DNA of 64,000 bases from an uncultured Alphaproteobacteria bacterium (lineage in GTDB: Bacteria; Pseudomonadota; Alphaproteobacteria; RF32; CAG-239), in assembly GCA_947630965.1 (NCBI GenBank), contig CANRJO010000001.1, positions 5,988 to 69,987 on the forward strand. Reading direction: 5' to 3'. Below are positions 1 to 64,000 of the stretch, in pieces (position 1 is the stretch's first letter; every line of letters starts with the position of its first letter). The notes beneath the pieces were generated by a model that saw only the letters and a program-made list of their open reading frames with translations, had not been told where the DNA came from and did no database searches. A program made the translations under genes and the position numbers.

Positions 1-441
1 AGCAAACATAGCTTTAACATACATAGTGCCAGGCGCTTTCCCTTAAAATACAGCCTTGCCGTGGTGTGCATTGATGACTATGCCAAGCTCCGGAAAGTTT
101 TTTCCAAAACTGAATTAACGGAGCTTTTAAAACTTGTTTTGATGGTTGTGCACAAAACGCCTGCCGCTTATGATATTTATCGTGATGGAGAAGATGAATT
201 TGTGCTGATTTTCCATAAAGAAGATAAAAAACAGAGCTTTCAATACTTGGAAAACATTCGCCGCGAAATTGCAGGAACAACTTTTGTGCTGAATAAAAAG
301 AAAACAGTCAAAATCACCATTTCTGCAGGCGTGTCCGAGAAAAAACGCAGCGATGCCGATGCTGAAGCCGTTTTAGCCCGCACGCGTGACGTGTTGCAAA
401 AAGCCTATAAATTTACGCAAAACATAACATCTATGGCTTAA
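1..441 (+). CDS. C-terminal fragment of a GGDEF-domain (diguanylate cyclase-like) protein. The frame is open from nt 1, so the gene starts upstream of the window
   Basis: Open frame from position 1 with no upstream stop. GGDEF-domain pattern: D-x-DhFK-like region VVCIDDYAKL, then YRDGEDEFVLIF where RYGG(D/E)EF is expected, then ISAGVS. The motif is degenerate (RDGEDEF). Confidence 0.5.
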   Translation, partial: SKHSFNIHSARRFPLKYSLAVVCIDDYAKLRKVFSKTELTELLKLVLMVVHKTPAAYDIYRDGEDEFVLIFHKEDKKQSFQYLENIRREIAGTTFVLNKKKTVKITISAGVSEKKRSDADAEAVLARTRDVLQKAYKFTQNITSMA

Positions 442-1250
442 AAGCGCTCATCAGGCTTTCTGAGTTTGAGTGTAACGTAAAGAACGCCAAGCCCCAACAC
501 AATAAACGGCAAGGAAAGAATTTGCCCCATCGTAAAGTGCAAGAACACAAAGCCAAGCTGAACGTCAGGCTCACGGAATTGTTCTAAAAATAAACGAAAA
601 CAGCCGTAACCGATTAAAAATATGGCGGAAACAAAGCCATTATGCCGCCGAACCCATTTTTTTTGCCAAAGCAAGTTGAGCACAATAAACAACAGTACCC
701 CCTCGGTTAACGCCTCGTAAATTTGCGAAGGATGCCGCGGTAGATAGCCCCCATTCGGGAACTTTACCGCCCAAGGCACATCCGTGACGCGCCCAAAAAG
801 TTCGTCATTGGCAAAGTTGGCAAGCCGTCCGCAAAAAATGCCGATGGGCGCGTAAAGCGCGGTCAAATCTGTTAAGCTTAAGAACGGATAATTTATCTTG
901 CGTGAACCATACCATAGCGCCAAAATCACGCCAATAATGCCCCCATGGAAAGACATTCCACCATGCCAGATGGCAAAAATCTCTGAGGGATTGTTCCAAA
1001 AAAAGCTTTGCCCGTAAAACAAAACATAGCCGATCCTTCCGCCCAAGACAATGCCGAGCGTGACCCAAAAAACCAAATCTTCCAGTTGGCGGGCGGATAT
1101 AGCTAACTGATATTTTTTAATATTATACTTCACTAGAAACCATGCAGCAATAATACCAAAAAGGTATGCCATAGAATACCAACGAATAGCCATAGGACCA
1201 ATAGAAAATATAATTGGCGAAATATCGGGGTAAGCAAATCCGTTCATCAT
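438..1250 (-). CDS. lgt: Prolipoprotein diacylglyceryl transferase
   Basis: 270 aa, multi-TM, with Lgt signature segments (HGGMSFHGG, GRLANF, YPSQIYE-like PRHPSQIYEAL). Confidence 0.88.
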   Translation of the reverse strand: MMNGFAYPDISPIIFSIGPMAIRWYSMAYLFGIIAAWFLVKYNIKKYQLAISARQLEDLVFWVTLGIVLGGRIGYVLFYGQSFFWNNPSEIFAIWHGGMSFHGGIIGVILALWYGSRKINYPFLSLTDLTALYAPIGIFCGRLANFANDELFGRVTDVPWAVKFPNGGYLPRHPSQIYEALTEGVLLFIVLNLLWQKKWVRRHNGFVSAIFLIGYGCFRLFLEQFREPDVQLGFVFLHFTMGQILSLPFIVLGLGVLYVTLKLRKPDERF

Positions 1251-1480
1251 AAAGTTCCTCTTTTATCGAATTATTTAAAAGTATATTAACATCAAGGTTA
1301 TAATCCACATATAAAATAAAAAATGTACACACAAAAAAATTAAGTATCTGATTTTGAATCATAAAAAAATAAAAAAAAATTTTGTTATGCGAAAAAGTGG
1401 AAAACTTTTTCAAAAAAATTGTTTCACGCGACTCGGCTGATTTATTGTGAAAACAGATTGTCAAACGAAAGGAAGCAAAA

Positions 1481-1969
1481 GTGTTGTCTGCGACTCCTAT
1501 CCAAATAGAGCTTAACCCCATTGATACGGTAGAAGCCATTTTTTTACAAAAATCATATGCTTTTGAGCGCCGCTCTGAAAATGAAGTGGCCGTAGAAATT
1601 GAGGGCAAATGGAACAATATGCTTTTGTTTGTGGCGTGGGAGCAACATTTGCGTTGCCTGCATATTTCGTGCTTAATGAATATCAATGCCGAAATTTCGG
1701 ATTGTAGCCGCATTTTTGAGCTTTTAGCACTGGTTAATGAAAACCTTTGGTTAGGGCATTTTTCATTTTGGAGCGCTCATAGAATGCCCATATTCAAGCA
1801 TTCGGTCATCATCAATCATGAGGAGCAGGATTTTTCAAAAAAACTGGAACAAATTGTGGAAATCGCGGTCAATGAGTGCGAGCAGATGTATCCGGTTTTT
1901 GACGCGGTCATCACAGGGAACATCAGCCCGCAGCAAGCGCTGATGTCCGAACGTTTATTTTTACAATAA
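1481..1969 (+). CDS. YbjN-domain-like hypothetical protein
   Basis: 162 aa soluble protein. GTG start preceded by AAGGAAG. Weak resemblance to the YbjN / putative sensory transduction regulator family. Confidence 0.4.
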   Translation: MLSATPIQIELNPIDTVEAIFLQKSYAFERRSENEVAVEIEGKWNNMLLFVAWEQHLRCLHISCLMNINAEISDCSRIFELLALVNENLWLGHFSFWSAHRMPIFKHSVIINHEEQDFSKKLEQIVEIAVNECEQMYPVFDAVITGNISPQQALMSERLFLQ

Positions 1970-3733
1970 CTAACTTTTCTTAAATTGCGCGTTATAAAGT
2001 GCCGCATAAGCGCCATTTTGCTTTAAAAGGCTTTCATGCGTGCCGGCTTCCACAATCTGCCCGTCATTAATCACGGCAATATGGTCAGCATTTTTAATGG
2101 TTGAAAGCCGGTGAGCAATAATAAAGACCGTGCGGTTTTTCATCAAATTTTCAATAGCTTTTTGCACAATAGCTTCTGATTTATTATCAAGGGCGGAGGT
2201 TGCCTCATCTAAAATAACAATTGGCGTATCTTTAATGAGGGCGCGTGCAATGGCAAGGCGTTGTTTTTGCCCGCCAGAAAGGAGTGTGCCGCGTTCCCCT
2301 ATTTCCGTATCAAGCCCCTCGGGCAAGCCTTGAACAAAATCATCTAAATAAACAAGTTTCAAAACTTTCCAAATTTCTTTTTCAGTTGCGTCAGGTTTGC
2401 CAAACAAAATATTATCGCGAATGGAGCCCGAGAACAAAAAATTATCCTGAAAAACAACGGCAATTTGCTCACGCAAAGAAGTGAGCGTATAGGTGCGGAT
2501 ATCTTTGCCGTTAATTAAAATTTGCCCGCCACAGACATCGTAAAAACGGGGCAGTAGGTTCACGAGCGTTGTTTTACCGCCGCCAGAGTTACCAACAAGA
2601 GCAATACTGGAGCCGTGTGGCACGGAAAGATTAATATCTTTCAAAACGAGTGTGTCTGGTATGTAAGAAAAATTAACATGCTCAAAAACGATAGAACCCT
2701 TTATTTTTTCAAGCTTTTGGGCATTTTTGCAATCGGTAATCTGCGGTTTCAGATACAAAAGTTCAAAAATACGCTCAATAGCTAAAAAGGAGATCTGCAC
2801 ATTATTAAAACTTTTGCCGATGTTCTTAATAGGCGTATATAAAAGAACCAAGGCGGTAATGAAAGAAACAAAATTACCGGCTGAAATTTTGTGCTCTACA
2901 ATAAGAGTGCTGCCATACCAAATAACGCCGCCGATCCCCGCGGAAACAATAATGTGCATCAACGGTGTAATCCACCCTGTTTTTTGAACAATTTTAATGG
3001 TCAACTTAAATATTTGCTTTAATGTTTCATCAAAGCGCTGGTAGATAATATTTTGCAAATTATAAGCGGAGATGGTTTTATGCCCGCTGTGCGTTTCATT
3101 ATAGACGGTAAATGTTTTGGTAGATTCCTCAACACTTTTGCTCACGCTTTTTTTAATGCGGCGCTTAACGGAGGTTAAGGGCAAAAGCGAGCAAAACAAA
3201 ACCACAATAGCAATAATGGAAAGCTGCCATGAATTATAAATCAGCACGCACACAAGCGAAAACGACGAGAAAAATTGTGTGATAAAGGTTTTAAGGTTAG
3301 CAAGCAAGCCGTTGCAGGCCGTGTCCGTATCGGAAGAAAAGCGCTGAATAATGAGCCCCGAGTTATGCGCGTCAAAAAAGGCGGTTTCCAAGGAAAGAAG
3401 TTTTTGAAACAAAACGCGCTTTAAGTCTTGGTTAATTTTGGTGCCAACCCAAGTATTCATATAATTTGCAGCATAATTTAAGCCGCCTTGGATGGTTGTG
3501 AAAGCAATAATTAAAAAAGGAATATAATCAGGCGATTGTGCTGATTTATCAACCAAAACAATATCCATATAAGGTTTGAGCGAAAGGGCAACAACCGAAT
3601 CCAGAGCGCCAATCGGAATAGAAAGCAAAACAGCCAAAATTGCCCTAAACAAATAAGGCTTAACAAAGGGCCACATGACGCGATAATGCTCTGAAAAGTT
3701 CATTTTCAAGACAGGAATATTTTCTTTAGACAT
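1970..3733 (-). CDS. ABC transporter permease/ATP-binding protein (MsbA-like exporter)
   Basis: N-terminal 6-TM domain followed by an NBD with Walker A GNSGGGKTT, ABC signature LSGGQKQR and Walker B ILDEATSALD. Start moved to the ATG at M24 (MSKENIPVL), which overlaps the stop of the upstream gene (TAATG). Confidence 0.82.
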   Translation of the reverse strand: MSKENIPVLKMNFSEHYRVMWPFVKPYLFRAILAVLLSIPIGALDSVVALSLKPYMDIVLVDKSAQSPDYIPFLIIAFTTIQGGLNYAANYMNTWVGTKINQDLKRVLFQKLLSLETAFFDAHNSGLIIQRFSSDTDTACNGLLANLKTFITQFFSSFSLVCVLIYNSWQLSIIAIVVLFCSLLPLTSVKRRIKKSVSKSVEESTKTFTVYNETHSGHKTISAYNLQNIIYQRFDETLKQIFKLTIKIVQKTGWITPLMHIIVSAGIGGVIWYGSTLIVEHKISAGNFVSFITALVLLYTPIKNIGKSFNNVQISFLAIERIFELLYLKPQITDCKNAQKLEKIKGSIVFEHVNFSYIPDTLVLKDINLSVPHGSSIALVGNSGGGKTTLVNLLPRFYDVCGGQILINGKDIRTYTLTSLREQIAVVFQDNFLFSGSIRDNILFGKPDATEKEIWKVLKLVYLDDFVQGLPEGLDTEIGERGTLLSGGQKQRLAIARALIKDTPIVILDEATSALDNKSEAIVQKAIENLMKNRTVFIIAHRLSTIKNADHIAVINDGQIVEAGTHESLLKQNGAYAALYNAQFKKS

Positions 3734-4188
3734 TAGTGCAAAAATCCTAAATAGTTCAAAATAAAATAAATGAGGCTGATTTGAAAAACAAGCATCAGCC
3801 AAAACATAGTTTGATAGCTTTTTTTCTTGGTTTTATGATGAAAAAACTTTTGTGCCAGATAAGCAAAAATCCAACCACCTAAGAGTTCCAAAGTATGCAG
3901 CCTTGCCTCGCTCACGCGCCAATCGCCACGCTTAGCGGCACGTTTATCAAGACCATATGCCAAAAAAGTGACGGCATTAATAGATACAAGGTGATATACA
4001 ATTAAAAGCAAAAAAGTTTTATATTGAAAAGGGGGCAGTTTGAAACAATATGTTTCTGTCAAATAAGCGGCACCCACGACAAGAGCAAAATGCAAAATAA
4101 AAAAAGGATTGCGTTGCAAAGGGCGGACAAGAACCAACAAAAGCCCCAAAACGGCTGTAAAAGTCAATATCATCTTAAAGAACCTCAA
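3733..4188 (-). CDS. DUF1294-family small membrane protein
   Basis: 151 aa, 3-4 TM. Carries the DKRAAKRGDWRVSE...GGW...FHHKT motif typical of DUF1294. Translationally coupled to the ABC exporter. Confidence 0.55.
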   Translation of the reverse strand: MRFFKMILTFTAVLGLLLVLVRPLQRNPFFILHFALVVGAAYLTETYCFKLPPFQYKTFLLLIVYHLVSINAVTFLAYGLDKRAAKRGDWRVSEARLHTLELLGGWIFAYLAQKFFHHKTKKKSYQTMFWLMLVFQISLIYFILNYLGFLH

Positions 4189-4309
4189 TTAAGCCCAACT
4201 CTATAATATTTTTTTGAAAAACGCAAATAGATAATTATATAAAAATAAAAATTGCATTTTGTGTCAATTTCGTTTATATTATCGCTAAAAGTATAAAAAT
4301 AAGGAGATT

Positions 4310-5053
4310 GTGATGAATAAAATTATAACCTTAAGTTTAACATTCTTGCTTGCTGCATGTGCCGCAAACCAAGGCGGTAACCAAGTTCGCCCGCTTTATT
4401 CTGAGCGCAATGATTTGGTTTTGGCTTACGCGAATCCGGCGCCAACCCAAACTTGTCAAAATTGTCAATGTCAAGGGCAAGGGAGTTCTTGTCAAAATTG
4501 TCAATATGTGCCAGATGCTTGCCGTGAGGTTTTGCGCCCACGCATTACCCAAATAACCATTAAGGAAACATGCCGCTCATGTCCTGTGGATAAACAAGCA
4601 ATCATTTGCGGTAATACCACATGCCCAACCTTTAAAGAAAAAGAGACGGTGCTTGAAACAAATCAGTTTACGGTACCGGCAATGCCTGAGGCGTATCGCT
4701 TGGCATCAAAACGCGCCTATGAGCGTATGGAAAGAGCAAATATGGGTTGGTGCACGCAAAAACCCGCCATATTCGTCCAATCCGCTCAAGTCTTAAGCGC
4801 TGATTTACCGGCAGGAACGGATAGCGGCGTTGCGGAGATGAAAAAACAAATTTCCGAAAGTTCAGCGTTTACGTTGTCTTCAGACGCTTCTAAAGCGGAT
4901 TACACCTTAGAAACAACAGTTGATTGGTTTGATACGCCCACAAAGCAGGTTCCCGCCATACAATACCGCGTGGTTGTTTACGATCAAAAACATAACCGTG
5001 TAGATGAATGGGTTGAAATTGTCAAATTTGCCGATAATCAAAGTTGGATCTAA
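4310..5053 (+). CDS. Lipoprotein with a Cys-rich N-terminal region (hypothetical)
   Basis: Lipobox LTFLLAAC. CxxC-type repeats CQNCQCQGQGSSCQNCQ. GTG start after AAGGAG. Confidence 0.5.
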   Translation: MMNKIITLSLTFLLAACAANQGGNQVRPLYSERNDLVLAYANPAPTQTCQNCQCQGQGSSCQNCQYVPDACREVLRPRITQITIKETCRSCPVDKQAIICGNTTCPTFKEKETVLETNQFTVPAMPEAYRLASKRAYERMERANMGWCTQKPAIFVQSAQVLSADLPAGTDSGVAEMKKQISESSAFTLSSDASKADYTLETTVDWFDTPTKQVPAIQYRVVVYDQKHNRVDEWVEIVKFADNQSWI

Positions 5054-5950
5054 ATGCGGTTTTGGGGACTATTCGTTTTTGTTTTAAGCATGGCGTTTTC
5101 AGCGGCGGCTGCGCCCAAAAACGCTGTGCTTGACATTAACGGTATGGCTTGTGAAGAGGCCTTAACCGGCGAGAGCCGCGCAGGTGCGCGTATTCGTGCA
5201 TCGGACAAGGCGGTTTTTAATGGCATCAAAAGGCAAGAAACGCTCAAGCCTTATTTTCAAGAATTAAATGATCATGACGCCAATGTTTTTATCTATCGTT
5301 TGGTAGATGAATATATTGAAGATTTATCCGTTCGGGTAATGCCCTCAACGGCAGATAACGTGTGTGTTGAAATTCGCGGGCATTTATCGGCATCGGCGGT
5401 CCAAGAAGCTTATGATGCTTTTGTAACGGAAAGAAGCACTTTCAAAGAAGTCAAACCCGAAGTGGTGGAAGAAATTGTTGAAAAAGTAGGCGAAGAAATT
5501 GCCTTAACACCGGATAATCCCACAGAGTTGGCGCTCATTTACATTGACAGCGTGCTCTTTTTTGATGGCACAAAATCGGCAAAGCAAAGTGAGGTTTTAA
5601 AGAAATTGTATGCTGATAACCCTTATTTTTACCTCACGGAAGATGCCGAAATAGCAGATTACGTGATTCGCCCGAAAGTTTTAACCGCAAAGGTAGATAA
5701 AACAGGCGCCAATCAAAATCGGTTGCACATGGTTGTCATGTTGGAAATTGAGGGGCTGACCGATGATCTTTCAGGTGAATATCAAAACCGCTATGTCCTT
5801 TTTGATGATAGTGAAGATAAACAAAACATTGCCAACAAAATGTTAGATAAGCTCCTTGAGTTAGCAGGGCAAAACCTTTTAGGTAAAATTGAAGATAACG
5901 AACAACGTAAACTGGAAAGAAAAGCGCTTGGAAGAGAGTTAAATTCCTGA
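5054..5950 (+). CDS. Secreted hypothetical protein
   Basis: Signal peptide [20 protein letters not shown]. The ATG immediately follows the stop of the upstream lipoprotein gene, suggesting an operon. Internal duplication-like segments. Confidence 0.5.
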
Positions 5951-6385
5951 TTTTTCAAGCATAAATGTTGCAGGTCCGTCATTAATAAGGCTCACTTTCA
6001 TATCAGCCTGAAACACGCCGTTTTGCACGCTTAAACCGTAGTTTTTCAAGAGTTTTGAAAAATAAAGATAAAGTTTTTGAGCGTCATCAGGTTTCGCGGC
6101 CAAATCAAACCCCGGTCGGTTACCGCGAGATAAATCAGCAGCAAGCGTAAATTGTGAAACAACCAAAATTTCGCCTGAAATATCCTGAACAGAAAGGTTC
6201 ATTTTGCCTTGCGGATCCTCAAAAATGCGCAAATCTTTCACTTTTCGTGCCAAATAGTCGGCGCATATAGGCGTATCATTTTTTTCAACCCCGATGAAGA
6301 GGAGCAGGCCTTTGCCGATGGCAGAAACAATTTGCCCGTCAACAGAAACAGAAGCTTGAGAAACGCGTTGGAGCAAAATCTTCAT
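5939..6385 (-). CDS. dtd: D-aminoacyl-tRNA deacylase
   Basis: [17 protein letters not shown]...SQFTL...GNRPGF matches the Dtd family. Start placed at M15 after a GAGG RBS. Confidence 0.85.
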
Positions 6386-6393
6386 TTGAAACC

Positions 6394-7620
6394 TCAATAA
6401 AACAGATAAGAAAGACAAATGGCACAAACAATGCCAACAACATCAGCAAACAACGCCAAAGGTAAGGCGCTGCGTGTTTTCACAATTTTAACGGCGCCAA
6501 AATAAACCGCCAAAACATAAAATGTTGTTTCTGTAGACCCCTGAATAACAGCAGCGGTAAATGCCTCAAAGCTGTCCGCGCCGTAGGTTTGCATGGCATC
6601 AATCATCATGGCGCGAGCGCCGCTGCCAGAAAGCGGCTTCATCAAAGCGGTCGGCAGAGCAGGGACAAAATCGGCATTCATCTGAAAGCTTTCAAGAGCG
6701 GAAGAAACAGCACCAAGTATCATATGAAGAACGCCACTGGCATTCAAAGCCGCAATGGCAGTAAGCATGGCAACAAGGTACGGAATAAGCCGCACAGCAA
6801 TTTCAAAGCCTTCTTTAGCGCCCTCAATGAATGTTTCGTATAAATTAAGCGAACGCCGTATGCCTGCTATGAAGAACAAAAAGATAAGAGCACAGAGAAC
6901 AAAATTCCCACAGCCGCCCGCAGCTTGCAGACGCGTCTCGGCGGGTAAATGGTAAAAGTATAAAACAATGCCACCGATAACGAGCACAAAAGATAAAAGA
7001 TATAAGAGAACAACCTTATCAAACACTTTAAGCTTTTGTACAAAGGCCGTTGCTAAAAAGCCGGCAAGGGTGGAGGCGGAAGTGGCAAGCAAAATCGGGA
7101 TAAAGACAGCAGCGGGGTTAATTGCGCCAAACTGCGCCCGATACATCAAAATAGAAATCGGCAGAACGGTCACGGCGGAGGCATTGATAACCATAAACAT
7201 AATTTGTGCGTTGGAAGCAGTATCTTTTTTGGGGTTAAGCTGTTGCATTTGCTCCATGGCTTTCAAACCCATCGGCGTAGCGGCATTATCCAATCCAAGC
7301 ATATTGGCGGCAATGTTCATTACAATGGAGCCCAAAGCGGGATGATGCGGCGGAATTTGCGGAAAAATTCGCTTAAAAAGGGGTGAAAGCGCTTTGGCAA
7401 GAAGGTCTGTTAAGCCGGACTTTTCGGCAATTTTAAGAAGCCCCAACCAAAACGCAAGCATACCTGTCAGTTGCAGGCAAAGCATAAACGCATTTTGCGC
7501 GGCGGTGGTCAGATCATTCACAAGCGTTGTCCAAATGGCAACGTCGCCACATAAACTTTGATAGCCCGCCGCGATAAAAGCAATAAGGAAAAAACTGCAC
7601 CAAATGATATTAAGCATCAA
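6394..7620 (-). CDS. Nucleoside-recognition (Gate) domain membrane protein, SpmA/SpmB-like fusion
   Basis: 408 aa polytopic membrane protein with two Gate-like halves. Confidence 0.55.
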
Positions 7621-7715
7621 AAAATCCTTTTCAAAGTTTAATTCAAATTAGCACTGAATTTTTAATATTTTATTATGAAATATGGAATAAAATACAAAAA
7701 AACAAAGGAGGAAAA

Positions 7716-8288
7716 ATGGAAACGAACTTACCCTGGATAATACTTGCGCTTCTGGTTTTAGGTGTTTTTTATGCCTTATATGTTTCGCTTGTGAAAAAGA
7801 AAAATAAAGTTAAAGAAGCTTCTGCAGATGTAGATGTTCAGTTAAAAAAACGTTATGATTTAATCCCGAATTTGTTAAATATGGCGGCAAAATTTATGGC
7901 GCATGAAAAATCTTTGATGGAGGAGATTGTCAAGCTCCGTGCTGATGCCTCGAGGACGGATTTCAAGACCGACCCGCGTGAAAGCATAGCTTTAGATGAA
8001 AAACTCAATCAAAAACTTAAAGATTTTTGGCTGACGGTTGAAAATTATCCGGATTTGAAATCTAATCAGACCATGGTGGAAGCCATGCAAAGGTTTAATG
8101 AAGCGGAGGAGCACATTGCCGCCGCCCGCCGTTTTTATAATGCTGCTGTCAATGAGTTAAAAAATGCAACAGAGATTTTCCCCTCTTCCCTGGTAGCATT
8201 AATGCTCGGCATCAAGGCGGATATGCCTTATTTTGAAGCGGAGCAGGAAGCCAAACAACGCATTAACGCTAATGAGTTTCTGAAATGA
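7716..8288 (+). CDS. lemA: LemA family protein
   Basis: N-terminal TM, then LKKRYDLIPNL...AARRFYNAAVNELKN, the characteristic LemA pattern. Confidence 0.85.
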   Translation: METNLPWIILALLVLGVFYALYVSLVKKKNKVKEASADVDVQLKKRYDLIPNLLNMAAKFMAHEKSLMEEIVKLRADASRTDFKTDPRESIALDEKLNQKLKDFWLTVENYPDLKSNQTMVEAMQRFNEAEEHIAAARRFYNAAVNELKNATEIFPSSLVALMLGIKADMPYFEAEQEAKQRINANEFLK

Positions 8289-9247
8289 TAATAGAAATTG
8301 ATGACATAGATAAAGAGGCATACCTTGATTCAAAAGAAAAGTTTGAAGAATATTATGCCAAGCAAATAGAGCCTGTCTTAAAAGAAAAGGAAAAAGTGCG
8401 TCAAAAGTATGTTGGGCAATTTTGGACGCTGCTTTTATTTTCAGTGTTTATCTTTCCGATGCTTATTATTGTAGCTTTTTATTTAAGTCGGTATCAGAGT
8501 ATGGAGATTAACGAAGGCATTTTCGGCATCCTTTTTGCCATACTCATATTCATCATTCGCGGACCTTATGAGAAATATAAAAAGACAGTCAAAAATGATA
8601 TCATGAATGTGTTTATCAACTTTTTTGAAGGTTTCAAATATGGCGGAAAAGGCATGAATATTGATGATTTACGTCAAAGTCGCCTTGTGCCTGATTTTGA
8701 TTATGCCCGCCCGGATGATTGCTTTGAAGGCGTGTATCAAGGTGTGCGGATAAATGTTTCAGAAGAGTTTCTAACCCGTGATGTTCAAACCCGTAAAGGC
8801 ACACGAGAGGTAACGGTGTTTCAGGGCATTATTGTGGAAATGGATATGAATAAAGCTTTTAAAGGCGAAACAATTGCCTTGGTAGATTCCGGAATTTTTA
8901 ACTTTTTCCGTAAGTTCGAAGGGCTTGAGAATGTCAAACTTGAAGATGTTGCATTTGAAAAAGCGTTTGAAATTTATTCTTCTGATCAGGTTGAAGCTCG
9001 TTATCTTTTAACACCGGCTTTTATGGAGCGGATATTTAAGTTGCAAAAATTATTTGAGAGCAAAAAAATAAGCGTTGGGTTTAAAAATCAAAAAATAACG
9101 GTGGCGATTGATACGCAGGAAGATATGTTTGAACCTTGCTCTTTCTTTAAAACAAACGTAAACAAAGCCAAAATAGATAAAGTTTTTGAAGAGTTCTGGA
9201 CGATTTTTTCAATGGTACACGTCCTTAAGCTCAATCAACACATCTAA
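8285..9247 (+). CDS. DUF3137-like membrane protein, LemA partner
   Basis: Overlaps the lemA stop (ATGA). 320 aa with a central TM pair. LemA-DUF3137 is a recurrent gene pair. Confidence 0.55.
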   Translation: MIIEIDDIDKEAYLDSKEKFEEYYAKQIEPVLKEKEKVRQKYVGQFWTLLLFSVFIFPMLIIVAFYLSRYQSMEINEGIFGILFAILIFIIRGPYEKYKKTVKNDIMNVFINFFEGFKYGGKGMNIDDLRQSRLVPDFDYARPDDCFEGVYQGVRINVSEEFLTRDVQTRKGTREVTVFQGIIVEMDMNKAFKGETIALVDSGIFNFFRKFEGLENVKLEDVAFEKAFEIYSSDQVEARYLLTPAFMERIFKLQKLFESKKISVGFKNQKITVAIDTQEDMFEPCSFFKTNVNKAKIDKVFEEFWTIFSMVHVLKLNQHI

Positions 9248-9250
9248 AAA

Positions 9251-9925
9251 TTAAGAGGCTTTCTTTGTTTTAAGAAAGTGATATTGAAGCATGATAATCA
9301 GCACAAGATAAGGTAGAAATACTTCCGAGCTTTCTTCTAAAAGTGACCATATTTCAATTTGGTTGCGCGGCAATGAAACATCATGATGCGCGCTGCGCCA
9401 ATTACCGGGGAAGCGGTCAGCAAACTTGGCAAAGACCAAGACTGTGCAAAAAACAGCAGTTGACCAGGTAATGGTGTTGAGCTTAAAGAAAGAAACAATC
9501 AAATGCTTGGCATATTTTACTCCCAGATAGAAAAGGGCGCCAAAGATAATAAGCAAAATCAGCCCGAAAATAATTTTTTCACTCAACGGGTTATCGGGGT
9601 TTAAGAAAAAGCGTGATTTAAAAGGGGTGCTATCCGTGCGTGAAAGGTGGTGCTGAATGCCGGCCTCACGCAAAAATGCGGCAATGCCCAAGAACAGATA
9701 AATTCCCCAATCGGTCATGCGGGAAGCGTAATCTTTGCTCAAAAAAAGCATACCGGCAAGCATCAAGACATAACCGAGATTTGTAAAAAATTCCAAAATT
9801 TGCCCGTCTTCCGTTATAAGAAATTTATCTTGCGGAAAATAAATAAGCACAACGCCAAGCAAGGCGCCCCAACAAAGTATGAAGAAAAGAGGGCTAAAAA
9901 AGGGGGAAAGAAAAATTTTTTTCAT
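9251..9925 (-). CDS. Hypothetical polytopic membrane protein
   Basis: 224 aa, 5-6 predicted TM segments. No recognisable motif. Confidence 0.4.
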   Translation of the reverse strand: MKKIFLSPFFSPLFFILCWGALLGVVLIYFPQDKFLITEDGQILEFFTNLGYVLMLAGMLFLSKDYASRMTDWGIYLFLGIAAFLREAGIQHHLSRTDSTPFKSRFFLNPDNPLSEKIIFGLILLIIFGALFYLGVKYAKHLIVSFFKLNTITWSTAVFCTVLVFAKFADRFPGNWRSAHHDVSLPRNQIEIWSLLEESSEVFLPYLVLIIMLQYHFLKTKKAS

Positions 9926-9940
9926 GATTTCATCCTTTCA

Positions 9941-10678
9941 TTACATTGAAAAATTATCACCCAAATAAACTTTGCGGACTTCTTTGTTGGCAACAATCTC
10001 TTCAGGTGTTCCCTCCATCAGAACACATCCGCCATGCAGAATATAGGCGCGGTCAATAATGTCAAGAGTTTCCCGCACATTATGATCCGTAATTAGCACG
10101 CCCAAACCGCGGTTTTTAAGCTGTGAAACGAGTGATCTGATTTCCCCCACAGCAATCGGGTCAATACCCGCAAGAGGTTCGTCAAGCAAAATAAAGTCGG
10201 GGTTGCTCGCCAGAGCGCGCGCAATTTCCAAACGCCGCCGCTCACCGCCCGAAAGCGCAATCGCGGGCGATTTCCGCAAATGCGCAATGGAAAACTCGCT
10301 CAAAAGTTGTTCAAGCGTGTTTTCGCGCTTGCTTTCATCATCTTCCACAATTTCCAAAATAGCTTTAATATTATCTTCCACGGAAAGCGTACGGAAGATG
10401 GAAGCCTCTTGCGGTAGATAGCCGATTCCCATTCGTGCACGCCGATACATCGGTAAGCTTGTAATATCTTGCCCGTTAATATGCACATCGCCGTAATCAG
10501 GTGTAATAAGCCCTGTCACACAGTAGAAGCAGGTTGTTTTTCCGGCGCCGTTCGGTCCCAAAAGCCCCACAGCCTCGCCACGGCGCACATGGAGCGAAAC
10601 ATTCTTAAGAACAGCACGGTTCTTATATTTTTTGCCGATATTAAAAATTTCCAAAACAGAATCTTGATTATTTTTCAT
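9941..10678 (-). CDS. lptB: LPS export ABC transporter ATP-binding protein
   Basis: 245 aa. GPNGAGKTT Walker A, LSGGERRRLEIARAL signature, ILLDEPLAGIDP. Synteny with LptC/LptA-like and kdsD genes. Confidence 0.88.
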   Translation of the reverse strand: MKNNQDSVLEIFNIGKKYKNRAVLKNVSLHVRRGEAVGLLGPNGAGKTTCFYCVTGLITPDYGDVHINGQDITSLPMYRRARMGIGYLPQEASIFRTLSVEDNIKAILEIVEDDESKRENTLEQLLSEFSIAHLRKSPAIALSGGERRRLEIARALASNPDFILLDEPLAGIDPIAVGEIRSLVSQLKNRGLGVLITDHNVRETLDIIDRAYILHGGCVLMEGTPEEIVANKEVRKVYLGDNFSM

Positions 10679-11735
10679 GATTATGTCCTTTAATAGTCTT
10701 TCCGCGAATAACGCCTGAAACGCGTTGATCAGTTTTTTCGCCTTTCAACACGCGACTGACAGAAGTTTTAAGGTTTGTAATAGCACGCTCGCCCGTAATA
10801 ATATTGCCATCTTGCATAATACGAACATGTCCGTGAAGTTCCATATCATCTTTTTGCGGCAAATAGAGCCCGTAATCACCTACAGCGGTGCCGTCTGGCG
10901 TATCGATTCGCACGTTACCGAACGATTCGGCTTTTTCAATCTCTTGTGTGGAGCCCTCTTTAAGGTAAGCAATCATTTTATCGGCGTAAAGCGTGTTAGG
11001 ATTTTCCAAAAGTTTCACATTTCCCTCGGCTTCCACGCGGTTTTCGTTTTGATAATAGCGCACTTCTTTATCAGCCCAAAGCGTGCGATCGCCGCTTACA
11101 ATTTTGGAGCGCCCCAAGAGGGTAAGCAGATTTTGGTTTTTATCATATTGAAAGCCATCTGCCCAAAGTTTACCCCAAGAGCCATAGGCATAAACTTTTT
11201 CATGCCCTTCACCGAAAGATTTTTTGAAATCATAAAGTGCTTCTTGGGTTAAAACGGTTGTATCTTGATCATAGACGGCCTTAACATTATCCACAGCTTT
11301 GAAAGTGCTTTTAATTTGGTCATAATAGCCAATTTTCGCATCGGCGTACACCATTTTATTGTCTTGCGCGGGAATTTCCCCTTTCGGGTTCACAAGTTTC
11401 ATCACCTGCGAGCCAGCTTCCGTTTCATCAATAGTATCAGCGGTAAGCGTGCTGATTTCATTATTTTCATCTGTCACCGAAAAGACGGTTTGTTCCATAT
11501 GGAGTTTTTCTAGCTCGCCTTTTTTGGGCAGTGTTACATCTAAAGTAGGGATAACGGCATTTTCTTTAAGGCTTGGCCAAATTAAGATACAGCCAATAAG
11601 AAGTGCCGCGGCAGAGGGCAACACAAGTTTAATAAAACGCAAAACTTTAACCCGGCCTGAAACAGCCACATTATCATGGGAAACCAAAGGTTTCTCACCG
11701 TTAAAAAAGGAGTCAATTTTGCGGTAATTAACCAA
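10668..11735 (-). CDS. LptC/LptA-like OstA-fold protein, an apparent fusion of a membrane-anchored LptC module and an LptA module
   Basis: 355 aa. N-terminal TM anchor (LVLPSAAALLIGCILIWP). Two successive OstA-like beta-jellyroll segments, the second with an LptA-like pattern (LYADKMIAY...GNVRIDTPDGT...GHVRIMQDGNIITGERA). Confidence 0.6.
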   Translation of the reverse strand: MVNYRKIDSFFNGEKPLVSHDNVAVSGRVKVLRFIKLVLPSAAALLIGCILIWPSLKENAVIPTLDVTLPKKGELEKLHMEQTVFSVTDENNEISTLTADTIDETEAGSQVMKLVNPKGEIPAQDNKMVYADAKIGYYDQIKSTFKAVDNVKAVYDQDTTVLTQEALYDFKKSFGEGHEKVYAYGSWGKLWADGFQYDKNQNLLTLLGRSKIVSGDRTLWADKEVRYYQNENRVEAEGNVKLLENPNTLYADKMIAYLKEGSTQEIEKAESFGNVRIDTPDGTAVGDYGLYLPQKDDMELHGHVRIMQDGNIITGERAITNLKTSVSRVLKGEKTDQRVSGVIRGKTIKGHNHEK

Positions 11736-11736
11736 A

Positions 11737-12732
11737 TTATGCAGCTCCGATTCTCAAACAATCATGAATATGAATAACACCGATTGGTTTTTTGTCTTCC
11801 ACCACAAAAAGGTTGGTAATGCCATGCCCCGTATTGTTCATCACATTCACAGCTTCAACAGCCAAGACATCCGGTGCAATGGTTTTAGGATTTTTCGTCA
11901 TGACTTTTGAAACCTTTTCCGAAATAAGGTTGGGCGACATCCAACGGCGCAAATCGCCATCTGTGATAATGCCGGTTAAGTTGCCGTCTTTATCAACAAT
12001 ACCGACACAACCGAGCATTTTGGAAGACATCGTGATAAGCGCATCTTGCATAATGGCATCTTCATGAATGAGGGGTATTTCATCACCGGTATGCATCACA
12101 TCGGAAACTTTGCGCAAAATAGCGCCGAGTTTTCCGCCCGGATGCCGTTGTTTATAATCTAATTCTGAAAATCCTTTGCGTTCCATCAGATCGATTGCCA
12201 AAATATCGCCCATCACGAGCGTTGCCGTTGTGGAAGAAGTTGGCGCCAAGCCAAGCGGGCAAGCTTCGGCATGGTTCGGAAGCTTCAAAACCAGATCGCT
12301 GTTTTTGCCGAGCGAACTTTGCGGATTTTTCGTAATGGCAATCAAGGGAATGCGGTAACGTTTGCAATAAGTCAGAATATCAGAAAGTTCTTTAGATTCG
12401 CCACCGTTAGAAATAGCAATGACAACATCATCTTCAGTGAGCATGCCCAAATCGCCATGGCTTGCTTCTCCGGGATGAATAAAGAAAGAGGGGGTGCCCG
12501 TAGAAGCTAACGTGGCGGCAATCTTGCGACCGATATGCCCAGATTTCCCCATGCCGGTCACAATAATCCGACCTTTGCAATTTTGCATCAGATCCAATGC
12601 TTTTGTTAAGTTCTCATCAAGAGCGCCGCTCATTTCTTGTAAAGCTTCAATTTCTAGATTAATGGCTCGTTTAGCAGCAACAATATCCTGATTCTCCCTC
12701 ATAAAAGTCTCCTTAAAGTTTGAAAAACACAT
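11737..12732 (-). CDS. kdsD: Arabinose-5-phosphate isomerase (KpsF/KdsD; SIS + tandem CBS domains)
   Basis: SIS domain GMGKSGHIGRKIAATLASTGT followed by two CBS domains. Located next to the lpt genes. Confidence 0.85.
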   Translation of the reverse strand: MCFSNFKETFMRENQDIVAAKRAINLEIEALQEMSGALDENLTKALDLMQNCKGRIIVTGMGKSGHIGRKIAATLASTGTPSFFIHPGEASHGDLGMLTEDDVVIAISNGGESKELSDILTYCKRYRIPLIAITKNPQSSLGKNSDLVLKLPNHAEACPLGLAPTSSTTATLVMGDILAIDLMERKGFSELDYKQRHPGGKLGAILRKVSDVMHTGDEIPLIHEDAIMQDALITMSSKMLGCVGIVDKDGNLTGIITDGDLRRWMSPNLISEKVSKVMTKNPKTIAPDVLAVEAVNVMNNTGHGITNLFVVEDKKPIGVIHIHDCLRIGAA

Positions 12733-12798
12733 AAAACAAAGCTATCTTTTTTTCTTTAAAAAAGCAAGATTTTTCTCTTTTTTATACATAAATTATGC

Positions 12799-13251
12799 TT
12801 ATTTTTCGTGCCAGGAGCCCTGATTATCCTGTTGCCAATAATGCAGCTCAAAGCCGGCAGATTTCAAAAGTTTCCAAAAAGTGCGAGCGGCATCAAGCGA
12901 TTCGGGATTGGTGCCGTCAAAAATGTTAAAAACACGTTCAAAAAGAGAAAGTTTATCAGGTTCATCCATGGCACCATCCACCAAAAACAGGAGGGTGGCG
13001 TTGTTGGGGTTGTCATCCGTTTCGGAAAGAAAAATAGGTTGGAGAGCCGTAGCACCGTCTTTTTTAGACCCATGAGGCAAAAAGCTTTCGTCTTGATAAG
13101 TCCAAAGGTGCATGTTCAAAAACTCAACGCGCTCTTCATTGCCCACTTTTATCTTGATTTTTTGATGTGTGCCGTAAGCTTTTTCAAGAAGTTTGGGCAA
13201 AACATCTTCAAGCGTATTTTTTTGGAGATGGTAAAAATCAATCCGCGTCAT
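12799..13251 (-). CDS. holC: DNA polymerase III chi subunit
   Basis: MTRIDFYHL...LLEKAY matches the HolC N-terminus. Start set at M12. Overlaps the degP 3' end by about 14 nt. Confidence 0.7.
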   Translation of the reverse strand: MTRIDFYHLQKNTLEDVLPKLLEKAYGTHQKIKIKVGNEERVEFLNMHLWTYQDESFLPHGSKKDGATALQPIFLSETDDNPNNATLLFLVDGAMDEPDKLSLFERVFNIFDGTNPESLDAARTFWKLLKSAGFELHYWQQDNQGSWHEK

Positions 13252-14545
13252 TACTTTTGGCCTTTGAAAAAAGTTCCACGGCATAAGGCTCTGAAGTCTT
13301 CACATTTTGGAGCTCAAGCTGAAGAGGCGCTTGCCCTGAGGCGGCTTCCTCAAGATAAAGCTTCAAATCATTCGGCTCGTTAAGTTTTTCGCCATTCACT
13401 TTAAGGACAATATCGCCTGATTCAATACCTTTTTGAGCGGCGGGGCTCTCAGGCTGAACGGCGACCACGGCATTGCCATCGGTCATCATGCCGGCGGCAT
13501 TAAAGGTGTTGTTTTCCTCAATGAGCGGAATAGCCACTTCTTGCGCTTCTTTTTTTTCTGTTTTTTCAAACATATAGGTTTTCACGTCTTGGAAGAAAGT
13601 TTCGCCGTTACGCAAAATAGCAAGCTTAAAAGTTGTGCCCGCGGGGCTGAGCGTAATTTTCTTCAAAAAGTCGCGTTCGGAAGGGATTTTTTCGCCATTG
13701 ACTTCAAGAATAACATCGCCCGCTTGGAGATTGTTTTCAGGGGCAATGTTTTCATTTTCAAGCGCAATAACGGTTAAATCAGAACCGTTTCGCATGCCGA
13801 AAGTAGCACCCAAGGTGGAGCGCAAAATTTTTCCGTCTGTTTTAAGATGTTCCAAAATTTCTTTTGAATCCGAGGCTGATAGGGCAAAACTAACGCCTTG
13901 GAAGCCGCCGTTGGTTGTAAGCAAGGCATTATGAATACCAATAACTTCACCTGCCGTATTAAAGAGAGGACCGCCAGAATAACCGGGGGCTAAAACCGCA
14001 TCTGTTTGGAAATATTCCTCATAGGCGTTATCCCGAAAACGGCGCGATTTCCCTGAAACAATGCCGGCACTGACACTGTTGCCGAGTCCGAAAGGGTTAC
14101 CAACGGCCAAGACCCAATCCCCAAGGCGTACATCGTCGGCTTGCCCGAACACAACAGGCGTGAGAGACGTGCTCGTCTTAATTTTCAAAACCGCCAAATC
14201 AAAAAGCGCGTCTTGCCCGATAATTTGCGCCGGATATGTTTCTCCGTTATATAAAGTAACGGAAATTTCGCTTGTTTTATCAATCACATGAGCGCAAGTG
14301 GCAATATAGCCATCAGTATCTAATATAAAGCCTGAGCCCAAAGCCGTTTGCCCGTCAGAGCCGTCAAAGAGAAGACCATTCACGGTTTCGGGGTTGTCCT
14401 GTGCAGGATCAATCTGCGCCGAGATATTAACGGCTGAGAGCAAAACGCGTTCGGCAAGGGGGGCAAAAGAAGCCGGCTGAGCCGCCGCGTTTAAAGCAAA
14501 AGAACTTAAAAAAAGACCACAAATAAAAAGTTTTAGTTTCATCAT
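13238..14545 (-). CDS. degP: Periplasmic serine endoprotease DegP/HtrA (trypsin-like domain + 2 PDZ)
   Basis: Signal peptide. Catalytic His in the TCAHV context, DLAVLKI, GYSGGPLFN. Two PDZ domains. Sits downstream of hflKC. Confidence 0.88.
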   Translation of the reverse strand: MMKLKLFICGLFLSSFALNAAAQPASFAPLAERVLLSAVNISAQIDPAQDNPETVNGLLFDGSDGQTALGSGFILDTDGYIATCAHVIDKTSEISVTLYNGETYPAQIIGQDALFDLAVLKIKTSTSLTPVVFGQADDVRLGDWVLAVGNPFGLGNSVSAGIVSGKSRRFRDNAYEEYFQTDAVLAPGYSGGPLFNTAGEVIGIHNALLTTNGGFQGVSFALSASDSKEILEHLKTDGKILRSTLGATFGMRNGSDLTVIALENENIAPENNLQAGDVILEVNGEKIPSERDFLKKITLSPAGTTFKLAILRNGETFFQDVKTYMFEKTEKKEAQEVAIPLIEENNTFNAAGMMTDGNAVVAVQPESPAAQKGIESGDIVLKVNGEKLNEPNDLKLYLEEAASGQAPLQLELQNVKTSEPYAVELFSKAKSNDAD

Positions 14546-14546
14546 A

Positions 14547-15410
14547 TTAGTTCAGACTACGATTAAAATATTTGAAAAATTCAGTTTCAGGTGAAAGCAC
14601 CATGGAGTTTTGTTTACGCCCAAGCGCTTTCCGATAAGCCTCCAACGAGCGATAAAAAGCATAAAAAGCCGGGTCAAGATTGGCAGCATTGTTCCAAATG
14701 GCGGTGGCTTCTTTATCGCCTTCACCGCGGAGCTGTTGCGCTTGTTTCTCTGCTTCGGCAATGATGATGGTGCGCTCTTTATCAGCCGTTGCGCGGATTT
14801 GCTGCGCAGCTTGCTGACCTTGCGCGCGGAATTCTTTAGCCTCGCGGTCACGCTCTGATTTCATACGGTCATTAATCGCTTGCAAAACTTCCAAGGGCAA
14901 ATCGGCGCGCCGAATACGAACTTCCGCCACATCAACGCCGATTTGTGCGGCGTCTTTTTTAACGGCGGTGGAAATATCCGACATAATCTGCTTACGTTTT
15001 TGCGACAAAAGCTCTTGGAGTGTCACGCGCCCCAAAACCTTACGCACGGACGAATTCACAATTTCCTCCAACTTGCTTCTAGCTTGTGTTTCGGTCCGAA
15101 CGGTCTGATAAAACTTCAACGGATCCACAATCCGATAACGCGTAAAACTATCCACATCCAAACGTTTTTTATCATTTAAAATCACTTCCTGCGCCGGCGG
15201 ATCCAAATTAAGCAGACGCTTGTCATAAAAAACAGCGTTTTGGATGAAGGGAACTTTAAGCTTAAGCCCGGGCTCCTTCACCACACGCATTGGCTCGCCG
15301 AATTGCAAAATCAGCGCTTGTTCGGGCTGGCGCACAACATAAACACTGCCTAAAAACAAACAGAGAACAACAAACACAACAAAGACCAAACCGTAACGTA
15401 CTTTTAACAT
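14547..15410 (-). CDS. hflC: Protease modulator HflC (SPFH domain)
   Basis: 287 aa. N-terminal TM, SPFH/band-7 domain. Follows hflK. Confidence 0.88.
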   Translation of the reverse strand: MLKVRYGLVFVVFVVLCLFLGSVYVVRQPEQALILQFGEPMRVVKEPGLKLKVPFIQNAVFYDKRLLNLDPPAQEVILNDKKRLDVDSFTRYRIVDPLKFYQTVRTETQARSKLEEIVNSSVRKVLGRVTLQELLSQKRKQIMSDISTAVKKDAAQIGVDVAEVRIRRADLPLEVLQAINDRMKSERDREAKEFRAQGQQAAQQIRATADKERTIIIAEAEKQAQQLRGEGDKEATAIWNNAANLDPAFYAFYRSLEAYRKALGRKQNSMVLSPETEFFKYFNRSLN

Positions 15411-15412
15411 GC

Positions 15413-16504
15413 TTATTCTCCTTTGTTCAGTTGCATCAAGGGCAAGACATTGCCACCTTTGGCGGACGGATCCAAAATAACGGTGTTTGATTTTGACATC
15501 ACATCTTCCAATGTTTCCAGATAAAGGCGTTTGGAGGTCACATTTTTGCCTTGTTGATAAGCTTGTAAAACCAAATTAAAGCGCTCAGCCTCGCCTTTAG
15601 CTTTATTGATAACGGCTTCTTTGTAAGCTTCCGCGTCTTTCACACGCTTCACGGCCTCACCTTTAGCTTTCGGCAAAACCTCATTGCGGTAAGCCTCCGC
15701 CTCGTTCTTAAAACGCTCCATATCAGCCTTGGCGCGCTGAACTTCGTTAAAGGCGTCAACCACTTGCTTAGGCGGATCGGCTTTTTGGAGTTTCACACGC
15801 ACAATCTGAATGCCGGCGCCGAAATCATCCAAAACACGTTGCAATTCTTCTTTTGTTTCATCTTCAACCTCGCCTCTGTCGCCAGTGATAATAGGTTGCA
15901 TTTCGGATTGTCCCACAATCTCGCGCAAAACGGACTGCGCTGCCACGCGCACGGTCACATCCGGGCTTCTGACATTAAACAAATAATCTTTGGCGTCTTT
16001 CACTTTCCACACAACGGTGAGATTAATGTCCACAATGTTTTCATCGCCCGTGAGCATGTGACTTTCCGTAAAGGGATTAAGCGCCACGCTAGCGTTGTTG
16101 GCATTCATGTAGCGCGAGGTGTTTTCGCTTGTCTCCGAAACGCCCAAATTAATACTGCGCTCTTGTGTGACATTCACTTTCAAAACTTCCTCAATCGGAT
16201 ACGGCAGATGATAATGCAAACCGGCATCGGTTGTATCCACATATTTACCAAAGCGCAAAACAACGCCTTGTTCGGAAGGCGAGACCTGATAAAACCCAGA
16301 AGCAAGCCAAAGGGCAAAAACGGCGAAAGCCGCCCATTTCCACGGAAATTTCAGATTATTTTTAATATCTTGTCCGCTTATGGTTTTAAACGGATTTTGC
16401 TTATGCTTACGCACAGCCTCGCCGCCTTCAAAAGGTTGTGGCGGAAGGTCTGTTTCCCAAGGGTTGTTTTTCTGAGTCATTTCAAACTTCCTCAACATTA
16501 ACAC
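15413..16504 (-). CDS. hflK: Protease modulator HflK (SPFH domain)
   Basis: 363 aa. TM followed by an SPFH domain and a coiled-coil tail. hflK-hflC-degP order. Confidence 0.88.
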   Translation of the reverse strand: MLMLRKFEMTQKNNPWETDLPPQPFEGGEAVRKHKQNPFKTISGQDIKNNLKFPWKWAAFAVFALWLASGFYQVSPSEQGVVLRFGKYVDTTDAGLHYHLPYPIEEVLKVNVTQERSINLGVSETSENTSRYMNANNASVALNPFTESHMLTGDENIVDINLTVVWKVKDAKDYLFNVRSPDVTVRVAAQSVLREIVGQSEMQPIITGDRGEVEDETKEELQRVLDDFGAGIQIVRVKLQKADPPKQVVDAFNEVQRAKADMERFKNEAEAYRNEVLPKAKGEAVKRVKDAEAYKEAVINKAKGEAERFNLVLQAYQQGKNVTSKRLYLETLEDVMSKSNTVILDPSAKGGNVLPLMQLNKGE

Positions 16505-16569
16505 TGTTTATAAGATAATATAAAGCGGTGCTAAAAACAATTATACTAAAAATTCTATCCACACCGCGC

Positions 16570-16600
16570 ACAAAAAAGGCGCCACACGGGCGCCCTTTGA
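16570..16600 (-). terminator. Rho-independent terminator downstream of the BI-1 family gene
   Basis: The minus strand reads CAAAGGGCGCC-CGTGT-GGCGCCTTTTTT, a GC stem followed by a T-run. Confidence 0.6.
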
Positions 16601-16611
16601 AAAAAAAAGCA

Positions 16612-17340
16612 TTAGCGCCTGTCGCCCATAATACGGAGCAAATTCAAGAATAGGTTGATAAAATCCATATAAAGCGAGAGTGCGCCGGCAACGGCTTTGC
16701 GCGTTAAGGTGTTTTCACCGTCCGCCGACATATAGAAGTTGCGGATAGCTTGCGTATCATAAGCCGTTAAGCCCACAAACACGGCAACCGAAATGTATGA
16801 AAGCGCATAATAAAGCCCTGGACTTTTCAGGAAAATATTGACAATGCTTGCAATAATAAGCCCCCAAAGCCCCATCATTAAAAACGAGCCCATACCGGTT
16901 AAATCGCGCTTGGTGGTATAGCCGTAAAGGCTCATGGCGCCGAAAGTCCCCGCCGTAATGAGAAACACACGCACCATACTGGCTGCAGTATAAAGCATTA
17001 AAACCGGTGTAATGGAAGCCCCCATCAAAGCACAAAATGCCCAAAAAACGGCTTGTACCTGTGTGGTCGTCCCTTTAAGAATAACCCAATTAAAAACAAA
17101 AACCATAATCAGAGGCGAGAGGAACATCAGCCATCCGAAACCGGAAAGCGAGACCGATTGCATGGCATTGTCCACATTGAAAAACAAATTAATCAGCGAT
17201 GTGTTAAGCACCAACCATGCTGCCAAAGCGGTCATGCAAAGCCCGCCGGCCATATAGTTATAAACCTTAATCATAAAAGCGCGCAAGCCCTCATCAATTT
17301 GAGCTTTAGCATTACTTGAAACATAAGATCTTGTTTCCAT
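16612..17340 (-). CDS. Bax inhibitor-1 / YccA family membrane protein
   Basis: 242 aa, 7 TM. BI-1/YccA family spacing and motifs. Confidence 0.8.
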   Translation of the reverse strand: METRSYVSSNAKAQIDEGLRAFMIKVYNYMAGGLCMTALAAWLVLNTSLINLFFNVDNAMQSVSLSGFGWLMFLSPLIMVFVFNWVILKGTTTQVQAVFWAFCALMGASITPVLMLYTAASMVRVFLITAGTFGAMSLYGYTTKRDLTGMGSFLMMGLWGLIIASIVNIFLKSPGLYYALSYISVAVFVGLTAYDTQAIRNFYMSADGENTLTRKAVAGALSLYMDFINLFLNLLRIMGDRR

Positions 17341-17413
17341 GATATTCTCCTTTAAAATGTTCTGTCGATAATATAGAATTTTTTTTCTTAAAAATCAATA
17401 AATATATTGTTTT

Positions 17414-17866
17414 TTATTGAGCTGTCGGTGATACCGCTTTCATGATGGCATCATAATTTTGCTGAAGCTCTTGTTGATGATTTTTTAGATCTGCTTCCAA
17501 CTGTGAAAAATCAGGCAGATCAGGTTCTTCCATCATTTCCTTTTCATCGCCGAAAGATATAAACGTAATAAACAGCATGCTGAAAATGAATGAAACAACA
17601 AACATCAGAAAATAGCCAATCATCGTTTGTACGGTGCTTTTCCAATCCACCTGAAGACCGCCCGCAAAATAAGTGCGCCTGAAAAAATTAACATAAAGCA
17701 CGGTTATAAAAAACATCAGAAGATAAAGATGATAATTTGTATAAAGCGCGTGCAATTGCTCATCGCTTAAAGTTCCCATGGCAATAAAGCCGAAGAGAAT
17801 CCCAAGCAAAACCATCGGGTTAAAAATGATACCCGTGCGAAAAAGTGCCAAAATACCCTTAATCAT
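17414..17866 (-). CDS. Hypothetical membrane protein
   Basis: Start set at MIKGIL after an AAGGAG RBS. 4 TM and an acidic C-terminal tail. Confidence 0.4.
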   Translation of the reverse strand: MIKGILALFRTGIIFNPMVLLGILFGFIAMGTLSDEQLHALYTNYHLYLLMFFITVLYVNFFRRTYFAGGLQVDWKSTVQTMIGYFLMFVVSFIFSMLFITFISFGDEKEMMEEPDLPDFSQLEADLKNHQQELQQNYDAIMKAVSPTAQ

Positions 17867-17921
17867 TGTTTCATCTCCTTTAAAGATGCACAAATGATAG
17901 AAAAGTTAAGTAAAAAAAACT

Positions 17922-19274
17922 TTAAGGTTGCTGAAATTTTTGAACGGCGGCAAGCAAATCTTTCGCTGTTTGAGAAACCAAAGCGGCATCTTCGCCCTCA
18001 ACTCTAATTTTAACAACAGGCTCCGTGCCCGATTTCCTCACAATCACCGATCCTTGCCCCGCCATTTTTTGGGAGGCTGCGTCAAGAGCATTTTGCACGC
18101 TCGATTCGTTTAAAGCATCGGCAGCTTGTTGCGGCGTTTTGAAACGCACGTTGCTGATTTCGCAGGGACATTTTTCGAACAGGGGAAAAATATCGCTCAT
18201 TTTTTTGCCGCTTTTTTGCAAGCCGTAACAAATCACAAGCGCTGTTAAAAGCGCATCGCCCGTTTTAGCATAATCCGAAAGCACCATGTGCCCCGATTCC
18301 TCACCACCGATATTAACGCCCGTTTCTTTCATTTTTTCAATCACATAACGTTCTCCAACGGGTGTGCGATAAAATTGAAGCCCGAGTTTGTTCAAATATT
18401 TTTCAAGCCCCAAATTAGACCACACGGTCGCCACCGCGGCGTTACCTTTCAAAAGCCCTTGTTTTTGAAAGTAGGTGGCAAGAAAAGCAATAATCTGGTC
18501 GCCATCGATTCGCACGCCGTTTTCATCACAAATAATGATACGATCTCCATCGCCGTCAACGGCAATGCCCAAATGCGCATGGCTATCTCGCACAACCTGC
18601 TGCATTTTTTCGGTGTGCTGCGAACCACAATCTTGGTTGATGTTGCGCCCGTCAGGCGTATTGGAAAGCGTGAGGATACCTGCGCCCAAGGACTTAAAAA
18701 CCTGAGGCATAATTTCATAAAACGCGCCGTTGGCACAATCCAATACCACGCGCAAACCCTTCAAAGCATCAGCATTTGGCGCTGTTGAAAGGGCATTTTG
18801 AATGTAGTTTGCTTTGCATTGCATTTCATAAGAAACGCGCCCGATTCGCTCCGAATCTACCTTAAAAACCTCATCACTTAACAAAAGCTTTTCAATCTCA
18901 GCTGTTTCAGTATCGGAAAATTTATCGCCTTTGGCATTGATGAGCTTAATGCCGTTGTCTTGGTAAGGGTTGTGAGAAGCGGTAATCATGACTGACATAT
19001 CAACATCAAGCTTTTCGGTTTGTGCTGTAAGTAAGGGGGTAGGCACCACGCCACACAAACAAACATCAACGCCTTGCGCACAAAAGCCGGCAGTTAAAGC
19101 GGCTTCAAGCATATCGCACGAAAGGCGCGTATCTTTACCGATAGCCACTTTGTGCTTTTGAGTGCACACCAAACGGCTTAAAGCCTGCGCCAACCGAAAA
19201 GAAAATTCGGCAGTCATGGGGTAGGTGTTGGCAATGCCGCGTACACCATCAGTTCCAAAAAGTTTATGAGACAT
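17922..19274 (-). CDS. glmM: Phosphoglucosamine mutase
   Basis: 450 aa. Active-site TASHNP, plus the GDGDRII and GEESGH motifs. Confidence 0.9.
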   Translation of the reverse strand: MSHKLFGTDGVRGIANTYPMTAEFSFRLAQALSRLVCTQKHKVAIGKDTRLSCDMLEAALTAGFCAQGVDVCLCGVVPTPLLTAQTEKLDVDMSVMITASHNPYQDNGIKLINAKGDKFSDTETAEIEKLLLSDEVFKVDSERIGRVSYEMQCKANYIQNALSTAPNADALKGLRVVLDCANGAFYEIMPQVFKSLGAGILTLSNTPDGRNINQDCGSQHTEKMQQVVRDSHAHLGIAVDGDGDRIIICDENGVRIDGDQIIAFLATYFQKQGLLKGNAAVATVWSNLGLEKYLNKLGLQFYRTPVGERYVIEKMKETGVNIGGEESGHMVLSDYAKTGDALLTALVICYGLQKSGKKMSDIFPLFEKCPCEISNVRFKTPQQAADALNESSVQNALDAASQKMAGQGSVIVRKSGTEPVVKIRVEGEDAALVSQTAKDLLAAVQKFQQP

Positions 19275-19286
19275 GAAGTTCCTCCT

Positions 19287-19937
19287 TTAAGATGCCCGTT
19301 TCAAAATTTCTGCCACGGGGCGGTAAGTTTTGCGATGCTCGGGACAAACACCAAAGTTTTGAAGCCCTTCTATATGAGCTTTTGTGCCGTAACCCGCATT
19401 TTTTTCAAACCCATAATGAGGATATTGTTCAGCCAGATGGCACATCAGGCGGTCGCGGTAAACTTTGGCAACAATGGAAGCCGCTGCCACGGATAAAGAC
19501 TTGCCATCGCCGCCGATAATGGTTTGCACAGGGCAGGGAAAGCCAACGGGTGTTCGGTTGCCATCAACAAGGGCAAAATCCGGCTGTCGCGAAAGTTTTT
19601 CAACCGCGCGGCGCATGGCCAAAAAAGTAGCTTGCAAAATATTGAGCGTATCAATCTCTTGAGCCGAAGCCTCGCCAATGCCATATAAAACATTGCCTTT
19701 TTGAGCTTCTTCCGTCAAAAGCATGAAAAGTTCCTCGCGTTTTTTTGGGGAAAGTTTTTTAGAATCATTGAGTGTCGATAACAGATAAGCATTGCAATTT
19801 CTGTTCAAAAAAACAACGGCAGCGGCCACAACAGGTCCCGCCCATGGACCGCGTCCGGCTTCGTCCACGCCCGCAACAACACCGTTGTATTTATTTTCAA
19901 AGTCAAAGTCCGGCATAAGTTCCCTCACAAATAACAT
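19287..19937 (-). CDS. rnhB: Ribonuclease HII
   Basis: GVDEAGRGPWAGPVVAAAV N-terminal signature and RNase HII fold motifs. Confidence 0.9.
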   Translation of the reverse strand: MLFVRELMPDFDFENKYNGVVAGVDEAGRGPWAGPVVAAAVVFLNRNCNAYLLSTLNDSKKLSPKKREELFMLLTEEAQKGNVLYGIGEASAQEIDTLNILQATFLAMRRAVEKLSRQPDFALVDGNRTPVGFPCPVQTIIGGDGKSLSVAAASIVAKVYRDRLMCHLAEQYPHYGFEKNAGYGTKAHIEGLQNFGVCPEHRKTYRPVAEILKRAS

Positions 19938-19981
19938 ATGCCAGAATATAACCGAACAAGAAAATAGGCAAGCTTTATTTA

Positions 19982-20293
19982 CTAGTTGCGGACAATCGGC
20001 AGCCCCTCATAATCAGCTTCAATAATGCCGCCAATCACAACCGCCACATTTTTATACCCGTTTTTTTCAAACATCTGCGCCGCTTGGGAAGAGCGCCCGC
20101 CCGAAGAACAGATAATATTAATGGTTTGCTCACCCGTTAAATGGTGATCTTGAATAAAAATTTCGGGTCTTAATGTTTTAAGAGGTTGAAAAATATGAGG
20201 AAACGCTAAACTTTCTTTTTGATATTCGTCTTCATCACGCACATCAAGAATAAGCGAATTTTGAGTTAAATCTTTTGGTTTTATAAAGCGCAT
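19982..20293 (-). CDS. Single-domain rhodanese (sulfurtransferase)
   Basis: Start moved to MRFIKP after an AAGGAGGG RBS. Active-site loop CSSGGRS. Confidence 0.7.
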   Translation of the reverse strand: MRFIKPKDLTQNSLILDVRDEDEYQKESLAFPHIFQPLKTLRPEIFIQDHHLTGEQTINIICSSGGRSSQAAQMFEKNGYKNVAVVIGGIIEADYEGLPIVRN

Positions 20294-20354
20294 TTGACCC
20301 TCCTTTTTTAAGAAGATATAATTTGCGCGCACGGCATTTAAATCAAACCAAAGT

Positions 20355-20387
20355 ATAAAAAAACGGCGGCTAAGTAAGCCACCGTTT
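20355..20387 (-). terminator. Rho-independent terminator after the lipoprotein gene
   Basis: The minus strand reads AAACGGTGGCTTACTTAGCCGCCGTTTTTTTAT, a stem followed by a T-run. Confidence 0.55.
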
Positions 20388-20405
20388 AAGGAAGATAAGA
20401 TAATC

Positions 20406-21188
20406 TTAATTGACAATATAAGATATCTGACCATAATCCACATCTAAGATGTCAATATTCAAGCCCTGAATTTCAATATGACACTCATCTAGTGGGAATG
20501 AGTATTGTTCAACCTCTAAGTCTTTATCAAAATTATCATCAAGCCAGACATAAGAGAAAGTCATTTCATTACCACTGATGCCGGTATAATATAACTCAAA
20601 GCCGTTAATTCTTTGTTCTGTTTGGATAGTTGTTTGCATCGCGGGCAAAATCCGCACATCTTCGGGTTCAATAAAGAAATAAGTGTCTAAAATGGCAAGA
20701 CGGTCGCCTTTCATTCTGCCAATATGGTTAAAAATGCGTCCCTGACCGTCTATAAGCAAAATATCACCTCTATCACCTTGTTGGACAAGCATATACCGCT
20801 CTTTACCTAACTGAACTTCGCCAAACGGTGTGAAAACATCATCCCGATGAATGTAAAAAGGCGAGTAACTGGAGCTCAAAACAGCATTTTTCGTGGCTTT
20901 CAAAACTTCGGTTTCCAAAGTATTGTAAACATCTGTTTTGCTTGAAACCATCAATGCCCCGGTGCGGGTTGTTTTGGCAATGCCGCGGTCAACATCATCA
21001 AATGTAACTTCCTCTACGCCCACCAGATAACCTGAATATTCATCGCTATCAATATAATAATCAACCTTTTGGTCTTTCCATGACGAAAAGAATTGATTTT
21101 TGGGTTTCATAAGTCTAATATCACCGCCATAAACGCAAGCTGTTAAAAAACAAAGTGTCGCAAGTAAAGAAATTTTTTTCATGGACAT
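20406..21188 (-). CDS. Hypothetical lipoprotein
   Basis: Lipobox LLATLCFLTAC. 260 aa with no recognisable domain. Confidence 0.45.
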   Translation of the reverse strand: MSMKKISLLATLCFLTACVYGGDIRLMKPKNQFFSSWKDQKVDYYIDSDEYSGYLVGVEEVTFDDVDRGIAKTTRTGALMVSSKTDVYNTLETEVLKATKNAVLSSSYSPFYIHRDDVFTPFGEVQLGKERYMLVQQGDRGDILLIDGQGRIFNHIGRMKGDRLAILDTYFFIEPEDVRILPAMQTTIQTEQRINGFELYYTGISGNEMTFSYVWLDDNFDKDLEVEQYSFPLDECHIEIQGLNIDILDVDYGQISYIVN

Positions 21189-21261
21189 AATCTCTTGATA
21201 AAGGTTTAAACAAAAACATACCTATGTTATAACTTGATTTGGTAAACAAAAAGATAACGAA

Positions 21262-22125
21262 ATGAAAAACACATGTAATTTAATTAAATTTATCCCCACA
21301 AAAAATATGCCCGAAGAAATTATTGCTTTTTTGGAGCAAAATTTTGCGGTTGTTAGCATTGATTACAAAGAAAACGGCAAAGAACAATACGTTTGTTATG
21401 CCCAAAAAGGGTTTAACAAAAGAGCTTTTGAGGCAAAAGCCGCAAAGCAAGGGCTAACTTTGCCAAGCTTTACAATAGAAGAGTTAAAGGAAGAAGAGTG
21501 GCTAGACCCTTCAACGGGCGGTTTTGAGCCGATGGAAACAAAAATGTTTTGCATTGCAAGCGCCTTATTGCCACCACCAACAACAAATAAAATTTTATTA
21601 AGCATAAACGCCGCCTCAGCGTTTGGTTCCACGCACCCGACCACGCAAATGTGTTTGCAAAGCATGGAAGATCTTTTTTCTCAAAACTTTATCCCGAAAG
21701 CGGTTTTGGATATGGGCACGGGTTCGGGCATATTAGCGTTGGCAGCAGAAAAGCTTTGGCAAAAGGAAAAAGCGAGGATTGTGGCAGTTGATATCGATTC
21801 GCAGGCCACACGTTCAGCAAGGGAAAATTTTAAGAAAAACGGTGCCAAAATTAAAGTGGCGCACGGAGATGGTTTTAAAACACAACAAGTGGTGCAAAAC
21901 ATGCCGTATGATCTTATCCTTGCTAACATTTTGGCGCGCCCCTTGCGTGAAATGGCGCCGGCTTTGTATGCATGCTTAAATGCGGGAGGTAAGGCGGTCT
22001 TATCAGGCTTTGTGGATAATCAGGTGGAATGGGTGGCGGAAGTTTATGAGCCGCTTGGTATGAAAATTTTAAGAATTTATGATGTAAATAATTGGCATGC
22101 TATTTTAATGGAGAAAACAAGATGA
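21262..22125 (+). CDS. prmA: Ribosomal protein L11 methyltransferase
   Basis: 287 aa. SAM-binding VLDMGTGSGILA. PrmA family architecture. Confidence 0.82.
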   Translation: MKNTCNLIKFIPTKNMPEEIIAFLEQNFAVVSIDYKENGKEQYVCYAQKGFNKRAFEAKAAKQGLTLPSFTIEELKEEEWLDPSTGGFEPMETKMFCIASALLPPPTTNKILLSINAASAFGSTHPTTQMCLQSMEDLFSQNFIPKAVLDMGTGSGILALAAEKLWQKEKARIVAVDIDSQATRSARENFKKNGAKIKVAHGDGFKTQQVVQNMPYDLILANILARPLREMAPALYACLNAGGKAVLSGFVDNQVEWVAEVYEPLGMKILRIYDVNNWHAILMEKTR

Positions 22126-23795
22126 CCTTAAAGGAATTTCAAAAGAAACTCAAAGATAACGCCATTAAAGCCTTTCTTGTGACGCATGACAATATGTTTT
22201 TGGGGCAGGATATTTTAGAATCTGAAAACAAAATTTTAGAGCTCACAGGTTTTACGGGCTCGGCGGGCATACTTCTTGTGACGCCCTCAAAAGCTTGGCT
22301 TTTGGTGGATGGTCGTTATGCCATTCAAGCGCGTCTTGAAACAGATCCAAAAAAAATAACGGTTATAGAAAGCAAAAGCTTTACGGTAGATGTTGTTGTG
22401 CTTTGCGTAAAATATAAAATTAGCACGCTTTGTTATAATCCATGGTGTATATCAGTCTCAGATGTCAACTTTTATGCGCCCAAAATAACCCTCAAACCCG
22501 TTGAAAACATTTTGCCCTGTACGATTGTGCCACCTGCAAAAGTTTATCAACACGCCCTAAAATATACCCAACTAAGCGCGAAGGAAAAATGTGAAACCGT
22601 TGCAAAATCTTTGCTTCAAGGGGCGGATGCTTTGCTTATTTGTGCGGCTGATGATGTTTCGTGGCTATGCAATTTGCGTTCGGTTTTGCTTCCCTATACA
22701 CCCGTTTTAAGAGCTTACGCTTTGTTAAACCGCCAAGGCGGCATTCAGCTTTTTGCCGATGATGTTAAGGGGTTTGGCATAATATTGCCGATGAAAGCGC
22801 TTCCAAAAGTCTTGGAAAAATATAAAGGCAAAACCGTTTTATATAACGCTGATACCACGCCCCAGAAAATGCTAGACATGGTCCAAGGTATAAATTTTAA
22901 ACGATTGTTTTTTAATACGCTTTTAGATATGAAAGCCTCAAAAAACAAAACGGAGTTGAAAGGTTATCGGGATGCGCATTTAGAAGATGGCATCGCGGTG
23001 ACCAAATTTTTATATTGGCTTCATCAACAAAAAGGGAAGGTCTCCGAGCTTGATGTGGTTAAAAAACTTCATGAATTTCGTGCAAGCCGAAAGTTGTTTG
23101 TATCGGAAAGTTTTGCAACCATTGCTGCTGCAGGGGCACACGCCGCCATTGTGCATTATCAGCCGACCGAAGAAACCAATATACCATTAAAGAAAAATTC
23201 GGTGTTGCTTTTAGATAGCGGCGGGCAATATTTAAACGGCACCACCGATGTGACGCGTACAATTGCTATTGGCGAGCCCTCAAAACAGATGATAAATGAT
23301 TTCACACTGGTTTTAAAAGCGCATTTGAGGCTTATTTCAGCGGTTTTCCCTGAAAATACGTCAGGGCAGGCGCTTGATACATTAGCACGCTCTGTTTTGT
23401 GGCAAGAGGGCAAAGATTATAGCCACGGTACAGGGCATGGCGTGGGGCATTTCTTAAATGTGCATGAAGGACCTTTCGGCATGAAGGTAAGAACAACATC
23501 GCACATCAAGGCGGATTATGTTACATCGGTTGAACCGGGATATTACTTGGAAAACAAATACGGCATCCGCATTGAAAACTTGGTTTATAGTGTGCCTGCC
23601 AAGCAAAAAGGCTTTTTGAAATTTGAGAACCTAACCTTAATTCCTATTGATAAAACGCTCATTAATCCATACCTCTTAAGCGTCGGGGAACGGGATGCAC
23701 TAAACAATTATCACCAAAGAGTGTGGCATTGTTTAGCGCCTTATATGGATAAAAATGAAGCCAAATGGTTGAAAGCTGCCTGTTCCCCGCTTTAA
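22122..23795 (+). CDS. pepP: Xaa-Pro aminopeptidase (aminopeptidase P, M24B)
   Basis: Start at MTLKEF (ATGA overlap with prmA). Creatinase N-terminal domain plus the M24 metal ligands HGTGHGVGHFLNVHE and EPGYY. Confidence 0.82.
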   Translation: MTLKEFQKKLKDNAIKAFLVTHDNMFLGQDILESENKILELTGFTGSAGILLVTPSKAWLLVDGRYAIQARLETDPKKITVIESKSFTVDVVVLCVKYKISTLCYNPWCISVSDVNFYAPKITLKPVENILPCTIVPPAKVYQHALKYTQLSAKEKCETVAKSLLQGADALLICAADDVSWLCNLRSVLLPYTPVLRAYALLNRQGGIQLFADDVKGFGIILPMKALPKVLEKYKGKTVLYNADTTPQKMLDMVQGINFKRLFFNTLLDMKASKNKTELKGYRDAHLEDGIAVTKFLYWLHQQKGKVSELDVVKKLHEFRASRKLFVSESFATIAAAGAHAAIVHYQPTEETNIPLKKNSVLLLDSGGQYLNGTTDVTRTIAIGEPSKQMINDFTLVLKAHLRLISAVFPENTSGQALDTLARSVLWQEGKDYSHGTGHGVGHFLNVHEGPFGMKVRTTSHIKADYVTSVEPGYYLENKYGIRIENLVYSVPAKQKGFLKFENLTLIPIDKTLINPYLLSVGERDALNNYHQRVWHCLAPYMDKNEAKWLKAACSPL

Positions 23796-23812
23796 TCATA
23801 AAGGGGGAGAAC

Positions 23813-24268
23813 ATGAAACAGCTTATGTTGGTTGCCATTTTGGTTGCCACAGCATATTTAGCGGTATGGGCGCAGCCGGCGTTTGAAGGCAATGTTCCGG
23901 CGTCCGAGCCTTTAGAGGAATATTTTGCCGAACAGGACGGCAATGAAAACAAATCCATCATTTATATATTCTACAATGGTGATGCTTGTTATCAATGCCC
24001 GGAAACAATAGCCTTAACTGAGCAGATTTATAACCGGTATTATAACGGCAAATACAGCCTTTTTGTGATAGATTATGAAGACGATGAAGAATATGATTTC
24101 ATCAGCGCCTACAACTTAAATGCGCCACTTTCAATCGTGCTTGTTAAAATTGAACAGGGGCAAACTTTAGGTTACCAAAAAATAGCCAACCCACAATATT
24201 TAATCGAGTCGCCCGAGGATTATACCCAATATTTAACCGAGCGCATTAATGATTATTTAGGCAGCTGA
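23813..24268 (+). CDS. Secreted hypothetical protein
   Basis: Signal peptide MKQLMLVAILVATAYLAVWA after a GGGGAG RBS. Confidence 0.4.
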   Translation: MKQLMLVAILVATAYLAVWAQPAFEGNVPASEPLEEYFAEQDGNENKSIIYIFYNGDACYQCPETIALTEQIYNRYYNGKYSLFVIDYEDDEEYDFISAYNLNAPLSIVLVKIEQGQTLGYQKIANPQYLIESPEDYTQYLTERINDYLGS

Positions 24269-26713
24269 TTATTCGCTCATCACGCCGTGCGTTTCTTGCG
24301 CAAAGCGGACATAAGCCCGATAATAATCTTCAAGCTTGTCAGCAACAAGCCTGTTGACGGAATCTTTCGGATATTGCCCGTTTTTATCAGGTTTACCGGC
24401 CTTGACGCCTGTCAAAATTTCAATACCGTCATCAACGGTATCCACCGCCCAGATGTGGAACATGTTGTTTTCAACGGCTTCCACAATTTCTTCTTTGAGC
24501 ATCAGATTAGAGATATTGGTGCGCGGAATAATGACGCCTTGTTTACCAGTTAAGCCGTTATACTTGCAGACTTCAAAGAAACCTTCAATTTTTTCATTCA
24601 CGCCGCCAATCGGTTGAACCTCGCCGAACTGATTGATAGATCCCGTCACGGCAATGCTTTGCTTAATCGGTAATTCAGAAATGGCGGAAAGCAAACAATA
24701 ATACTCGGTGGAAGAGGCGCTGTCACCGTCCACGCCACCGTAAGATTGCTCAAACACAATGGAAGCAGAAAGGGAAAGCGGCCGGCGCTTGGCAAAGCGG
24801 TTGGAAAGGAGCGCTTGCAAAATCAACACGCCTTTGGTGTGTATCGGACCACTCATTTCAATTTCACGTTCAATATCCACAAACTCGCCACCGCCCATGC
24901 GAACTTGCGTTGTAATACGTGCAGGCTTGCCAAAGGAATTGCGCGAAAAATTATAAACGACCAAACCGTTAATTTGTCCCACGCGCTCGCCTTTCACGTC
25001 CATTAAAATCGTGCCTTTATCAATTTGCTCTAACATAGCTTTATTGATACGGTCCGAGCGATAAATTTGAGCATCAATGGCCTGAATGATATGATTTTTC
25101 CCAATCTGCTTGGCATTAGATTTACTTGCCCAATAATCTGCCTCACGCAACAGATCACCAATAGAGGTGATGTGCGCGGTAAGCTTTTCGGAATCATCTG
25201 CCAAACGCGAGGCATATTCAATCACTTTGGCAACGGCTTGCTTATTAAGCGAGCGCAGATTTTTCTTTTTAGAAAGCGAGCCGATAAGCTTGGCATATTC
25301 CAACTCATTTTCAGGTGTTCTGTCCATGACGGTGCCAAAATCGGCTTCCACTTTGAAATAATCCGAAAAGTCCGGATCTTTTTCGGACAGAAGCTCATAA
25401 AGATCTTCATCACCGGTCAAAATAACTTTTACATCTAAGGGGATTGGTTCAGGATCCAAAGAAATGGTTGTAAAGGTGGTTTCATCGCCGGGTGTTTCAA
25501 TTTTAATAGATTTTGAAGCAAGCGCCCGTTTTAATGAATCCCAAGAGAACGGTTGCAACAAAAGCTTACGGGCATCAATCAAAAGGAACCCGCCGTTAGC
25601 CTGATGTAAAGCGCCGGCTTTAATAAGGGTAAAGTCTGTGAGTAAGGCGCCGTACTGTTGAATGCGCTCCACCTTACCCACCAGATTACCTTGTGTCGGA
25701 TGATCAAGCAAAACAATCGGCGCGCCGGAATCAGGCACATTTTTCACCACCACGTTGACCTTGAATTTTGCCCACTTGTCCTCTTCATTTTTATTCATAC
25801 GGCTCAAAAGCAGGCTTAAAGGATCATCTTCAGAGGGTGTAGTGGCATTTTCAGAGGTTTGCGGCATAAAGTCATCAATCGAATCCAAAATATTTTTTTG
25901 AATGGATTTTAAAAATTCACATGCTTGTCGATAAGATTTATATTTTTTGCGGAGTTCATCAATCGGCGCACAAATAATATTTTTAGCAAGTTTTTTGCGC
26001 AGATTTTCGGTTTCTTCACGTTGTTGTTCTTCCCAACGGGGCATCTTTTGCGCCGTGCTTTCAATTTCAGCTTGCATCAAAGAAAGATCGGCATTAATTT
26101 TTTGCTTTTCTTTTTCTGAGAGCTGATCAAAAGCTTCAGGACTTAAAACTTCGCCGTCTTTAATGGGTGCCACGACAAGCCCGACAGGCATGTGCAGCAA
26201 TGAAACGCTTTTCCCTTTGGCTTTCTTTTGCAAAATTTTGATATAGTCATCTTTTTTGCTTTTGTATTTTTGGTTAATAATTTCAAGGGTTGTCTTATAT
26301 TCCTCGCTATCCATCACTTCCGGCAGAGCGGAACTCAAATTTTCAATCAGCTCATCAATATCTTTGGAAAAATCGGTGGCGGTGCCAGCAGCAAAATTTA
26401 TGGCAATCGGCTTATGAGGTTCTTCAAAATTATAAACATAGGCCCAATCATCGGGCGTTTTGCGAAGTTTGGCCTCTTTTTCCAAAATGCGCTTAACAAG
26501 GCTGATTTTCCCTGTACCTTCCGGGCCGAAACAAAACAAATTATACCCTTTGGATTTAATGTTAATGCCCAACTCTACGGCGCTGATGGCGCGGTCTTGC
26601 CCGAGTGCCGACAAACGTTCTTCCAAATCAGCGGTAGAGTTAAAGTCAAACTTGGAAGTATCGCATTTTTTATAAAGTTGTTTAGGCGATAATTTTGTAA
26701 TAGACATTTTCAA
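24269..26713 (-). CDS. Stand-alone Lon-like ATP-dependent protease (AAA_32-type ATPase + S16 Lon proteolytic domain)
   Basis: 814 aa. N-terminal P-loop FGPEGTGKIS, a long coiled-coil insert, and a C-terminal Lon protease domain (SYGGVDGDSASS with the catalytic Ser, and a KIEGFF Lys context). Confidence 0.78.
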   Translation of the reverse strand: MKMSITKLSPKQLYKKCDTSKFDFNSTADLEERLSALGQDRAISAVELGINIKSKGYNLFCFGPEGTGKISLVKRILEKEAKLRKTPDDWAYVYNFEEPHKPIAINFAAGTATDFSKDIDELIENLSSALPEVMDSEEYKTTLEIINQKYKSKKDDYIKILQKKAKGKSVSLLHMPVGLVVAPIKDGEVLSPEAFDQLSEKEKQKINADLSLMQAEIESTAQKMPRWEEQQREETENLRKKLAKNIICAPIDELRKKYKSYRQACEFLKSIQKNILDSIDDFMPQTSENATTPSEDDPLSLLLSRMNKNEEDKWAKFKVNVVVKNVPDSGAPIVLLDHPTQGNLVGKVERIQQYGALLTDFTLIKAGALHQANGGFLLIDARKLLLQPFSWDSLKRALASKSIKIETPGDETTFTTISLDPEPIPLDVKVILTGDEDLYELLSEKDPDFSDYFKVEADFGTVMDRTPENELEYAKLIGSLSKKKNLRSLNKQAVAKVIEYASRLADDSEKLTAHITSIGDLLREADYWASKSNAKQIGKNHIIQAIDAQIYRSDRINKAMLEQIDKGTILMDVKGERVGQINGLVVYNFSRNSFGKPARITTQVRMGGGEFVDIEREIEMSGPIHTKGVLILQALLSNRFAKRRPLSLSASIVFEQSYGGVDGDSASSTEYYCLLSAISELPIKQSIAVTGSINQFGEVQPIGGVNEKIEGFFEVCKYNGLTGKQGVIIPRTNISNLMLKEEIVEAVENNMFHIWAVDTVDDGIEILTGVKAGKPDKNGQYPKDSVNRLVADKLEDYYRAYVRFAQETHGVMSE

Positions 26714-26776
26714 GAATCCCTTTGCAATTATTTATATTTTTTATCATAATAATTTCCAAAGATAAATTTAGAGTAA

Positions 26777-27778
26777 ATGACAATGAAATATTTTATCATT
26801 TTTTTATGGTTGGCAGTCATGGCTTTTGTCTTGGGCAAAGCCTTGAGCGTGTATAGACGTTTAAGAAAAAAATTGCGCCAATCCGTCATTTTAAAGTTAA
26901 AAGAAAAGGGGCAGAGTGCGGAGTTTTTTTCAAATTATCTCTTTGAGCAAATTGCGGATATAATCTTTAAGGCGCCGCGTTCAACAAGAAAAAAACTTTT
27001 AGCCGACATACATAATGCTGAAAATAAAGAAATCTCGGCTTATTTAAAAACAAAAAATAAAGCTTTATATCAAGCCTTCAAAGGCAAATACATAATACCT
27101 GAAAAAACATCCGGAAAAGCGGGGCAATTTTTGGCAGCGTGGTATTTTTACAAAAGCGGTGCCGTTCATAAGCTTGAAAAAGCGCTTCAAAAAATTCCGG
27201 CACTTAAACTGACGGCTTTTGAAAAAAATTTGAAAAAAATTTTTGAAGCCGCACGCGCCATGTATGGTGGCGATCTCAAAAAAGCGGCGGAAAAGGCACA
27301 ATCTGCGGCAGATTGGTTTCATAAAAACAATTTTGTTGAAGAAGAGGCAGAAACAGCGCTTTTGCTGTGTGAAGTTTTCAGAATGGCGGGCATGGAAGAC
27401 GCTGCATATTTGTATACGGCGCATGCCAAGAACATTTATGAACAAAAAAACATTAAAACAGGCATAGCAAAAATCAAAGCCTTAAAAGGTGTTGAAGAGC
27501 GTCTTGTGCAAAATTTTGAAGCAGCAGAAAAATCTCTGAGCGAAGCCTTAAAAGTGGCAAGAAAGAATAAACAAGCTGTTCTGGAATGTCAAATTTTAAG
27601 TCAATTGTTGGCACTTTGTGCAGAGACAGGAAATAACAGAAAAAAAGCAACTTACTTAAAAAGCTTGCAACGGCAGGTTAAAAAAATTAATGATAAAGAT
27701 ATTGAAAAGCGCATTCAAAAACAATGCAAAGAGATGAAGAAAAAACGTTTAAATCATATGGGAAAGGGCAAAAGATGA
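26777..27778 (+). CDS. Membrane-anchored TPR-like hypothetical protein
   Basis: N-terminal TM MKYFIIFLWLAVMAFVLG. Helical-repeat (TPR-like) composition. Divergent from the Lon-like gene. Confidence 0.4.
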   Translation: MTMKYFIIFLWLAVMAFVLGKALSVYRRLRKKLRQSVILKLKEKGQSAEFFSNYLFEQIADIIFKAPRSTRKKLLADIHNAENKEISAYLKTKNKALYQAFKGKYIIPEKTSGKAGQFLAAWYFYKSGAVHKLEKALQKIPALKLTAFEKNLKKIFEAARAMYGGDLKKAAEKAQSAADWFHKNNFVEEEAETALLLCEVFRMAGMEDAAYLYTAHAKNIYEQKNIKTGIAKIKALKGVEERLVQNFEAAEKSLSEALKVARKNKQAVLECQILSQLLALCAETGNNRKKATYLKSLQRQVKKINDKDIEKRIQKQCKEMKKKRLNHMGKGKR

Positions 27779-28896
27779 ACATTATCAACATCGTGGAAAA
27801 TTTTTTGTTAAACCCGCAAAATTTGCATCTTTTACTTGCAATTTTGATGTTAATGCCGTTTACCCTTTTTGTAATTTTAACAAGCTTTTTCTCATGGATA
27901 AAGGGAAAAGATCATCAAGAAGAACCTGTCAGGAAAATACCTCCCGATTATAAAAATCTGGAAGACGAGCTTAAGCGCGAGCTTGATTCATATCAAAAAA
28001 AGCGCGCCGAGATTGAGGAAGAAAAAAGAAAAAAAGCCTTAGAAGCGGAAGAAAACCGGAAAAAGCGCGAAAAAACCATTAAGCAATCTGAAAATATGAT
28101 GGATAGCATCAAGGACTTTGCGTTTAATGAGAAAAGCGGGGAGTATGCGACTCTTTTTGCCCTGATTTTAGATCTCATTTCGCGCGACGTGCCCGCAACA
28201 AAAATTGCGCAAATTTTAAAATCTCGCTTTGCATTTATGAGCGAAGATGAGCCCTTAGAAACGGTTGCCGCCTTTGAGGATTTCATTGCTCAACTTCATA
28301 AAGATCAGGAAAATTCAGAAGAAAAATCTAAAAAAATATTAAAGTCTGTTGCCAATGGTGATGTTTCGTCGGTCTTGGAGTTTCTGCATGATAAAGCTAA
28401 GAAAATCACGAAGATTGCTGATACTGAAGCACAGCCCACATTAAAAAGCACGCTTTATGACCAAGTGGCGCAGTTGGCTTGTATTTATAGTATTTTTGCA
28501 CATTTTGAAGAAGATGCTCTGGCATATAAACCATTATCTTTGGCGCTGAAATTTTCGCCCTCAAATGTTGTGGCGTGGAATTTGCTTGGCAATTTTTATT
28601 TGCGGGAGCTTAAGGAAAAAGAGGCTTTTGATGCCTTTGAAAATGTTTTGCAATATGAGGCAGAAACGCCTTTCCAAAGCGCAAATGCGCACAAGTTTTT
28701 ATCATTAAAATCTTATAAAGAGGGGGATTTTTCGTCAGCTTTGAAACATTTTCAAATAGCGCATAATTTTTATGAAACGGTTAAAATAAACCACGAATTA
28801 AGCGCGGAAGACGCTCAAGCCTTGGATATCATTTTATTCCGCCAAAACGTTTCCGCGCTTGTAGATAAGCTTATGGCAAAACAGGGTGGCTATTAA
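27775..28896 (+). CDS. Membrane-anchored coiled-coil/TPR hypothetical protein
   Basis: Start MNIINIV overlaps the upstream stop (ATGA). TM segment, a charged coiled-coil (ELKRELDSYQKKRAEIEEEKRKK), and C-terminal TPR-like repeats. Confidence 0.4.
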   Translation: MNIINIVENFLLNPQNLHLLLAILMLMPFTLFVILTSFFSWIKGKDHQEEPVRKIPPDYKNLEDELKRELDSYQKKRAEIEEEKRKKALEAEENRKKREKTIKQSENMMDSIKDFAFNEKSGEYATLFALILDLISRDVPATKIAQILKSRFAFMSEDEPLETVAAFEDFIAQLHKDQENSEEKSKKILKSVANGDVSSVLEFLHDKAKKITKIADTEAQPTLKSTLYDQVAQLACIYSIFAHFEEDALAYKPLSLALKFSPSNVVAWNLLGNFYLRELKEKEAFDAFENVLQYEAETPFQSANAHKFLSLKSYKEGDFSSALKHFQIAHNFYETVKINHELSAEDAQALDIILFRQNVSALVDKLMAKQGGY

Positions 28897-29783
28897 ACCA
28901 AAATAGTGTCTAAAAGTTCTTTGGCATAAGCGCGCATTTTTTCGTCTTGCATCAATGTCAAACGCAAATTAGATTTTGCAAGATCTTCATTGGTGCCGCA
29001 ATCCAAACGGATAGCACTACACAAAACACCTGTGAGCGGAACGCCGCGTTGAGCCGCCAAATTCATGGCATCAGTGAGGTTAATTTCGCCATTGGACCCT
29101 TTTTGAACTTCCGGCAAAATATCCATAATCACATTGGGCAGAATGTAAGGACCCATACTGGCATAATTAGAGGGCACTTCTTCAAGCTTGGGTTTTTCAA
29201 CCAAGCCCTGCGCCTGAACGGTGCGACCATCGCGCACGGCACCAATAAGCGCGCCATAGCGCACCATTTGTTCGCGCGGAAATTCCATAATATTTTCCAC
29301 CATACCGCCGGTTTCTTTATACACATCACAAAGTTGTTTTAAAATGCCTTCACCGTGAAAATTGATATAAACATCATCAGGCCACATCACAATAAAATCG
29401 CGCTTGCCGACAATCTCTTTTGCCATCAGAATAGCATGCCCATTACCCAAAGGTTCTTTTTGCTCGGCAAAGGAAAATTTCATATCTTTCGGAATGATGT
29501 TTAACATAGATTGCAATAATTCATGCTTGCCTTTCTTTTGCAGATGTTCTTCCAACCAAGGATAGGGTGCAAAATATTTTTCAAACAAATGCTTACATGA
29601 TTGATCGCTGTAAATAAAGATAATTTCCTTAATCCCGATCTCGCGGCAACATTCAACGGCATATTGTATAATCGGCAGATTATTAAGCGTTAAAAAGCCT
29701 TTATGCAAAACTTTCGTTGCCGGCAAATTGCGTGTAGATAAACCCGCAACCGGTAAAATACAAACCTCTGGTTTTTGAAACAT
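28893..29783 (-). CDS. galU: UTP-glucose-1-phosphate uridylyltransferase
   Basis: N-terminal PVAGLSTR where GalU has PVAGLGTR. Nucleotidyltransferase fold. 296 aa. Confidence 0.82.
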   Translation of the reverse strand: MFQKPEVCILPVAGLSTRNLPATKVLHKGFLTLNNLPIIQYAVECCREIGIKEIIFIYSDQSCKHLFEKYFAPYPWLEEHLQKKGKHELLQSMLNIIPKDMKFSFAEQKEPLGNGHAILMAKEIVGKRDFIVMWPDDVYINFHGEGILKQLCDVYKETGGMVENIMEFPREQMVRYGALIGAVRDGRTVQAQGLVEKPKLEEVPSNYASMGPYILPNVIMDILPEVQKGSNGEINLTDAMNLAAQRGVPLTGVLCSAIRLDCGTNEDLAKSNLRLTLMQDEKMRAYAKELLDTILV

Positions 29784-29889
29784 ATAAAAAACTCCAAATA
29801 ATAATGTTAACCTTATACCGAAAATATATACTACTTTTTAGTTAAAACAAGTTTAATCAAATGAATTTTACATAACGTTTTATAGAAAA

Positions 29890-32800
29890 TTATTTTTTCT
29901 TAATTGTGCCTCCGGAGATAAGAGTTTTTCGGGCTGTCGGGCGTAAAAGCCGAGGTTTCTCAGCGGCTTTTTCCTCCAAGACAGAGCTTGAGCCTTGTTT
30001 CTGAATATTCCCTGTCGGAACGCTTTGTGAACGGTAAGAAATAATATTTTCATTTTCTGTAACTGGCTGATCTGCACTTTCATTTGCTTGTGAGAGCAAA
30101 GCAACTTCCGGTTTAGGCTCCACCGCTTCCGGAGTAGGAACACTCATTGGTTCCTTATCTGATTCAATAATTTGGATTCGTTCTTTAATTTTAGGTTGTT
30201 CGCCGTCTGTCGGAACAACTTCGCCATATTCTTCAACATAAACAAGTTTTTTGACATAGGCAAACAAGTTCTCAAGCTGTGTTGTTAAAATTTGAAGTCG
30301 TTCTTGAGTCTGCGTTAAAATGTCAGCCATTTTTTCTTTTTGTTTTTCCAAAACCGCCACATCGGTACTTTGTTCCGCAATATTTTTAACATTTTCGGCA
30401 TCGGTATGGAGTTGATTGACTTGTGAAATGGCGGCCTCAATTTTATGAAGAAAATCTTGTGCCAACGGATCATTATCCAAATCAACGGCGGATTCCAATT
30501 GTTTCAAGCGGATAACATAGGCATTAAGCGTTGTTTTATAGTTCACGGATTTTGTTTGCACATTGTTCACAATATCCATAATTTTTTTATAACTTTGCGC
30601 GGTAGCCGTTTTCAAATCATAGGCATAAATATCAAGAATAGCTTGCTTAATGGTCTGAATTTGCGGTTCGGTGTTTTCTACAAAGGCATTAATTTCAATA
30701 ATATCCTGATCATCAAACTCCTGGTCAGGTTTATGAAGCATAATCTCGAGTCTATTATTCATATCCACAAGCTGCATTTGCTCGACATTGTATCTGTCTC
30801 TGATTTGAGATGTCAGGCTGAGCGGTTTGTATTTTTCAATTAAAGGCATCACATTTTCAACAATCTCTGTTTTCAAACGCTTCACATCTTGTTGCGCCAA
30901 GTCCATTTTTTCATTTAACGCGTTAATTCGAGCATTTTCGGCTTCTTGTTTTTGCCGTTCGATATTTGCCCAATGAGAATCATATTTTTCTTTAAGGGCA
31001 TCCGCTTCAATAATCATATTAGGCATAGAAAGCGTGCCGGTCCATTTAAACAAAATCGGAACAATTCTATCGCTCAAATTTTTAAGTGTTAATTTAAAGT
31101 CTGCCAAAATATCCCAATTTGAAATAACGCCGGAGCCAGTGGCTTCAACGGTAGCCTCTGCGGAATCCATAGCCAAGCTGTTCAATCTGTAATTGCCGTT
31201 TTCAAAAGTCAGATCAGCATTTATTTGTGAAAAGGAAGTTTGACCGGTTGTCAGTTTTTCGCGCAACATATCAAATAAATTATCGGAATAAATGCGGGAG
31301 GTTAAGTCCGTTTCAATATCAGAAAGGTTCCACCCAGTAAAGGTTGGCTGATCAAGCGTCATTTTTAAGTTGCCATTTAAGCCGGAAACAAAATCAGCTT
31401 CTGAAGCGGCAGGTGCATCAAATTCCGCATTTGCGGAAAGCTTGCCCGAAACCCGATAACGACTGCCGCCGACATTATCCAAATCATAATTCTGAATATC
31501 AGCCTGTCCCTTAATCCGAGGTGTTTCAGTCAAATCAAGATCAAATTGGAGCTTGACAGGTGCCTGATGATAATCAGCTGTAAAATCAGCCACATGAATA
31601 GCATTATCCTTAATTCTCAGATTTGTTCGGACATTTTGAAAATCAGTCTGCCCAAAGCTTAAGGTATCCATGGTCAAATTGGCTTCCAAATCAAAAGTTT
31701 TGAAAAAATCAAAGTCATGTGCCGTGGCATTAAAGAGCGGTCTTTCCAAAAACAGGGTATCATTTGTGGTGCCTCGTTTCAAAACAACGCCTTTGGGCTG
31801 ATTGATATTATAAAAGAAGCGCGAGAAGTCAAAATTATTAATGCTTAAATCCGTCATAATAGAGGGACGTTCTGCCATACGGTCAACATTAACAATGCCC
31901 GTAAAGCGGCTAGACCCCACAAAAGTTTCCATATTATCCAAACGCCAGTTTTGGCTATTCCCCGAAACATTGCCTTTTAGGGTAAAAATGTTGATAGCCG
32001 TATTTTGCGGCTTATAATCATACCCCAAGTCTTTAACAAAACTTGTAAAATCAGGGGTCTTAAGTTCTAAGCTGCCGTTAAAGCCAAATGTCTCGGCATC
32101 AGTAAGCGAGCCGGTATAAATAACATGATGCTCATCAAGATTAAATTTTGTATCAACATTGGCCTGTTCAAAGGTTCCATTTAATGTACCTTCCGCATTG
32201 AGTGTTTTGGCTTTATAAATAAGAGGCCAACGAGGCAAAGTGCTTTCAACAAGCGGTAAAAGCGCTGAAAAATCTTGGCTTGAAAGATTAAATTTCAAAT
32301 CCTTAAAATTCGGCACTGTGCCCAGACCGGAAATTTCCGCTTGAGCGTTTAAAGAAGAAGACAAAATGTTATCAATGGTCAATTTGGTAAGATTAATAGC
32401 GCCCTTTTGAGCATCAAAGACAAAATTTAAATTTTCAAACGGTGTTTTATTGTAAATACCAAAGTTGAGCTTTCCGTCAAAATGCACAGTGAGGTCATTT
32501 AAGAAAGATAGCTTATTAAGAAGCGCATTAAGCTTTTGCGTAAAAGGCAAAGCTTGTTCTTCTTCGGTAAGTTGCGGTAAGTAGTTATCCAAGTTGATAT
32601 TATCAGCTTGCACCGCAATAAAATAGCGCAGTTCCGGTTTCCTTACAATCCCTAACAAACCTTGCAGGGCAGATTTATCAACGTTGATAAGATAAGGCTG
32701 TACCCTGATTTGATTAAGGTTACCTGACAGATCAAATTGAGTGGAAGCGTTTTTAAATGTGGAAGGCGCGTATGTTTCCGGTTTAAGCCCGAGCCAAGTT

Positions 32801-34104
32801 AACAAGGCAAGAAAATCTTGTGAAAAAGTTTGCACTTGGAATTTGTAAGAAAGAACTTCATCATTTTCAAAAACATCACCGGTGATGGTGGTTTCTGTAT
32901 CGCCCGGGAGCAAAGCGTTAAAGTCTTTGATGGTCAAAATATCATTTATATATTGAGCGCTCAAATTAAGATTACGCAGATTTTCACCCCGATAAACAGC
33001 TTTAACGGCGCGAATATCAGCCACAATATCATAATCCAAATAAGGGTGGTACAATTTGCCGTTGTCATAAAGTTTTAATTGTTCCATAATCATACCGGCA
33101 ATCGGATCAAGATCCAAATTTGTCATATCAAACTGAATGTTAATAACTCTTTTTTCATTTTTATTAGCGGGTTTTATCAGCGGAATTAAAATATTGCCGG
33201 CACCGGCTGTTTTATCGCCGTATTTAATAATAAAGCTTGATAACCCGATCTGCTGATTGTTAATATTAAGTTCCACGGAGCTTTCCAACGGATAATTATA
33301 TTCTTCCGGCAGAATAAGCTGATTAGCCAAATCATTAATAAACAAAGACGGATTTTTTGATTCCATCGTAAAGTTACCCTTAATTTCATTGGTGCTCACT
33401 TGCACGGAGCCATCAAAGCGGGCATACGACGAGCTTGTCGGGTGCGTAATGGCCAAATTAACGGAGGTGGCAAAACTTTCGGTAATGTTGCCAATGTTCA
33501 AAGCAAAACCGGCAGGGTTATCATCTTTCACAAAATTGCCGTCAATCCGATACGGTCCGTTAAGGCTTTGGGCAGAAATCTCTGCATTCACTTTTTCCAT
33601 AGTTATATCAGCTTCCAGAGCTGGGTTCACAATATGGATAACGGCATCATCAAGCATAATGCTGTTAAAGGCCACATTAAAAGCAGGGGCAAAGTCATCA
33701 TCGCCCACATTTTTTTCAGGTTGCCAATTAAATTTTCCGTCCTTTGAAAACTCAATCAAAATCTTTGGTTTACGCAGCACCATTTTGTTAACTTCAAAAG
33801 AGCCTTTCAAAAGCTCAAGCAGACTTAAATCGCTGACCAACTCTTCAATAGAGGCAAGGGGTGTTTGATCTTGCGCCTGTTTAGGATTAAAAATTTTAAT
33901 ATCTTGCGCCGTAAGTGTCGGTTTTGGGAAAAAGTCAAGTGAAACAGGCCCGTTAAAGACAATTTTTTTACCTGTAATTTGTTCAAACTGCAAAGCAATT
34001 TTATCTTTGTGTAAATTCCAATCAATCGTTGAAACGTAAAACGAAACACCAACCGACGCCAAAACAGCAAGCACCGCAAATGTGAGAAATATTTTTTTAA
34101 ACAC
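29890..34104 (-). CDS. Giant AsmA-family (AsmA/TamB-like) envelope protein with a C-terminal coiled-coil and Pro/Glu-rich tail
   Basis: About 1400 aa. N-terminal TM anchor, a long beta-rich body typical of the AsmA-like superfamily, and a C-terminal coiled coil of about 300 aa. Start set at a GTG preceded by AGGAGA (the track ATG at 34233 would run into the divergent cdd promoter). The start is uncertain. Confidence 0.55.
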   Translation of the reverse strand: MFKKIFLTFAVLAVLASVGVSFYVSTIDWNLHKDKIALQFEQITGKKIVFNGPVSLDFFPKPTLTAQDIKIFNPKQAQDQTPLASIEELVSDLSLLELLKGSFEVNKMVLRKPKILIEFSKDGKFNWQPEKNVGDDDFAPAFNVAFNSIMLDDAVIHIVNPALEADITMEKVNAEISAQSLNGPYRIDGNFVKDDNPAGFALNIGNITESFATSVNLAITHPTSSSYARFDGSVQVSTNEIKGNFTMESKNPSLFINDLANQLILPEEYNYPLESSVELNINNQQIGLSSFIIKYGDKTAGAGNILIPLIKPANKNEKRVINIQFDMTNLDLDPIAGMIMEQLKLYDNGKLYHPYLDYDIVADIRAVKAVYRGENLRNLNLSAQYINDILTIKDFNALLPGDTETTITGDVFENDEVLSYKFQVQTFSQDFLALLTWLGLKPETYAPSTFKNASTQFDLSGNLNQIRVQPYLINVDKSALQGLLGIVRKPELRYFIAVQADNINLDNYLPQLTEEEQALPFTQKLNALLNKLSFLNDLTVHFDGKLNFGIYNKTPFENLNFVFDAQKGAINLTKLTIDNILSSSLNAQAEISGLGTVPNFKDLKFNLSSQDFSALLPLVESTLPRWPLIYKAKTLNAEGTLNGTFEQANVDTKFNLDEHHVIYTGSLTDAETFGFNGSLELKTPDFTSFVKDLGYDYKPQNTAINIFTLKGNVSGNSQNWRLDNMETFVGSSRFTGIVNVDRMAERPSIMTDLSINNFDFSRFFYNINQPKGVVLKRGTTNDTLFLERPLFNATAHDFDFFKTFDLEANLTMDTLSFGQTDFQNVRTNLRIKDNAIHVADFTADYHQAPVKLQFDLDLTETPRIKGQADIQNYDLDNVGGSRYRVSGKLSANAEFDAPAASEADFVSGLNGNLKMTLDQPTFTGWNLSDIETDLTSRIYSDNLFDMLREKLTTGQTSFSQINADLTFENGNYRLNSLAMDSAEATVEATGSGVISNWDILADFKLTLKNLSDRIVPILFKWTGTLSMPNMIIEADALKEKYDSHWANIERQKQEAENARINALNEKMDLAQQDVKRLKTEIVENVMPLIEKYKPLSLTSQIRDRYNVEQMQLVDMNNRLEIMLHKPDQEFDDQDIIEINAFVENTEPQIQTIKQAILDIYAYDLKTATAQSYKKIMDIVNNVQTKSVNYKTTLNAYVIRLKQLESAVDLDNDPLAQDFLHKIEAAISQVNQLHTDAENVKNIAEQSTDVAVLEKQKEKMADILTQTQERLQILTTQLENLFAYVKKLVYVEEYGEVVPTDGEQPKIKERIQIIESDKEPMSVPTPEAVEPKPEVALLSQANESADQPVTENENIISYRSQSVPTGNIQKQGSSSVLEEKAAEKPRLLRPTARKTLISGGTIKKK

Positions 34105-34207
34105 CCTGATAATTCTCCTGTAACAAACGCAAAAAGTCTTTGCCAAACACAAGATTATTTTATAATATTCAAAGTATAAATCAACAAGTTTTTGAAAGGA
34201 AGTTAAA

Positions 34208-34609
34208 ATGACAACCCTTGAACAACTTTTCACGGCGGCACTTGAGGTGCGTCAAAAGGCTTATGCGCCATATTCCAAGTTTGCGGTTGGCGCGGCGCTA
34301 AAGGGCACAAACGGCAAAATTTATACAGGCTGTAATGTTGAAAACGTTTCATTTCCTTGCGGAACTTGTGCCGAAGCGGGCGCTGTTGCAAGTATGAACG
34401 CCGATGCTTGCCGCCTGATAAAAGAGATTGTGATTGTGGCGGATTCTCAAACACTAATCACCCCTTGTGGGGCATGCTTGCAACGCTTGGCTGAGTTTTC
34501 GGATTCAAAAACAAAAATCCATTTGGCAAATTTGAAAGGTGTTCAAAAATCTTGCACGCTTACGGAGCTTTTGCCGATGTCTTTCGCGGAAAAGGGACTG
34601 AAGAAATGA
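34208..34609 (+). CDS. cdd: Cytidine deaminase
   Basis: 133 aa. Zinc ligands CAE and PCGTC (CGNVENVSFPCGTCAEAG; second site PCGAC). Confidence 0.9.
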   Translation: MTTLEQLFTAALEVRQKAYAPYSKFAVGAALKGTNGKIYTGCNVENVSFPCGTCAEAGAVASMNADACRLIKEIVIVADSQTLITPCGACLQRLAEFSDSKTKIHLANLKGVQKSCTLTELLPMSFAEKGLKK

Positions 34610-35409
34610 TCAAAAAATATGTTCAAAACCTGAAATCTTTTTTAAAAAATCACAAGCCCGAAACGCTGATTATTTTGGGCTCCGGTTTGGGTGCCTTAGC
34701 ACAGAATATTGAGCATGCCCAAAAAATTTCTTATGAAAATTTAGGCTTCCCGAAGATTAATGTGAGTGGTCATGCGGGGCAACTAACGCTCGGGCGTGTC
34801 GGCGGTAAAGACGTACTTTTAATGGAAGGGCGTTATCATCTTTATGAAGGGCACCAACCGGAGCTGATTAAAGATCTTTTAAGTGCTTTTGCCGCTGTCG
34901 GTATCAAGAGGCTTGTTGTCACAAATGCTGCGGGCTCGCTTAACCCCAAGATAAAAGCCGGCAGTGTGGTTATTATCAAAGACCACATCAATTTAAGCGG
35001 CAAAAATCCGTTAATCGGCGTTAATAATGATTCTTTGGGACCGCGCTTCCCGAGCATGAATAATGTTTATGACGTCTCTGAGCGGAAAAAACTCAAGAAA
35101 ATAGGGGCGCGTATGGGGCTGAAATTAAGAGAGGGGGTTTACATGATGGTTTTAGGACCAAATTTTGAGACGCCCTCGGAAGTTCGAGCATTCAGACGCT
35201 TGGGGGCTGACATGGTCGGGATGTCCACGGTAACGGAGGTTATCACGGCGGCATATTTATCTATGCCTGTGACGGGGCTATCGGTTATCACCAACATGGC
35301 GGCGGGCTTGCAAAAAACGGCGCCCTCGCATGCCGAAACGCTTGAAATGGCTCAAAAAGCTTCCCAAACATTAGTCGCCTTATTACATGCTTATTTAGAG
35401 GAGTTATAA
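34606..35409 (+). CDS. Purine nucleoside phosphorylase (PNP/MTAP family I)
   Basis: Start MIKKYV overlaps the cdd stop (ATGA). LIILGSGLG, HAGQL and VTNAAGSL motifs of trimeric PNP. Confidence 0.82.
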   Translation: MIKKYVQNLKSFLKNHKPETLIILGSGLGALAQNIEHAQKISYENLGFPKINVSGHAGQLTLGRVGGKDVLLMEGRYHLYEGHQPELIKDLLSAFAAVGIKRLVVTNAAGSLNPKIKAGSVVIIKDHINLSGKNPLIGVNNDSLGPRFPSMNNVYDVSERKKLKKIGARMGLKLREGVYMMVLGPNFETPSEVRAFRRLGADMVGMSTVTEVITAAYLSMPVTGLSVITNMAAGLQKTAPSHAETLEMAQKASQTLVALLHAYLEEL

Positions 35410-35410
35410 G

Positions 35411-36706
35411 ATGTTTCCGCAGGAGATTATTCGTCAAAAACGCGATAAAAAAACATTAACAGCGGATGAAATTCGTTTTTTTATCAAAGGCGTTGCCGAT
35501 GCTTCCATTGCTGATTGTCAAGCTTCTGCCTTAACAATGGCAATTTTTTTAAACGGCTTAAACAAGGCGGAAACGGTGGCACTTACCTTAGCCATGCGTG
35601 ATTCGGGCGATGTCTTAAAATGGCACTTGAACGGTCCAGTCATTGATAAACACTCCACCGGTGGCGTGGGCGATAAAGTAAGTTTGATGTTGGCACCGAT
35701 CTTGGCGGTATGCGGTGGCTATGTCCCGATGATTGCGGGCAAAGGGCTCGGACATACGGGCGGCACCATAGATAAGCTCGATTCTATCAAGGGCTACCAA
35801 ACCTTAGCGGATAACAAAACATTTCAAAAAACGGTCAAAGAAGTAGGTTGCGCCATTGTCGGGCAGACGGCAAATTTAGCTCCTGCGGATAAAAAACTTT
35901 ATGCCCTGCGCGATGTTTGTGGCACGGTAGAATCAATCCCGCTGATTACGGCCTCCATTCTTTCCAAAAAGTTAGCGGCCGGTCTTGAATATCTGGTCAT
36001 GGATCTCAAATGCGGCAAAGGTGCTTTTATGCCTGATTTAAAACACGCCAAAGCGCTTGCAAAAACAATTGAGGAAACGGCAAATGACGCAGGAACAAAA
36101 ACCACGGCGCTCATTACGGACATGAATGAAGTTTTGGGCAATTCTGTCGGCAACGCCATAGAAGTGCGCGAGGCTTTGGCTTACTTAAAAGGCGAAACGC
36201 CGGAACATCGTTTAGATGAAGTCACGCGGTCATTAGCGGTCAATCTGCTTGTAAGCGCCAAACTTTATAAAACGAAAAATGAGGCGGCGGCGAATGTCGA
36301 AAAAGCCATCAAAAGCGGTGCGGCGCTTGAAAAATTTGCACAAATGGTGAGGGCGTTGGGCGGTGCATCTGATTTTATTGAGAAGCCTGAAAAATATTTG
36401 CCCCAAGCCAAAATTGTGCGCCCTGTTTTTGCCAAGAAAGAAGGTTTTGTGGAAGAAATGGACATTCGCGAAATCGGCATGCTATTGGTAGGCTTAAAAG
36501 GCGGTCGCACACATCCGGATCAAAAGCTTGATTACGCAACGGGGTTGAGCGCGTTTTGCCACATTGGCGATAAGCTAGATGCCAAAACACCTTTAGCTTT
36601 CGTTCATGCCCAAACGGAAGAAGATTTTACAAAAACGGCAAGCGCCTTGCAAAAGCTTATCAAGGTTGGTTCTCAAAAGCGCCAAAGCAAAGTTATTTTG
36701 TCTTAG
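35411..36706 (+). CDS. deoA: Thymidine (pyrimidine-nucleoside) phosphorylase
   Basis: 431 aa. DKHSTGGVGDKVSL glycosyltransferase family 3 motif, GHTGGT. Confidence 0.9.
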   Translation: MFPQEIIRQKRDKKTLTADEIRFFIKGVADASIADCQASALTMAIFLNGLNKAETVALTLAMRDSGDVLKWHLNGPVIDKHSTGGVGDKVSLMLAPILAVCGGYVPMIAGKGLGHTGGTIDKLDSIKGYQTLADNKTFQKTVKEVGCAIVGQTANLAPADKKLYALRDVCGTVESIPLITASILSKKLAAGLEYLVMDLKCGKGAFMPDLKHAKALAKTIEETANDAGTKTTALITDMNEVLGNSVGNAIEVREALAYLKGETPEHRLDEVTRSLAVNLLVSAKLYKTKNEAAANVEKAIKSGAALEKFAQMVRALGGASDFIEKPEKYLPQAKIVRPVFAKKEGFVEEMDIREIGMLLVGLKGGRTHPDQKLDYATGLSAFCHIGDKLDAKTPLAFVHAQTEEDFTKTASALQKLIKVGSQKRQSKVILS

Positions 36707-39113
36707 ATTTGCTTGACTTTTGAACTTCAGGCTCAGCAGGTTGATCGCCATTATGAAGCACAATTTGCTGAAACGGAATTTCAATGCCTTCTTCTTCAAA
36801 GCGGCGGTTGATTTCATAACGCAACTCGCTTGGCAAAACCCAACCTGACCAAATGTTGTTGGAATAACAACGCAATTCGAAATCAAGCGAACTAGCACCG
36901 AAGTCTTGGAACAAAACATAAGGTGCGGGCACTTTCAAAACTTTTTTATTGTTGCGCGCACATTCAAGCAAAATTTCCGTCACTTTATTAACATCTGTGC
37001 CATACGCCACGCCAACCTTAACGGATTGACGTGTCCAGTTGTTGCCATGCGTCAAATTTTTCATGGACGAGGAAATCAAAGTGGCGTTCGGGATAATAAC
37101 GCTTGTTTTGTTAAACGTTTCAAGCTCCGTGGAGCGGATATTGATTTGTTTAATTTGCCCTTCTTCACCGTTTAAGATGACCCAATCGCCAATTTTAAAG
37201 GGGCGTTCAAACAAGATGATAATACCCGAAACAAAGTTATTAATGATGTTTTGCAACCCGAAACCGATACCAACCGAGAGCGCACCGGCAATAACCGCAA
37301 GGCTTGTGAGATCGCCGCCCATCACCACAATAGCCAACAGCGAGGAAAGGATAAACCCGACAAAGCTGACCCCTGATGAGAGCGAATGCTTAATGCCATC
37401 ATCAATATCAAGCTGTGAAAAGACATTAACCGTCAGCCGATTCTTCAGATATTTCACCAAAGCAAGCGAACCGAAAAAGACCACCACGCCAAAAACAATA
37501 GCGATCAAAGAAATTGTTACACCGCCAACTTTAAAGCCGAAGAGCAGTTTGCGGGCAATGTGCAGAATGAATGTTCCCGAAAATCCCCAAATATTTAAGA
37601 GCGCGAAAATAAAAAGCAGACTGATAAGCGGTGTCAAAAATAAGTTTAGCCCGAAGTTAATTTTTCTTAAAAGCTTGCGCCGCAGTCTGAAAGTTTTGCT
37701 CCAAAAGCCCATGAGCAACAATCGTTTCAAAAGTTCTGCTGAAAGTTTATTAACAATAATCAAAAGCCCAAGCAAAACAGCGGTTGAAACAATTCGGTTC
37801 AAAATAAAGGAAGCAAGCCAAATGTAGCCGAACAAAGAGAGTGAAAACGTAATAAAAGCAACAAAGAAAGTCAGGAAAATAACTTTAAATGATGTACTGA
37901 AATGCCCATCATCGTCATCATCATCTTCCGCATTAGCGGAGGTGCTTTCTGTCGCATTATCAACGGATTGTTCAGTTTCATTTTCCGCAAAAATGCGCGT
38001 AATCAGGAGTGCCACGGAAAACGCCTTAACCGCACAAGCAATCATGACCAAAAAGTTTGTTAAAATGGTGGAGTAACCCTCTGAAAGTGCAATGTGCTCC
38101 AAGAGCGAAATTGCGCCAATCATCACAATGGCAATATAGAGCGCATACACAATACCGATGGCTTTGGGTGTTTTTACATTAATCAGACGCCACCTTTCAT
38201 TATAAGGCGCAAAGGTCACGCGAGCAAGCGCTTTGGCAAGAAAAACGTACAGAAGATAATAAAGCGTACTGGTCACAACTGTCCCAAAGAAAGTGCCCTC
38301 AAAAATCTGTGACCCGATGATTGTGGCCAAAAAGCCACCGATGATTGTGGAAGGGATAACGCCATACCCAATCGCAACGGCAATAGCCGCCAAAATCTTT
38401 TGACCATAGCGCGGGTTATCAATGTCAGAGCGATACCCGAATGCACGCATAATAAGCCGCCGCAGCATAAACCCAATCCAAAACGTGCCAATCAAAAGGA
38501 AGAGTGCAGGCAAAATATAATTTAAAACATGGTTTTGAGTTTCAGTATCAAGAGTCCTAAACCACACAAGGGGCGATTTTGCGATATCCCATATAAAGGC
38601 AATTAAGGCTTTAAGCCCTGTCAGAAAAGTGGAGGGCTGAATATATATTTCCTGCCGGAGTAAAAGTTTACCCAAAACATTTTGATTGCGCGCATTAATA
38701 AATGCCAAATTCAAATCATCAATACGCACCTGCAATACGTCAGCCTCAGCTATACGGCTGCGCACAAGAGCAAGTTCATCAGAAAGTTCTTTACGTTTTT
38801 GTGCAATAATCGGTAATTCTTTTGTGCCGTCTTTCGGTTCTTCGCCCATAGCATCGAGTTGTTTTTGCAGACTGCGGGCGCGGCGTTCATTTTCTTGCTT
38901 GGAAGCGGCAAGTTGGTTGGAAACATCATAAAGATAAGAAGTATTTTCCTCAAGCCCTGAAAGGTTAAAAGAATTATCTTTCAGCTTATTTTCAAGATCG
39001 CTCAAGCCCTTGGAAAATTCAACAAACTTTGCGTCTTCGGTGGTTTGGGCAGCCAATGCCGGCATACTTATCAAAAACAGCGCTAAAAGACAAAACCTGA
39101 AATATTGAAGCAT
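36693..39113 (-). CDS. MscS-family mechanosensitive channel (MscK/KefA-like, large N-terminal extension)
   Basis: 806 aa. Signal peptide, periplasmic coiled coil, multiple TM segments, a C-terminal MscS pore/vestibule domain (PFKIGDWV...G.V..I..R.T..RT), and a poly-Asp stretch. Confidence 0.78.
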   Translation of the reverse strand: MLQYFRFCLLALFLISMPALAAQTTEDAKFVEFSKGLSDLENKLKDNSFNLSGLEENTSYLYDVSNQLAASKQENERRARSLQKQLDAMGEEPKDGTKELPIIAQKRKELSDELALVRSRIAEADVLQVRIDDLNLAFINARNQNVLGKLLLRQEIYIQPSTFLTGLKALIAFIWDIAKSPLVWFRTLDTETQNHVLNYILPALFLLIGTFWIGFMLRRLIMRAFGYRSDIDNPRYGQKILAAIAVAIGYGVIPSTIIGGFLATIIGSQIFEGTFFGTVVTSTLYYLLYVFLAKALARVTFAPYNERWRLINVKTPKAIGIVYALYIAIVMIGAISLLEHIALSEGYSTILTNFLVMIACAVKAFSVALLITRIFAENETEQSVDNATESTSANAEDDDDDDGHFSTSFKVIFLTFFVAFITFSLSLFGYIWLASFILNRIVSTAVLLGLLIIVNKLSAELLKRLLLMGFWSKTFRLRRKLLRKINFGLNLFLTPLISLLFIFALLNIWGFSGTFILHIARKLLFGFKVGGVTISLIAIVFGVVVFFGSLALVKYLKNRLTVNVFSQLDIDDGIKHSLSSGVSFVGFILSSLLAIVVMGGDLTSLAVIAGALSVGIGFGLQNIINNFVSGIIILFERPFKIGDWVILNGEEGQIKQINIRSTELETFNKTSVIIPNATLISSSMKNLTHGNNWTRQSVKVGVAYGTDVNKVTEILLECARNNKKVLKVPAPYVLFQDFGASSLDFELRCYSNNIWSGWVLPSELRYEINRRFEEEGIEIPFQQIVLHNGDQPAEPEVQKSSKSKTK

Positions 39114-39124
39114 CGTTACAATCC

Positions 39125-40126
39125 TTATTTTGTAAAGAGAAGTTTCATAACCTTAAAAGCATTTTGAGCCGTTGTGGCGCGCAAATTATCTGCCACGCAC
39201 CAAAAACTAAAACCGTTTTCGGTGGAAAGATCCTGCCGTAAACGGCTGATGTAAACAGCATCTTCGCCTTGCACATCATTAAGACTGACATATCCGGCAT
39301 CAACTTGCTTGTCAAAAACAACCACGCCGTCTGTTTCCGACATCAACTTGCGCGCGGCGTCAATATCTGTTTCAGTGGCGCATTCCACATTTACAAACGC
39401 ACCCAAGCCGATAAACGCCGGGACAAAAGCCGCGTTGGCATGCACTTTCAAATTACCGCCCAAAACCTTTTTAATTTCCGCGTTAAACGCCCACTCAAAA
39501 TCGGTATCTTCACCGATAAATTTGCCCACTTGCGGCAACACATTAAAAGCAATTTGCTTGTGAAACACATTTTCATCATCGGCAAGCGTTGCATTCATAA
39601 AAATCTTACGTGTCTGATTAAAAAGTTCATCCATGGCGGGCTTGCCGTAAACGGAAGTGGAGGCATAAGCCGAAATCACAAGTCGCACAATCGGAAATTG
39701 CGCATTCACCTTGGCAAGCGGAAGCAAAACCTGTGTGGTAAGCGCCGAGGGCACGGCAATCACCTTTGCGCCTTTGGCAGCCTGATTATTTAGCCCAGCA
39801 ACAACCATTGGCACGCCAGAATCTGAAAATGTGGCAGCGCTCATATCAATAACCACATTGGAGGAAGCGGCGGCTTTGGAAATATACTTTTTCGCAACAT
39901 CAGCTTCAGTTGCAAAAAACACGCATTCAGTTTGAGAAAAGTCAAATTCTTCCGGAGCATAGACGTCTAATTCATCATCTTCGCCGTATGAAACCATATT
40001 CCCCATCGGGCTTTTGGGCTCAAGCGCAAAAACATCAGAGGCGGCAACGCCGTTTTCACTTAAAAGGGAAAGCAACTCGCGTCCCGTATTATCCATGGCA
40101 CCGACAACAGCAAATTTTGTCATCAT
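39125..40126 (-). CDS. Aspartate-semialdehyde dehydrogenase homolog with a degenerate active site (probable pseudoenzyme)
   Basis: Asd family blocks MDELFNQTR, IAFNVLP and AVYISRLRQD...DNLR are conserved. The catalytic Cys motif I-A-N-P-N-C-S-T reads IAVPSALT. GATGNVG reads GAMDNTG. The His block is lost. Confidence 0.7.
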   Translation of the reverse strand: MMTKFAVVGAMDNTGRELLSLLSENGVAASDVFALEPKSPMGNMVSYGEDDELDVYAPEEFDFSQTECVFFATEADVAKKYISKAAASSNVVIDMSAATFSDSGVPMVVAGLNNQAAKGAKVIAVPSALTTQVLLPLAKVNAQFPIVRLVISAYASTSVYGKPAMDELFNQTRKIFMNATLADDENVFHKQIAFNVLPQVGKFIGEDTDFEWAFNAEIKKVLGGNLKVHANAAFVPAFIGLGAFVNVECATETDIDAARKLMSETDGVVVFDKQVDAGYVSLNDVQGEDAVYISRLRQDLSTENGFSFWCVADNLRATTAQNAFKVMKLLFTK

Positions 40127-40173
40127 TTTTTCCTTTCTTTGGAAACGTATTATAAATACAAATTCTTTAAATT

Positions 40174-40725
40174 TTATTTATCTTCTGCGTGAATGATTTT
40201 AAATTCAAGTGCAGGCAACAAACTTCTGCCGCCGGCTTTCATATCAGTAACATAAAAAGTGGCGTTCCAGATGTCGGCGCAGGTATAAGGGCTTAAGTAT
40301 TGCAGTGTGCCGACATTCACGGTTTCGCCCACGGGTACTTTGATGTTGTTTTTCACTAAATTTGAGCCATACGGCTTACGTTCTTCGGTTTTACCGCGTC
40401 CTGAAAAGCGGATACGTGTTTGCTCAAACGATTTCGCCCAGTCATAATCGCCTTTTTGGGCGGTTTTATAGATATTGAGCGTAAATTTAATATCTTTAAT
40501 ACGCTTGTTGGAAACGCATTGCGGCGAGCTTGGCAACAAATCGGAAATATTAAACAAGAGCTCCACCTCATATTTTTGATTAACAGCGCGGATGGTTGTA
40601 TCGCTTTTCATGGAAACTTCCCAATCGGTGCTTTGGGAAACAACATCCGGAAACCCGCTTTCTTGTGCCGAAAGCGCAAAAGGGCTGAAAATGAGAGTAA
40701 AAAGAAAAAGGCAAAATTTTTTCAT
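40174..40725 (-). CDS. Secreted hypothetical protein
   Basis: Signal peptide MKKFCLFLFTLIFSPFALSA. Start set at the second Met. Confidence 0.4.
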   Translation of the reverse strand: MKKFCLFLFTLIFSPFALSAQESGFPDVVSQSTDWEVSMKSDTTIRAVNQKYEVELLFNISDLLPSSPQCVSNKRIKDIKFTLNIYKTAQKGDYDWAKSFEQTRIRFSGRGKTEERKPYGSNLVKNNIKVPVGETVNVGTLQYLSPYTCADIWNATFYVTDMKAGGRSLLPALEFKIIHAEDK

Positions 40726-40897
40726 AACAATCTCCTTTGGAAAACACAGCATTCAATTTAAAATTAATTTACCCGTTTCGCAACAAAAAAGAATTCAAAA
40801 ATCAGATTCTTTTCAAAATTCAGAAAATTAAGTTTACAAACCGCTCAAAAATCTGCTTTCAAGTAAAAAAGGGCACAAAGAAATCATCGATTCGCTT

Positions 40898-40930
40898 ACA
40901 AAAAAACACGGCACTGAAAGTACCGTGTTA
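40898..40930 (-). terminator. Rho-independent terminator after rplQ
   Basis: The minus strand reads AACACGGTAC-TTTC-AGTGCCGTGTT followed by a T-run. Confidence 0.55.
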
Positions 40931-40961
40931 AAGTTGGAACAATAAAGACTTAGCAATAAAA

Positions 40962-41507
40962 TTATTCAGCTTTCGCTTTTTTAGTTTTTGTTGCCTTTTT
41001 CTCTGCTTTTTCCGATTGAGTTTCTTCTTTAGAAGCTTTTTTCTCAGCTTTCACTTCTTCAGCAGGAGCCTCTAAAGCAGCTTCTGCGGCAGCGGCGGCA
41101 GCCTTTTCAGCAGCAACGCGAGCCAAATCTTTAGCGCCTTTCACGTTGACATCACGGTCAACAAGCTCAATAATGGCCATCGGAGCGCAATCGCCGTATC
41201 TAAAACCGGCTTTCACAACGCGTGTATAACCGCCTTTGCGGTCTTTATAGCGTTCTGCCAAAGTGGAGAAAAGCTTGGAAACAACTTCATTATCGCGTAA
41301 AAAGGCAAGAGCCAAGCGACGGCTGTTCAGATCGCCTTTTTTGGCATAAGTGATCATACCGTCAGCAAAAGTGCGGAGCTCTTTTGCACGGGTTAAAGTT
41401 GTGCTGATTTGTTCATGCGTCAGCAAAGCATTTGTTAAGTTAGAGAACAAAGCTCTGCGTTGGCTTTTCGGCATATTAAAGCGTCTATGTTGATCGCCGT
41501 GTTTCAT
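40962..41507 (-). CDS. rplQ: 50S ribosomal protein L17 with an Ala/Lys/Glu-rich C-terminal extension
   Basis: MKHGDQHRRFNMPKSQRRALFSNL matches the L17 N-terminus. Start moved to this Met, which follows an AAGGAA RBS. Standalone: there is no rpoA upstream. Confidence 0.88.
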   Translation of the reverse strand: MKHGDQHRRFNMPKSQRRALFSNLTNALLTHEQISTTLTRAKELRTFADGMITYAKKGDLNSRRLALAFLRDNEVVSKLFSTLAERYKDRKGGYTRVVKAGFRYGDCAPMAIIELVDRDVNVKGAKDLARVAAEKAAAAAAEAALEAPAEEVKAEKKASKEETQSEKAEKKATKTKKAKAE

Positions 41508-41674
41508 GGTATATTCCTTTCTTTTCTCAAATGTCTTGATGGTCAAGACGGGTAAACACAAGGTCTTTACCACAGCACTTTAGGTTGAAGAGCTTCAAAC
41601 CAAGGCGCTATGTATAAAAACCACATTTGTAGCGCGCTTTTACCACACCTTTTTCAAAATTGCAACACCTTTTT

Positions 41675-42772
41675 TCATAAATTTGAACGCACAAGCTCTT
41701 TCGTGAGATAATTAAGAACCAAAAAGCCTTTGGAAGTGGCGCGTAAGGCGGTGTCTGTTTCCTCTAAAAAGCCTTCATTTTTCAAGCTGTTGAGCCTGTT
41801 TAAATCAAGCACTTCTTCAAGTTTTAAGCCTGTGATGTCATGAAAACGTTTTTTATCAAGACCTTGACGAAGCCTCAACCCCGTTATAACAAGCTCTTCC
41901 GCGCGTTCAAAGGCGGAGAGTTCTTCCGCTTTAAATCCATATTGAAGCGCATAAAACCGCCCCAGATGTTTTAAGCGCCCATGCGCCGATTGCCCAATCC
42001 CGATATAATCGCCACCTTGCCAATAAACCTTATTATGCGCCGATTCGTACGCTGTCGGGGCATAGTTTGAAACCTCGTAAAAAGGGTAACCAAAGCTTTC
42101 CGTCAGGGTGTTTGTCGCCTGATACATCAGGGCGGCGGTTTCATCGTCGGGGAGGGGGAGCTTGCGCTTGGCAAAAGGCGTGTTTTCCTCAATGGTCAGC
42201 TGATAAAGCGATAAATGCTTAAACCCAAGCTGAACGGCTTGTTCAAGCTCTTGCGCCCAAGCCTCGGGTGTTTGGTTTGGGCGTGCATAAATCAAATCCA
42301 TGGAGTGGTTATCAAAGTTTTTCAGAACATTTTCAATCGCGTGCATCGCCTGCTTCAAGTTATGCGTCCGCCCCAAAGCACGTAAATCAGGGTCATTAAG
42401 AGCTTGCACGCCCAAGGAAAGCCTGTTGATACCCGCGTTATGAAGGGCTGAAAACATATCAGGATATTCCGTGTTTGGGTTGGCCTCCAAACTAATTTCG
42501 GGCTTCTCTGCATAGCCCCAAAGATTGCCGATTGTTTCTAAAATCAGCGCCACATACTTGGGCTCTATTAACGACGGCGTGCCGCCCCCGAAAAAGACAG
42601 AGCCAATTTTGCGCTCGGGCAAAAGCTGATGATAATTTTTTAAGGCCTCAAGATATGTTTGAACAACCGCCTGTTGGTCAACATTTTTCTCAACTTTTTT
42701 AAAAAAATCGCAATATGGGCACTTGCTTTTGCACCAAGGCCAATGGATATAGACGGCAAGATTTGCGGGCAT
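41675..42772 (-). CDS. hemW: Radical SAM heme chaperone HemW (HemN-like)
   Basis: Radical SAM CxxxCxxC cluster (CKSKCPYCDF), GGGTPS, and a HemN C-terminal domain. Start at MPANLAV after a GGAGGA RBS. Confidence 0.78.
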   Translation of the reverse strand: MPANLAVYIHWPWCKSKCPYCDFFKKVEKNVDQQAVVQTYLEALKNYHQLLPERKIGSVFFGGGTPSLIEPKYVALILETIGNLWGYAEKPEISLEANPNTEYPDMFSALHNAGINRLSLGVQALNDPDLRALGRTHNLKQAMHAIENVLKNFDNHSMDLIYARPNQTPEAWAQELEQAVQLGFKHLSLYQLTIEENTPFAKRKLPLPDDETAALMYQATNTLTESFGYPFYEVSNYAPTAYESAHNKVYWQGGDYIGIGQSAHGRLKHLGRFYALQYGFKAEELSAFERAEELVITGLRLRQGLDKKRFHDITGLKLEEVLDLNRLNSLKNEGFLEETDTALRATSKGFLVLNYLTKELVRSNL

Positions 42773-42881
42773 TTTTTCCTCCACAAAAATTTTAGGCGTC
42801 TTAAAAGATTTGTCAACGAGTTTGCAAAAATAATCAGAAAAAACCCTGCTTAAAGCAGGGCTTTTTGTAAAGCAAGCTAAA

Positions 42882-43367
42882 TTAGGCTTGCGTGAAGGCT
42901 TTTTCCTGCTTGCCGGCTTCATCAGCGGTTCTGGCAACATTAATCAGAATCGTTTGTGAAACTTCAGGGTGCAGGTTAATTCTCACTTGGTAAACGCCCA
43001 AATCTTTAATGGGTTTTTCCAAATAAATATAACGGCGCTCCACATCAAAGCCAGCCTCTTTAATAGCGGCGGCAATGTCGCGGATAGTAACTGACCCGTA
43101 AAGCTGACCAGTTTCAGCCGCCTGACGGATAAGAACAGCCTTAAAGCCTTGCAAAGCCTCAGCTTTTTTAGAGGCATCGTCAAACAAAGCTTTATTATGT
43201 GCTTCCAACTCGGCTTTTTGTTTCTCAAAATAAGCCACATTAGCCTCTGTTGCGCGCAGAGCCTTGTTTTGGGGCAAAAGATAATTACGAGCGTAGCCGT
43301 TTTTAACATTGACTTTATCGCCCATTTTACCCAATTTATCAACGTGTTCAAGCAAAATGACTTCCAT
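42882..43367 (-). CDS. rplI: 50S ribosomal protein L9
   Basis: MEVILLEHVDKLGKMGDKVNVKNGYARNYLLP is a canonical L9 N-terminus. GAGGAGA RBS. Confidence 0.85.
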   Translation of the reverse strand: MEVILLEHVDKLGKMGDKVNVKNGYARNYLLPQNKALRATEANVAYFEKQKAELEAHNKALFDDASKKAEALQGFKAVLIRQAAETGQLYGSVTIRDIAAAIKEAGFDVERRYIYLEKPIKDLGVYQVRINLHPEVSQTILINVARTADEAGKQEKAFTQA

Positions 43368-43380
43368 CTTCATTCTCCTC

Positions 43381-43611
43381 TTACTGTGCCACATACGGCA
43401 ACAAGCCGATGTAACGCGCACGTTTAATGGCGCGGGCGAGTTCACGTTGTTTTTTAGCCGAAACGGAAGTGATACGGCTCGGGATAATTTTACCTTTTTC
43501 GGAAATAAAGCGTGAAAGCAACTTCACATCTTTATAATCGATTCTCAACCCATTTTCACCGGAAAAGGGGCATGTTTTTCTTTTGAAAAAAGTTTGTTTT
43601 GCCATCATCAT
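43381..43611 (-). CDS. rpsR: 30S ribosomal protein S18
   Basis: [10 protein letters not shown]...IDYKDVKLL...[21 protein letters not shown] matches S18. Confidence 0.9.
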
Positions 43612-43616
43612 TCTCC

Positions 43617-43961
43617 TTAAGCGGTTTCTTCTTCAACAGCGGCAATGTCTTCATCGGAAGTCATTTCGTTGTTAAATTCATCAACTCTGATGGTCATATA
43701 GCGAATAATATCTTCGTTAAGGCGCATCAAGCGTTCATATTCAAAAATTGCTTTGGCAGGAGCGGTAATGTTTAACAAAACATAGTGCCCTTTGCGGTTT
43801 TTCTTAATGCGATAAGCGAGGTTTTTAAGCCCCCAGTTATCAACTTTTACAACTTCGCCGCCTTCTTTTTTCAAAGCATCGCTCAAGGTTGAAACAATGC
43901 TATTGACTTGTGAGGCGCCGAGATCTTGACGTGCAATAAGCACGCTTTCATAGTTTGCCAT
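43617..43961 (-). CDS. rpsF: 30S ribosomal protein S6
   Basis: [14 protein letters not shown]...[12 protein letters not shown] matches S6. Confidence 0.9.
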
Positions 43962-44139
43962 ATAAAATCTCCTTATGGATTCTCAACAAATCAGGCGTTT
44001 TCACGCCATCGGTTAATGTATAGCCGCGCCCTAAAACGCGGCAAGGAACGGTGCCACTATACACAAAAACTTTCCAAATGCAAGCATTTTTTATAAAGAT
44101 TATTTTAATAAATTTGTTATAATCTTCGCATAAAGCAGA

Positions 44140-44508
44140 TTGAAAGGTAAAAAAATGAGAAAAATGAAGCTCTTGGCAATGTTTTTGACGGCGGTGACTT
44201 TGGCAGGCTGTGCAAGAGTTAATTTATGGGGAAATTCAGAACAAGAATATCCCCGACAAAAAGCCGTTTATGAAGTTATGCCGCCCCGAGCAGATGTCAT
44301 AGCATTGCAAAACCTTAAAAATCGGATTGTCATCTACTGTGCCGATTCTCCATATGCCACTGCAGAAATGTGCGCAAAGAATTACGAACGTTCGGGCTAT
44401 GTGCGTTTAACAAACATTCCTTCACAGCCAGCAGACAAAGATTTTCTAAAGGCAGACACTTATCCCACACGCCGTTGGCGTAAGGACGAACTGGTTCCAA
44501 GGTGGTAA
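44140..44508 (+). CDS. Small hypothetical lipoprotein
   Basis: Lipobox AVTLAGC. 3-nt gap to yifB. Confidence 0.45.
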   Translation: MKGKKMRKMKLLAMFLTAVTLAGCARVNLWGNSEQEYPRQKAVYEVMPPRADVIALQNLKNRIVIYCADSPYATAEMCAKNYERSGYVRLTNIPSQPADKDFLKADTYPTRRWRKDELVPRW

Positions 44509-44511
44509 AAG

Positions 44512-46029
44512 ATGCAGGCGCACATCAGCACAATCGTCTTAAAAGGGCTTGAGGTTTTTGATGTTGATCTTCAAATTCAGGTAACTTCCGGCATACCGGC
44601 ATTTACCATTGTAGGCTTGCCGGACAAAACGGTTGCCGAAAGCAAAGAGCGTGTCCGCGCGGCATTTTCAGCCTTAAACATTTCTTTTCCGGCCAAGAGG
44701 GTAACGGTTAATTTAGCACCCGCGGATTTGCTCAAAGAGGGCGCACACTTTGATTTACCGATTGCCGTTGCCATTTTGTGCTGTATGCAGATTTTGCCGC
44801 AGGAAGAATTTAACGATTATATCGTTTTAGGCGAGCTCGGGCTTGACGCATCTATCATGCCGGTGGCGGGCGTTTTGCCTGTGGCGGTGCACGCTAACCG
44901 CCTTGGTAAAGGGCTGATATGCCCGGCATCTCAAGGAAGTGAGGCTGTTTGGGGCGGTTTAAAAAGCATTATTGCTGTGCCGGATTTACTTTCATTGATT
45001 AATCATTTCAAAGGCGTTCAAACACTGCCTTTCCCAACGGCAAAACAAGTTCAAAATTCAAACTCAAAGCTTGATTTATCAGATATCAAAGGGCAAGAAG
45101 CAGCCAAGCGTGCTTTAGAAATTGCGGCGGCTGGCGGGCATAATATGCTGATGATTGGTCCGCCCGGTTCGGGCAAATCTATGCTTGCCGAGCGTTTAAC
45201 AACCATTTTGCCACCTTTGTCGGCAGAAGAAGCGCTTGAAACTTCCATGATTCATTCTGTGGCAGGCGCCTTAAAAGATGGTGCGCTTGATTTAAGCCGT
45301 CCTTACCGCAACCCGCATCACAATGCCTCAACGCCGGCGCTTGTTGGTGGTGGCAAAAAGGCAATTCCCGGCGAAATTTCGTTAGCGCATAACGGTGTAT
45401 TGTTTTTAGATGAGTTGCCTGAGTTTAACCGTAGTGCGCTTGAATCGTTGCGTCAGCCGCTTGAAAACGGCAAAATAACGGTTTCCAGAGCGGAATATCA
45501 CCACACATATCCGGCGCATTTTCAACTGATTGCCGCCATGAACCCATGTCGGTGCGGATTTTTCGGGCTCGCGGGGCAGGAATGCAACAAAGCGCCCAAA
45601 TGTGCCGCTGAATATCAGGCAAAGCTTTCAGGACCGTTGCTTGACCGCATAGATATCCACATCTTTGTGCCGCCGGTAAGCCCTTGGGACATTTTCGAAA
45701 AACAAAAGGGAGAATCCTCTAAAACTGTTCTAAAACGTGTAATTGCGGCAAGGAAAATTCAGCGTGAAAGATTTATAAAAATGGGCAGACCGGAGCTTTA
45801 TACCAATGCGGAGCTCACGGCAGATTTATTAGATATGGCATCTTGGCTTGACAACGATGCAAAAAATATGTTAATAAGTTCAGCAGAGAAGTTAAAACTT
45901 TCGGCGCGCGGTTATCACCGCACTTTACGGTTGGCAAGAACAATTGCTGACTTGCAAAACGAATCGAACGTGCTTAAAATGCATATAGCAGAAGCACTCA
46001 ATTACCGTAGAATAAAGCCGATGGGATAA
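44512..46029 (+). CDS. yifB: Mg-chelatase-like AAA+ ATPase YifB/ComM family
   Basis: 505 aa. N-terminal Lon-like/ChlI domain, Walker A GPPGSGKSM, ChlI-type sensor motifs. Confidence 0.85.
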   Translation: MQAHISTIVLKGLEVFDVDLQIQVTSGIPAFTIVGLPDKTVAESKERVRAAFSALNISFPAKRVTVNLAPADLLKEGAHFDLPIAVAILCCMQILPQEEFNDYIVLGELGLDASIMPVAGVLPVAVHANRLGKGLICPASQGSEAVWGGLKSIIAVPDLLSLINHFKGVQTLPFPTAKQVQNSNSKLDLSDIKGQEAAKRALEIAAAGGHNMLMIGPPGSGKSMLAERLTTILPPLSAEEALETSMIHSVAGALKDGALDLSRPYRNPHHNASTPALVGGGKKAIPGEISLAHNGVLFLDELPEFNRSALESLRQPLENGKITVSRAEYHHTYPAHFQLIAAMNPCRCGFFGLAGQECNKAPKCAAEYQAKLSGPLLDRIDIHIFVPPVSPWDIFEKQKGESSKTVLKRVIAARKIQRERFIKMGRPELYTNAELTADLLDMASWLDNDAKNMLISSAEKLKLSARGYHRTLRLARTIADLQNESNVLKMHIAEALNYRRIKPMG

Positions 46030-46041
46030 AGGGAGAATATA

Positions 46042-48519
46042 ATGAAGAAAAATAAAATGTCAAAAATTTTGCTTGGCGTGTTAACAGCGCTGTTTGTGGG
46101 CGTTGTTGGCATGAGCGCGGCATCAGCGACAAGTTTTTATCAATCACGCTCCGTCAGTGAGATGATGGATCGTCGCCGCAATGCCGTACCTTACCAGACA
46201 ATCGGGGTGACGCAGCCTGATAGAATATTTGTATATCAAGCACCAGACGGGCAAGTACAAAGAAGCATTATTCACCCACAGTTAAGAAGAAGCGTTATTC
46301 AGCCGCGGGCAAGAAGAAACCTGTCAAAATGTGCCCAATCTCGCCAATCTCCCCAATCTCCCCAAAAACTTTGCAAACATTCGGTTGCTATGGAGCAAGT
46401 GCAACCGGTTGAGCGGGAAGTTTCCATTGAATTGGAATCCGAGCCGGAGCCTTTGATGCCAGTAGTAAAAAGAAAGCACGGCTACAAAAAGGCTGAACGT
46501 CCGCTCCCGAAGTCCAAGCCGATTGCCTTTTCAAAGCATAGAATTCCCGTTGAAGAAGACTTCGAAGAAGATTTAATGGTTCAGGATCTTGAACCTTATG
46601 AAATAAAAGACAATGAGAGCGAGATGGAGGCTTTTATTGTTAATGAGCCTGAAGAAGAGAGTGGTTGGGGGATCTTCTCTTTCCTCAAGCCTAAAAATAA
46701 AGACGGCAGTCTTTTCCCCGGAGGCGGTTGTGCAAATTGCCAAAAGAGCGGACCTTTGATTGATACGGGTCCGTGTACTTCATGCGATGACGGTCCGTTA
46801 TTGTATGCCGAACCGTGCGAATCCTGCGGCGCTTTAATTGATGATGGTCCGTGCGAAACATGTGAAGAGCCTTTGTTGTACGCAGAGCCGTGCGAATCCT
46901 GCCCGACTGTCTTAGAACCCGGCACATGCGAATCCTGCCCAACTGTCTTAGACCCCGGCACATGCGAATCCTGCCCGACGGTTTTTGAGGGTGGATCTTG
47001 CGAATCTTGTGGCAGCGTCTTAGGTGGCGGCTGTTGCGGCTGTTCTTGCCCGACCAAGGTTGAAATGCCTGACTGTTGCTCATTGGCGCCGCTTTATTTA
47101 GCGCATGTTGATTTCAACTTGGGCGATGGCGGAATAGCTCAAACCAAAGTTGGTGACTATCGGTTCCGTATTTTCGGTTGCCGTCGTTATGATCGGAACG
47201 CCGTTTTGAATCAGGGACGTGTTTTGCAAAAGAACATGGATTTTGCCAAGGTGTTTGAGCAAACAACGGGCGATTGCTATAATATTGTCAAACTCCCGGA
47301 TGACTTATGCTTACAAAAAGAGCCTTCGCCATTACCGGAATATATTTTAACGGCAGAAATTAACAACGTTTACATGGATATTTGTGACGGCTATGATTGG
47401 GATAATGCCAAAGCAAGTGGCACGCGTTCAGGTTCGGCAGAAATAACCGTTCACTGGAAGCTCTCAAACCTCACAAGAGATAAAATCTTGTGGCAGGGCA
47501 CCACCACAGGTTATGCTGACTTAAAAGATGGCGTTGAAAACGGCGAAATTCAGCTCATTGAAGACGCTTTTGCCGATGCTTCAAGCAACTTGCGTATGCT
47601 CCCCGAGTTTGAAACGCAGCTCGCCAAGCGTTTAACGCCTGAAGAGTTAACGGCTGAGCGCCAAGCCTTAATTGATGAAGAAGTGGCGCTTGATCCGGCA
47701 AAATGCAATTACAAGCCGAATTTTGATCAATGCACACCTGAGGCACCGTGCGAAGTTGTAGATGACGCATGGGCACAAACACAGGTTGTGGATACCATGT
47801 GCATCATTGATCGTCCGCCTTATGAGAGCCTGACACCTGAAAATCTTTACAAAGTCAGAGCTTCCGTTGTAGAGATTAATGCTCCAAACGGCAAGAAAGG
47901 CTCAGGGCTGATTATCAGTGAAAACTTTGTTTTAACCTCGGCGGATTTAGCCGATGATGAGGCGGAAACCGTTTGGCTCAAGACCATTAACGGCAAGAGC
48001 TTAACGGGGCGTATTGTTCGCGTCAATACCGGCAAGAACATTGCGCTGATCAAGCTTGATGAGCCCACGGATTATACGCCGCTGTCGCTGAACCTTGATC
48101 TGCCAAAAGTCAACCAAGAAGGCTTTATGGTGTTAGGTATGCTCAATGTTGATAACTTTGCCGATGGTGAAAATTACATTGACAACAAAGGTAAAGTGAC
48201 GGGCTATCGTTACAGCCAAGACAAAGGCACCGAGATCATGCTTGATACGGATGTCCAAAACATGACCATTGGTGGTGTTTTGGTGGACGAGCATGGCACA
48301 GTCAACGGTGTGGCGCACACGGGGCAAAAGACCGAAAATGGTAAAGATTTGTTCCTGCCGACTGAAACGGCGTTGCGCAGTGTTGGGCTTTCCATCTGTG
48401 AAAAGCTTTACGATAAGCCAAGCCCGTGGCAACGGACAGTATCTAAAGCCATAACGGTGAAGATTATGGACTCCAAGCCGCAAGCGCCAGAAGCTTTGCC
48501 TGTTGCAGAGCGTAAATAA
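46042..48519 (+). CDS. Secreted Cys-rich tandem-repeat protein with a C-terminal trypsin-like (S1/DegP-like) domain lacking the catalytic His and Ser
   Basis: Signal peptide. SQSPQSPQ low-complexity region. Block of CxxC repeats (PCESCPTVLEPGTCESCPTVLDPG...). C-terminal GSGLIISENFVLTSADL...NIALIKLD...IGGVLVDEHG resembles DegP blocks, but the His is replaced by Asp and GNSGGP by IGGV. 12 nt downstream of yifB. Confidence 0.55.
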   Translation: MKKNKMSKILLGVLTALFVGVVGMSAASATSFYQSRSVSEMMDRRRNAVPYQTIGVTQPDRIFVYQAPDGQVQRSIIHPQLRRSVIQPRARRNLSKCAQSRQSPQSPQKLCKHSVAMEQVQPVEREVSIELESEPEPLMPVVKRKHGYKKAERPLPKSKPIAFSKHRIPVEEDFEEDLMVQDLEPYEIKDNESEMEAFIVNEPEEESGWGIFSFLKPKNKDGSLFPGGGCANCQKSGPLIDTGPCTSCDDGPLLYAEPCESCGALIDDGPCETCEEPLLYAEPCESCPTVLEPGTCESCPTVLDPGTCESCPTVFEGGSCESCGSVLGGGCCGCSCPTKVEMPDCCSLAPLYLAHVDFNLGDGGIAQTKVGDYRFRIFGCRRYDRNAVLNQGRVLQKNMDFAKVFEQTTGDCYNIVKLPDDLCLQKEPSPLPEYILTAEINNVYMDICDGYDWDNAKASGTRSGSAEITVHWKLSNLTRDKILWQGTTTGYADLKDGVENGEIQLIEDAFADASSNLRMLPEFETQLAKRLTPEELTAERQALIDEEVALDPAKCNYKPNFDQCTPEAPCEVVDDAWAQTQVVDTMCIIDRPPYESLTPENLYKVRASVVEINAPNGKKGSGLIISENFVLTSADLADDEAETVWLKTINGKSLTGRIVRVNTGKNIALIKLDEPTDYTPLSLNLDLPKVNQEGFMVLGMLNVDNFADGENYIDNKGKVTGYRYSQDKGTEIMLDTDVQNMTIGGVLVDEHGTVNGVAHTGQKTENGKDLFLPTETALRSVGLSICEKLYDKPSPWQRTVSKAITVKIMDSKPQAPEALPVAERK
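46889..47032 (+). repeat. Four tandem 36-nt coding repeats (12-aa C-E-S-C-P-T-V-L-x-P-G-T units) inside the Cys-rich protein gene
   Basis: CCGTGCGAATCCTGCCCGACTGTCTTAGAACCCGGC and ACATGCGAATCCTGCCCAACTGTCTTAGACCCCGGC are read directly in the sequence. Two additional longer related units lie upstream (46790-46890). Confidence 0.8.
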
Positions 48520-48522
48520 ATC

Positions 48523-48552
48523 AAAGCCCCGAGTTTTCTCGGGGCTTTTTTC
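48523..48552 (+). terminator. Rho-independent terminator of the lipoprotein-yifB-Cys-rich protein operon
   Basis: AAAGCCCCGAG-TTTTC-TCGGGGCTTTTTT. Confidence 0.8.
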
Positions 48553-48649
48553 ATGGAATCAAAAACGCCCACAAAAGTGGACGTTTTTTGTTGCTTAACT
48601 AAAGCAAAAAAAAGGTACCTTAAAATTTTCTACTTGTCAAGCTCTAAAA

Positions 48650-48705
48650 CCCGCAGTTTCGCGTTGGTTAACGCGTTGCATTTAAAGGTACCTTTAAATT
48701 GCTAT
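48650..48705. repeat. Direct repeat copy X (related to 50322-50410)
   Basis: Shares GTTTCGCGTTGGTTAACGCG / AAAGGTAC / AAATTGCT blocks with copy Y. Confidence 0.5.
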
Positions 48706-48861
48706 GGTTCGACAGCCGTCGAATGTCATCCTGAACTTTGGCGCTTTAGCGCCATTCGTGAAGGATCCAGGAAAAAAGTAGCTAATTTGTTGTCCTGGAT
48801 TCTTCGGCTTCGCCTCAGAATGACGTTAAGAGGCTGTTGCAAGTTAAGAGAGGAAAAGAAA

Positions 48862-49905
48862 ATGCGATACATGATGTTTTTGTTAGGCTTGATGTTTGCA
48901 AATGTGGCAAATGCGATTGATTGTGAGAAGGTGCCGACTTGTGAAGAATTAGGTTATTCTACCGAAGATGATCCTTATTGTGCAGACAACGGTTATATGT
49001 ATTGCCCTTTAGATTATTCTTATAAAAAGTGCGTTAACTATGATTGCGCCAAAATGGGTTTTACCGATTCGGACAAAACATCGTGGTGTGGGAAGCTCAT
49101 CAAATGCAAAGGCAACGAAAGTTTCACAGCCTGTGCTTGTATTGAACCACAGCCGGAACCTTGCGCTGTCGGAAGCGTTTACTATGCCAACGGCGCATGT
49201 TCTTCTGTCGAAAAATATCAAGGTTGCGGCATACCCGTCGGTGTTGTGTATTATGTGACTGATAACGGCACTCATGGCAAGGTCATTAACTTAAAAGATT
49301 TGGGCAAAAGCGCGGGCGGTAAGTTTAATCCGGCTGATCCGTACAATAATTCTGTTTCTAAGGCTTTTGTATGGGGAATTGAAAATGATATTTCTAACCT
49401 GAAAAACTGGTATTGTAATAGCTTTAAATCTGTTGCACAAACAGAAGACAGAACGGCTGGTTTTTGGTCAGAGGGAAAAAATTATACCAATATTATTGCA
49501 AGCTATCAAAACGATGACTTGCAATATCCGGCGCCGGCAGCAAAAAAGTTTTATCCGCCGGAAGTTGAGCCGAAAAATCCGATTGTTGGGCAAGAAAAAT
49601 GGTATTTACCGACCATCGGTGAGCTTATGGACTTGTTCGGGTACGATTATCAAAACTTGGGCATAGACGTAGGTTGCGATGAGATTAACACAGGCGCAAC
49701 AGGAGAAATCAAGAAAATTGTCAATAACACTTTAAGCACGTTAAAGAATAATGGCGTGGATGCTGAAGAGCTTACCGAGAAAAAATATTCATCCTCATCA
49801 GAGTTTGATGCAAAGTACTCTTGGACACTTGATATGAAAGACGGAACAAGAACCTTCCACAGTAAGCATTACGGATTTTCTGTTCGCACAAGCCTAGCAT
49901 TTTAG
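48862..49905 (+). CDS. Secreted Cys-rich hypothetical protein
   Basis: The signal peptide MRYMMFLLGLMFANVANA begins at an internal ATG of the track ORF. The upstream part of that ORF is a leader full of repeats and terminator-like hairpins. 19 Cys. No recognisable domain. Confidence 0.55.
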   Translation: MRYMMFLLGLMFANVANAIDCEKVPTCEELGYSTEDDPYCADNGYMYCPLDYSYKKCVNYDCAKMGFTDSDKTSWCGKLIKCKGNESFTACACIEPQPEPCAVGSVYYANGACSSVEKYQGCGIPVGVVYYVTDNGTHGKVINLKDLGKSAGGKFNPADPYNNSVSKAFVWGIENDISNLKNWYCNSFKSVAQTEDRTAGFWSEGKNYTNIIASYQNDDLQYPAPAAKKFYPPEVEPKNPIVGQEKWYLPTIGELMDLFGYDYQNLGIDVGCDEINTGATGEIKKIVNNTLSTLKNNGVDAEELTEKKYSSSSEFDAKYSWTLDMKDGTRTFHSKHYGFSVRTSLAF

Positions 49906-49947
49906 AAGAAATGAGACGATTGAAACTTGCAAGGTAGCGACCTCCTC

Positions 49948-50120
49948 ATGACGTCATGCTGAACGAAGTGTAGCATCCAGGACAACAAACTCATCCATAT
50001 TGTCATTCCGAACTTGTTTCGGAATCTCGTCAAACAGATGCTGAAACGAGTTCAGCATGACGATTCGGATATTTTTCCTCCTGGATTCTTCGGCTTTCTT
50101 GCTCATAAGATGTACGTGAG
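49948..50120. repeat. Imperfect palindromic element of about 170 nt, with a central hairpin and arms related to the 48779-48826 segment
   Basis: CGTCATGCTGAAC...ATCCAGGACAACAAA on the left arm and GAGTTCAGCATGACG...TCCTGGATTCTTCGGCTTT on the right arm. Central CATTCCGAA-CTTGTTT-CGGAATC. A third, direct copy TTTGTTGTCCTGGATTCTTCGGCTTCGCC lies at 48787-48815. Confidence 0.6.
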
Positions 50121-50216
50121 GACACTTCTTTATTTTTTGCACCCAAGCCGAGGAATGCGGAGAGCGTGTGCAGATAGAGTGATTTTAAGCCCGAAAGTAC
50201 CGCAGCGCGCGAGGAT

Positions 50217-50243
50217 AAAAACAACCCCGACGGGTTGTTTTTA
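50217..50243. terminator. Terminator-like GC hairpin flanked by an A-run and a T-run (possible bidirectional terminator)
   Basis: AAAAACAACCCCGACGGGTTGTTTTT. Confidence 0.5.
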
Positions 50244-50321
50244 CCACAAGCGGCGTAGCTTTGTTAAAGTTGTGAGGAAGTGACAACAACCGATACAACT
50301 TTTACAAAGCAAGTGACCGAA

Positions 50322-50410
50322 ACGAGTTAGTTTTGCGGTTAACGCAAAGCTTACGAGTAAGACCATAAAGGTACATGAGGAAACTTTCGGGCTTGAAATT
50401 GCTCTAGGTG
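50322..50410. repeat. Direct repeat copy Y (related to 48650-48705)
   Basis: GTTTTGCGGTTAACGCA / AAAGGTAC / GAAATTGCT blocks in the same order as copy X. Confidence 0.5.
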
Positions 50411-50426
50411 CCAGCTATACGCATTC

Positions 50427-50873
50427 CTAGTAGGCAACAAGGCGGGCGGGGTTGCCTTGCAACAACATACACCTCTGCCCTGGGCTTAAAAGTGTGCCTG
50501 TTCCTTGGGTGATGGTCATCGTTTGACCACTGTCAAGTTTCACAATATATTCATAGCCACCTTGTTTGGAAAGGGCATCTTGCGCCATACCACCGGCCGC
50601 GCCGCCTAAAACCGCGCCACCTAAACCGCCCAACAAGTGCGCCGTGCTGCCGCTACCGATAGAGTAGCCCGCAATGCCACCGCCGGCAGCGCCGATAAGT
50701 GTGCCAAGCTCGTTGCCGCTCTTAACTTGAACTTGACGAACCGATAAAACGGTGCAGGGGCTTGCCGCCGAGGCTTGTCCGACAGAGCCGGTTGTATATT
50801 GATAGCTGTCAATATCTGATTGGCATGAAGCAAGCATGGCTGCCACGCCCAAGAGTGTTAAAATCTGTTTCAT
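50427..50873 (-). CDS. Glycine-zipper outer-membrane lipoprotein (SlyB / Rickettsia 17-kDa surface-antigen family)
   Basis: Lipobox AAMLASC. GxxxG glycine-zipper stretch LIGAAGGGIAGYSIGSGSTAHLLGGLGGAVLGGAAGG. Confidence 0.7.
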   Translation of the reverse strand: MKQILTLLGVAAMLASCQSDIDSYQYTTGSVGQASAASPCTVLSVRQVQVKSGNELGTLIGAAGGGIAGYSIGSGSTAHLLGGLGGAVLGGAAGGMAQDALSKQGGYEYIVKLDSGQTMTITQGTGTLLSPGQRCMLLQGNPARLVAY

Positions 50874-51010
50874 ATTCGTCCTCCAAAATTAAGATTTCAT
50901 ACCTTATAATTTATATCCATAAATTTTCTTGTCAATACTGGACATTTCGGAATAATTGTTTTATAGTACGCAAAGTTTTAAAATTTTGATAATTTTTGAG
51001 GTCAAGAAAG

Positions 51011-52399
51011 ATGTTAAAAAGAACAAAGATTGCGGCATTATTATCTTCTGCCGCGCCAATGGAAAAAGTTTTGCTCAAAGGTTGGGTGCGCACCCGCCGC
51101 GATGCGAAAGACTTCAGCTTTATTGAAGTCAATGACGGCTCCTGCTTAAAAAATATGCAAGTGATTGCTAATCAAGACCTTGAAAATTATGAAGAAATCA
51201 AAAAGCTTTCCACCGGCTCATCTGTGGCGGTTGAAGGCGCTTTAGTGCCAAGCCAAGGTGGCAATCAGAAGTTTGAAGTGAAGGCTGAAAAAATAGAAGT
51301 TTACAGCCTTGCACCGGACGATTTCCCGCTTCAAAAGAAAAAACACACGGACGAATTTTTGCGGTCTATCGCGCATTTACGCCCGCGCACCAACAAATAT
51401 GGCGCGGCGTTTCGGATTCGCTCAGAACTTTCTTTTGCGATTCACAAGTTTTTCCACGAGCGCGGTTTCCGTTATGTCCACACGCCGATTATCACGGGCG
51501 CCGACTGCGAGGGAGCGGGCGAGATGTTTCAGGTCACAACACTTGATTTGAACAATCCACCCCGCGATAAAAACGGCAAAATTGATTATACGCGTGACTT
51601 TTTCGGGAAAGAGGCGCACTTAACCGTTTCGGGGCAATTAAATGGCGAGATGTACGCCACCGCCTTGGGCGATATTTACACCTTCGGCCCCACGTTTAGA
51701 GCCGAAAACTCAAACACACAGCGCCACGCCGCCGAGTTTTGGATGATTGAGCCTGAAATGGCATTTGCCGACATTCATGATGATATGGATTTGGCAGAAG
51801 ATATGGTGCGTTATTGCGTTTTGCATATTATGGAAAACTGTGCCGAAGATTTAGAGTTGTTTGAAAAATTTGTTGACCCGACCTTAAAGCAAACGCTTGA
51901 AAACATTGCGCACAATAGCTTTGCGCGCATAACTTACACGGAAGCGATTGAAATTATGAAAAAATCGGGCAAAAAGTTTGAATATGAACCGGTTTACGGC
52001 ATTGATATGCAAACAGAACACGAGCGCTTTTTAGCGGAAGAACATTTCAAAAAGCCGGTGATTGTGCGCGATTACCCTAAAGAGATTAAGGCGTTTTATA
52101 TGCGGCTTAATGATGACGGCAAAACCGTGGCGGCGATGGATGTTTTAGTGCCGCGGATTGGCGAGCTGATTGGTGGTTCGCAACGTGAAGAGCGTTATGA
52201 TGTTTTGGTTCAAAAAATTAAAGATTTGGGCATGAACATTGCAGATTATGACTGGTACCTCGATTCGCGTAAATACGGATCCGTACCGCACGCGGGTTTT
52301 GGCTTGGGCTTTGAGCGCATGATGATGCTTGTCACGGGCATTGCGAACATTCGCGATGTTTTGCCTTTCCCGCGGACCCCGAAATCAATCAATTTTTAG
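51011..52399 (+). CDS. asnS: Asparaginyl-tRNA synthetase
   Basis: Class II aaRS motifs. N-terminal OB fold. FRAE motif 2 and GLGFERMMM motif 3. Start at MLKRTK (ATG) rather than the upstream TTG. Confidence 0.88.
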
Positions 52400-52408
52400 G
52401 AGAAAAAG

Positions 52409-52933
52409 ATGTTGTTCAAATTGGCTTTGGCGACTTTTATCATTGCTTTGCCCCTCGGTGCGCACGCGGAGGAACAGCCTGCGTTTGAGGCGCTTCCGAG
52501 TGTTTCGGACACGTCTTTTGAAAACCCCGATGAAGCCTTGGGAAAGGCGGAAGAAATTACCATGCCGTTATGCGATGACGCCAAGCTTTATCAAAAAATC
52601 TTGGGTGAGGTGCGCGCTTTTTTAACAAGTGACGGCGAAATTTCCGTGATGGCCAAACGCCGCAACGCGCTGATTGGCGCCAACATTGAGGGCTTTGAAG
52701 AAATCCCTGTCGCAAATTTTTCACCCGAAACGGATAATAACACGGCAAACGCCTTGATAACACTTAAAATCAATCAAAAAGTGAGAGAGGAAGACATCAG
52801 ACTTTGCCGCCAAAAGGGCGAGGGGAATTTGTATGTCATTTTGTACCCGTATCAAGATAATGTTAAAGGGCACATCATTAACTTGAACCGTTATGACACC
52901 ACCAATGAGGGCGTGAGTTTTATTTATCCTTAG
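52409..52933 (+). CDS. Secreted hypothetical protein
   Basis: Signal peptide MLFKLALATFIIALPLGAHA. 10 nt downstream of asnS. Confidence 0.4.
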   Translation: MLFKLALATFIIALPLGAHAEEQPAFEALPSVSDTSFENPDEALGKAEEITMPLCDDAKLYQKILGEVRAFLTSDGEISVMAKRRNALIGANIEGFEEIPVANFSPETDNNTANALITLKINQKVREEDIRLCRQKGEGNLYVILYPYQDNVKGHIINLNRYDTTNEGVSFIYP

Positions 52934-52988
52934 GGGTTGATTTTTTGAAAAAATTTATCTAAATCTTACAAAGAGGATAAGTTGAAGA

Positions 52989-53888
52989 ATGAGCGAAAAT
53001 AAGAATTTAGTTGTCATAAAGCCGCAGAGCAATTTACCTGCCGTCATAGATGAGGGCGGGCTATATTCTTATTTGGAGCAAATTAAGAAGTTTCCGGTTT
53101 TAACACAGGAAGAAGAAGATTCTTTAATAACGGATTTCAAACATAATGGCAATTTGCAGGCGGCGCAAAAGCTCATTACATCGCATTTACGTTTGGCAGC
53201 AAAAATTGCTTTAACATACAAGCGTTACGGTTTGCCGATGTCGGATATCATTTCGGAAGCAAACATCGGGTTGATGCAGGCGGTAAAAAAGTTTGATGAA
53301 AACAAAAAAGTCCGCTTGGCAACATATGCCATGTGGTGGATTAAGGCGGCGATTCATGATTATATTTTACGCTCTTGGTCTTTGGTCAAAATTGGCACGG
53401 TTGCGGCGCAGAAGAAGCTTTTTTATAATTTAGGGCGCATTAAGGCGCGCTTGGGGCTTTATGAAAACAAAGAGTTGGAGCCAAAAGTGGTCAAGCAGAT
53501 TGCGGGCGAGTTGGTGGTTGATGAAAAGGACGTTGTGGAGATGAACCGCCGTCTGGCAGGCGATTCGTCGTTGAATACCGCTGTTTACACCGGCGATGAT
53601 GAAAGCAAAGAAAAAATAGATATGCTAGCTGATAGCCGCCAAAACATAGAAGCGCGCTTGGCAAACAAGCAAGAAGCGGAATATAAGCGGCAAATTTTGC
53701 TTTCATGCTTAAAAACCTTGAATGAGCGCGAACAATATGTGCTTAAAAACCGCATGATGACCGAAAACCCGCAAACGCTTGATGAAATTGGCGAAAAATT
53801 TCAAATCAGCCGTGAGCGCGTGCGCCAGATTGAAAAACGTGCTTTTGAAAAACTTTCCGAACAGGTCAAAGCAAAAATAGCGGCTTAA
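52989..53888 (+). CDS. rpoH: RNA polymerase sigma-32 (heat-shock sigma factor)
   Basis: Sigma-70 regions 2-4 with an RpoH box-like QKKLFYNLGRIK. 299 aa. Confidence 0.88.
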   Translation: MSENKNLVVIKPQSNLPAVIDEGGLYSYLEQIKKFPVLTQEEEDSLITDFKHNGNLQAAQKLITSHLRLAAKIALTYKRYGLPMSDIISEANIGLMQAVKKFDENKKVRLATYAMWWIKAAIHDYILRSWSLVKIGTVAAQKKLFYNLGRIKARLGLYENKELEPKVVKQIAGELVVDEKDVVEMNRRLAGDSSLNTAVYTGDDESKEKIDMLADSRQNIEARLANKQEAEYKRQILLSCLKTLNEREQYVLKNRMMTENPQTLDEIGEKFQISRERVRQIEKRAFEKLSEQVKAKIAA

Positions 53889-53893
53889 GGGAA

Positions 53894-54697
53894 ATGGATT
53901 TCGATTCTTTAATTCAAAAATTAAGTACGGCGGGCATCGAGTCGCCCCGCTTGGAAGCTAGGCTTTTGAAAGAAAATGCCTCTGACGAAAAAAAACTTGA
54001 ACAAATGCTTCAGGCGCGCTTAAAACATCAGCCGTTAGATAAAATTTTAGGTCGGAAAGAGTTTTATAAATACACTTTTAAAGTAAATGCCGATGTCTTA
54101 TCGCCCCGTCCTGATACGGAAACATTGGTGGAAGCCGCCGCAAAGCTTATTGAGCAAAATAAAATTAAAAACATTTTGGAGTTAGGTGTTGGCTCAGGGT
54201 GCATCTTGCTTTCATTGTTGGCAGATTTTCCCAATTTAAAAGGCAAGGGCATTGATAGAAGCGCTTCGGCACTAAAAATTGCGGCGGAAAATGCAAAATG
54301 TTTGGGCGTTGAAAGCCGTTGCTCTTTGCAAGAGGCGGATTGGTTTGACGAAGCGTTTATAAATCAAATCGGGGGTGGTTTTGAGATGGTTGTTTCTAAC
54401 CCGCCTTACATCCCGCACCACGAAATTGAAACTTTGGAAACAGAAGTTAAAAAATATGATCCTTGGCTTGCTTTAGACGGCGGTCTTGACGGTCTTGAAA
54501 GTTATCGACGCATTGCAGATTTAGCCCCGAAGCTTGTCAAAGATGGTGGCTTTTTGCTTTTAGAAGCAGGAGTTCATCAGGCGGCGGATATCATCAAGAT
54601 CATATGTTCAAAGGGGCTGCAACATTTCAAAACCGAGAAAGATTTAAGTGGCATTGAAAGGTGTATAATTTTTCAAAAAAGGGGTTGCAATTTATAA
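53894..54697 (+). CDS. prmC: Release-factor glutamine N5-methyltransferase PrmC/HemK
   Basis: SAM motif LELGVGSGCI and the catalytic NPPY motif (VVSNPPYIP). Confidence 0.8.
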   Translation: MDFDSLIQKLSTAGIESPRLEARLLKENASDEKKLEQMLQARLKHQPLDKILGRKEFYKYTFKVNADVLSPRPDTETLVEAAAKLIEQNKIKNILELGVGSGCILLSLLADFPNLKGKGIDRSASALKIAAENAKCLGVESRCSLQEADWFDEAFINQIGGGFEMVVSNPPYIPHHEIETLETEVKKYDPWLALDGGLDGLESYRRIADLAPKLVKDGGFLLLEAGVHQAADIIKIICSKGLQHFKTEKDLSGIERCIIFQKRGCNL

Positions 54698-54815
54698 AGA
54701 AGGGTATATTATCCCTAATTGTTGCACAGAATGTTTTTTGTTTGATGCACTTTTTTCCGTTTAATTGTTTTTAGTTTTAACTCGAGCATTTTGCTTAAAT
54801 AATGGTTGTATAAAT

Positions 54816-55313
54816 ATGAAAAAAAATAACAAGTTTCGTGGTGGCGGAAGCAATACTTTTTCGCTCAATTATAAATTTGACAGTGTCAGTCCCGCCGGTA
54901 AATATAACGGCACCGCGCTTGATCTGATCAAGCGTTACAATGATTTAGCCAAAGAAGCCCACAGCATGGGCGATTTTGTGGAAATGGAAGTATTCCGTCA
55001 ATATGCGGAGCATTACCGCAAGGTTGTCACCGAGATTAACGAACGGCGCGGCTTTAAGCCGGAAAATCAGGCACAAAACGAAAAAGCTGAAGCACCGGTT
55101 GAACAAAAAGCGCCGGAAACATCTGCGGCGCAAAGTGTTTCGGAGCCTGTTTCAGTGCCTGCTTCAGAGCCTGTTCCGGAAGCACCGAAACCGCAGAAAA
55201 AATCGTTTAAGGTCATAGAGCTTTCATCTGCTGCGGCAGCGGAAGCCCCAACGCCCGAAAAGCCCAAACGCGCACCGCGCCGTAAGGCTCAAGCTGAAGA
55301 AACGGCTGTCTAA
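54816..55313 (+). CDS. DUF4167-like protein (basic N-terminus, Ala/Pro/Glu-rich tail)
   Basis: MKKNNKFRGGGSN...YNDLAKEAHSMGDFVEMEVFRQYAEHYRKV resembles the alphaproteobacterial DUF4167 core. Start moved to this Met. Confidence 0.5.
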   Translation: MKKNNKFRGGGSNTFSLNYKFDSVSPAGKYNGTALDLIKRYNDLAKEAHSMGDFVEMEVFRQYAEHYRKVVTEINERRGFKPENQAQNEKAEAPVEQKAPETSAAQSVSEPVSVPASEPVPEAPKPQKKSFKVIELSSAAAAEAPTPEKPKRAPRRKAQAEETAV

Positions 55314-55327
55314 AAACGAGGTGCATC

Positions 55328-56452
55328 ATGGCTTTTATGCTTGCCTTTTTGATTGTAACGGTTTCCTGTATTGCCATTACATATAAAATTATGGCAGGTT
55401 ACAGCGGTTTCCCCGTGGCAATGCGTTTAATTGTTTTGTTGCTCTTAACAGTGGCGTGGTTTGGGCCGTTTATTTTGCGCTTTATTAAAAATCAGGGCTT
55501 CATAGCGTCTTCCATATATCCGCTTTTATCCAAAGTGAGCTATTTTTTCATGGGCTTTGCTTTTATTGTGATGATGCTTTTGGTGCTGCGTGAAGTGGTC
55601 TGGTACATTGTTTATTTCATTGCACGCAAGCCAAGCCTCAGTCCGGATAATGTGGCACTTTTAAATAAGTTAAATATCGGGGTGTTGGTTTTAGGATTTG
55701 TTATTTCTCTTTATAGTGTATGGGAAGCCAACAAAACGCCCGCCGTTCGCACCTTAAAAATTGAAGATCCGCGGATTACGGAAAACACAAAGCTTGTGGT
55801 TGCCTCTGATTTTCATATTGATCAGGCAACCCCGATGTTCCAAATTCGGCAGATTATAGATTTAATCAATGCGCAAAACCCTGATTATGTTTTGCTTGTG
55901 GGTGATATTGTTGACGGTACACCGGAGGAATTGGGCAGTAAAATTGATGAGCTCAAAAACTTAAAAGCCAAAAGAGTATATGTGAGTTTGGGTAATCACG
56001 AATTTTATCATGGGCACGCGAAGTGGATGATCAAATTTACCAAAATGGGCTTTGAAGTGTTGCATAATACGGGCACGGCCATAGGTGAAACGGGCATTTT
56101 CTTAGGTGGTGTGCCTGACGCAAATTCAGCAAAGGTTAATTTGAATTTTGCGGCGTATGGTTCCAAGCCCGATCAATACAAAATTTTGCTCTCGCACGCA
56201 CCAACAGTTGCCGAAAGCTTGGCAGCAGGCGAGTTTGACTTGCAGCTTTCAGGTCATACGCACGGCGGGCAGATTTTCCCGTTTCATTATTTTGCCAAAC
56301 AGTCTAATAACAACCATTTAGCCGGCAAATATACAGTTAACGGCAACACGTTGTTCATCACGCGTGGTGCCGGTTATTGGGGGCCACCGATGCGCCTTTT
56401 TGCCCCGTCTGACATCACGGTTGTAGAGTTAAGCGGAAAAAATAATGACTAA
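55328..56452 (+). CDS. Membrane-anchored calcineurin-like metallophosphoesterase
   Basis: 4 N-terminal TM helices followed by the MPE motifs DFHID, GDIVDG, GNHE and GHTHGG. Confidence 0.7.
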   Translation: MAFMLAFLIVTVSCIAITYKIMAGYSGFPVAMRLIVLLLLTVAWFGPFILRFIKNQGFIASSIYPLLSKVSYFFMGFAFIVMMLLVLREVVWYIVYFIARKPSLSPDNVALLNKLNIGVLVLGFVISLYSVWEANKTPAVRTLKIEDPRITENTKLVVASDFHIDQATPMFQIRQIIDLINAQNPDYVLLVGDIVDGTPEELGSKIDELKNLKAKRVYVSLGNHEFYHGHAKWMIKFTKMGFEVLHNTGTAIGETGIFLGGVPDANSAKVNLNFAAYGSKPDQYKILLSHAPTVAESLAAGEFDLQLSGHTHGGQIFPFHYFAKQSNNNHLAGKYTVNGNTLFITRGAGYWGPPMRLFAPSDITVVELSGKNND

Positions 56453-56906
56453 AAGACAAGTCCAGGTTTTAGACTGTGATGTTTTTATACCCGGCTTCCA
56501 TGCGGAAATAAAAGCAAAAATGCAAAAGTTTGAGCAGATGATTAACTCGGCAGATGAAAATTTAGCTGAAGAGTTGATTGCACCGGAAGCATCTTTTTCA
56601 ACACCCGCCGCGAAGGAGCTTTTGTATGGCGCAAAAGGTTATTTATCGGTTGTGCATTGGATGCGCAGTGGTTTTAGTGATGTCCAATGGCATGCTCAAG
56701 AGATGATTGCCGAGGGCAACAAAGTGGCGGTGCGTTGGGTTTTAACCGGCACGCACGATGGTGTCTTTTTGGGCAAAAAGCCGACTGGTGTGAAAATAAA
56801 AACCACAGTCATGAATTTTTACACGTTTAATCAAGAGGGCAAAATCACACAAGATATTGCCGCTGAAGGCATGATTGGGATTTTAAAACCCCTAGGCCTG
56901 TGCTGA
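56445..56906 (+). CDS. SnoaL-like / ester cyclase (NTF2-fold) protein
   Basis: 153 aa. Ester-cyclase family pattern (WHAQEMIAEGNKVAVRW...GTHDGVFLG). Start overlaps the upstream stop. Confidence 0.55.
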   Translation: MTKRQVQVLDCDVFIPGFHAEIKAKMQKFEQMINSADENLAEELIAPEASFSTPAAKELLYGAKGYLSVVHWMRSGFSDVQWHAQEMIAEGNKVAVRWVLTGTHDGVFLGKKPTGVKIKTTVMNFYTFNQEGKITQDIAAEGMIGILKPLGLC

Positions 56907-56912
56907 AAAACG

Positions 56913-57287
56913 TTAATAACAAGCGTTGCCGTCATATTTCCAATTCACGACATAGCCGTTTTGAAGTGAAAAAGTAACGTCGCAAAACCTGTTCACAAGA
57001 TAACCGCCGCGGGTTGTTGTGGTGGCCTGCATATAGGGTGAAAAGCCGTCAAACGAGGTTATCTGCGTTTGAGGGGTAACATACAGCTTTTGATCTGTAT
57101 AGAGCAAAAGCTTAACATTATTGACCTGATACGTTTTTTGCGGAATGCCCAAAGTCTGCACAAGTTCTGCCTCTGACATACCGAGCATGGTGTTATATTT
57201 TGTTTCAAAACGTGTTTTCGGAAGCATAAAATGCCCACAGGCGCTTAAAACGATGAGCCCGAAAGGTAAAAAGAAAATTTTTTTCAT
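56913..57287 (-). CDS. Small hypothetical lipoprotein
   Basis: Lipobox LIVLSAC. Confidence 0.4.
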   Translation of the reverse strand: MKKIFFLPFGLIVLSACGHFMLPKTRFETKYNTMLGMSEAELVQTLGIPQKTYQVNNVKLLLYTDQKLYVTPQTQITSFDGFSPYMQATTTTRGGYLVNRFCDVTFSLQNGYVVNWKYDGNACY

Positions 57288-57460
57288 GTTTTCTCCTCAA
57301 AATCTGAATTAAATTTAAGGCAATAGCGTTAAAATTCAATTAAAAGCCGAGATTTTGGCAAAAAAATTTATTTTTGTCATTTTTTACTTGCATGAGGGAT
57401 AAAAATGTGATATAAAGAAAATATTCAAGTATTATTTTAACTATTAAAAAATTTATAATT

Positions 57461-57823
57461 ATGAGTAAAAAAACAGTCGTATCGTTGGAAAACATCAATA
57501 TGATGATTCTTTCTGAAAAAGTAAACAACGCAATTGAAGCCAATGCTCTTTCGGCACAAGAAACCCAAGCTCGTTTGGTGCAGATGTGCCTCCGGCATGA
57601 CATACATCACTTCCCCAAAAACATTCCGTTTGTTGCGGTTGTGCGTCATTGTGCAGATGGTAAGAGTGTTGTTTATAATGTCAAACGTTCAAAGATAGCC
57701 GTCATTGATCAAGACAGTATCTCTTCGGAGACAAACATCGGCAAGCGGTTCAAAATCGGAGGCGTGGACTACATCTTGAAAGATACAATCAACGGTTTTC
57801 CGCGTTATGCACCAAGATTTTAA
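57461..57823 (+). CDS. Hypothetical protein
   Basis: 120 aa with no motif. Followed by a strong terminator. Confidence 0.35.
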   Translation: MSKKTVVSLENINMMILSEKVNNAIEANALSAQETQARLVQMCLRHDIHHFPKNIPFVAVVRHCADGKSVVYNVKRSKIAVIDQDSISSETNIGKRFKIGGVDYILKDTINGFPRYAPRF

Positions 57824-57855
57824 CACAACGTATATGATGATTGGTTGAGTTGATA

Positions 57856-57883
57856 AAAACCTCGCTTGAAGCGAGGTTTTTTG
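57856..57883. terminator. Bidirectional Rho-independent terminator
   Basis: AAAACCTCGC-TTGAA-GCGAGGTTTTTT. Lies between convergent genes. Confidence 0.8.
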
Positions 57884-57887
57884 CGTT

Positions 57888-58355
57888 TTAAACCACAATG
57901 TGCTTCAAAATATGCTCAAGCACCTCTGGAGCAGATTGTTTAAAATCTATGGATATGCCTGTGCTTTGACAACTTTGGGAGCGGTTATTATAAAGGCAAA
58001 AAGGCGTTTCAAATGTTTCGCCATAAAGAGGCGAATCATCAATATGGAAAGCAATGCCTTCTTTAAGACAAAATTGAGCTTTTGCCTTATTCCAAAGATC
58101 GTCATCAACCTTAAAAGAGCCGTCTGCCAAAAAAGAAACCTTATGTTGCGCATCATAAAAGTCCAGGATGGAAAAAATTTCAGAATAGGGAATTTTTTGC
58201 GCCAAAAGATATTTTTGAATTTCCGCTTTGCGCCCGCCGCTCAAAATATAAATGCGAATACCTTTTTGCAAAGCAAGGGTATTAAATTCTCTAAAAAAAG
58301 CGGGATTATCGGTAATCACTCCATGGTAATCTATGCCGATTTTAAGGTTCATCAT
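57888..58355 (-). CDS. HAD-superfamily (5'-nucleotidase-like) small hydrolase, tentative
   Basis: An N-terminal IDYHGVI stretch where HAD motif I (DxDGT) is expected. About 155 aa. Weak assignment. Confidence 0.4.
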   Translation of the reverse strand: MMNLKIGIDYHGVITDNPAFFREFNTLALQKGIRIYILSGGRKAEIQKYLLAQKIPYSEIFSILDFYDAQHKVSFLADGSFKVDDDLWNKAKAQFCLKEGIAFHIDDSPLYGETFETPFCLYNNRSQSCQSTGISIDFKQSAPEVLEHILKHIVV

Positions 58356-61300
58356 ACCCTCCCGATGGCTCTGAAAACAAATCTTTAATAGAGTTCGGAC
58401 TCAAGACGGAAAGCGGATTAATTTCAATTTTAGGATTATCCAATTTCCCTTCCACGGCATAATTAACGGCAAAAATTGTGCCGTCTTTGCCCGCCAATGC
58501 TGTACCAACAAGAGGTATTCTGCCCAAAAACTGATTAATGCTATACGCCGGTGAGACAATCCCTTTGAGCTTAACATCCTGCGTTGTTTTGTTCACGGTG
58601 CCGTTAGCATTAATTCCCAAAACATTGCCGAACATATTAGCGTTTTTCAAGAACAGGATGCTGTTTTTATATTCAAACGGGGCGTCAAAGTGTGAAAATG
58701 ATAAGCCTTCGCCGGTCAGCAAATCCACAATACCGCTAAAGGAAGCCACAGTTAAGACTTTGGCAAGAAGCGGTGTGTTATGTATGCTGAAATCGCGGAT
58801 ACGGGCATGCCCGATAAAGTTTTTATTTTGATCGCGTTTTGCCTCAATTTTCAAAATACCGCCGGTCATATTGTCGTAAAGGCGCAACACGCGCAAGGTG
58901 CTTCCAGCATTATTACTGTCAATAAAGAGCATGTGCTCATTATTCGGGCGCGGGGCATAGTCAAGCTTGAGCTTAATAGATTTATCCGTACCAAAATTAC
59001 CAAAAACATGCATTTCATCAAGCCCGATACCGTTTTTGAAATTAGCACTCGCTGCCACGTTGCGGATGGAAGTTTTAGGGTTTGTCCAAAGTTTTTGAAC
59101 GGAAATGAACACATCTGTATCAGGCATATTTTCAAGCGCGTCAGCGGAATCCGTAGCTGTTTCGGGTGTTTTTTGAGCAAGAGTATCTTTTTTCTCAAGG
59201 TTTTCATAAAGAGGCGTCAGGTCATAACTTTTACCGTTCACATCAATTTTAACCAGACTTTGCGCACCATTTTCTTTATATGACAAATCTATTTTAGCTT
59301 TAGCAGACGTGCGGGGTCCCTCAATTTTTTCAATGTTGATACTTTTTAACAATCCTTGTTGGTTAATGTCCAACTTACCGGCTAAATCAAATTCATTTTT
59401 ATGGAGTGCAAACATCGGTACGGCGGATAATTTTTCATCAATAAATTCAATTTTGGCTTTTATTTGCCCGCTTTCTTCCAAAGGTTTAACAAAGCCCAAA
59501 AAGGCATAATCAATGGCAGCGTGTGTTAAATCAGCCTCAGCGTCAATATAAGTGTGTTGCTCATCTAAAACGGTAATATCGGCAGTTACATCAGCATAAC
59601 CTTCAATATACGGGGCGCGTAAAATGGCAGATTGAAAACCGAGCTTTTTCTCAACTTCCTCATCAAGACGGAATTTTACTTGCGCCTTACTTTTATAATC
59701 GCGCGGTTTAAAAGATTCGTCCACTTCAAGCGCAAAGGAAATTTCATCTAAAGAGGCATTACCTTTTACAAAAAAGCCCTGATTGTCAACCGTAAGCTCT
59801 AAATCAGAGGCTTTGGCATGATGCCCCTTAATTTCCTTTAAGAGTTCCACATCGGTTAGCTTAGCTTTCACATCAACCTTCACATCATCCGGCTTAAGAT
59901 CGTGAGAAAGTTCAAAATCAAGCCCGAGGTCAATATCAACATCGCCCTTAATTTCGTTCGGATTAATCCCCATTTCTTTGGTAAAGTTCAGCGGCGGATT
60001 ATCAATATACCGAAGCGCATCGGTAATGGTAGAATTTCCCTGCAGATTGATTTTGATAAAGTTATGAGTTTTGTTCAAATCATAAAGCAAAACGTTGCCA
60101 TCCGTTAAGATAATGCCATCTGAAACGCCCTTATCTGCATGGATATCAATGCTTGATTCATCAAAAAGGGCAGTTCCGTAAACATGTTCAACGGCAGGCA
60201 GCCCCTCTAAATAAGAGATAGAGGCATCAGAGGCGTATGCTTTGCCGTCAAGCTTTTGAAGCCCAAAGGTACGTGTTTTGTCAGAAAAACCGAATTCAAA
60301 AGTAAAACGCCCGTCAGTTGCCGTACCGGCATACAGATTTTTTTGGCACCATTCCCAAGCAGGCTCAGCCAGATACCGTGGCCAAAACTTAGATAAATCA
60401 GGCAAAGAAAACTGATCAATCTCGGCAGTAAAGATAATTTTGAGATCATCTAAAGCGCGTTCAAACAAAAATTTGCGATAACCGCTGATATCTAGGCTTA
60501 AGCGCGTTTTTTGCCCGCCTGTTTCAAAATCAGCGTTTTGAATGCTGATTTTGTTCATATCACCCGTGATAGAGCCATCCAGAACAAACGAATCAATCGC
60601 GTAATTAAATTTTTCTTCTTCATTAAACACCACTTCGCCGGCATGCCCATGAATATTGAAGTTAATTTTTTTTATGGCGGTGTCTAGTTCCTCGGTCAAA
60701 TTATCGCGGTGTTGCAAAATCTGATTAAAATCCATTAAAGCCGTGATGGAGCCGTCAATCGGCACATTAATCCGAAAAGTGGAATCCGGTTCAGGGGTCA
60801 CCAAATCGGCAGGCAAAAAGTCGGCAAAAGAGGTTTTCACGGTCAGCCCGTTATTTAAGGGGCTATAGATAGCCTTAACCCCCAAAGAAGCAAGCCTATC
60901 TTTCAAATCAAGCACACCGTCCGCTTGAAGTTCCAGATTAAGTAGGTTGCGCTTAAAATTAAAAGCCACATCTTTGAATTGCCATTGGCGAGCCAAATCC
61001 ACTTCATGAAATTCAACTTCCGCCTCTTCAATCGAAATTTCATTAATGTAGCTTTCGGGATAGATTTTTTCATCAGCATTAAAACGCTCCAAAAAGCCCT
61101 CAAACCAATCCACATAGAGTTCAAATTTTTTCTTATTCAGTTCGTTTGTTTTGCCTTCTTCCAAGCCATAAGTTGTGAAAATGGAAACTTTCGGATGATA
61201 AACATGCACAGTACTTGGGGCAATAATACCGTTTAAGAGTGCACGCACGCTAAACGAAAGTGAAAGGTTTGGCGTATAAACGGCAAAGGTATCATCATTT

Positions 61301-61572
61301 TTCCGAAAGTTTACGTCTTTGGCAATAATTTTAACCGGTTGAATAGAGCGCACAAGCTCCAGATTAACATCACCGATACTCATGGTATATTGTGTATCTT
61401 CGGAGTTTAACGCCTGCATAATATAAGGCTTCAAAAACGGCACGGAAAGAGGACCTTGGTATAAAACCCAAAGGCAATATAAAAGACCTAAAAACAAAAC
61501 AACGCCGAAATAATCAAACGTTTTGCGTACGTAATAAAAACGCCCTTTTTTCTTTACTTTGTTTTGAGCCAT
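58342..61572 (-). CDS. Large AsmA-like / YhdP-like envelope protein
   Basis: 1076 aa. N-terminal TM anchor (FGVVLFLGLLYCLWVL). A long beta-rich body. The C-terminal region resembles the AsmA_2/DUF3971 arrangement. Confidence 0.55.
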   Translation of the reverse strand: MAQNKVKKKGRFYYVRKTFDYFGVVLFLGLLYCLWVLYQGPLSVPFLKPYIMQALNSEDTQYTMSIGDVNLELVRSIQPVKIIAKDVNFRKNDDTFAVYTPNLSLSFSVRALLNGIIAPSTVHVYHPKVSIFTTYGLEEGKTNELNKKKFELYVDWFEGFLERFNADEKIYPESYINEISIEEAEVEFHEVDLARQWQFKDVAFNFKRNLLNLELQADGVLDLKDRLASLGVKAIYSPLNNGLTVKTSFADFLPADLVTPEPDSTFRINVPIDGSITALMDFNQILQHRDNLTEELDTAIKKINFNIHGHAGEVVFNEEEKFNYAIDSFVLDGSITGDMNKISIQNADFETGGQKTRLSLDISGYRKFLFERALDDLKIIFTAEIDQFSLPDLSKFWPRYLAEPAWEWCQKNLYAGTATDGRFTFEFGFSDKTRTFGLQKLDGKAYASDASISYLEGLPAVEHVYGTALFDESSIDIHADKGVSDGIILTDGNVLLYDLNKTHNFIKINLQGNSTITDALRYIDNPPLNFTKEMGINPNEIKGDVDIDLGLDFELSHDLKPDDVKVDVKAKLTDVELLKEIKGHHAKASDLELTVDNQGFFVKGNASLDEISFALEVDESFKPRDYKSKAQVKFRLDEEVEKKLGFQSAILRAPYIEGYADVTADITVLDEQHTYIDAEADLTHAAIDYAFLGFVKPLEESGQIKAKIEFIDEKLSAVPMFALHKNEFDLAGKLDINQQGLLKSINIEKIEGPRTSAKAKIDLSYKENGAQSLVKIDVNGKSYDLTPLYENLEKKDTLAQKTPETATDSADALENMPDTDVFISVQKLWTNPKTSIRNVAASANFKNGIGLDEMHVFGNFGTDKSIKLKLDYAPRPNNEHMLFIDSNNAGSTLRVLRLYDNMTGGILKIEAKRDQNKNFIGHARIRDFSIHNTPLLAKVLTVASFSGIVDLLTGEGLSFSHFDAPFEYKNSILFLKNANMFGNVLGINANGTVNKTTQDVKLKGIVSPAYSINQFLGRIPLVGTALAGKDGTIFAVNYAVEGKLDNPKIEINPLSVLSPNSIKDLFSEPSGGYDEP

Positions 61573-62405
61573 GCCAAAATCTCTTTATAATTTTGAAGAT
61601 AGTAAAGGTTTTCATGAATACCGCTTTGGTAGCTTACAAGCGTTTTGGGCGCCTTCGCCAAGGCATACAAATCCTTAGCCTGTTGTGGCGGAACAAGCCA
61701 ATCGCTTTCCGTCATCATCACCAACACGCGTGACTGAAGCTCAGGCATGATCGCGGTGTTATCATAAGCATCTCTAATTAACAAATCAAGGGGCAGGGGA
61801 ATAGGCGGAAGATTTCCCCAGCCGAGCCTGCTTTGAATGGTGTCTAAAAAGCTTGTGAAAGGCACTTCCAAAACAACGCCTTCAAAAAGCCCTTCATCTT
61901 CGGTATGAACAGCGGCATAAAGCGCCTGATGTGTGCCCAAAGACATACCGTAAACAACAATATCTTTGTTTTCAAACCCAAGCTGATGCAAATAAGAAAC
62001 GGCTTTCAGACTGTCTTCTTCCAAAAAACGTTGGCGGATTTTGTTTCCTTGCCCGCCAAACCCGCGGTGCTCGGGCAAAAAGACAGAATAACCGGCTTCA
62101 TAAAAAGGCACAACTTTGTGATAATAATGCCCCAAATTAAACGCGTTACCATGCAAAAACAACACGATTTTCCCGTTGTTTTCAGGCGTTTTGTTAAGAG
62201 CGAGCCAACCTTTCACTTCCTGCCCGTCAGGATAAATATGGTAAAGAACTTCTTCGGCATCAAAACCATCGGCGCGCACTTTTTCCAAATCCGCCTGAAA
62301 GTCAAAGGGCAGAAAGAAAAACTTTTCCGGCATAAAATAAACCGCCGCGCACAAAAGAACATAAAGCCCCGCTAAAAGAAGTATAATTTTTTTAAGAAGT
62401 CGCAT
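61554..62405 (-). CDS. Alpha/beta hydrolase
   Basis: Signal/TM N-terminus. HG oxyanion motif (LFLHGNAF). Nucleophile elbow GMSLG. Confidence 0.72.
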   Translation of the reverse strand: MRLLKKIILLLAGLYVLLCAAVYFMPEKFFFLPFDFQADLEKVRADGFDAEEVLYHIYPDGQEVKGWLALNKTPENNGKIVLFLHGNAFNLGHYYHKVVPFYEAGYSVFLPEHRGFGGQGNKIRQRFLEEDSLKAVSYLHQLGFENKDIVVYGMSLGTHQALYAAVHTEDEGLFEGVVLEVPFTSFLDTIQSRLGWGNLPPIPLPLDLLIRDAYDNTAIMPELQSRVLVMMTESDWLVPPQQAKDLYALAKAPKTLVSYQSGIHENLYYLQNYKEILAWLKTK

Positions 62406-63499
62406 TATTCCCTACCTTGGCAGCTAATGCCGCCGCTAAAAACAAATCAATTTCACCGTCCAAAACCGCTTGGCAATCAGAGGTTTCGGCATTGGTGCGC
62501 AAATCTTTAACCAACCGATATGGTTGCAACACATACGAACGAATTTGATATCCCCAACCATTATCGCCTTGGGCATCGCGTTGTTCAGAGGCGGCATCGG
62601 CGCGCTTTTGCATTTCGCGTTCATAAAGCCGCGCTTTCAACATTTTCCATGCGTTATCGCGGTTTTGAAATTGCGAGCGTTGGGTTTGGCTTTGCACCAC
62701 AATTCCTGTTGGTAAGTGCGTGATGCGCACGGCAGAATCAGTTTTGTTAATATGTTGCCCACCGGCGCCTGATGACCGATAAGTATCAATTCGGCAATCC
62801 GCCTCATTAATTTCAATATGAATAGAGTCATCAATCACGGGAAACACATTAACCGAGGCAAAGCTGGTGTGCCGACGTGCCGCGCTGTCAAAAGGAGAAA
62901 TCCGTACCAAGCGGTGCACGCCACTTTCGGATTTCAGCCAGCCGTAAGCATTATGCCCCGAAATTTTGATGGTCACGGACTTAATGCCGGCAACATCGCC
63001 TTCGGTTTCTTCCTGATATTCCACTTTGTACGAATGTTTCTCGGCATAGCGCGTATACATACGCAGAAGCATTTCCGCCCAATCTTGCGCTTCTGTGCCG
63101 CCACTACCGGCATGAATTTCCAAATAAGCGTCATTAGCGTCCGCCTTGCCAGAGAGTAAAGCTTCAAGCTCCCCACGGCGCGTTTGTGCGCGCAAATCTT
63201 CCAGATGATGTAAAATATCGGTTTGCAAAGCCTCATCCGTATCGGCAAGTTCTGCCATTTCCTTATCATCGGCAAGGGCTTGGGCCATTTCCTGATATTG
63301 ATGAATAGCCGTTTCCAGATTGTTTTTTTCACTCATTAGCTTTTGAGCCGCCGCGGCGTTTTGCCACAAATCCGGATTTTGAGAAAGCGCCGTTAATTCT
63401 TCCAGACGCAGGAGGGCATTATCATAATCAAAGAGACCTCCTCAGCAGGCTCAAAGACTGCTCAATCTCTTCTATAACATTTAACAATTCGGCTTTCAT
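62392..63499 (-). CDS. prfB: Peptide chain release factor 2, made by a programmed +1 frameshift
   Basis: Frame 0 reads ATG...AGG AGG TCT CTT TGA T, which matches the canonical prfB shift site. The +1 frame continues with DYDNALLRLEEL... and carries the SPF tripeptide-region motif and GGQ (SGAGGQHINKTDSAVRITH). Confidence 0.9.
63428..63446 (-). other. prfB +1 programmed frameshift site (internal SD-like AGGAGG, CUU UGA U)
   Basis: The minus strand reads CTGAGGAGGTCTCTTTGATTATG. Confidence 0.85.
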
Positions 63500-64000
63500 T
63501 AATATTCTCCTCCAACTTGGAAAGTATTATCTTCCGCTTCAATTTGGATCCCTTCACCAATCACGCGTTGTTCAGTGCTGTCAAAGTTATAATCAGGCTT
63601 AATAGCCTCTGTAATGACGGTTTCATCGCCAGGCTGTGAAAGTTTACCTGTCTTGGGGTTAATACGCACGAGCTTAATGCCCTGCGGAATCCGAAACGGC
63701 GTGTCGGGCACATCTTTAAGGGCATCTGCCATGAAATAATCAAAAATCGGCAACGCCGCGGCGGCACCTGTTTCCACGCGCCCCAAACTCACAGGCTCGT
63801 CATAGCCCACATAAACACCCGCCACCAAATCGGGTGAAAAGCCGATAAACCAAGCGTCTTTATTTTCATTGGTCGTGCCGGTTTTACCCGCCAAATGCTT
63901 GTTTAAGTGCCGGAGCCTTGCGCCTGTGCCGCGCACGGCAACGCCTTCCAAAATGGAAGTCATCTGATAAGCGGTGAGGGGGTCAATAATTTGCTCACGC
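63499..64000 (-). CDS. mrcA: Penicillin-binding protein 1A, C-terminal part (gene continues beyond the window end)
   Basis: KTGTT motif and the C-terminal region of class A PBP. The frame is open to the window edge. The stop overlaps the prfB ATG. Confidence 0.78.
   Translation of the reverse strand, partial: REQIIDPLTAYQMTSILEGVAVRGTGARLRHLNKHLAGKTGTTNENKDAWFIGFSPDLVAGVYVGYDEPVSLGRVETGAAAALPIFDYFMADALKDVPDTPFRIPQGIKLVRINPKTGKLSQPGDETVITEAIKPDYNFDSTEQRVIGEGIQIEAEDNTFQVGGEY

Follow-up and report, generated by a model that had tools for sequence, protein, structure and literature searches.

Two loci in the 64-kb window (the whole stretch of DNA that was analysed, 64,000 nucleotides long), locus A at 48724-48825 and locus B at 49952-50123, are very probably clusters of CGTC-tagged REP elements. 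Locus A consists of one inverted pair of units, U1/U2, and locus B carries four REP-type units, U3 to U6, in the order + + - - (Table 1). Read from the sequence, every unit has an unpaired C/TGTC tag, a stem opening with AT, a short loop and a CCA or CTN tail; the stems are 8-9 bp long and open with A-T and T-A pairs, the loop is of 3-5 nt, and the tail is of 3 nt. CGTC-tagged REPs were described by Di Nocera, De Gregorio and Rocco (2013, BMC Genomics 14:522; PMC3733652), who define them by an unpaired terminal CGTC tag (often TGTC or CCTC), an 8-9-bp stem whose first two positions are complementary A and T, a loop of 4-5 nt and an unpaired 3-nt tail that is mostly CCA. According to the same paper, these elements occur mainly in Alphaproteobacteria and mostly as dimers whose tags are at the outer ends (HH), are intergenic, lie mostly downstream of genes and between convergent or co-directional genes, are repeated in the host genome (tens to thousands of units), and lack a known transposase. 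The window agrees with this description in the tag, stem, loop (U1 excepted), tail, HH dimers, intergenic site and lack of a flanking transposase. Since the units match the published definition, they are a new instance, in an uncultured gut alphaproteobacterium, of a known superfamily, and as a REP cluster they are ordinary. The window holds five to six units in total, confined to the two clusters.

Table 1. Repeat units and neighbouring features of loci A and B, in positions of the window.
Feature	Position	Strand	Description
Invertible-looking promoter module	48597..48709		Inverted repeats AAAGGTACCTT(T)AAA flanking a segment of ~60 nt with TTGACA
U1, variant REP unit	48724..48769	+	TGTC tag; outer stem ATCCTGAAC/GTGAAGGAT; tandem G.A mismatch; CCA tail
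U1/U2 spacer	48770..48795		Tags outside; - strand reads ACAACAAATTAGCTACTTTTTT
U2, REP unit of tandem-G.A subfamily	48796..48825	-	CGTC-ATTCTGAGGC-GAA-GCCGAAGAAT-CCA
Gene for secreted Cys-rich protein, Lcl_C-like C-terminus	48862..49905	+	Bracketed by loci A and B
U3, REP unit, outer left of locus B	49952..49979	+	CGTC-ATGCTGAAC-GAA-GTGTAGCAT-CCA
U4, canonical CGTC-2-type unit	50001..50028	+	TGTC tag; 8-bp stem ATTCCGAA/TTCGGAAT; loop CTTGT; tail CTC
U5, canonical CGTC-2-type unit	50035..50062	-	CGTC tag; 8-bp stem ATGCTGAA/TTCAGCAT; loop CTCGT; tail CTG
U6, degenerate outer right unit	50082..50123	-	3' half of a U2-type unit (AAGCCGAAGAATCCA) retained
Mosaic beside locus B	50134..50428	-	Palindromic element 'Y', arms 50134-50205 and 50364-50428

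Only U4 and U5 are canonical among the six units, and U6 is a half unit. The tag is CGTC in U2, U3 and U5 and TGTC in U1 and U4; the tail CCA is common to U1, U2, U3 and U6, with CTC in U4 and CTG in U5. U4 and U5 form a heterodimer with the tags outside, and U1/U2 and U3/U6 are arranged alike. With an 8-bp stem, a 5-nt loop and the sequence type of a listed unit, U4/U5 fits the CGTC-2 family of the 2013 paper. Translated, U5 reads RHAELVSAS, similar to the RHSELVSGS of a Sulfurovum CGTC-2 unit in the supplement of the paper (PMC3733652). The U4/U5 dimer is 85-89% identical to L154 10125-10186, L154 9900-9960 and L158 3994-4053 (L-numbers are our handles for other sequences). U1 to U3 have stems of 9-10 bp with an AT start and an internal tandem G.A or G.T/A.G mismatch, and the loop of U2 and U3 is GAA, or CGAAG when the closing pair is counted as loop. 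U3 is 88-92% identical to units at L156 3016-3064 and 4351-4389, and the U2 core GTCATTCTGAGGCGAAGCCGAAGAATC is found twice in identical form among the IMG/VR matches listed. U1 contains an extra inner hairpin, GGCGC-TTTA-GCGCC, and this 24-nt inner hairpin takes the place of the 4-5-nt loop; in the homologue of U1 at L154 3031-3078, compensatory changes preserve this hairpin (GTCC-GTA-GGAC). Spacers like that of U1/U2 are present in L156 (ACAATAAATTAGCCATATTTTT) and L154 (GAATAAAATTAGCTAATTTTTT).

The first-pass annotation had described locus B as an imperfect palindrome of about 170 nt with two mutually reverse-complementary arms. The complementary blocks do lie at the positions it had given: CGTCATGCTGAAC (49952-49964) matches GTTCAGCATGACG (50050-50062) exactly when reverse-complemented, and ATCCAGGA (49973-49980) and TCCTGGAT (50079-50086) are likewise reverse complements of each other. 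However, they do not make a single two-armed palindrome, since the outer-left block pairs with the inner-right block and the inner-left with the outer-right; block pairs that are not collinear cannot both form within one nested hairpin, and one continuous 170-nt hairpin was therefore rejected. The hairpin CATTCCGAA/TTCGGAATC, taken as the centre, is in fact unit U4, and the symmetry is centred at ~50030, in the 6-12 nt that separate U4 from U5. Similarly, what was regarded as a third copy at 48787-48826 is a real repeat, but it comprises the end of a spacer and U2 of the second inverted pair.

Locus B is instead nested, with the CGTC-2-type dimer U4/U5 lying inside the spacer of an older variant dimer, U3/U6. 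Deleting 50002-50073 from the locus leaves the spacer ACAACAAACTCATCCATATTTTTCCT, which can be aligned with the spacer ACAATAAATTAGCCATATTTTTCCG of a dimer in L156. The 5' half of U6 is replaced by CTTGCTCATAAG..., the start of a repeat that we call 'X', and the same junction is found at L136 141-170. Nor does the element end at 50120, as had been proposed, for the repeat-rich stretch runs on to 50428. There, the arms of 'Y' enclose an 'X'-like insert of ~160 nt (50206-50363) with a bidirectional terminator-like hairpin at 50217-50243, and the mosaic abuts the slyB-like stop codon (50427-50429). The mosaic folds with z = -8.3, its arms being detected as inverted repeats; the arms of 'Y' are directly adjacent to each other in L154 8655-8778, and pieces of 'X' recur in L136, L154, L155 and L158.

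The 18-mer TCCTGGATTCTTCGGCTT, which is common to U2 and U6, is found at 48793 and 50079 and nowhere else in the 64 kb, and shuffled sequences gave a mean of 0.06 matches with up to three mismatches. The motif GTCATNCNGAR was found five times in the window versus 0.49 expected, and all five occurrences lie within loci A and B. RNA folding, which the first-pass annotation had suggested as a check, showed 49940-50125 to be far more stable than shuffled sequences (z = -6.7 on the + strand and -4.3 on the - strand), and locus A folded with z = -4.7 to -4.8. A covariance model was built from 89 IMG/VR units among the matches listed, none of them from the window. In a scan of the full window, this model detected U5 with 46.6 bits (E = 7e-11) and U4 with 45.9 bits (E = 1e-10), as well as U3 with 17.5 bits (E = 0.01) and U2 with 16.4 bits (E = 0.02), and no significant match besides the listed units was seen across the 64 kb; U1 scored 14.3 bits in a pooled model search, with E about 0.2. 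A strict regular-expression search for the hairpin in the window returned only U4, U5 and one chance match at 20455. Among the IMG/VR matches listed, the stem positions left free in the search pattern covaried, with CG in 33, GC in 31 and UA in 18 at the first pair and UA in 64 and CG in 18 at the second; 98.6% of cells at the free stem positions were paired, compared with 20-52% when the partner columns were slid. The free outer pair of the U2 type was Watson-Crick in 108 of the 110 copies among the IMG/VR matches listed.

The first-pass annotation had stated that uniqueness to this locus would argue against a mobile or structured-RNA family, and had also offered a structured sRNA as a reading. 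Uniqueness clearly does not hold: the unit types occur in more than 240 IMG/VR stretches, on relatives' contigs and on plasmids of the rumen spirochaete Treponema saccharophilum. As for a known sRNA, Rfam gave no match at gathering thresholds over the whole window and only sub-threshold noise at E <= 10 over 48500-50500, and a tRNA/tmRNA search found none. A scan of a genome collection with the 18-mer returned 21 stretches, about the number estimated to arise by chance in that collection, which apparently leaves out the window's own genome; one, L136, from an uncultured alphaproteobacterial MAG (Lapin-001__bin79), is a true relative, and the other 20 are coincidences in coding sequence. In ~40 kb from close relatives there were at least 12 further strong units, and the U4/U5 dimer recurs there, at 85-89% identity, in at least four other places.

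Among 138 unique CGTC-2 units from the IMG/VR matches listed, GTC is preceded by C in 76 and by T in 40, and CTN tails are also common among the low-GC copies listed. Neighbouring units among these matches have their tags outside in 51 cases, are in tandem in 29 and have their tags inside in 23, and the U2-type variant is widespread, with a covarying outer pair. The abundance of the unit types in IMG/VR viral contigs, where they are very common, together with their presence in a rumen spirochaete, points to a wide horizontal distribution among gut-associated genomes. Full-text literature searches with the unit sequences yielded primers and noise, or nothing. Relatives with a SlyB protein 72% identical have a 90-nt spacer at the site of locus B, versus 520 nt in the window, and this spacer contains a terminator only and no REP units. 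Judging by this unit-free spacer, the locus B units appear to have been gained in this lineage.

The Cys-rich gene is one member of a large paralogous family. Locus A, with co-directional genes on its two sides, separates a promoter module from the ribosome-binding site of this gene; at locus B, the Cys-rich gene (stop 49905) and a slyB-like gene (stop 50427) converge, and the units occupy the interval between their 3' ends. A gene call of 450 aa starting at 48553 spans both the promoter module and the REP dimer, although homologues of the Cys-rich protein begin at an MRY/MKY codon having a ribosome-binding site; the part of the call in 48553-48861 is probably spurious, an open frame that runs on through these two elements, and the practical value of recognising the REP units lies in this annotation. 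Several metagenome assemblies break within these repeats. The promoter module, directly upstream of the U1/U2 dimer, looks invertible from a comparison of paralogous loci, where its segment is oppositely oriented between homologous outer flanks (L158 1122-1195 versus 2499-2572). Inversion was not seen at the locus in the window, whose orientation is shared by the L001 and L160 assemblies; a third assembly, L278, starts downstream of the module. A consensus scan called no promoter within 48597-48709. In closer relatives, REP dimers are again found beside Cys-rich paralogues and downstream of an invertible-looking promoter module.

A cis-acting RNA role in untranslated regions is possible. That the dimers are a selected regulatory RNA of the Cys-rich family and not selfish, acting as a 5'-UTR stem-loop after a phase-variable promoter and as a 3'-UTR stabiliser or terminator, their recurrence being that of a conserved cassette, seems unlikely, though it has evidence in its favour. 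The stretch from the promoter module to the ribosome-binding site contains REP dimers in the window, in L156 (3013-3105), in L158 (1241-1307 and 3990-4057) and similarly in L154 (3031-3078 and 9896-10190); the upstream region is 73% identical over 336 nt among paralogues whose proteins are 52% identical; and the ribosome-binding site stays unpaired in the 5'-UTR fold (z = -4.8). The original description also argues that many REPs act as RNA (PMC3733652). However, one and the same slot is occupied by different types of dimer, of the CGTC-2 type in L158 and of the U3/U2 type in L156, and the orientation of the U1/U2 dimer relative to the gene is opposite in the window and L154, an inversion which a strand-specific RNA element would not readily tolerate. 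Moreover, the units are also found in unrelated contexts and phyla, including phage contigs and the Treponema plasmids.

A more speculative, and to us doubtful, idea is that, in this group of uncultured gut alphaproteobacteria, CGTC REP dimers are a fixed part of a modular expression cassette for the large secreted Cys-rich family and not free-living. Such a cassette would consist of an invertible promoter, a REP dimer in the 5' UTR, a variable gene and a 3' REP/'Y' mosaic, with the dimers serving either as mRNA-stability stem-loops or as homologous 'handles' for the duplication, inversion and exchange of cassettes. If true, this would give CGTC REPs a concrete host function and a route of spreading that needs no transposase. 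The tight linkage of dimers to one paralogous family and to an invertible-looking promoter offers a tractable system in which transposition can be set against cassette recombination.

For the units as CGTC-tagged REPs, we propose that the dimer is the unit that spreads, most likely via single-stranded DNA hairpins and with an enzyme encoded elsewhere, as RAYT for GTAG REPs; spread of this kind would account for the conservation of the tag, the covariation in the stems and the lack of target duplications. Every strong copy found in this lineage adjoins a paralogue of the one Cys-rich family, and the copies therefore may have multiplied by gene duplication and not by transposition. Passive multiplication would operate in this lineage as well, with Cys-rich cassettes carrying copies along as they duplicate or recombine. 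Where transcribed, dimers are predicted to form stable stem-loops in 5' and 3' untranslated regions, which could, as a secondary effect, protect mRNA or slow read-through. No transposase or recombinase was detected in the window by Pfam scans of 38 ORFs and in the precomputed annotation of 42989-63888, and the Y1-transposase family had no Pfam match in the window. In IMG/VR stretches where inverted units are separated by 300-3000 nt, the ORFs in between, judged by reading their sequences, likewise included no transposase or recombinase; they resemble common phage or housekeeping genes (protease, terminase, HNH endonuclease, helicase and IspG). This lack of an enzyme near the units agrees with the original paper, in which CGTC REPs have no dedicated transposase (PMC3733652). 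The literature searched since 2013 contained nothing on CGTC REPs beyond citations of that description, and they are not known to have a mobilising enzyme.

A classical MITE, that is, an insertion sequence shortened by deletion that retains terminal inverted repeats, is mobilised by a DDE transposase and leaves target-site duplications, was among the possibilities raised at first pass and is highly improbable. Locus B does have the look of a long imperfect palindrome in an intergenic site, and ATATT is present on both sides of the U4/U5 insert. However, no consistent target-site duplication was seen at five dimer copies, and other copies of the U4/U5-type dimer lack one (L154 9896-9964, L154 10123-10190 and L158 1241-1307 have no flanking duplication). 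Each supposed arm consists of separate 28-nt hairpin units, which are found singly as well, and neither a transposase with matching ends nor a parent insertion sequence was found. The MITE was rejected, its terminal inverted repeats being only the hairpin units themselves, with no target-site duplication. Of the other two likenesses proposed alongside it, that to REPs stands, and that to RPEs holds in one sense, because the Rickettsia elements RPE-4 and RPE-6 are themselves CGTC REPs according to the 2013 paper (PMC3733652).

We consider it equally improbable that the repeats are a site for site-specific recombination, of the integron attC or invertase kind, with the Cys-rich gene as the cassette between them. 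The gene does have repeats on its two sides, in direct orientation (26 nt, 88%) as well as inverted (18 nt, 94%), and an invertible-looking segment lies just upstream. The repeats of the CGTC-1 kind (dRS3) in Neisseria are integration sites of filamentous prophages, which would lend such a role some precedent. Against this, there is no integrase or invertase in the 64 kb, the inverted repeats of the promoter module are of a different sequence (AAAGGTACCTTTAAA), and the locus has a single arrangement in three independent assemblies. As attC sites, the cores GCTGAAC and TCCGAAC each miss the R''/R' consensus RYYYAAC/GTTRRRY and were rejected. Finally, a resemblance by chance, or a duplication confined to this locus and without a wider family, which the presence of just two loci 1.2 kb apart in 64 kb might suggest, is scarcely credible in the face of the shuffle controls, the hundreds of copies elsewhere with covarying stems, and a family that has already been published (PMC3733652).

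The module at 48597-48709, and this part only, resembles invertons of gut bacteria such as the fin type of Bacteroides and fimS of E. coli in its short inverted repeats, its -35-like hexamer, its position upstream of a variable family of surface or secreted proteins, and the presence of its segment in both orientations among paralogous loci; it differs in that no inversion at the same locus was observed, no recombinase was identified and a consensus scan calls no promoter. In Neisseria, dRS3 mosaics lie near surface-protein genes. CGTC units there are grouped with other small repeats in large mosaic intergenic regions, according to the original description (PMC3733652), similar to locus B, although dRS3 has another type of stem and loop and the companion repeats 'X' and 'Y' of the window are unrelated. 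The same paper equates RPE-4 with CGTC-4, and both RPE-6 and dRS3 with CGTC-1. Rickettsia RPE-4 and RPE-6 share with the units of the window the CGTC tag, the AT start of the stem and an alphaproteobacterial host. However, RPEs are known for in-frame insertion in protein-coding genes whereas the units of the window are intergenic, and RPE-6 has a stem and loop, ATTCCCGC-GAAA-GCGGGAAT, unlike theirs.

The GTAG REP, REPIN and BIME elements of E. coli and Pseudomonas are also short tagged hairpins; they probably replicate as inverted doublets, cluster in 3' regions and leave target sites unduplicated, and the GTAG REP/RAYT system is the model for how the units of the window probably work. The tag is CGTC or TGTC here, unlike that of GTAG REPs, and no RAYT-type gene flanked by units was found; none flanked by CGTC units is known. 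The closest likeness we describe is to CGTC-2 of the 2013 paper (PMC3733652): the C/TGTC tag, 8-bp stem opening with AT, 5-nt loop and 3-nt tail, heterodimers with tags outside, an intergenic site between convergent or co-directional genes, an alphaproteobacterial host, no adjacent transposase, and in U5 the sequence type of the Sulfurovum unit in its supplement. From CGTC-2 as described there, the window departs in the CTC and CTG tails of U4/U5 in place of CCA, in the tandem-G.A variants U1 to U3 and U6, one with an extra inner hairpin, and in the nesting of its units and their link to the flanks of a single paralogous gene family.

The first-pass annotation had described an imperfect palindrome of about 170 nt at 49948-50120, with a third copy upstream at 48787-48826. 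The sequence blocks it quoted were found at their coordinates, and the upstream copy was confirmed: the 64 kb contain the 18-mer TCCTGGATTCTTCGGCTT at exactly two places, and shuffled sequences gave a mean of 0.06 matches with up to three mismatches. A repeat finder also returned a 26-nt direct repeat (48785-48810 and 50071-50096, 88%) and two inverted pairs (49952-49977/50037-50062 and 49972-49989/50072-50089). The blocks are indeed repeated and mutually complementary, but they do not form a single palindrome, since their pairings cross. In locus B (49952-50123), CGTCATGCTGAAC of the outer left is complementary to GTTCAGCATGACG of the inner right, and ATCCAGGA of the inner left to TCCTGGAT of the outer right, so that one nested hairpin is impossible. 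RNA folding, which had been proposed as a check, agreed with a structured element (49940-50125, z = -6.7 on the + strand and -4.3 on the - strand); locus A (48724-48825) gave a z of about -4.7. The motif GTCATNCNGAR was present five times in the window against 0.49 expected, and all five lie within the two loci.

Both loci contain units of a common layout: a C/TGTC tag, a stem starting with AT, a short loop, a return strand ending in AT and a 3-nt tail. This layout is that of the CGTC-tagged REPs as defined by Di Nocera, De Gregorio and Rocco (2013; PMC3733652), where the tag is CGTC, often TGTC, dimers are mostly head-head (tags outside), hosts are chiefly alphaproteobacteria, and the repeats lie mostly 3' of genes, between convergent or co-directional genes, with no associated transposase. 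Rfam held no relevant match for the loci, and searching the literature for the unit sequences themselves found nothing. Locus A is a U1/U2 pair with tags outward. Locus B holds an inner inverted pair, U4/U5, with tags outside and a short spacer between, and an outer pair, U3/U6, inverted in the same manner. Locus B is one dimer inserted in the spacer of another, since the spacer ACAACAAACTCATCCATATTTTTCCT left on removal of 50002-50073 aligns with the spacer ACAATAAATTAGCCATATTTTTCCG of an uninterrupted U3/U2-type dimer at a paralogous locus in a relative (contig L156).

Repeat units, promoter module and genes at loci A and B and in contigs of relatives (L154, L156, L157 and L158), with covariance-model scores
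Feature	Position	Strand	Description	Bits	E
U1	48724-48769	+	TGTC tag; long variant with inner GC hairpin; CCA tail	14.3	0.2
U2	48796-48825	-	CGTC-ATTCTGAGGC-GAA-GCCGAAGAAT-CCA	16.4	0.02
U3	49952-49979	+	CGTC tag; CCA tail	17.5	0.01
U4	50001-50028	+	TGTC-ATTCCGAA-CTTGT-TTCGGAAT-CTC	45.9	1e-10
U5	50035-50062	-	CGTC-ATGCTGAA-CTCGT-TTCAGCAT-CTG	46.6	7e-11
U6	about 50082-50123	-	3' half alone intact		
Candidate invertible promoter module	48597-48709		Upstream of Cys-rich gene; inverted repeats 48597-48626 and 48680-48709		
Cys-rich secreted paralogue family	window 48862-49905; L154 3108-4133, 8791-9843; L156 3141-4178; L158 1348-2424, 2655-3932				
slyB-like lipoprotein gene	50427-50873				
Cys-rich paralogues beside REPs	L154		P0122 and a 350-aa paralogue		
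Cys-rich paralogue beside REPs	L156 and L157		P0129		
Cys-rich proteins beside REPs	L158		P0130 and a 425-aa protein, common part the N-terminal 90 residues alone		

A scan of IMG/VR with the generic unit GTCATNCNGAACNNNNTTCNGNATC matched at least 120 stretches; among the matches listed, many contigs carry several copies, and GTCATGCTGAACTTGTTTCAGCATC and GTCATCCTGAACTTGTTTCAGGATC are the prevailing forms. Evidence of covariation comes from the two pattern-free stem pairs, the remaining six being set by the search pattern and uninformative. At these two positions 98.6% of cells were paired among the matches listed, compared to 20-52% in slid controls, and covariation was strong (CG 33, GC 31 and UA 18 at the first pair; UA 64 and CG 18 at the second). 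A covariance model built on 89 IMG/VR units, none from the window, recovered units of both loci and gave no further significant match over the 64 kb. U4 and U5 fit the CGTC-2 type, and U5 encodes the peptide RHAELVSAS, comparable to the RHSELVSGS of the Sulfurovum CGTC-2 unit in the supplement of PMC3733652. U2 is a variant whose stem contains a tandem G.A mismatch. This type is also widespread (at least 120 stretches in a second IMG/VR scan); among the matches listed, the exact U2 core was seen twice and the free outer pair was Watson-Crick in 108 of 110 copies. Loci A and B add a new example to an established repeat superfamily, the CGTC-tagged REPs.

The window represents a core chromosomal stretch from an uncultured alphaproteobacterium, with genes including those for ribosomal proteins, ComM, AsnRS, RpoH, PrmC and Lpt proteins, and no transposase or recombinase among them. 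Identical sequence is present in several ENA metagenome assemblies. Of the named relatives recovered, the nearest is a MAG, 'uncultured Alphaproteobacteria bacterium Lapin-001__bin79' (GCA_947588655.1). Locus B sits between the convergent 3' ends of the slyB-like gene and the Cys-rich gene, whose product has an Lcl_C-like C-terminus (match below the Pfam cut-off). In relatives with a SlyB about 72% identical, the equivalent spacer is about 90 nt long and holds a terminator hairpin alone, with zero units, so the 520-nt repeat-rich spacer was gained in the lineage of the window.

The stretch 50121-50432 (- strand, about 300 nt, directly after the slyB-like stop codon) folds more strongly than locus B (z = -8.3), and its structure had no match in Rfam. 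Here a small palindromic repeat, 'Y' (arms 50134-50205 and 50364-50428), is split by 'X', an insert of about 160 nt with a bidirectional terminator-like hairpin (50217-50243); among the relatives compared, the same arms are adjacent in L154 (8655-8778). 'X' was also found in L136 (a contig of the Lapin-001__bin79 MAG), L154, L155 and L158, and in L136 it is bounded by two halves of a U2-type unit. Contigs of independent metagenome assemblies break in these clusters: L278 corresponds to 48729-50258, L160 ends at about 50286, L126 ends inside 'Y', and L136 and L155 start inside REP/'X'. Short-read assemblies are evidently broken by the REP, 'X' and 'Y' repeats, or by heterogeneity around them.

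Across about 100 kb of lineage sequence, strong model matches all adjoin Cys-rich paralogues, save the cluster at the start of L136, where the contig begins in the cluster and the upstream neighbour lies off it. Members of this large family have in common a signal peptide and an N-terminal Cys-rich region of about 90 aa that is conserved (68% identity); their C-termini differ and are often Lcl_C-like. There are more than 100 homologues, and the few for which a source is named are MAGs labelled Alphaproteobacteria. Non-coding sequence upstream of the genes is 73% identical over 336 nt, compared to about 52% for the proteins. The recurrent order is a module with inverted AAAGGTACCTT(T)AAA boxes, a REP dimer, a ribosome-binding site and ATG. 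The same slot holds a CGTC-2 dimer in L158 and a U3/U2-type dimer in L156, and the dimer is inverted between the window and L154; this swapping and inversion indicate that the REPs are exchangeable parts of a conserved flank. Part of the REP multiplication in this lineage was probably passive, via gene-cassette duplication. The public-assembly gene call (450 aa from 48553) runs through the module and the U1/U2 dimer; homologues begin at the ATG equivalent to 48862, with a ribosome-binding site, so the N-terminal 103 residues (48553-48861) are probably an annotation artefact. Elsewhere, the gene for an 825-aa trypsin-like protein contains three tandem 36-nt repeats (46891-46998) encoding CESCPTVLEPGT-type Cys-rich repeats, with like CxxC motifs on both sides.

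The module itself looks like an invertible promoter. TTGACA lies within the segment of about 60 nt between the boxes and, in the window, is directed away from the Cys-rich gene. The segment is opposite in L158 (1122-1195 and 2499-2572) compared to the window and L156 (2875-2948), with homologous outer flanks. In the assemblies compared, no single locus was seen in both orientations, and no recombinase was found near the module.

Plasmid pTS1 of Treponema saccharophilum (NZ_AP025289.1, about 137395-137613; L279 1433-1651) carries five CGTC-2 units of 29-46 bits between convergent genes, and the two large plasmids of the strain together contain 13 matching places. With such a cluster in a rumen spirochaete, the unit type crosses phyla among gut-associated bacteria. 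Both unit types are very common in IMG/VR contigs classified as viral (at least 120 stretches in each scan), which may be phage genomes or host fragments. Units there often flank single genes (phage-like terminase, prohead protease, HNH endonuclease, helicase); in the sample of loci no transposase lay beside units, and the flanked genes look like ordinary phage genes.

The dimers could instead be a dedicated regulatory RNA. Against this reading, the dimer is inverted between loci, different dimer types replace one another, and unrelated genomes carry the same units, as in the pTS1 cluster. Of the MITE-, REP- or RPE-like options raised in the first-pass annotation, REP stands, as the units fit the CGTC-tagged definition, and classical MITE was rejected on specific membership tests, as was an attC-type site; chance similarity was rejected on specific tests.

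For the REP reading, the recurring unit is the tags-outside dimer, with a conserved tag and covarying stems, and no consistent target duplication was found at dimers. The model of GTAG REPs, REPINs and RAYT suggests that the units are recognised as single-stranded hairpins, with the CGTC tag as a cleavage or guide motif, and that a putative mobilising enzyme would act in trans. Once transcribed, locus A would give a long stem-loop in the 5' UTR, with the ribosome-binding site left unpaired, and locus B would give 3' stem-loops; both are plausible as secondary effects. In the library searched, no paper after 2013 goes beyond citing the first description of CGTC REPs. The interest of the region lies mainly in its nested architecture and its tight tie to a secreted-protein family that is possibly phase-variable. 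With 'Y' interrupted by 'X' beside the REP units, 49950-50428 as a whole is a mosaic of small repeats nested in one another, much like the mosaic intergenic regions of Neisseria mentioned in PMC3733652.
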